The notes: generated by a model not told the origin, from the letters alone. A stretch of 64,000 nucleotides of DNA from Mycoplasmatales bacterium (GCA_965222855.1 CBDCUL010000012.1:5367-69366); one strand, 5' to 3'; positions 1-64,000 are shown, counted from the first letter of the stretch. Made by a program: numbers and translations.

Positions 1-57
1 AAAAGTAAGTTTCTAGCGAAATCGTACTCTCTTTTCTAGCGGCTTTTTTTCTAATCA
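1..57 (-). CDS. hypothetical protein, N-terminal 19 codons only (gene runs off window start)
   Basis: Minus-strand ATG at 55-57 follows a GGGTGA RBS-like motif. The frame stays open to position 1. Too short to classify. Confidence 0.25.
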
Positions 58-173
58 TTAAAATCACCCTGACTTAGTCCTAGTTAATTTTTATTATATA
101 TAATAATTATAACTAAATTATTCGGAAAATAAGGTAATTTATTTTTTTATTTAACTTATTTTGTTTAACAACT

Positions 174-204
174 AAAAACCCTTTTAAAAATTAAAAGGGT
201 TTTT
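174..204. terminator. GC-cored hairpin flanked by A/T runs (bidirectional intrinsic terminator)
   Basis: aaaaaccctttt / aaaagggttttt inverted repeat, lying downstream of the 253-831 gene. Confidence 0.6.
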
Positions 205-252
205 AACTACTTAATTTACTTTAATGATCCAAATTTATAAATTATAATATTT

Positions 253-831
253 TTATTTTGCTGTTTGTTTACTATTGTTTTCAATTTTATAAAGTTTTCA
301 TTGTGTCGCATATTGATTAGCACGAACTACGTAATAAATCATTGTAATGAATGAGAATATGATTGTTAGTCATCATAGAAAAATTCAGTGATTTAAACGT
401 TTAACTTTTGTTTTTTGATCAATTTTATTCAATACTAAAGTTTCACGAATTGCAATTGATTTGTATATGAAATAAACATAAAAAAGAATTGTTCCGAAAA
501 ATACTATAAAAAGTAAAAGTATAAAGAAGTTATTAACTGTTTCACGATCAAGAATTTTATCAGTTAATGATTGAACAGTTGGTTGTTCGGGATGCTGAAC
601 TTGGTTTTGATTATTGTTATTTTCTTTTGTAGTTTGTTGTGAATTTTGTTCCGTTTGTTGATTATTTAATGGCGGAATTGGATTATTTTGTGGTTTTTTA
701 GTTGCTTTTACTTTGGAATTGGCAGGTTTTTTTGGTGCTAATTTTACTTTAGTAACGCTTTTGGGTTTTGTTACTTTGCTTTTAGATGAATTAGCTGGTT
801 TTTTAATTGCATCATTTTTAGAATTAGGCAT
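253..831 (-). CDS. hypothetical membrane protein with Lys/Pro/Gln-rich low-complexity N-terminus
   Basis: Track ORF 385..831 ends at TGA. Reading TGA as Trp extends it to TAA at 253-255. The C-terminal half contains two hydrophobic helices. Confidence 0.6.
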
Positions 832-975
832 TTAAAAACTCCTTTAGCAATGTAGCTTTTAACATTACTTTCGTGATTCATAATATTATCTATTTATGAG
901 CTTGTATAAGAATATTTTAACAAAATTTTTTGTGTAGGACAAATATTGGGCTAATAAATCAAAGTTTGAAATAAC

Positions 976-1006
976 AAAAACCACCTTCTTTTAGGAAGGT
1001 GGTTTT
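976..1006 (-). terminator. intrinsic terminator after lipoprotein gene
   Basis: aaaaaccaccttc / ggaaggtggttttt hairpin, 45 nt past the TAA at 1052. Confidence 0.6.
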
Positions 1007-1051
1007 TGAATTTATTTTTATTTTAATTGATATTTATTAACTAATTAGTAA

Positions 1052-2320
1052 TTAAACAGTTTTAATTACTCAATGTAGATATGCACTATATATTGCAAAA
1101 TTATAAGAAATTGTTGCAATTGGTTTTTGCGTTGTTTTACTAATTACATTTCAAGTTTCAATTCCAGTTTTGGGATCAACTTTTCCTGCAACTAAATAAA
1201 CATCTTTTAATGTAGTTTTATTTGTTTTTTGAGTTTGATTAGTTTTGGCAATATATTCTTTAGCAGCTTCTGTTAATGTTGCCGCTACGTTAGTTAGTTT
1301 AGCTTGACTTGTATTTTTTAATTGTGTTAAATCATATGTTTTACTAAAACCAAATTTATAAGCAGCACGTGCAGCGTTATCACTAATTGATTTAGTATTA
1401 GCTTGACCTTGAAAACTAACAGTTAGTTTATTATCTTTAATAGTGCTAGTAATTAATTTATTATTAGCAATTTGATTTTTCGCTTTTGTGTCTCAATTTT
1501 GAATTCGAGTTGTACCGGGATAAAAATTAAGTTTTGTATCATTTCACATTGGCATATATAATGCATCAGCAAATTGAGTTAAAACGTTAGTATGAGGGTC
1601 ATTAAGCGCGAAGTCACGTCCTAGTTGGTTAATATTCAATAACCCACTTAAATCGTTAGTAACTCACACATTTTCGTTCGGATAATCTTCTGGTTGCATT
1701 TGAACGCTAAAAGGCATATTTTGAAAAGTTTTAAAAGTTTTAGTTGCCGCATTAGTATACGAAATTGTTCCTAAAGCAACTGCTGATGCAGTAACTTTAT
1801 TAACTTTAATCTTAAAATTACTTAATGCTTGTAAACCATATAATTGATGGTCTAGTTCATTTTGAACTTTTAGTGCTGTTGGTAGAATAGTGTAAGGAAT
1901 CATTTTGGTAATTTTTAAATTACTCATTTGATAATTTTTATTATCTAATGATTTAGTAAAATGATAACTTACTTTTATTGAAAATGTGTTTATATGAGTA
2001 TCGATAGTTATCGTTCCAGTAATTGTAGTTGTTGCAATTAGTTTTGTTGAATCATATTTAACAACACTAGTTGGTATTAATGGATTAATTACTAAATTAC
2101 TGAATACTGTTTTCTTAAGTTGCTTAGTAATTTCTTTTGAAATAACTGGTGCTAGATTATCAACTGAGAACGGTGCAATTATATTATTAATAGCAACTGT
2201 TTTAGCTTTACTTGGTGGCGTTCCTTTACCACAACTTGTAATTGTAGTGGCAACAACTCCAGTTGCTGCAATGATTGAAAAACTTGATAATAAGATTTTT
2301 AAATTTTTAGATTTTGACAT
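1052..2320 (-). CDS. lipoprotein (about 422 aa), tandem paralog 1
   Basis: Track ORF 1664..2320 begins MSKSKNLKILLSSFSIIAATGVVATTITSCGKG (signal peptide plus lipobox Cys). I translated 1663 down to 1052 codon by codon. Only TGA codons interrupt the frame, and the true stop is TAA at 1052-1054. Confidence 0.85.
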
Positions 2321-2322
2321 TT

Positions 2323-3594
2323 TTATAATTGCCCCTTTCCGTTTTTAAGTTGTAAAAATTTTCATTGTGATCCGGGTGCATCTGATGGTGTGAAGTAAAT
2401 GATTCCAATGATATCTTGCTTGTTTTCAGCATTAGGATTTCTTGCTATTCAAGAATTCATTGTATTAGGTGCAGCTGTGATTTTTAGATCCCCTATTGCT
2501 GTTTTTTCTTGTGCAATATATTGTTTTGTCGCTTCAGTTAAACTAGCGATTGCTCCATCCATTGTTGGGAAAGCATACGGAATTTTAGCTGTTAATAAAT
2601 CATATCCAGTAGTGACATTGAAATTATAAGCAACGCGACTTGCGTGATCGCTCGCAGCAGTAGTTGATAAATAACCATGATATTTAACAAAAACCGTATT
2701 GCTATTACCAGTAATTCGATCTATTTTACTACTAATCAATTTATTATTAGCAGCTTTTTGAGCTGGTGTTGTTGCATTTTTATTTCAGCGTAAAATATGT
2801 TTGAATCCTGCACCAAATTTTAATGTCGGATCGGCATAAGGTGCTTTTTGCTTATTAAAATCTTGTAAGATTTGTGCTCCCATAGCAGGATCATTTAATG
2901 CTAAGTCTCTTCCAAGAGCAGCAGTATCCATTAAGCCATTAAGATCTTTCGTAGTTCATAAATTATTTTCATCAGCACTTAGTTTTACACTAAAAGCTAA
3001 ATTACTTAATTGGTTATTAGTTTTAGTGTCAACGTATGAAATAGTTCCAGTTGCAACATTTTGTTCAGTAACAGTAGTAACTGTCAGTTGAACACTAGTT
3101 AATGCTTTAAATTTAACTAATTGGGCAGTTAGTGCTTTTTGAGCTCCCAAATTAGATAAACTTTGATGTGTTTCTGAACTATCAACGATCTTTAAATTTT
3201 TAATGCTATAAGTTTTAGTTGTAAATGAATAAACTACCATACAACTAATTGGGTCTAATTTATTAGCAATTTTAATATTACCGCTAATATTAACAAAACT
3301 AATTTTTAAAGCGCTATCATGCGCAATATTATTTTGATTGATTTCATTAATTGATAATGCAGAAAATTTTGTACTACCTAAATAATTAGTTATTTGTTTC
3401 TGAATTGGCGCTTTAATTTTAGCACGCGATAAAACTGCACTACTTGTTAAATTGGTGATATTAGTTGTTTTTGGATTATCACCATTTTTTGGATTACTTT
3501 TACCACAACTTGTGATTGTGCTTGCAACAACTCCAGTTGTTGCAACGATCGCAAAACTTGATAATAAGATTTTTATTTTTTTAGATTTTTGCAT
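2323..3594 (-). CDS. lipoprotein (about 423 aa), tandem paralog 2
   Basis: Track ORFs 2956..3594 and 2449..2739 share a frame and are joined through TGA codons (checked codon by codon). The signal is MQKSKKIKILLSSFAIVATTGVVASTITSCGKS. The C-terminal half aligns with the 1052-2320 product (LGRDxALNDP, AxxAYxF motifs). Confidence 0.85.
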
Positions 3595-3924
3595 TGTTTT
3601 TTATTTTCCTTTTTAATTTGATTGCCAAATATCATGTTTTTAATTCTTCTTCATTGTTTAAAATTAAACAATAACTTATTGAAATAAATATCTAAAAATA
3701 AATTATTGAAATTATAAATTTTTAATAACTTCACTATAAGTATAACCTAATTTTGCTATTAATGGGGAAAATATTTGTAATATTTGAAATTTGTAATATA
3801 AAAAAACGCTTTAATTATCAAAATTAAAGCGTTGCTAAATTGTAAAACAAACTCGATTACTTAGTTAGTTTTTTTAATATTACAAAATTTTAACTTAATA
3901 TCTTTAAAAATAATTTGTCATATT

Positions 3925-3960
3925 AAAAAACCCTTTAATTACGATAATTAAAGGGTTTTT
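3925..3960 (-). terminator. rpsO intrinsic terminator
   Basis: aaaaaaccctttaatt / aattaaagggttttt hairpin directly after the rpsO stop. A second hairpin lies at 3805-3833. Confidence 0.7.
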
Positions 3961-3977
3961 AAAGTGTGAAACTAAAT

Positions 3978-4247
3978 TTATTTACGTAAGTTTAGTTTCT
4001 TTAAAATTGCATAATAGCGATCAATATCAGTATTATGTAAATGTGATAACAAACGACGACGATTTGATACTTTTTTTAGTAATCCACGACGTGAATGAAA
4101 ATCTTTTTTATGTGTTTGCATATGAATTGTTAATTCTTTAATTTCATGTGTTAAGATTGCGATTTGAACTTCAGCTTTACCTGTGTCTTGCGCATTCGCT
4201 CCATGAGCTTGAACAATTTCATCTTTTTTAATGTTTCTCATAGCCAT
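3978..4247 (-). CDS. rpsO: 30S ribosomal protein S15
   Basis: [70 protein letters not shown] is a typical S15. I chose the ATG at 4247 behind a GGAG RBS rather than the longer track start at 4310. Confidence 0.95.
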
Positions 4248-4309
4248 TGTTGATTGCTCCTTACAATTATTAATAGTTATTATTAGAAAATGGCTGATCA
4301 ATAAAACCA

Positions 4310-4711
4310 TTAATAATTAGTTGCTTGATTTAAGCTTTTTTTGTTGTTGTTGGTTTGTTTTTAGCTTTTTGTACTAATTGTACTAAGTTGCTAAATTCGT
4401 TGGGATTATGAATTGCTAATTCAGAAAGCATTTTACGATTTAAATTAATGTTTAAGTTTTTTAAACCGTTAATAAATACTGAATATGATAATCCTTGCGC
4501 ACGTGTTGCGGCATTGATACGGGCAATTCATAATTTACGGAAGTTACGTTTACGATTACGACGATCACGATATGCATAAGCTAGTGAATTCATCACTTGC
4601 TCTTTCGCAGTTTTATACGCGATATGTTTATGTCCGTAATAACCTTTTGCTAATTTCAGTCACTTTTTACGACGTTTTCTCGTAGTGACTCCACCTTTAA
4701 CTCTAGCCATA
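4310..4711 (-). CDS. rplT: 50S ribosomal protein L20
   Basis: Absent from the track because two in-frame TGA cut it into short pieces. Hand translation gives [70 protein letters not shown]..., with TAA at 4310-4312. Confidence 0.9.
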
Positions 4712-4737
4712 ATTTATTCCACCTTTCTAAAATTTTA

Positions 4738-4932
4738 CTAACCTTGTAGTAAACTTTTTAAACGTTTTTTATCTGAAGCAGATACTAACGTTGATTTGTT
4801 TAGTTGACGTTTTTGTTTCGTAGTCTTGTTTGCTTTTAAATGTGATTGAAACGCTTTACCACGTTTTCATTTACCGCTACCAGTAACTTTAACGCGTTTT
4901 GACAACGCTTTCTTCGTTTTCATTTTCGGCAT
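4738..4932 (-). CDS. rpmI: 50S ribosomal protein L35
   Basis: Absent from the track (64 aa with one TGA). Hand translation gives [44 protein letters not shown]..., with stop TAG at 4738-4740. Confidence 0.9.
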
Positions 4933-4944
4933 ATTAGTTTCTCC

Positions 4945-5499
4945 TTACTTCTTCGATTTTAAGGGAATTAGATAAACATCTAAAAATCGATTATTGATTA
5001 ATTTTGGTTTGACATCAAGACGCGCTACATCTGCTAATGATGTAATGAAACGATCTAGAGTGTCGCGGCCTTTTTCTTGCATCGTAATTTCGCGTCCGCG
5101 AAATTTTAGTGAAACTTTAACACGATTACCATCACTAATAAATTGGCGCGCTTGTTTTGATTTAGTATCTAAATCATGCTGTCCAATTAAGGGCGTGATA
5201 CGGACTTCTTTAACTTCAATAATTGTTTGCGTTTTTTTAGATTCACGATTCTTTTTACTTTTTTCGTATTTAAAACGGCCATAGTCCAGAATTTTACATA
5301 CTGGTGGCTTCGCTGTTGGCGAAACACATAATAAATCTAAGTCAACTGTTTGGGCACGATTAATAGCATCATATTTAGACATAATTCCTAAATTGTTACC
5401 ATTTTCGTCAATTACTGCTACTTTAGTAAAAGGAATTGAATTATTAATTAAATCCTTTTGAGTTCGTGGTCGCGGTTTCTTTGTTCTACGTATGCTAAT
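4945..5499 (-). CDS. infC: translation initiation factor IF-3
   Basis: Track ORF 4945..5508 shows IF3 N and C domains (KDLINNSIPFTKVAVIDENGNNLG...; VKVSLKFRGRE...). The track's GTG start sits inside the SD-like GGAGTGATC, so the likely start is ATT (5497-5499) or ATC (5500-5502). Confidence 0.9.
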   Translation of the reverse strand: MSIRRTKKPRPRTQKDLINNSIPFTKVAVIDENGNNLGIMSKYDAINRAQTVDLDLLCVSPTAKPPVCKILDYGRFKYEKSKKNRESKKTQTIIEVKEVRITPLIGQHDLDTKSKQARQFISDGNRVKVSLKFRGREITMQEKGRDTLDRFITSLADVARLDVKPKLINNRFLDVYLIPLKSKK

Positions 5500-5508
5500 G
5501 ATGATCAC

Positions 5509-5780
5509 TCCAAAATTTTAATTTATTTTTGTTTTATATTGCTTGGTTTGCTTGATTATATATAAAACAAAAAGTGGCAAAGCCACTCTCGATTATGCTA
5601 TTTTATCATTATTTTATCTTGAGATAAATAATTGTGTGTTATAGCAAGAACCTAAAGACTCTTTTAAAAAGGTCAATCAGGCGAGAAATGTCGGCTTCTA
5701 CTTTCTAAGACAACAACTATTTCAATTTAGTTGCTCTATTATTATATAATAAATTCACTCAAATTACAAATATTATTTAA
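5509..5780 (-). promoter_or_regulatory. infC-rpmI-rplT leader; possible L20-responsive attenuator with terminator hairpin at 5573-5587
   Basis: The 270-nt untranslated leader is locally more GC-rich than other spacers. The hairpin AGTGGC-TTT-GCCACT is followed by a T-run on the minus strand, about 60 nt before infC. The position matches the Firmicute L20 leader, but I did not verify the structure. Confidence 0.3.
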
Positions 5781-6242
5781 TTATTGAAACATTGTTGAAA
5801 ACATGATCGCTAATGAAAAGATGCCACCTTTTTTTTCTAGTGACTTAATACGGTATTCAATCCGTTTATTTAGTTGTTTATTAGTAATGTTTAACGGTAA
5901 GATAAAGCCTGAAAAAATCCGATTTTTATTTAATTTTGGTTTAGCATATAAATGAGCAACAGTTTTTAATGATTTAATAAAATCATTCAAAACTTGGGTT
6001 TGTTTTTTTGCTAACTTTGGATTTTTTTTCGGAAATTTAAAATAGACACGAACACAATGATCTTCACTAATAGCTTCGCGGGCAGTTGTTAATTTAGTCG
6101 CTAATGCTTTTTCACTAAGATTCTTTTTTAAAACAATTGAGATGATTCTAAATTTTTTAATCGCTGCTTTGGTAGCAGCTTTAGATACTTTAGTTGCAGC
6201 TTTACTAGCGGCTCTAGTGGCTTTTTTATTATTTTTACTCAT
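5781..6242 (-). CDS. IF3 C-terminal-domain-like protein with Lys/Ala-rich N-terminal tail
   Basis: Residues VRVYFKFPKKNPKLAKKQTQVLNDFIKSLKTVAHLYAKPKLNKNRIFSGFILPL align with the IF3 C domain of the adjacent infC (VKVSLKFRGREITMQEKGRDTLDRFITSLADVARLDVKPKLINNRFLDVYLIPL). There is no IF3 N domain. The N-terminus is MSKNNKKATRAASKAATKVSKAATKAAIKK. Confidence 0.7.
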   Translation of the reverse strand: MSKNNKKATRAASKAATKVSKAATKAAIKKFRIISIVLKKNLSEKALATKLTTAREAISEDHCVRVYFKFPKKNPKLAKKQTQVLNDFIKSLKTVAHLYAKPKLNKNRIFSGFILPLNITNKQLNKRIEYRIKSLEKKGGIFSLAIMFSTMFQ

Positions 6243-6459
6243 AATAACAAATTACTCCTTTTACTACTATTATAGTAGTTTAAAAATATTACAAAATTAT
6301 AATCATAATTATATCATATATTAATAATTATAATTTTGAAAATGCTTTATTGATGATTTAAAAAACTAAATTTAGTTTATCCTTTTACTTTTAGACTAAT
6401 TTATAGTAAAATTAGGTAGATAAATCGATGATGGATAATAAAAGATTGGGGCGATTATA

Positions 6460-6690
6460 ATGGCATTAACAGATGTAAAGAAAAAAATGGAAGAATTACG
6501 TCGTATGTATGTTGACCAAGACTTATGTATTGGTTGTGGCGCTTGTGTTGCGGTTGACGAAACTGAAACATTCTACATGCAAGATGATGGTAAAGCAACT
6601 ACCAAACCAAACTGTTTAGATAATGAAGACTTACTAATGGTTTGTCCAACAGAAGCAATTAAAGTAAATCCAGATATTGAAAAAGAATAA
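6460..6690 (+). CDS. 4Fe-4S ferredoxin (single-cluster type)
   Basis: CIGCGACVAV ... MVCPTEAI cysteine pattern in a 76-aa product. Confidence 0.8.
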   Translation: MALTDVKKKMEELRRMYVDQDLCIGCGACVAVDETETFYMQDDGKATTKPNCLDNEDLLMVCPTEAIKVNPDIEKE

Positions 6691-6713
6691 TAATATTGAT
6701 AAATTATAATAAT

Positions 6714-6751
6714 TAAAAAAAGACTTGTCTAAAAATGACAAGTCTTTTTTT
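6714..6751. terminator. bidirectional terminator between convergent ferredoxin and DUF1292 genes
   Basis: aaaaaaagacttgtc / gacaagtcttttttt hairpin. Confidence 0.7.
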
Positions 6752-6763
6752 GTGCTGAAAATG

Positions 6764-7048
6764 TTATTCGTCGTCTTCAATTGCAGCGTCTTCTTTTTGA
6801 AAATTAGCTAATGCTGTTTCCACGAATTTTCATTCTTTAGGATTTTCAATATTAATTAATTTTCCCCCATTTGTTGCTGTGGGATCATATTTTGCTGCGA
6901 AAATTTCACTATCATCTGCTTTGGGATCGAAATATAAAACATAATTTTCTTCCCCTTCTACAAATGTAAATAAAATTTCAAAATTTTGTTCAATTCCTTG
7001 TTCGTCGATTAAAGTAATCATGTTATCTTGTGTTTGTGACATGAACAT
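6764..7048 (-). CDS. DUF1292 / UPF0473 family protein
   Basis: ITLIDEQGIEQNFEILFTFVEGEENYVLYFDP motif. Track ORF 6830..7048 extends through TGA to TAA at 6764-6766, giving an acidic tail. The gene lies in the conserved alaS-ruvX-DUF1292 order. Confidence 0.8.
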
Positions 7049-7074
7049 CTACCTCCAATATTAATTATAAGTGA

Positions 7075-7494
7075 TTAATTACTTTGTGAATCTAAATAAT
7101 TCTGCAAAATAATTTGAGCGGCCATTTTATCTTTTTGTAATTTGCGCTTTTTGCGCGATACATTAGCGCTAATTAAAACTTGTTGCGCGATTCTCGTACT
7201 TAAACGCTCGTCAAACAAAATAACTTCTTGTTTGACAATGCTTCTTAATTCAGTTGCGAAATCTTCGGCCATTATTGTCCGTTCAGATTTCGTCCCATTC
7301 ATTCTGATTGGGTGTCCTAAAATAATTTTCGCAATTTCATAACTATTACAGTACGCTACGATTTTATCATAAGCGGCTTGAAAATCATAATGAATAAAAA
7401 TAAAGTTTTCTTTACTAGTGGCAATGATTTGGGACTCATCACTTAAAGCAATCCCTAATGATTTAATGCCTAAGTCTAGCCCTAATACACGCAT
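7075..7494 (-). CDS. ruvX: Holliday-junction-resolvase-like nuclease YqgF/RuvX
   Basis: MRVLGLDLGIKSLGIALSD N-terminus in a 139-aa product, immediately downstream of alaS. Confidence 0.9.
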   Translation of the reverse strand: MRVLGLDLGIKSLGIALSDESQIIATSKENFIFIHYDFQAAYDKIVAYCNSYEIAKIILGHPIRMNGTKSERTIMAEDFATELRSIVKQEVILFDERLSTRIAQQVLISANVSRKKRKLQKDKMAAQIILQNYLDSQSN

Positions 7495-10263
<2,769 letters not shown>

Positions 10264-10354
10264 AATTAGTAACCTCTTATAATGATTTTTTGTTGTTTAA
10301 TTTAATGTAAATTCTAACCTAATTTAGCTAAAAATACAAATACAAATACAAATC

Positions 10355-12532
10355 TTATTTAATTAATTGCGCCATGATTGTAGCGCGGTGATAATAGTAG
10401 TTGTTTTTAATGGCAATGTTGAGTGCTTTTAAATGGCCAAATAGATATAGTTCTTTACTAGCACGCGTAATTCCCGTATAAATAATTTTCTTATTCAGCA
10501 TACGATAATAGTCAGTTAAGAGTGGAATTAAAACGTATTGCGTTTCACTTCCTTGTGCTTTATGAATTGAAATCGCATAAGCTAGCGTAACGTGAATAAT
10601 AAAATCACTATATTTATAATTAACAATTTTTTCACCAAATTCTAAGTGGACGATTTTGGCCGTTAAATCAATGTCAGTGATGTAGCCAAAATCACCATTG
10701 AACAAGCCGTTATCTTTGCGATTTTTCAAATGCATTATTTTATCGCCAACACGATAATTATGAATTCCAATAATCATTTGTTTTTTATTTGGTGTTAGTG
10801 GATTGATCATTTTTTGAACTTGGCGATTAATTGCATCGATCCCACAAACACCATTATATACTGGTGCTAGAATTTGGACATTTTCAATGCCGTGTTTTTG
10901 AACTAATTGACAATATTTATTAGTTAATTCTAACAAAGCGTTCTGATTCGATAATTCTTTAAAAAATGATTCACTTTTAATTAAGTCTAATTCGGTAATT
11001 GGTTTAAAGTTCAGAATCATTTTTGATAATTTTAAAATGCCGCTTCCTTTACCTTGACGATAAATTTTTTCTAACTTCGTAATATTAATATCAGATGAAG
11101 TTAATAAGTCGCGTAATAAACTACCAGGCAGAACTGATTCTAATTGTTGTTCATCACCAACAATTACGAGTTTTTCTAATTGTGGTAATGCTAAAAGTAG
11201 TTGTTCAAATAATCAAGTATCGACCATTGAAAATTCATCAATAATTAAAATTTTATGATCTAGAGGATTATGTTGATTAAAATCAAACCGATTAGTATGG
11301 GCGTCTCACATTAATGCTTTATGAATTGTTGAAGCATAGTAATGCGTTTTTTCACGTAATATTTTGGCCGCTTTACCAGTTGGTGCTAATAATAAAATAC
11401 TTTCTTTGCTAAAACGTTTATCTAAATTTTGAACAATTGTTTTAATAATTGAAGTTTTCCCCGTTCCTGGTCCACCAGTAATAATTGTCAGCGCTTTGTT
11501 AAGAGCATCTTTAACTGCTTTATTTTGAATATCGTCTAAAATAATCATTTGATCTTTGGGAATTATTAACGTATTAAATTGCGTTGGTTGATGTTTATTT
11601 TTTAATTTTTTAATTTGTAATACAATTTGATGGGCTGCATTAAAAAATTTATCACTAGTTAATTTCCCTTGCATGAAAAAGACTTTTTTCTGGGTAATTA
11701 AATCTTTAATCAAATTGATAAAGACTAATTCTAAATTCATTTCTGAATTAGTCTTTAGCGCATATTGATGAATTCAATCTTGCGTATTATTAAAGATTAC
11801 ATCAGGCGCTAATAATGTGTCACCACTTTTGAATGCTAATTGATTAATCGCATAGTTAAGCGCTGCTAAAACACGTAGTTTTGGGTCTAAATCAGTAACT
11901 AGATTAGCAATAATATGATCAGCTACTTTGAAATTTAAACCATCAACTTCTTCAATGATTTGATAGTTTTTATCACGAATTGTTTTTAAGAGATTTTCTT
12001 CACCATAGAAATTAGTTAAGCGCACATAATAGCGCATTGAAATTTTATTAGTAATAAAAAATTGATGTAATTCATTAATTTCTTGATTTTGTAATAATAC
12101 TTCAACAACAACATCTAATTTGGCTTTTTTAAGATCTTTAATTTCATGAATTTTTTGCGGATCTGCCATTAATATAATTAATGTTTTTGGTCCAAAATGA
12201 GCAACAATTTTTTCAGCAGTATTTTTACCAACACCAGGAAATAAACTACTAGATAAATATTTAATAATTCCTTCTTTCGAATCAGGCGTGATTTTGGCAA
12301 AACTACTAACATGAAATTGACGCCCATATTTTGGGTGCGCTTTAAATTCACCATTTAACACATAAGACTCCTCAGCGCTCAAAATTGGTAAAGTACCAGT
12401 AATAATCACACTGCGTTTTTCTTTCGCATTATACGTTGTTTCTGGAACAAAAGATGCTACTAAATAAGAGTTCGATTCATTATAAAAAATTATATTTTTA
12501 AACATTCCTCTTAGTTCCATAAAATTCCTCAT
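10355..12532 (-). CDS. recD2: RecD2-type SF1B ATP-dependent DNA helicase
   Basis: Track fragments 10355..11020, 11306..11740 and 11774..12532 are all in one frame. Motifs seen: Walker A GGPGTGKTS, LLAPTGKAA, SIHKAQGSE, YTGITRA. The true start may be the ATG at 12520 behind GAGGA. Confidence 0.85.
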
Positions 12533-12677
12533 TTCCCAGACTTTAATTACTTTGTAAAAATTATAACAGATTCTAAAATAAAAATTTTGGAAATAAATTA
12601 ATTAAAAAAATAACTGATTTATAATATTAATTAAAAATATGACCGATAAAGATCGATCATATTTTTAATTGTGATTT

Positions 12678-13460
12678 TTAATTTCAATTATTAATAATTT
12701 TGGCAACATCTTTAGCACGACGAATACATAAGCTATGACGCGCTAAAGGCATCATCACTAATTCATGTTTAATCGGGATTTGATTTGATAATAAAGAAAT
12801 CTCAACTGGTTTAGAAATCGGGTCATCTAAACCACTGACAATTAATGTCGGCGTATTTAGTTTTGCCACAAATTTATTAAATGTAGCTTGATTCATACTT
12901 GATGATAAATCTTGGAAAATTCGATTATACATATCGTGTAATTTTTTATTTTTACGAGCGATAACATGTGCTATAATAGTCGTTATTATTTTATTTGGTT
13001 TATATAATAACTCTTCCCTAACTAGTTTACGTAAAACGTTACTATCAGTTGATACTAAACGTTTTACTAAATTTAAATCTTCGGAAATATCAATTGGTGG
13101 TGGTGACAGTAACACAGTTTTTACAACAACTGGATTAGTAGCACTAATCATTACCGCAAATAAACTGCCAATTGAATGACCAATAATAATGACGTTTTTT
13201 AATTTTAAAGCACTAATAACTTGATTAATTGATTCAACAAATATTTTATAATCAAGTTTGCGTTTTTGATTCAACAATACGGAATTACCATGACCAATTA
13301 AATCAATCGCATAAACATTACCATCGCGTAATTTCGGTGCTAAGTTCATCATCTCACGATGATCGGCAGCAAAACCATGAATTAATAAATAATTGAAACG
13401 GGTATTAATTTTTAATTTTTTATAAACAGCTATCTTATAATCTGAAAATTCTAAAATCAT
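12678..13460 (-). CDS. alpha/beta-fold hydrolase (esterase/lipase-like)
   Basis: HGFAADH and nucleophile-elbow GHSIGS motifs. The terminal TGA is read as Trp, and the stop is TAA at 12678-12680. Confidence 0.8.
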
Positions 13461-13568
13461 TGATATTCACCAACATTCTTTTAAATTTGATTATTTTTAA
13501 CTATATTGGGTCGTTGTTATGTTTCTTCATATTAAACTATATTAAAGGTACAATTATATAATATCTTA

Positions 13569-25673: not shown

Positions 25674-27131
25674 ATGAAATTGATTAAAAAACATAAAATA
25701 AAAAATATCATTGGATTATCTTCAATGGCGCTGTTAATTTTGTGTTCAACAGCTTGTGGTAGTAGTAAAAATACTACTACTTGAATACCAACAACTGCTG
25801 CTAATACGGATAATATTTTAATTAATTACAGTGATGAAAATAGTGTTATGAATACTCTTAATGATTATTGTCACCACCAATTAAAATCTTGATTCGGGAT
25901 CGAAGTGGCTAATAAAAATCCTCGTCTTTTTGCAAACGCTAATGCAAAAAATTTAGGAAATATGAATTTTTTCAGAGTTAATAGTGCAATGCGCCAACAA
26001 TATCATTTAAATTCAAGTGTTAAATATTGGGTAGATTGATCCAAATGAACAATATTCAAATCTCCTTTAAAAATGAAAATTAAAGATGCTTATTTTAAAA
26101 ATGATGGATCCTCTGATGGTTGAGAATGACAAATGGTCGATTTTAAAAAATTAAATATTAATCATCCAAATGATATTAAAGTATATGAAAAATCAATTAT
26201 CCATCAAGAAATAGTTCAAAAAATGCATGAATTTCAAAATGCTTTATCAGATTTTGAAAATCAATGTCATAACGAAGTGGCTATTCAATACAATTACACA
26301 ATTACAAATGATTCTACTCATAATCCTTCATATAATCCTGGCGATGGTCCTGAAATACAAGAATTTGTTATTATTAGTAACGTAATTAATTTTGATAATC
26401 CTTATTATAACGGATTTGACTATATTGCCCAATATAATTATCTAAGAACAAAAAATTATTATTTATTGAATAACGTAGTATCTACTGACATTAATAGTTA
26501 TGCGCTAGAAACCAATGATAAAGATCGCTATAAAAACTTAATGCAAAGCTTTTTAAACGAGTTTGACCCGGTGAATTTTCATAACATTAAAGATTATGTT
26601 GATTTAGAAATTAAAGATACTAATTCTGCAGATTTATCAAAAATATATAATATTAATTATCATAATCCAGATATAAAATATATTATTACTTTAACAGATA
26701 AAGTTATCTACAATAAAAAATATACTCGTGATAATGAGAAAGAATGAAATGTTAAGACATTATTAATGAGATTCCGACCGTTGTATGGATGAAAAAGTGA
26801 TTTTATTAAATATAATAATGTCAATAATTTTCAAAATGATAATTTATTTAAAAGTGTTGCCAATCTAGACAATATCATAATTTCAGACTGGTATTCTATA
26901 ATGTCTGTAAACAGAGTGTTTCGAGATTTAGCAAAACACAGTATTTTTTTAGTTCAACAAGGTCAAGGAATTGGTTGGGCTCATGACAAAAACAATAAAA
27001 ACTTATACAGTAATGACCACGCCATTAGTTGAAGTGAACAATTATTATTCAGTTTATGTGGTAAAAACAATGATTTTCAAAAAAAAACTATCACTCAAGT
27101 AAACCGTTTTCATATGACAAAACCTTGATAG
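25674..27131 (+). CDS. lipoprotein (485 aa), Trp-rich
   Basis: AGAGGTG RBS. The signal is MKLIKKHKIKNIIGLSSMALLILCSTACGSS. It is in frame with track ORF 26133..26747, with many in-frame TGA codons. Stop is TAG at 27129-27131. Confidence 0.8.
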
Positions 27132-27196
27132 TTAATTTTTAATAAACAAAAAAAACTATATAGCTTTGAAGCTAGATAGTTTTTTATTTATAATAA

Positions 27197-28051
27197 TTAG
27201 TTTTTATTGATTGATCCAAATGTTTTTAAGTAATTTACAACAGTACTTTTCATTTCTTCAATCGCGGCCAACTGGGCGCTACGGATATCAAAAACATTGG
27301 GATTATGTTCGAAAAATGTTTCTAAACTTTTCGTATATGTAATTAATAAATCAGTTTCGACATTGACTTTAGCAACTCCAAGTTTGATTGCTTTATTAAT
27401 TTTTGCAAAATCAATTCCCGAAGCACCATGCATCACAATTGGGCAATCAGTTAAGTTGCGTGTTTCTTCTAAAATCTCAAAATTTAATTGTGGTTCTGTC
27501 TGATAACGTCCATATTGCGAACCAAAAGCAACTGCTAGCATGTCAACTTTTGTTTTATTAACAAACTCTTTTACTTTTTGAGGATTCGCATAGAAGCGTT
27601 CTTTATCAGTAAATTTATCGTTGTCAGAAACTGAAAATATGCCAATTTCACCTTCAACAATAACTTTGTGCTTATGTGCATAAGCAACAATTTCAGCTGT
27701 TTCAATTAAATTTCTTTCAATTTTATGATGACTACCGTCAAACATAACTGATGTAAAGCCATAACTTATGGCTTTCTTAATGATTGCAAAATTAGTGCCA
27801 TTATCTAGCTGTAATGCGACATCTACTTTTGCGTTTTGAGCGGCCCTAATCGCCATTGGTACAAAGTATTCAAAATCAATATATTTAGTAATTGAGCGTT
27901 CGCTAATTTGACAAATAATTGGTGACTTCGTATGTTCGGCTGCATCGATAACCGCTTTTAAAGTTTCATAATTGATGATATTAAAAGCACCGATTGCGTA
28001 TTTGTTTTGTTGGGCTTTTTTAATCATTTTTAAAGGACTGACTAATGCCAT
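27197..28051 (-). CDS. fba: class II fructose-bisphosphate aldolase
   Basis: Track ORF 27197..28060. The ATG at 28051 follows AGAGGTG. Motifs LQLDNG/MFDGS/VEGEIG are present. The gene is monocistronic and flanked by hairpins. Confidence 0.85.
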   Translation of the reverse strand: MALVSPLKMIKKAQQNKYAIGAFNIINYETLKAVIDAAEHTKSPIICQISERSITKYIDFEYFVPMAIRAAQNAKVDVALQLDNGTNFAIIKKAISYGFTSVMFDGSHHKIERNLIETAEIVAYAHKHKVIVEGEIGIFSVSDNDKFTDKERFYANPQKVKEFVNKTKVDMLAVAFGSQYGRYQTEPQLNFEILEETRNLTDCPIVMHGASGIDFAKINKAIKLGVAKVNVETDLLITYTKSLETFFEHNPNVFDIRSAQLAAIEEMKSTVVNYLKTFGSINKN

Positions 28052-28616
28052 TATTAACACCTCTTAATTTATAATTTACTACTACATTATAACATTAATA
28101 ATTAAAATTAATAACCAATTTAGTAATGATTTAATTTTAATTATTATTGATTTAAATATTTATATATCTGATTAAAATAAAATTTTGATAATTGGGGAAA
28201 TTTATTTAATAATTTAATAGATATACCTATATTATATAGGTTTATTCAAACAAATTAATCACGATCTAAAAAAATTCCTAATTTCTTAAAAAAACCCTTT
28301 ACTAAAATACTAAATATTTAATAATTCTGATCTTACTTCTAGTTAATTAAAGCATATATTTTGCATTTTAATTAACTAGATGTCAAATAATTGATTAAGT
28401 AATTTAATTACAACAACGTTAATTTTTAAATCCTTAATTTATCTTTTAATTTTAAATAAAAATAATTTTTATTATCTAATATCATTTATAAAGTATTATC
28501 TAAAAAAAGACATTTATTTACAGACGATAATAAATACTTTATAATTATACTTATAACAGAACCAATACTTTATGATCATAAATTTTAAAAAATATATTAA
28601 ACTTTAGGTGATTTAA

Positions 28617-29720
28617 GTGAAAAAAAACTATAAAAACCGTAAAATAATGAAAAAAAGTAAATTAATAGTTTTGAGTTTATTAACTATTCCAATATTTAGT
28701 TTGGTTAGTTGTCATAAAACAACTCATTACCCTCATGTTGTTAAATGACAAGAACTTAGTGAAGCTGATAGTCCATGAACAAGGTTTAGACAATTAGCAG
28801 AAACAAACACAGCAACCGCTTTAAAGCAGACTTTAACTAACGATCAATTATTTGATTATAAATGACATTTGGATGATATAGTAGCGTTCCAAAATCCAGA
28901 AGCACCTTTTATTATTGACAATATTAATTGATCAGTTTCTGCATACCTAGTAATTAAAGGCGCTAATGCGAACGATCCGCGCCCTGTTTATTTTATCATT
29001 AATTATCTTAATAATGTTTATAATAAACACAATTGAAATTCTTCAAGTTATATCAAAAAATATAATGATAATTGAACAGAGTTTAAAGCGATAACACAAA
29101 AACTTTATCCTGCTCAAATTTTAACGGAAGCACGTAAACACAATAAAGCAACTAGTTGAGCTGATAGTGATAAAGCAACTTGAGATATTTATGGTTCTAA
29201 CGGCGCTAGTGATCCTTATAAAGGAATGCAAGGTAATATAAAATTTGATGAAACGCATCATAGTGTCAGTGGCGTTATCTCAATTGATGGTTTTAAAAAT
29301 GGTGATGCAAAACCAATTGCAATTGAAATGACGAAACAATTTAATCAGAAATATCAAAGTAGTGATTGAACATTTAATGATATATCACAAATGCAATCAC
29401 GCGCATCTTTTCAAGCTGCTTGTCAATACGCAATTACTAATCAATATTCAAATCATTTTCTAAAGCATCATAGTTTTATTAAATCTACTTTAATAAAAAG
29501 TCATCAAGCAGATCCTAATCGCCCTTTTACAATTGACAAAAATTTAACTGCTTCATATAGTAAATGAAAAAATGCTTGATTAGTCGCTACTTATGTTGAC
29601 TTTTTTGACATCGGAACAGGCACAGCGCGTAGTGTGCCAATCCATAACTTATTAATGCTAACAACTAAAAATGGTCCAATAGGACCTGCGTATCAAGATA
29701 ATGGGTGAGAATTTGATTAA
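28617..29720 (+). CDS. Trp-rich repeat lipoprotein (family member 0)
   Basis: GTG at 28617 behind AGGTGA, or ATG at 28647. The signal is ...KSKLIVLSLLTIPIFSLVSCHK. It has repeated W-x-x-F-(K/R)-x-x-A modules and many TGA Trp codons. Stop is TAA at 29718-29720. Confidence 0.75.
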
Positions 29721-29835
29721 CCAGCAACTTGATTAATTAAAAAAATCACTATCTTAAAATAATCTCGTTGAAAATAAAAACTAAGCGTCTTAAATGCGCT
29801 TAGTTTTTTTAATATTATTATTAAAATTACTTATG

Positions 29836-31128
29836 TTATGTAGTTGATTGGACATGGAAAATATTAATCATTGTTTGTTCGAAAGGACCATCACCCCATA
29901 CTTTAGAATCGCTAAATCCATAGTTAGCTTTTGAGAGGCGGGCAAATGCTGTTTTATCTTCACTTTGATTTTTGACACTATGGAAACCATCAGTAATTAA
30001 TGGATTAGTTTTAATATGGTAAGTTGTTCCAACTCCCAAATTATTACTACTACTGCTTCCAATAGCGGTTAGTGAAATAACGCCAGTTGTTGTATCAACT
30101 GAATCAACACTTAGAGATGTTAGTGTTAATGTTGGTGACCCACCTGGTAAAAATCCAAACCTACCCATTCAAGTTTGTTTAAATGTATGCGCCCCTTCAC
30201 TAGTATCACTTGGATTATTCATTCCTAAAAAAGCATTTAATTCAGTTTTGATTTCATCCGATGTGACTGCATTAGTAATAACTGTGTTATTGAATGATTT
30301 AGCAGTCATTGTACTTGCGTTTGGTCCTGTTGTTGTTGTTGAATTAGTTGAAAAATTAGTTGAAATATTAACAACCGCTTCATTACTAGTGCTATCGCTA
30401 CCAGTCATTGTAAATGTATAATCAGTCGAAATAGCAAATCCTCCACCAGCACCAGCTTGTAAATTAGTTAGTCATTGTGTTTGACCAGTTGGTGAGTCAA
30501 GATGACTTTTAGCACTAATTTTATTAATGCTAAATTTACTAACACCTTGATAATTTAAAGTGTTAGCTTGTGTATTGGCACCAAAAATTTTTACTAATTG
30601 GGTTTGATCAGTTTTAATCGTATTAAAAAATTTTGATACGTTATAACTAGCGCCATCATCATAATCATTTCAATTACCACTAACATAATTTTTATGTTCT
30701 CAAGCATTGAAAACAGCTTTACTATTGTTATATACTTGGCCGATCGGATCACCCTTTTTACCTTTCATCATCACTAAAGCGACAGTATTTTTTGCATCAT
30801 AAGAAAACGCTTCTTCAAATGCTGCCGAAGTATCTTGAGCAAGTTTAGGTACTTGTGGGTTTGTAACATCTATCATTGCAACTAGTTTTTGACTAATAGT
30901 AGTTGGGTCTAAAATGGCACTACCTCAATAATCGGTCGCCCCAAAAGCTTTATATTTATCACTAGTAATTATAGCTTTACCATCGTTATTAGCAGCTTTG
31001 GCAAAGTCGTTAAAAACACCACCGCCTCCGCCTTTGTGACCGCTACCACAACTAGCTAAACTCAATGAAATCGAACCAGTACCAAACATTATCCCAGCAG
31101 CAATTATTGATTTTAGAATTTTTTTCAT
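29836..31128 (-). CDS. lipoprotein (430 aa), tandem paralog A
   Basis: Track ORFs 30925..31128, 30169..30408 and 29836..30168 are in one frame. The signal is MKKILKSIIAAGIMFGTGSISLSLASCGSG. Confidence 0.85.
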
Positions 31129-31265
31129 TTTATCTCCTTATTATTTTTAATTTTTTAGTTGTATATATTTATATATATATAATATAATAAATTTTATTAT
31201 TATGCACACAAAATATTAATAATTAAAATTTATTTTATACTTTAAATATTAGTTACTTACATCTT

Positions 31266-32552
31266 TTAAGTTGTTGTAGATATTAATGTTAAACGAAAAA
31301 TATTTAACATCGTCTCTTGTAAATAATTGTCTCCTCATGTTTCGGCACTATCAAAATGATAATTAATTTTTGAAAAACGCGCATATGTAGTTTCAACTTT
31401 ATTTGGACTCAACGCACTATGAAATCCATTAGTAATTAATTTATCAGTTTTAATGTTGTAAGTAATCTCTCCTAAATTATTACTATTAATACCACTACCA
31501 GTAGCAATTAATCAAATAGTGCCATCTGGTTCAATTTGATTAATTTTTAATGAAGACAATGTTACTGTTTTAGTATTTGTCTCAGTTTGATCACGATATA
31601 CTTTAAACTTATCTAATCATGTTTTTTTAAAATTATTTGGCTCATCATAAGGATTATTACTATTTAAGAAACTATTTAATTCTGCTTTAATTTGATCTGG
31701 TGTGGCCCCGCTAGTAATTTGTGTATCGTTAAATGAACTAGCAACAAGCGCATCCACTTTAGGTGCTATTGGTGCATCGGCATTAATTGAGAAATGGGTT
31801 GTAACATTAATCACTTTTTCATTATTAGTGCCATCAATTCCAATCAGTATTATTGTATAGTCGCTATCAATTGCTAATCCGTTTTTCACAATATTACTTA
31901 TTATGAAATTGGTTTTTGTTTTTGAATATCTTAAATAACTTTTAGCACTAATTTTATTAAGGCTAAATTTAGTAATGCCAGAATAGTTTAAACTATCACT
32001 TTTATGATTACTACTAAAAAGTGCCATTAGTGAATTTTGATTTGTTTTTAAATTATCAAAAAATTGACTAACATTATAATTAGGGGCATTGTCATAATCA
32101 CTTCAATTTGACGCCACATATGCTTGATGATTTCAACTATTAAAGATTACTCTACTACTATGTAATAGTTGTTGATAAGTACTGCCTTTTTGACCTTTAA
32201 TCATAACTAATGTAATTGTATTTTGACCATCATAATTAAATAATTGTTCAAATGAAGCATTAACATCTTGGTTTAAAAAATTAGTTGGTAAATCGACAAT
32301 GCCAGATAATTTAATATTAATTTTTTCTGGATCTAAAATCGCACTACCTCAATAATGATTTACACCAAAACTTTTATATTTATCACTAGTAACAACTGCT
32401 AACCCATCACTATTTGCAGTTTTGGAAAATTGCTGAAAAGAAAGTGGTTTTTGTTGATAGTGTTTACTACAACTAGTAGCAAATCCTAGAACAATCATAT
32501 TTGTACTAAGAGCAACCATAGTAGCCATAAATGATTTTCATGTTTTTTTCAT
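31266..32552 (-). CDS. lipoprotein (428 aa), tandem paralog B
   Basis: ATG at 32552 gives MKKTWKSFMATMVALSTNMIVLGFATSCSK, in frame with track ORF 31617..32027. It is colinear with 29836-31128 (SDKYKxFG..YWGSAILDP, KFSxNKISAKS, ITxGFHS). Confidence 0.8.
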
Positions 32553-32707
32553 TCTGACTCCTTTATTTATTTTTTCAAATAATTTTTAATCACAACATAC
32601 TATATAAATCATTATAACACATTCAAAATTACCTTTTTTTCAAATAAATTATAATGATATAATTATTATATATACAGTAATTATTATTTAATATGGTGGT
32701 TTGAAAA

Positions 32708-34060
32708 ATGTTTAAAAAAATTAAATTATTTTCTTATAATATAATAATGATTAGTTTATTATTGACTAGTATTGTATCACTAAATAGTTGCGCCCCAAAG
32801 AAACCAAAAATAATAACTATTCCAATTATTAAGCTGACAGATTCTATGCCAATTTTTAATGGGTTTTTGCAAGATGCTCAAAAAGATGTAACCAATATAT
32901 TAGCAACTAAATTTGCTAAATTTAAGTTTGATCCTACGCAGGATTATTATGGTTATTTTGATATTAATAATCATAATAATCTAAATAAATTAATTACTAA
33001 AATTAAAACCATTAGTAATTTAACAAATAATAGTTTAAAACAAGATTTTAAATTTAGTTTTTTAGCAGTTGATCCTAATTATCAAGATAGTATCATAATG
33101 ATCGCGGCTCAATTACATAAAGGCGATACATCTAATATTAATCATATTTTAGATAATGCTGTTGTTATATATAATACATGATCAAAAGATTCACCTAATA
33201 ATATCTATCATAGTAACAGATGATCAATCACTAATACTGATCCTAATTTATTTCAAATTAAAACTAGTATTAAAAACTTGATTACACAATTAGATAAGGA
33301 TAGCTTTGCAGAAGTAAAGTTACCATCCAATCATATATGTCCTGCTAATACTGCTCCACAATGATGAAATTTTTATTATAGAAATGCCAATGTTTTTTCT
33401 AATCAAGCCACTGAACAACCATTTCGTTTTACGATTAATCCCAACAAATTAATTTTAATCGGTAATTACAGTATTTCAATTACTGCAAAAAATGCCGGTA
33501 CTAATACTAATGTCGTTAAATATAATATTGCTTTTAATGCCAAGCAATCTAAGTTGATAACTCCTTTTAATATGAAAAACCCTCAAAACGCAACTATCAC
33601 TGAAACTAACGCTGTACCAGCTACACAACAAGTAAAAGATATTCAGACATTTTTAAATATTGTTTCACCCAATAAAGAAGATGAAGGTTTAACTTATTTA
33701 AAGGTTTGAGAGTTTTGAAGAAGATTTAGTAATGATTATTTTAATAAGAGTGATTGAAATATGACGCCAAGTAAAGATATTAGCGCTGCTACTGACACGA
33801 TTATTAAATTTGATGTTCATTTCCAAGATGTCCCTGGTAATTTACAAATTTTTAAAGCTGATTTAAGTCATGGTTTTGGAACGTATAAAAATCACGCTTA
33901 TTCAAATTATATTGGGCAACCAACTTTTGATACTCTTGAAAATAATTCATATAATGCAGCAACACCAAGCATCCCATTTACTGGTATTAATTTACGCAAT
34001 GCTCTAATTAACATATTTAATATTTATGGTTATCCGGCTCCTGGTACTAATAATTACTAA
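32708..34060 (+). CDS. lipoprotein (450 aa)
   Basis: Track ORFs 32708..33181 and 33761..34060 are in the same frame and joined through TGA codons. The signal is MFKKIKLFSYNIIMISLLLTSIVSLNSCAPKK. Confidence 0.85.
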
Positions 34061-34150
34061 TACGATTCCTTATAATAACATTAACTACTTTTAACAAACG
34101 AAAAATGAATTACAATTAAGTAATTCATTTTTTTAATGATTATTTAAAAT

Positions 34151-35683
34151 TTATTTAATTCAACCGCGCGTTCTTTGAACAGCGTCACGTCAACCTTCGA
34201 TTTTAGTTGCTACCAGTTCTTTGTCCATTTTTGGTAAAAAGACTCTATCGACTTCTGCAATTTGTTTAATCTCTTCAACTGATTTTCAAAAACCAGTTGC
34301 TAGGCCTGCCATATACGCAGCACCCATTGCAGTTGTTTCGATATTAACTGGACGAACTAATTCTTTATCTAGAATTGAAGCTTGAAATTGCATTAAGTAG
34401 TTAGAATTAGTTGCACCGCCATCAACTTTAATTGTTTTGATTTCGGCTTCAATATCTTCTTCCATTGTTGAAATTAGATCATAAGATTGGTAAGCAATTG
34501 CTTCTAGCGTTGCTTTAACTAAATGTTCACGCTTAGTTCCTCGTTCTAACCCAAAGATTGCTCCTCGTGAAGTTGTGTCTCAATATGGAGCACCTAGCCC
34601 AACAAGTGATGGCACAAAATAAATTTTTTGAGAATCTTCTTTAACGAATGAAGTTAATAAGTCACATTCTTTAGCGTTGTAAATAATTTTTAAACCGTCG
34701 CGTAATCATTGGATCGCAGCACCAGCTACAAAAACTGATCCCTCAATTGCATACACGATTTCTTCGTCGCCAATTTTTCAAGCAATAGTTGTTAATAAAT
34801 TATTTTTTGAATACATTAATTTATTTCCAGTATTAACTAATGTGAAGTTTCCAGTTCCATACGTATTTTTAACATCACCATAGTTAAGTGCCATTTGTCC
34901 AAATAAAGCTGATTGTTGATCGCCAATAACGCCTGTTATCGGAACGATCCCTTTAGCATTTTTAGAAAAAACTAATGGATTAACATCACCGTATTTAGTT
35001 GATGATGCTTTAACTTCTGGTAAAATTTCTTCAGGAATATTTAATAATTTAAGAATTTCTTTATCTCATTTTCCTTCTTTAATATTAAATAGTAATGTTC
35101 TTGATGCATTTGAATAATCAGTTGCATGAACTTTTCCATCAGTTAATTTTCAAATTAACCATGTATCCATTGTTCCTGCTAATAGCGTATTATTCATTAA
35201 TGATTTTTTAGCAGATGGGACGTTATCTAAAATTCATTTAATTTTTGTTCCTGAAAAATAAGGATTAATAACTAATCCTGTTTTTTCTTTGAACATATTT
35301 TGATAACCTTCTTTAATTAATTCTTCGCAATATTTTCTAGTACGTGTATCTTGTCAAACAATTGCGTTATAAACTGGTAGGCCAGTTTTTTTATCTCATA
35401 GGACAATTGTTTCTCGTTGATTCGTAATTCCAATCGCTTCAATATCAGTTGATTTAATATGAGCATTTTTTTTCGCTTCTTTGATCGTCGCTTTTTGCGC
35501 TCCTCAAATTTCATTAGCATCATGCTCAACTCATCCAGATTCGGGAAATATTTGTGTAAATTCTTTTTGTGAAGACGCGACTACTTGCCCTTTTTTATTA
35601 ATAATTAGCGTACGTAGTGAAGTAGTTCCTTCATCAATTGTCATTATAAATTTTTCTTTATTATTGTTGATTGGTTGTTCCAT
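34151..35683 (-). CDS. glpK: glycerol kinase
   Basis: Not in the track (many TGA). Hand translation gives ...[24 protein letters not shown]...[17 protein letters not shown]...TYGTGNF...[19 protein letters not shown]. Start ATG 35683 follows a GGAAAG RBS. Stop is TAA at 34151-34153. Confidence 0.9.
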
Positions 35684-35695
35684 AACTTTCCTTTC

Positions 35696-36820
35696 TTAAT
35701 TACTTTTTAATGTTAATTCAACGTTGTTGTTTTTTAATAATTGAATCACTTCTAGAGCGATTGCTGGAGATGAACTTAATCCGGGTGATTGAATTCCGGC
35801 TAAGTTAATAAATTCTGGATTGTTACCGTATGCAATATGGAAATCATTAGTATCGGTAAAGATTGGTCGCGATCCTGAAAAGACTCTTTCAGTGCGGCTG
35901 ATGTCTAAAGTGGGTATAATTTTAGTCCCGATTTTAGCAATTAAACCAAATTTCTCTGGTGTCACTAAAGCGATATCTTCAATACTCACGCCATCTTCGG
36001 CAGTTGGACCAACTAAAGTTCGTCCATCTGGCATTGGAGCAACAATTACTCCTTTTCCATATATTGAGGGAATTTTAAATAAAATATTATTAACTTTTTT
36101 AGTTTGTTCTTTTGAGAGTACGCGATATTCACCACGTCTAGTACTTAATTTGAATGAACCTTCATTGGCCATTTCAGAAATTATATTAGCATAGTGTCCT
36201 GATGCATTAATAATATTTTTAGCAATAACTTGATAATCGTTATTAACTTCAATAATATATTTACCATCTTTTCTAGTGATATTAGTTACTCTGGCAGCTG
36301 TTGTGATGTCAGAACAACACTCAATGCTACGAGCGATTTCTCTTGTGGCAATTACTGGATCGATTACTAATGATGATGTACATAAAAGTGCTTTAGTCAC
36401 ATTTTTATTAATATTTGGTTCCATCATTAAGATTTGGTCTCGATCAATAATTGCTAGGTGAGCGGGATCTAATAGATTATCAATACCGCGATCGTATAAT
36501 TTTTCGATTTCACCTTCTTCATCTTTACCAAAAGCAAGCACTAGTGAACTGAGATTCAGTCGTGGAATTTTGGGAAATCTAGTTAATATTTCGGTTTTTC
36601 ATAAATTAGTTCCAATTACGTTTAACTTCGCTTCGACAGGGCGTTCAGTGTCAAATCCGCCATGGAGAACTCCTGAATTTCCATGCGTTGTTTCATCAGC
36701 TAAATAATTATTTTTTTCTAACTGTAAAATCTTTAAATCGTATTTGTGTAAATAATAGTTAGTCATTGTACCAACGATGCCCCCACCGATTATTACAATA
36801 TCATATTCTTTTTTATGCAT
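35696..36820 (-). CDS. glpO: FAD-dependent glycerol-3-phosphate oxidase (Mollicute GlpO type)
   Basis: Track ORFs 36599..36823 and 35696..36541 are in frame. Dinucleotide-binding YDIVIIGGGIVG is present. Size is about 375 aa. The gene lies between glpF and glpK. Confidence 0.85.
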
Positions 36821-36828
36821 CAATTATG

Positions 36829-37569
36829 TTAGAGGAAGAATAATCCAACAGTGATCCCTGCCATAATTGGGGCAACAACAGGAACGATTGCGTATTTTCA
36901 ATTTGAAGAAACAAGTGAACCGTTAGCAACTTTTAAAACGGGTACACTTTTATACATAATTTTATGTACAATTCTTGGTGCTAAATCTCGGAATGGATTA
37001 ATAGCGTAACCAGTTGTTCCACCAAGTGATAGTCCAATTGCGAACACTGTAAATCCAATTGCTAATGGAGCGCTACTGAATCACCCTCCTGCGATTCCAA
37101 AATAAGCCATTGCAACAAGAATAATTGTTCCAACATATTCTGAAAAGAAATTTGTAAATCATGCTTTTTGATGTGTAGGACCAGTTGAGTGCATTCCTAA
37201 TACAGTTGCTGGCGCCTCTTCTTTAATATGTTGTCAGTAGAATATATTGATAACTACTTGTCCAACTAGAGCTCCGGCAAATTGCGAACCAATGAATACT
37301 CCAGCTTGGACCGAAGTGATCTGTCCACCGACTCATTTACCAATTGTGACAGCGGGATTAATGTGTCCACCAGTGCCTCAAATATTGGCGATTGATACAC
37401 CGACAAAAACTGCAAATGCTCAACCAAAAGTGACGACAATTCAACCACCTTTAGAACCGATTGTTTTCTTAAAATTTACATTGGCTACAACTCCATTACC
37501 TAGTAGAATCAAGGCCATTGTACCAAGAAATTCTCCTAGAAATATATGTAGCATTGTTATATGTAACAT
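36829..37569 (-). CDS. glpF: glycerol uptake facilitator (aquaglyceroporin)
   Basis: Not in the track. Hand translation gives [30 protein letters not shown]...GGHINPAVT...GYAINPFRD, with both NPA boxes. The GGAG RBS is upstream. Confidence 0.9.
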
Positions 37570-38421
37570 TTTTTCTTTTTCTCCTTTATGTTATAGTATT
37601 TTAATTTAGTATTTATTTTAATTTAGTATTTTTTATTTCAATTTATTTTTTAGTTGGGTATTTTAATTTTAAAGCGAATCTTATTTTCTTTGAACTTTAA
37701 AATTAAATTTACTATAACACATTGTAAAAGTCTTTGCAATTGATTTGATAATTTTTAATTTATAATTTTAGAAGAATTTTTATCTATATATAATTGGTTT
37801 TTTAGCGATTATAACGCCATTAATTTAAATTATTATTTTTAACTAAATTAAGCAATATAATTTTAAAATTTTTATTTTATTTTATTTTTGGAAAATTTTT
37901 GGAAAGTAAAAATATGCATAAATCTTTTTATTTTAGTGAAAAACTCTTTTTTATGAATAAAAAATGATTTTATCTAAAATAATAATTAGCAATATTAAGT
38001 ATTACTTTTTTTCAATGAAGATTAATATTTAATTGAAAAACTTCCTTCAAAATGTTGTTTTTAAAATTTTTTTAGATACTAAAAAATGCTAATAATCATA
38101 GGTTAAATTTGTATATAAAAATGTAAAATCTTTTTTTAAAAAAAAATTTTCATATTTTACAATTTTTTTATTTTTATAATATTTAAAATCAACTATTTTT
38201 ACAAATTTATATTGATTGATTAAACTATAAATTAATTACTAATAATAATTAATAAGTATCTTTTTTTTACTAAATAATCTAGTAATTATTAGTTTAATTA
38301 ATATAAAAATTAAACTGTTTGAACAAAATTAAAAAGCTGAATTACATTTATTATTTAAAAGTCTTTTTTTAAAAAAAAGTTATGACAATATTACTCAATA
38401 AAAGAATCTTAATTACGAAAA

Positions 38422-38461
38422 ACAAAAGATCTATTACTTAATTTAGTAATAGATCTTTTGT
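38422..38461 (-). terminator. strong 17-bp hairpin terminator
   Basis: acaaaagatctattact / agtaatagatcttttgt, just after the TAA at 38499. Confidence 0.7.
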
Positions 38462-38498
38462 TAATAATTTTCATAATTTTTAATTTATTTATTTTCCA

Positions 38499-39026
38499 TT
38501 ATTGAGCATGAGCATAAACTATATATGGAGTTCCGGTAATCAGTTCTATTGATACATGAATCCCTCAACCTTCATCAGTATTAGATCATGTTATTTCTCA
38601 TTCGGCCATCAATAAAGCTGCTATTGTAATTACAATAGGCGCTGCTGGGCCAGTATCTAATGCAATACATAATAATCCAGCAACAGCAGCTATACCATCA
38701 CCACTCGCAATTGCACGATTCATTTTACTTCCTAGTGCTTCATTAATTCAAACATCAATCCCATATCAATGTCATTTATGTCCATTACGACCATCTTTTA
38801 AATTTAATAAATTTGATTTTTGATCATTTTTAAAATTATAAATTGTATTTAAATCATTTGATAATAACTTAGTAGAAAATTTATGATTTTTTAAAAACGT
38901 TTTTTTCATTTGGCTTATTTCTTGTTTGGCATGTGTCACAGCATTATTGCTATTACTAATCATTGCCGCATTTTGAGTAGTGCTACCAGATAAAGTAGCC
39001 AATACTAAAATTGCTGTTTGTAACAT
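38499..39026 (-). CDS. hypothetical secreted/membrane protein (175 aa)
   Basis: Track ORF 38772..39026 (MLQTAILVLATLSGSTTQNA signal) extends through several TGA codons to TAA at 38499-38501. It has a hydrophobic Gly/Ala-rich C-terminal half. Confidence 0.6.
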
Positions 39027-39295
39027 TTTATTCTCCTTAAATATTTTTTAATTTTTGGTAAGATTAAATAAATGGTGTATTATATATAGTGTATGTTTAA
39101 CGTTTACAACTGTTTAAGACGCTTTAATATAAACCGCCTTACTTATTATATGTTGATAAATAGCATAAATTCCTTTATAAAAGTTGTACAATGTTAATAC
39201 CAAGTGAAAAAATAGTGTAGCATAACTTTGATTTATTGATATATTTTGTATATCAATTTTTTTCATATTCTAAAAACTTATATTAAGGAGTATTT

Positions 39296-39670
39296 ATGAA
39301 AAATTGAAAAGATCGCCAAAATTTAGTTTCTGCAACTGTATTGAATATTGTCTTAAGTGTGATAGCTTTAATGTATATTGTCATTAATTTACACGATTCA
39401 TATACAAAAGAACATAGTAGTTTATTTTGAACTTGGTCTTTACCAGTAATGACTACTGTCATAGCAATATCATCAAACATTTTAATATTTATATTTTTAA
39501 TATATAAAACAAAACGACTTTTTAATATTGATACTAAAATATTTAAAAATCAATTAAAATATATATTATTATTATCATTAATTATTATTACTTTAGGAAC
39601 TGTGGGATTAGTTATGGCAATTTTGTGTTATAAAAAAGAACACCAATTACTATTAAAGTCGCATTTATAA
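39296..39670 (+). CDS. hypothetical 3-TM membrane protein (124 aa)
   Basis: ATG at 39296 follows an AAGGAG RBS and is in frame with track ORF 39449..39670 through TGA codons. A terminator hairpin lies at 39721-39752. Confidence 0.65.
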
Positions 39671-39986
39671 AAATCATTATTTAAAAAATAACTTATAAAA
39701 TTAATCAACTATTTAATTTAAAAACACCCTAATTAATAATTGGGGTGTTTTTAATTAATCTACTAAAATATTCCTAATTATCATAACTTTAATCACTATT
39801 TAGAAATATTAATTTCTATTATAAAATAAAAATTACTTGTATTTTATAAGAAAAAGTTTTAAGATAATATTTAATTGATTAAACTAATAAAATAATTAGA
39901 AAAGAGGTTAAAAATTCTATAAAAAATAAAACAGTTATAATTTAAAAACTATTAATTATCACAATAAAGAAAAAAGAGGGATTAAA

Positions 39987-40883
39987 ATGTCAGATATTAA
40001 TTTAAGAAAAATAAATACTGAAAATATTAATAATACAACTAAAAATATTGATCAATTATCAACTTTAGAAATGGTTGATTTAATTAATCAAGAAGATCAT
40101 AAACCAGCTTTAGCTATTGCTAAAGTATTGCCGGCGATTGCTCAAGTAATTGATGTTGCAGTTAATATTTTGAAAAATGATGGACGCATCGTTTATATTG
40201 GCGCTGGAACTAGTGGTCGAGTTGGTGTGATGGATGCTAGTGAAATGGAACCAACTTACAATATTAGTGCTGATCGCGTGATTGGTGTTATGGCTGGCGG
40301 AGTTGAAGCTTTGTATAAATCATTAGAAGCAGTTGAAGATGACCCAGAAGTCGCAATTAAAGATTTAGAAAAAATTAACTTTAATCAAAGAGACCTTTTA
40401 ATTGGGGTAGCTGCTAGTGGTCGCACGCCTTATGTTGTAAGCGCTCTTAAATATGCTAATAATCTTAATGCCAAAACTGTTGGTTTAGCCAACAGTTTGG
40501 ATAGTGAAATTGGTGAAATTGCTAATTACAAAATTGAAGTCCCAGTTGGTGGCGAAGTTGTGACTGGTTCAACTAGAATGAAAGCTGGAACAACCCAAAA
40601 GATGATTCTCAATATGATATCAACTGGTTCGATGATTAAAATTGGTAAAGTTTATCATAATTTAATGGTTGATATTAAAATTGGTAATTTAAAATTACGC
40701 TCACGTGCTCACAAAATAATTAAAGAAATTACCCAAGCAGATTTGGAAGTTATTGAAAAAACTTTAATTAATAGTGATGATAATGTCAAAGTTGCAATCG
40801 TGATGATTCTTAAGCAAGTTGACAAAATTAAAGCTAATCAATTAATATTAGCAGCTCAGGGAATGTTGCGTGAAATTATTTAA
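39987..40883 (+). CDS. murQ: N-acetylmuramic acid 6-phosphate etherase (SIS domain)
   Basis: 298-aa intact ORF with IVYIGAGTSGRVGVMDASEMEPTY, AASGRTPYV and TGSTRMKAGTTQKM motifs. Confidence 0.85.
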   Translation: MSDINLRKINTENINNTTKNIDQLSTLEMVDLINQEDHKPALAIAKVLPAIAQVIDVAVNILKNDGRIVYIGAGTSGRVGVMDASEMEPTYNISADRVIGVMAGGVEALYKSLEAVEDDPEVAIKDLEKINFNQRDLLIGVAASGRTPYVVSALKYANNLNAKTVGLANSLDSEIGEIANYKIEVPVGGEVVTGSTRMKAGTTQKMILNMISTGSMIKIGKVYHNLMVDIKIGNLKLRSRAHKIIKEITQADLEVIEKTLINSDDNVKVAIVMILKQVDKIKANQLILAAQGMLREII

Positions 40884-41094
40884 TTTTGTTTAATAAAACT
40901 CAAAAATCATTAATAAAAATAAAAAAATAATCATTAATAATAATGGTTATTTTTTATATAATATGCGAAGTCTCTTAAAATATATAATTATTTTAATTTA
41001 TAAAAGTTGTAATTTTATTAATAGCAGCTAATCGTTTAATATTAAAAATGAAGTATAATTATATATATATAAGATATAAGAAGGAGTGCAAATA

Positions 41095-42252
41095 ATGAAA
41101 AAGTTATCAATTAAAATTTTATCATCAATGATAGCTATTAGCTCAATTGCATCTTTAAGTGGTAGTTTAGTTGCTTGTCATAAAAACTCAACTCCAGAAA
41201 AAAATACTTGAGATGATTTTAAAGCATTGGCAAAACAAGAAACCGCACCAAGCTTAAAAGCAATTATTAATCATAATGATTTAAATCTTTATCATTGAAA
41301 AACTAATGATATTGCTATTTTTAGCGCAGGGGGGGTAATCACTCCTTCTGAGAAGGCAGAAACACTTAGTGCAACAATCATCATTGCAAATCCTAGTGCT
41401 CCAGATTTAAAATGACCAATTAATTTAAAAATTTCTTATAATAAAGGTGAAGTTTATACTATTAATAATTGATCTTGGTCCCAAGATCATAGTATTAATA
41501 GTTGAGACTCATTTAAAAATAAAGCTATGGGTCAATCAGCAAGTGATTTATTAGCACTAATTAAACCATGAAATGACACAAAAAAATATCTCTGAACTTA
41601 TGGAGTGCAATCACAAATTACTTGATCTAAAACTGATCAAGCTGAATTTGATACTTTTGGTAATTTAACAACTCAAGATAAATATTTGGGAATGCAGGGT
41701 AAACCAAAAGTTGATAATATAAAGGAACATACTATAACAGCAATCATTTCTAAAAAAGGTAAAAATGGGGCTTATGATTCTGATCCGATAAAAGCAACTG
41801 CAACTTATACTATTGATCGCGCTTATCAAAATAGTGATTGAGTTTTTTCTAAAGATATTCAATTACAATCACTTGCAATGATTCAAAAAAATTATAATGA
41901 TGAAATCGCGCTTATTAAAGCTAATTTTGATAATTTTGGCAAAAATAATTGAGTTACTTATAGCGTTAATCCCACAAACAACCAAAACCAAAGAGCAATT
42001 CAGCATTCAATTCTTTTTGATGAGTCTCTAAATGATGCTGGTTATGATTATCATAGCGATAATGCTTTTGATGAATCATTTAATTTTAGTAATATAGCAA
42101 ATGGTTTACAATCAAAAATAATTATTAATTTTCAATATAAAAATGCAATTCACCAATTATCATTGTATTTTGATTATACGTTTTTTAATAAAGAAGATAT
42201 TAATGATGGTTTAAGCACTTTTAATTATACTTGATCAGGAATAGTTGACTAA
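41095..42252 (+). CDS. Trp-rich repeat lipoprotein (family member 1, 385 aa)
   Basis: AAGGAG RBS. The signal is MKKLSIKILSSMIAISSIASLSGSLVACHK. There are about 20 in-frame TGA codons at repeat-conserved Trp positions (TWDDFKALAKQE..., SWDSFKNKAMGQ...). Stop is TAA at 42250-42252. Confidence 0.8.
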
Positions 42253-42288
42253 CTATTAATACTAACTTAATTACAAGGAGAAAATCTC

Positions 42289-42648
42289 ATGAATCAAAAA
42301 ACACAAAAATTACCGAAAGATAATCACAAAATTAATTTTAAAGAATATCGCATCTTAGCAACAGCCGGTGATATTGAAATGATGAAAAAAAACTTAAAAC
42401 CACATATTTGGGAAAACATTCCTTTCATTGGTTGTTTATGTTATATTATTAGAATGACTTTAAAGAATAGTAATATTGATCGTGGCCCATTACGTCGTGA
42501 AATGGTTAAATATCGCTTAATATTAATGGCATCAACATTATTAATTTGAGGTGACTTAATTTTATTTGTTACTCCATGATTATTATATTTACCAATTAAA
42601 TTAGCAGTTAATAAAGTTCAAAGTCAATTAGATAATAACGAAATTTAA
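42289..42648 (+). CDS. 119-aa two-helix membrane protein (cassette partner 1)
   Basis: Track ORF 42289..42549 extends through two TGA codons to TAA at 42646-42648. A terminator lies at 42667-42698. Confidence 0.75.
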
Positions 42649-42801
42649 TTGATGATTATCTAAATAAAAAAACAAAGAATTAAATTTCTTTGTTTTTTAA
42701 TAATCAGATCTAACTTATTAGTGAATAGTAAATCAATAGTTTGTTATTAAAAATAAAGTATAATTATATTATATATAAGGCTTAATAAGGAGTGTCAAAT
42801 A

Positions 42802-43953
42802 ATGAAAAAGTTATCAATTAAAATTTTATCATCAATGATAGCTATTAGTTCTATTGCTTCTTTAAGTAGTAGTGTAGTTGCTTGTCATAAAAACTCAACT
42901 CCATCAAAAAATAGTTGAGCAGCTTTTAAAGTATGGGCACAACATGAAACTGCGCCCAACTTAAAAGCAATTATTAATATTAATGATTTAAATTCTTATC
43001 ATTGAAAAACTAGTGATGTTGCTGCTTTTAGTAAAAATGGCGCTCCTAGTGTTTCTGATAATGATCAATCACTTAGCGCAACAATCATCATCGCAAATCC
43101 TAGTGCCTCAGATTTAAAATGACCAATTAATTTAAAAATTGCTTATACTAAAGGTAAAGTTTATGCCATTCGTGATTGAACTTGATCACAAGATCCAACT
43201 ATTAATACTTGGGCCACATTTAAAAATAAGGCTCTTAGTGAATTAGCTAGTAATTTATTAGCACAACTACAACCTTGAAATGACGTAAAAAAATATCTCT
43301 GAACTTATGGTATTCAATCACAAATTACTTGGGCCAAAACTGATCAAGCTGAATTTGATACTTTTGGTAATTTAACAGCGCAAGATAAATACTTAGGTAT
43401 GGCAGGTAAGCCAGAAGCTCATAATATGGAGCGCACAATCACAGCAATCATTTCTAAAAAAGGTAAAAATGGTGCTTATGATTCTGATCCGATAAAAGCA
43501 ATTATTACTTATCATCTTAATCGAGGTTACGAAATTAGTAATTGAGTTTTTTCAAAAGATATTCAACTACAATCATTTGCCAGAATTAAAAAAAGTTATA
43601 ATGATGATGCTGCTCTTTTAAAATCTAGTTATAATAAATTTACTGCAATTAATTGAGTGACTTTAAACAAAGATCCTGTATCAGACCAAAAAGCAATTCA
43701 TCATTCAATCAGTATTGATGATTCACTTAATCACGCTAATTTTAGCAACCATAATACTGATGCTTTCTATATGGCAACTGGGTTTTTAAATATTTCAGAC
43801 GGATTGCAAAGTAAAATTGTTATCAGTTTTAATTGTCAAGGCATCCCTCACTATTTATCTCTTTTTTTTAATTATACATTTTTTAATAACAAAGATATCG
43901 ATGGTGGTTTAACAGCTTTTAATCGAACTTGAAGTGGTAAAGTTACTATTTAG
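42802..43953 (+). CDS. Trp-rich repeat lipoprotein (family member 2, 383 aa)
   Basis: The RBS, signal and architecture are near-identical to 41095-42252. It is in frame with track ORF 43657..43932. Stop is TAG at 43951-43953. Confidence 0.8.
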
Positions 43954-44084
43954 TGATTAGTGATTATTAAACTTATTTTTAATTTTTGATAACTATATTA
44001 AATAATGCTTGTTATTAAACTAATTGATTTTTATAAAATACTATTATATAATTAATAATAAATTAAAAATAAGGAGTGATCGTA

Positions 44085-44444
44085 ATGGAATCAAAAAATT
44101 ATCAAGAAGTTGTCGAAAATAATGATATTGATTTTGCAACAGAACGAATTCTTAGAACCACTGGCGATATTGAAATGATGCGCGAAAACTTAAAACCTTA
44201 TATCTGAGAAAATATTCCACTACTTGGTTGTTATTGTTATATTTTTAGAATATTTTTTAAAGAATTTAGTATGGATCGTAAACGACCGCTACGTCGTGAA
44301 ATACATAAAACTCGCGTTGCTTTTATGTTTATAACAATGTTTTTATGAAGTGTTATCGTGATGTTTACTCCATGATTATTATATTTAACAATTAAATCAG
44401 CAGTTGATGAAGTCCAAATTAAATTAGACAATAACAAAATTTAG
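44085..44444 (+). CDS. 119-aa two-helix membrane protein (cassette partner 2)
   Basis: AAGGAG RBS. MESKNYQEVVENNDIDFATERILRTTGDIEMMRENLKPYIWENIPLLGCYCYIF... is colinear with the 42289-42648 product. A terminator lies at 44461-44493. Confidence 0.75.
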
Positions 44445-44539
44445 TAATAATTAGCTCACTAAAAAAACAAAGAATTTTAATTCTTTGTTTTTTAATTTTA
44501 ATAATTTATAATCCAATATTATAATAATAATCTGTCTTA

Positions 44540-46336
44540 TTATTTAATTTCACTTGTATATAATCCTGAAGCGTTTTCTTTAATAAAGACATGTGTCCCA
44601 TCAGTGCTTAAACTATCCATTTGTGCTGCTTTTAGTTTAGTGCTAAGATTGAAATAATCTAGTCCGAAACCAGCAGATGTATATAATCCTTTATTAGTAA
44701 TCGCATAAAGAGTATCATGCATAGCTACTACATTTAAAACTGAAATTGTTTTACCTAAAGTATCGTTAATTTTAAAATTAACTGATTTAGCCTTTGGACT
44801 AATATAAATGCCAGTGTTAGTACTTAAATAAATTTCGTTATTAATACTTGAAATATTATATGCTTTATCTGCGGCAGTTGCCGGTGCTCAGGCTAGGCTA
44901 GATGTATCGTCCCCATCGACTGCACCAGTATAAAGTGCATGTAATCCTGCTTTGACACCATAAGACGCAGCATCAATATACACATAACTATTACCATCTA
45001 TATATTTCATTCAAGAAATTGTTACATCTTTTCCATCTTCTAAATTTGAAAAGCCGGTGAATTTTGAAAAAACAGTTCCATCATCATCTTTTCCGGCACT
45101 ATTAACTGGGTTACGTCATAGTCCATTTTCTTTTGTCGCAGCTCAAATTTTACCATTCATAAATTCTAATTTGGTAATATTTAATGCTCCGGGACCATTA
45201 ATATAAGTAGCCAATAGTCATTTATTGCCTGCTCCTGCTGATTTGAATATACCTGTAGTTGTTCCAAGATATATTTTATCATTAAGAGCTACTATCGAAG
45301 TCATAATGATTGATCTACTAATAAAGCTTGGATCAATTGTAAAAAATATTGCTGGTGTTCCCGGAGTAATAATAGCTGAAATTAAACCTATGTCAGCATT
45401 AGGCGCTGTCCCACTAACTGGTGTTGTTGCAACAAAAATGTTACTGTGGCCTTGTTCAACAATACCAATAACTTTAGTTGCGCTATCGATTGTAAGGTTA
45501 TCATTCATTTTTACTTTTGTAAAAGTTTTATCGTCAGTCGAACTTCAAAGTCCACCAACTCCACCAACATAAACTGTGCCCTCAATTGTTTTTGTAACAT
45601 AATCTTTTGCTGTCCCTGTTTGAGCACCAGGTAAGACTATTTGTGAAAAGTCTAAATCATCTTTATTAGTTGCTGATGCCCCGTTAGCGCTTCAATCTAT
45701 TGTTTGGTATGTTCGATTAAGTGTATAAGTAGCAGTGAAAACTGCTTTTTGGCTTTGTTTCCGATCAGCAACTGTTAGAGTTACTGTGTGGTTAGCGTTT
45801 TTAACTAATGCACTAATAACTTTAAATCCATCATCGTTTTTTCAACCTGATTGACTTGGAGTTGCTTTAGTCGCAATATCATTACCTGCACCATCTATAA
45901 TAATAGCCTTTTGAATGTCACTGATAAATTGTGCTTCAGTATGAGTTTGTCCATCATCATTTGCAGGTTGAATAATACATTTTCATACATCAACTTTATA
46001 AGTTTGACCTTTTGTATAAGTAGCTGTGAAAGTTGCTTTTTCATTTGAAGACTTAAAATCAATTACCATTGTCACAACTGTTTTAGTTGCTGATACATTT
46101 GTTGTTAAAGTGCTAGCTGGATTTAATCAACCATTTCAAGCTTGTGCTTTTGGGCTAGCGTTTTTAATAACATTAGTTGCACTTTCGGCTTTCGCTGATT
46201 TAAGAAAATTAGCAAGTGTGTGATCGACAGCATCTTTTTTAGAACATGATGTTACAATACTGCTCCCAAAACTAAGTAAACTAACGGCTCCTAATGAACC
46301 GGTTAGTAATTTAACTAATCGCAATTTTTTAATCAT
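44540..46336 (-). CDS. beta-propeller lipoprotein with Asp-box-like repeats (copy 1, 598 aa)
   Basis: Track ORFs 46136..46336, 45218..45508 and 44540..44722 are in one frame. The signal is MIKKLRLVKLLTGSLGAVSLLSFGSSIVTSCSKK. The C-terminal about 380 aa has 7-8 repeats of x-Y-x-G/S-T-x-x-G-(L/I)-(Y/W/F)-x-S, plus STDDKTF and STDGTHVF. Confidence 0.85.
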
Positions 46337-46552
46337 AATCTACTCCTTATATAAAATTTCGTTAATAATAAATATCATTTTAATTTAATAATTGGTTATT
46401 TTTTCAGTAGGTTTATCTTCATTACATTTAACAAAAATCCCTAATGTAATCTTTAAAATTATTACAAAATATGACTTTTATTAAAGAATATATAGCACTA
46501 TTTAAAAATTAAAATAATTAAAAAAATAACTCCTATTCTAAGTCAAAACTTT

Positions 46553-46574
46553 TATATATATATATATATATATA
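46553..46574. repeat. (TA)11 microsatellite
   Basis: Counted directly. It sits inside the conserved noncoding element about 220 nt upstream of the 46336 start. Confidence 0.7.
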
Positions 46575-46777
46575 ATAACATTTAATTAAGTAAAAGAATA
46601 TTACTCATTTTAACTACTATTTTTAATTTGCTATTAAAGTCTGAAGTATAATTAATATATCTCGTTGTTATTTAAAGATGATTATAATTGATAGTGATTT
46701 ATTTCTAAATTCCATTATTAACTTTACATCTTAAATTAACTATATAACTATCATGTGATTCATTAAACATAAAAATC

Positions 46778-46946
46778 CAAAACTTTATATCTGGGGAAGT
46801 ATTCCACTAATTGGTTGTTATTGTTATATTTTTAGAATATTTTTTAAATAATTTAGGATTAATCGTAACGACTACTACGTCGTGAAATAGTTAAAAAATA
46901 GCAGTTGATGAAGTCCAAATTAAATTAGACAATAACAAAAATTTAG
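46778..46946 (+). pseudogene. decayed, internally deleted copy of the 119-aa membrane-protein gene
   Basis: Aligns with 44195-44280 and 44400-44444 of the intact gene. It lacks the 5' third and the second helix. The same terminator sequence follows it. Confidence 0.75.
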
Positions 46947-47052
46947 TAATAATTAGCTCACTAAAAAAACAAAGAATTAAAATTCTTTGTTTTTTAATTT
47001 TAATAATTTATAATAAAACATTCGAATAATTTTTTTAAAATCATAAGATAAA

Positions 47053-48834
47053 TTATGATTTAATTTCAGATGTATATAATCCTAAACCAGTTTCATGGAT
47101 AAAGACATGTGTTCCATCAGTGCTTATACGATCCATTTTTGTTGATTGTATTTTCGTAGTAAGGTTAAAATTATCAAAGTCGTAACCAGCTGATGTATAT
47201 AATCCTTTATTAGTAATAGCATAAAGAGTATCATGCATAATTACTACATTTGAAACCGAAATTGTTTTACCTAAATTCTCATCAATTTTTAAGTTTAGTG
47301 ATGCAGCTATTGGACTAACATAAAGTCCAACGTTAGTACTTAAATAAATTATGTTACCAATAGTTGAAATATTGTATGCTTCATCTTTGGCAGTTGGTGG
47401 TGTTCATATTCTAACTGCTCCATCATTTCCATCGTCTTTACCAGTATGAAGCACATATAATCCTGCTGCTGCTGCAGGGCTAGCTATATATGCATAACTA
47501 TTATTAGATGTATATTTCATTCAAGAAATTTTTATATCTCCTAAATTTTTAAATTCAAAATTTGAAAAAACAGTTCCATTATCATCTTTTCCTGGCTGGT
47601 TAACTGGACTACGTCATATCCCATTTTTTTCTGTGGTAGCTCAAATTTTACCATTCATAAATTGTAATTTAGTAATATTATAATTTGAAGCCCCGCCAAA
47701 ATTAGTTGTTAGTCATTTATTACCTGCTCCTGCTGATTTGAATATACCTGTAGTTGTTCCAACATATACTTTCTCCTTGTAAGCAGCTATCGAAGTCATA
47801 ATTAATGAGTGACTAAAATAATCACCAGCAATTGAAGAAAATATTAATGGCGTACCTGGAGTAACTACAGCTGAAAGTAAACCTATATTAGGATCGGGTT
47901 TAGCTCCGCCAACTGGTGCTGTTGCAACAAAAACGTTTTTTTGTTGTTCGGATCCTTGCTCAACAATACCAATAACTTTAGTAGCATTAGTCATTGGGTC
48001 ACTATTCATTTTTACTTTTGTAAAAGTTTTATCATCAGTTGAACTTCAAAGTCCACCAACTCCTCCGACATAGACTACGCCAGCAATTGTTTGTGTAACA
48101 TAATCATTTTCTGTACCTGATTCAACACCAGGTAAGACTATTTTTGAAAAGTCTAAATCATCTTTACTAATCGATGATGCTCCGTTGGCACTTCAATCTA
48201 TTGTTTGATATGTTCGATTAGATGTATAAGTAGCAGTATAAACTGCTTTTTGAGTTTGTTTACGATCGGCAATTGTCACTGTGACTGTGTGGTCATTGTT
48301 TATTACTAATGCCCCAATAACTTTAAAGCCATCATCACTTTTTCAACCTGATTGACTTGGAGTTGCTTTAGTCGCAATATCATTACCTGCACCCTTTATC
48401 AAAACAGCATTTTGAGCATCAGCTCTAAATTGTAATTCAGTATGAATTTTACCGTCATTGTTCTTAGGTTGGTCATAACATTTTCATACATCAACTTTAT
48501 AAGCTTCGCCTTTCGTATAAGTTGCTCTGAAAGTAGCTATTTCATTTGAAGATTTAAAATTAATTACCATTATCACAATCATTTTGTTTGTTGATACTTC
48601 TTTTGTGAAAACACTTGTTGCATTTACTCAACCAGCTCAACCTTGCGCTTTTATACTAGCGTTTTTAATAACATTAGCGGCACTTTCCGCTTTAGCTGAT
48701 TTAATAAATTGAGCAAGTGAATGGTTATCGGCTTTTTTTGAACATGATGTTACAATACCGCTTCCAAAACTAAGTAAACTAACAGCTCCTAATGAACCAG
48801 TTAATACTTTAACTAATCGTAATTTTTTAATCAT
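47053..48834 (-). CDS. beta-propeller lipoprotein with Asp-box-like repeats (copy 2, 593 aa)
   Basis: Track ORFs 48637..48834, 47713..48009 and 47053..47238 are in one frame. It is a paralog of copy 1. Confidence 0.85.
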
Positions 48835-49061
48835 AATCTACTCCTTATATAAAATTTTGTTAATAATAAATATTATTTTAATTTAATAATTGGTTATTTT
48901 GGTTATTTTTTTCAGTAGGTTTATCTTCATTACATTTAACAAAAGTCCTTAATATAATCTTTAAAAATTATTACAAAAGATAACTTTTATTAAAGAATAT
49001 ATAGCACTATTTAAAAATTAAAATAATTAAAAAAATAACTCCTATTCTAAGTCAAAACTTT

Positions 49062-49081
49062 TATATATATATATATATATA
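49062..49081. repeat. (TA)10 microsatellite
   Basis: Same position in duplication unit 2 as the (TA)11 in unit 1. The flanks are identical. Confidence 0.7.
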
Positions 49082-49301
49082 ATAACATTTAATTAAGTAA
49101 AAGAATATTACTCATTTTAACTACGTTTTTCAATTTCATTATTAATTTTAGATCTTAAATCAATTATATAACTATCTTGTTGTTCATGAAACATAAAAAA
49201 ACCCAAAACTTGTAATCAAGTTTTGGGATATACAATAAATTAATTATAATACTTTAAATTTATTAATATTAATATTTCTAAAAATTATTATTATTATTTA
49301 A

Positions 49302-49964
49302 TTATTTTAAAAATGCTATGATTCTATTAATTGTTTTAATCAGTGGTTGTTCTATTTTTTTTGCTAGTATTTTAATTTTTGGAATCAATCGAAGTGCAAC
49401 AAAAAATAACAAAATATTAATAATATAAATAAATATATAATCAAAAAAAGAAATTAATTGCAATTTTTCCCATTTATCAATTTTGAAAGAATTAAATAAT
49501 ATTGGTCAAGCAATAAATTGTGTTATTAATAATGTTATTATTGTAAAAATAATAGCCATAAAGATATATACCAATACTAATATAAATCTTGGTGTATTTT
49601 TGTTATTATATTTTTTAAAGTGTTTATTATTTAGAATTCATCAACTACTAATGAATAATATAGCTGATTGAAAATATGCAATTCCAAAATCTCAATTTCC
49701 ATAAATCAAGATAATCATTATAGAATTTAAAATAGATATTATAAAAGCAAATTTATAGTCAATATAATACAGAGTAATTAAGACTATAAAAAAGCTTATA
49801 TCGGAAGGTAGAATATTAGGATTAAAATTATTAAGTAAAAATTCTGAAAAAAATATAATTATTAATGATAATACGAATAAAATTAGTAAATATATTATTT
49901 TATAAATAATTTTATTTTTCTGATTTAACTTTTCAATTTGGTATTCTAAAGAATTATTATTCAT
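49302..49964 (-). CDS. hypothetical polytopic membrane protein (about 220 aa)
   Basis: Track ORF 49692..49979 extends through TGA codons to TAA at 49302-49304. The preferred start is ATG 49964 behind AAGGTGA. Its 5' end abuts or overlaps the stop of the upstream pseudogene. Confidence 0.65.
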
Positions 49965-49978
49965 AAAATCACCTTTCA

Positions 49979-64000: not shown

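Follow-up and report, generated by a model that had tools for sequence, protein, structure and literature searches.

The MIB-MIP system comprises the Mycoplasma immunoglobulin-binding protein (MIB) and a protease with a DUF31 domain (MIP), which are encoded by co-oriented gene pairs kept across many species. It is a Mollicute surface system of adjacent genes with several copies per genome. The variable lipoproteins Vsp, Vlp, Vsa, Vpma, and Vmm are short repetitive antigens that carry a lipobox and are encoded in multigene arrays. In these families conservation of the 5' region and of the signal peptide goes with a divergent mature part, turnover by duplication and pseudogenisation is fast, and copy number is strongly unequal between close relatives. 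Vmm of M. mycoides has a dinucleotide repeat in its promoter, and its switching is documented (PMC2628566).

The DNA analysed here is a stretch of 64,000 nt (the window) from an uncultured Mycoplasmatales bacterium, translated under genetic code 4 (TGA = Trp). It carries two lipoprotein families, W and P, and a small membrane protein of 119 aa, S. Clean gene models of W, S, and P are obtained under genetic code 4 only, with 9-13 TGA codons per gene, and TGG is nearly absent. W and P resemble the variable lipoproteins in their lipoboxes, multigene arrays, rapid turnover, and unequal copy numbers between close relatives, and P1 and P2 also have the conserved 5' region and signal peptide followed by a divergent mature part. 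Both P1 and P2 are preceded by a dinucleotide repeat, a feature shared with the Vmm promoter, here ~220 nt from the ATG and without clear bracketing hexamers. Unlike the variable lipoproteins, W and P have no sequence similarity to any described Pfam or NCBIfam family and are sizeable folded proteins of several domains (module plus propeller) without near-identical in-frame repeats. TRF detected no coding tandem repeats in the W and P genes, and the module copies of any one protein differ strongly from each other. Neither a site-specific recombinase ORF nor inversion sites were noticed in passing among the ORFs of the window. The difference from MIB-MIP is that the genes are convergent and their pairing is not kept in relatives; W, S, and P were rejected as a MIB-MIP system, having no DUF31 or MIB match in Pfam or NCBIfam.

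Gene organisation at the two convergent sites

The initial annotation described Trp-rich lipoprotein genes converging on propeller genes at two places, and this arrangement is confirmed, with W1-S1-W2-S2 facing P1 and P2 at site 1 and W3 facing P3, P4, and a split P5 at site 2. The four peptides it quoted were all found in the translated genes. Its term "Trp-rich" holds in direction only, since the W proteins contain 3.1-3.5% Trp where the window averages 1.6% and the P proteins 1.5-2.0%, and the enrichment is modest. A signal peptide and a lipobox Cys are present in every W and P protein in the code 4 translations. Under the criterion for Lgt/Lsp substrates, an N-terminal signal peptide ending in [LVI][ASTVI][GAS]C, the W and P proteins and a fourth W-type protein, LD, are predicted to be bacterial lipoproteins, with lipoboxes at residues 22-31 (W1 LVAC, W2 VVAC, W3 AISC, LD LVSC, P1 and P2 VTSC, P3 IVGC, and P4 IIGC).

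At site 1, a MurQ-like gene lies directly upstream of W1 (41095..42252, plus strand, 385 aa). S1 (42289..42648, plus strand, 119 aa) has two hydrophobic segments (~41-58 and ~73-100) and its own AAGGAG ribosome-binding site, and starts 37 nt past the end of W1. Owing to this short gap and the lack of a terminator between them, W1 and S1 probably form one transcript and are the only pair at the site that looks co-transcribed. An A/T-flanked hairpin of -12 kcal/mol (42666..42698), resembling an intrinsic terminator, follows S1, and further copies of this element stand behind S2 and the S3 pseudogene. The second copy of the [W-S] unit consists of W2 (42802..43953, plus strand, 383 aa, 66% identity to W1) and S2 (44085..44444, plus strand, 119 aa, 52% identity to S1). 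A bidirectional, terminator-like hairpin (44461..44493) separates S2 from the convergent P1 (44540..46336, minus strand, 598 aa). Between P1 and P2 is the S3 pseudogene (46768..46939, plus strand), a 5'-truncated and frameshifted S copy, and the third, terminator-like hairpin copy (46964..46995) stands between S3 and P2 (47053..48834, minus strand, 593 aa, 68-70% identity to P1).

Site 2 adjoins the 23S-5S rRNA genes (54242..57356, minus strand). Next to the 5S gene is the S4 pseudogene (53801..54055, plus strand), which corresponds to aa 35-119 of S with 54% identity to S2 and contains in-frame TAA stops. W3 (58452..59573, plus strand, 373 aa, 35% identity to W1) lies between P3 and the 23S gene in a spacer that measures 2.3 kb in the window versus 0.7 kb, without a W gene, in a related 981-kb genome. 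A bidirectional, terminator-like hairpin (59619..59651) again lies between the convergent W3 and P3 (59682..61481, minus strand, 599 aa), and there is no S gene at this junction. P3 is followed by P4 (61553..63346, minus strand, 597 aa, 51% identity to P3) and by the C-terminal remnant of P5 (63550..63984, minus strand), a P gene interrupted by an in-frame stop, whose N-terminal ORF (P0026, 448 aa, ending ...GYDD) extends past the window. A sixth P gene, P0022 (592 aa), is intact and lies on the same contig outside the window. LD (28647..29720, plus strand), with 31% identity to W3 (E 3e-32), has a C-terminus unlike that of W1-W3 and converges on the lipoproteins LE and LF, which belong to a different family from P and contain neither module nor propeller.

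The shared module and the propeller

The proposal that W and P share an N-terminal module is borne out by HMM and hhalign comparisons with signal peptides removed, in which the module of W and that of P align with a probability of 98-99.7% (E 1e-14 to 8e-27). Domain 1 of W matches domain 1 of P at 98.3% (E 1.2e-14) and a generic module profile from which all W proteins were left out at 99.7% (E 7.9e-27), while W domain 2 matches the module at 97.1% (E 6.5e-11). An HMM built from non-W proteins alone also matches W domain 1 over its full length (E 1e-5 to 4e-22), and the order of secondary-structure elements is the same in both AlphaFold models. Domain shuffling between W and P, as initially suggested, is supported and accounts for the shared module. 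The module is an alpha+beta repeat of ~90 residues, with three short helices followed by a four-stranded sheet ending in Y-x-V-x-x-W. W1 has one copy at aa 37-131, a divergent second copy with an insertion at aa 134-254, and a family-specific alpha/beta C-terminal domain at aa 255-385. P1 has copies at aa 39-123 and aa 131-219, followed by an 8-bladed beta-propeller at aa ~225-598. Each W and P protein has two copies, and 2-11 copies occur in other lipoproteins of the same clade (P0020, P0024, P0025, and a 617-aa protein in locus L001). W and P are the sole module-bearing families within the window, but the module's presence in many other lipoproteins means that it is no marker of a specific W-P partnership.

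The module profile has no match in Pfam, NCBIfam, or PDB sequences, and the module appears to be a building block not described before. Its fold gives weak Foldseek matches to NTF2-like proteins with single-domain TM-scores of 0.3-0.5, and the W1 model as a whole weakly matches tandem NTF2-like proteins. The likeness to NTF2-like and VirB8-like tandem cone domains (iota-carbonic anhydrase 7c5x and OrfG 8s7l) consists of helices followed by a curved antiparallel sheet. In contrast, TM-scores are just 0.15-0.5, sequence similarity is absent, and the module is smaller (~90 aa).

The beta-propeller noted earlier in P is confirmed by an AlphaFold model (pLDDT 72, pTM 0.67) with ~8 blades in residues 225-598, and P is predicted to belong to the propeller fold of 4-stranded blades. 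The best Foldseek matches are the propellers in the periplasmic sensor domains of the Bacteroides hybrid two-component systems BT4673/BT4663 (3ott, 4a2m; E 5e-10), and GH74 xyloglucanases are matched as well; the TM-score against 8-bladed designer propellers is 0.7. The blade motif h-h-Y-h-G-T-x-x-G-L-a-x-S recurs in P as in Reg_prop/BNR propellers, a class in which the PorZ N-terminal propellers also belong. However, P is a single propeller on a lipid anchor and two stalk modules, without kinase or regulator domains, a Y_Y_Y domain, or T9SS context, its host is a wall-less Mollicute, and its sequence matches lie at or below family thresholds. P1 reaches PorZ_N (PF21544) marginally at 27.1 bits with a Pfam cut-off of 27, and P3 matches none of Reg_prop (PF07494), BNR (PF02012), and PorZ_N. 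The P proteins of relatives have BNR and Reg_prop matches under the Pfam cut-off and sub-threshold matches to the NCBIfam family F510_1955 "glycosylhydrolase" (E 1e-11 to 5e-20).

Duplication history and genome context

Two tandem duplications that overlap, one of 1.7-1.8 kb [W-S] and one of 2.5 kb [S-P], enlarged a single ancestral triple, W-S facing P, into site 1. The two [S-P] units span 44185-46771 (A) and 46772-49199 (B), and the S3 pseudogene marks their junction. From the dS values of 0.43 for W1/W2, 0.56 for S1/S2, and 0.37 for P1/P2, both duplications are of similar age; the dN/dS of ~0.5 alone is no demonstration of diversifying selection. The upstream block and signal peptide of P1 and P2 are 85-98% identical compared with 57-88% in the mature coding part, and dN is 0.05 in the signal peptide versus 0.17-0.22 in the mature part. 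In the tree the six P genes of the contig form one cluster, which indicates a lineage-specific expansion. The 23S rRNA is ~98% identical to that of relatives, housekeeping proteins are 68-91% identical, and two uncharacterised or hydrolase-like proteins are ~50% identical, whereas W and P share only 29-39% identity with their homologues. Judged from these sequences, W and P appear to be lineage-specific, rapidly diverging modular families.

The comparison set consists of two related complete genomes (981 kb and 759 kb) and a few fragments. Within 10 kb of six distinct W loci outside the window there is no P-type propeller gene, and neither of two outside P loci has a W gene in its 10-kb flanks; in the two complete genomes a distance of about 80-150 kb separates the W arrays from the P genes. 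W arrays occupy different backbone positions in each relative. A P gene adjoins the 23S-5S rRNA genes in the window genome and both relatives (3/3), and W3 is found there in the window genome only. No S homologue was found in W or P loci outside the window, and the protein database holds one distant homologue only. In the window, two of the three W units adjoin a P unit, which gives P = 0.02 with every gene unit in the shuffle and P = 0.10 when the shuffle is restricted to lipoprotein units. Convergent W/S and P genes are not co-transcribed because they start from promoters of their own and end at a common bidirectional terminator; the hairpin splits them, and neither co-transcription nor shared regulation was found.

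The initial annotation argued from repeated co-localisation that W and P work together. This argument is not supported, since the recurrence at site 1 is one unit duplicated in tandem and the adjacency is absent in relatives, the outcome that the annotation itself had named as refuting. With a small set of relatives compared, a partnership confined to this species is no more than unlikely. Its idea of a conserved multi-component cluster is likewise not supported, as co-localisation of the families is not kept across the two complete relatives and the loci examined. The W-P adjacency here comes mainly from local gene duplication, and no conserved multi-part machine is indicated.

Competing explanations and the proposed biology

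The probable explanation is that W and P are lineage-specific, rapidly diverging, modular surface-anchored lipoprotein families whose adjacency results from local gene birth and does not represent a conserved functional unit. Against it, the adjacency is nominally non-random in the naive shuffle of the window (P = 0.02), and W and P alone carry the module within the window.

It is unlikely that P1 and P2, perhaps together with further lipoprotein genes of the region, encode phase-variable antigens switched by slippage of upstream (TA)n tracts, as in Vmm. A (TA)11 tract (46553..46574) lies 217 nt upstream of the P1 start and a (TA)10 tract (49062..49081) 228 nt upstream of the P2 start, and this one-unit difference occurs inside a 94-98% identical block. 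A (TA)13 tract also lies 34 nt upstream of LE, promoter switching by a dinucleotide repeat has its precedent in Vmm, and P1 and P2 resemble mycoplasma variable lipoprotein families in joining a conserved 5' region to a mature part that diverges. However, the tract is far from the P1 and P2 start codons and no convincing -35/-10 pair surrounds it, the W genes and P3/P4 lack a tract of this kind, the (TA)8 tract of a relative sits within a pseudogene remnant and not in a promoter, and TA runs arise by chance in AT-rich genomes.

The reading of W, S, and P as subunits of one surface system is quite unlikely. W and S would share a transcript, P would be made from the opposing one, and a complex formed via the shared module would serve adhesion or uptake. 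The two W-P junctions within one 64-kb window, the restriction of the module to W and P there, the probable W1-S1 co-transcription, and the 5'-truncated S copy that moved with P in the 2.5-kb duplication all point this way. Against these stand the absence of W-P adjacency from both related complete genomes and every other locus examined, the near absence of S elsewhere, the W3-P3 junction without S, and LD facing a non-P family. Moreover, terminators part the convergent genes, the module is promiscuous, and two S copies and one P copy have decayed. A bolder version, in which W and P are joined via stalk modules with S as organiser and the propeller head binds host glycans as a lineage-specific surface apparatus, is very doubtful; if true, the apparatus would be a multi-component adhesin of recent assembly that is still evolving and is based on a domain family not described before.

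A role in nutrient acquisition, with P propellers as glycan-binding or glycoside-hydrolase-like enzymes (BNR, GH74, F510_1955-type), W as accessory substrate-binding protein, and sugar, glycerol, and MurNAc neighbours as the link, is very unlikely. In its favour are the matches to glycan-sensing HTCS propellers, GH74, and F510_1955 and the MurQ-like neighbour of W1; against it are family thresholds passed by nothing save the marginal PorZ_N, the lack of identifiable catalytic residues in the propeller, the unconserved genome context, and a divergence (29-39% identity) unusually fast for metabolic enzymes.

Under the preferred explanation of rapidly diverging modular lipoproteins, each protein would run from a lipid-anchored Cys through one to many ~90-residue modules to a family-specific head, which is a Reg_prop/BNR-type 8-bladed beta-propeller in P and an alpha/beta domain of ~130 residues in W. 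The modules may form a stalk or scaffold holding the head out on the cell surface, and the heads may bind host or environmental ligands, glycans being conceivable for the propeller. S is a small membrane protein that probably shares a transcript with W. At site 2 an ancestral rRNA-adjacent P gene would have multiplied to at least 4 copies, and a W gene would have come to lie in the spacer in this genome only; copies decay quickly into pseudogenes such as S3, S4, and P5. The W and P proteins probably function in host or glycan binding or in antigenic diversity; their surface display, ligand binding, and part in antigenic or adhesive diversity are putative. If (TA)n slippage does switch some of these genes, the paralogue arrays would form an antigenic-variation repertoire, which is compatible with the preferred explanation and would add a specific switching mechanism to it.

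Gene models and lipoprotein inventory

The G+C content of the window is 29%, and long clean open reading frames are obtained only under genetic code 4 (TGA = Trp; ORF calling with table 4), with 9-13 in-frame TGA codons per gene of interest and TGG nearly absent. Under this code, the initial annotation's convergence of W-family lipoprotein genes on beta-propeller lipoprotein (P) genes is confirmed at two sites. At site 1, the plus-strand genes W1 (41095-42252, 385 aa), S1 (42289-42648, 119 aa), W2 (42802-43953, 383 aa), and S2 (44085-44444, 119 aa), of which S1 and S2 encode small membrane proteins, face P1 (44540-46336, 598 aa) and P2 (47053-48834, 593 aa) on the minus strand. At site 2, W3 (58452-59573, plus) faces three P genes on the minus strand: P3 (59682-61481), P4 (61553-63346), and P5, the last represented by its C-terminal part (63550-63984). 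An in-frame stop after ...GYDD divides P5, a recent pseudogene inside the P array whose 448-aa N-terminal ORF is the separate database protein P0026. A further intact P gene (P0022) lies past the window end on the same 86.9-kb contig. Two decayed S copies are present: S3 (46768-46939, plus), 5'-truncated and frameshifted, between P1 and P2, and S4 (53801-54055, plus), with in-frame TAA stops, beside the 5S rRNA gene. A fourth W-type gene missing from the initial annotation, LD (28647-29720, plus), shares 31% identity with W3 (E 3e-32); the genes that it faces convergently, LE/LF, encode two lipoproteins of another family.

Each W and P protein carries a signal peptide, which ends in a lipobox Cys. 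The peptides cited earlier are all present, and conserved Trp residues do close each domain; the label "Trp-rich" suits W only modestly, at 3.1-3.5% Trp against a window mean of 1.6%. Pairwise identity is 66% for W1/W2, 35% for W1/W3, 68% for P1/P2, 51% for P3/P4, and 33% for P1/P3.

Elsewhere, a lipobox match occurs in 14 of about 50 window genes, and the tandem lipoprotein pairs LA/LB (1052-3594) and LE/LF (29836-32552), of unrelated families, are 38% and 44% identical, respectively. X2 (49979-51022, minus, 347 aa) and X3 (52112-53620, minus, 502 aa) are paralogues without family assignment (38% identity, E 9e-65), and X1 (49302-49979) shows a weak resemblance to ECF-transporter S components.

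The shared module and the propeller head

The N-terminal module proposed to be common to W and P is borne out by sequence profiles and predicted structures. A profile built from non-W proteins only matches W domain 1 end to end in every W protein, with E values from 1e-5 for W1 down to 4e-22 for W homologues. In profile-profile comparison with signal peptides removed, the first W copy matches the first P copy (98.3% probability, E 1.2e-14), the second P copy (98.2%), and the generic module (99.7%, E 7.9e-27). The second W copy matches the module at 97.1% (E 6.5e-11), and the two P copies match each other at 99.0%, while the W C-terminal domain and the propeller show no relation to the module. 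Each of W and P thus holds the module twice, and the second W copy contains an insertion. The AlphaFold models of W1 (pLDDT 75) and P1 (pLDDT 72) agree on the order of elements in every copy, in which three short helices precede three strands, a 3-10 turn, and a final strand.

In the window the module is confined to W and P; LA/LB, LC, LE/LF, LG, and X2/X3 were each tested and lack it. Other lipoproteins of the clade hold it 2-11 times, including P0020 (1035 aa, 11 matched stretches), P0024, P0025, and a 617-aa protein of the related locus L001 with five copies. No sequence match was found in Pfam, NCBIfam, or PDB, including a module-profile search of PDB sequences and Pfam. Foldseek returned weak similarities only (NTF2-like, VirB8-like, and iota-carbonic-anhydrase), and nothing meaningful for W1 against BFVD. 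The module of about 90 residues is previously uncatalogued and forms a domain family worth cataloguing.

The head of P1 (residues ~225-598) is a propeller in which the blade motif h-h-Y-h-G-T-x-x-G-L-a-x-S recurs eight times. Its top structural matches are the propellers of the Bacteroides hybrid two-component sensors BT4673 and BT4663 (E 5e-10 to 1e-9), followed by GH74 enzymes and 8-bladed designer propellers with a TM of 0.7 to target. By sequence, the PorZ_N match of P1 is marginal (27.1 bits; cut-off 27), and the BNR, Reg_prop, and F510_1955 matches of P-type proteins fall below cut-off. This marginal match aside, W, S, and P found nothing in Pfam, NCBIfam, PHROGs, and PADLOC, the latter two giving no phage or defence link. 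Two custom degenerate-DNA scans of JGI metagenome contigs, one per motif, found neither the S motif KPxxWENIPxxGC nor the W motif ISKK...GAYDSDPI. Literature searches returned nothing relevant on a published Mollicute propeller-lipoprotein system.

Origin of the W-P arrangement

The pairing of W with P had been taken as a sign of a multi-component surface system. With tandem arrays collapsed, a P unit is the neighbour of two of the three W units, an outcome with P = 0.02 under a shuffle of all 42 units and P = 0.10 under one restricted to the nine lipoprotein units and the slots they occupy. The convergence itself is uninformative: with every W gene on the plus strand and a majority of window genes on the minus strand, the 3' end of a W block necessarily meets a gene of the minus strand.

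Repeat analysis of site 1 reveals two overlapping head-to-tail duplications. The first is a W-S tandem unit of 1.7-1.8 kb (41089-42795 and 42796-~44500), and the second is an S-P tandem unit of 2.5 kb (copy A 44185-46771, copy B 46772-49199). The 2.5-kb unit breaks within S, at about codon 34, which accounts for the truncated S3 between P1 and P2. The three duplicate pairs have similar dS (0.43, 0.56, and 0.37), with dN/dS of ~0.5. Site 1 therefore goes back to a single ancestral triple of W-S converging on P and not to several independent pairings, and the "recurrence" reported there is tandem duplication of that triple.

One and the same hairpin (A/T-flanked, about -12 kcal/mol) recurs 3' of S1, S2, and S3, and a similar one parts W3 and P3. 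Such bidirectional terminator-like elements mark W/S and P as separate transcription units. Co-transcription looks likely for W1-S1 only, where the gap is 37 nt, S1 has its own ribosome-binding site, and no hairpin intervenes. A promoter consensus scan is uninformative in this AT-rich window, with 55 sites found against 60 expected.

Perfect (TA)11 (46553-46574) and (TA)10 (49062-49081) tracts precede P1 by 217 nt and P2 by 228 nt, respectively, and differ by one TA unit in otherwise 94-98% identical DNA; the upstream block with the tracts is 85-98% identical between P1 and P2, compared to 57-88% for the coding sequence. Further tracts are an imperfect (TA)13 (31162-31186, 83% matches), 34 nt upstream of the lipoprotein gene LE, and a (TA)15 (51511-51541, 86% matches) in the X2-X3 spacer. 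The promoter of Vmm in M. mycoides is switched via a dinucleotide repeat (PMC2628566). On sequence grounds the TA tracts may likewise be slippage-based switches, although at P1 and P2 no clear promoter hexamers bracket the tract. Conservation of such tracts upstream of P genes in relatives was rejected, as the tract at L009 sits within a P pseudogene remnant.

In the relatives, which are "Mycoplasmatales bacterium" genomes assembled from metagenomes, the 23S rRNA is ~98% identical to that of the window, and the housekeeping proteins are mostly 68-91% identical (two ~50%); W and P share only 29-39% identity with their homologues there. The W family has 15 members among 5.8 billion clustered proteins, and an exhaustive HMMER search found full-length P proteins in three genomes only. 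The relatives' W loci are tandem arrays or single genes at differing points of an otherwise syntenic backbone: after an ABC2 permease (L001, 7260-14654), after rpsO (L002, 10001-20258), between recD2 and alaS (L008, 4901-9752), which directly adjoin each other in the window, and among permease or ribosomal genes (L004-L007). With 4-7 genes each at L001, L002, and L008, the W arrays behave like mobile islands, although no mobility genes are seen. Y2 (23768-25558, minus, 596 aa) has no domain matches; a 31%-identical homologue ends the W array of the 759-kb genome (L002, 20460-21203), and Y2 may be another surface-protein family tied to these islands.

No P-type propeller gene occurs near the relatives' W loci, in flanks examined up to 10 kb, and no W or S gene or remnant lies within 10 kb of their P loci (L009 in the 981-kb genome and L016 in the 759-kb genome). 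Roughly 80-150 kb separates the W arrays from the P genes in these two genomes, and the multi-component system is thus unsupported. A looser pattern is conserved: module-bearing lipoprotein genes tend to cluster, as at L001, where three W genes face the five-module lipoprotein, and such clustering is as expected from birth by local duplication.

In all three genomes a P gene adjoins the 23S-5S rRNA genes (Rfam scan: window 54242-57356, minus; L009 11011-14118; L016 13505-16624), directly upstream of the 23S gene. The P-23S spacer is 0.7 kb in L009 versus 2.3 kb in the window, where W3 fills it. The scan found no 16S gene beside 23S-5S in the window or either relative; together with the P gene upstream of 23S, this suggests that the rRNA genes are unlinked in the genus. 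A second, solitary 5S rRNA gene (22576-22680, minus, 65.8 bits) lies ~32 kb from the 23S-5S pair. Neighbour-joining trees place the W3 subfamily, LD included, with two copies from within the 759-kb genome's W array, and unite all six P genes of the contig in one group, which indicates a lineage-specific P expansion.

Surface lipoprotein turnover

A specific W-S-P complex has a low probability for this one species, with support from neither the comparative, the transcriptional, nor the structural evidence. The evidence favours modular, fast-turnover families of surface lipoproteins, in which stalk modules would join a lipid anchor to a variable head, with tandem duplication expanding the families and pseudogenisation pruning them. 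We infer that W and P are displayed at the surface and that the P propeller binds a ligand, probably a glycan. Mollicutes diversify their surface by duplication and pseudogenisation within lipoprotein families; W and P follow the same way, but with uncatalogued domains. The case also warns that tandem duplication can produce repeated adjacency in a single genome together with a shared domain, without any functional system being implied.

These families illustrate how a wall-less bacterium would build and renew its surface, one module being joined to different heads and then multiplied and discarded, inside a genus that still shows ~98% rRNA identity. A domain-family entry is warranted for the module and for the architecture of a lipid-anchored 8-bladed propeller, and both could mark host-interaction genes in this uncultured clade.
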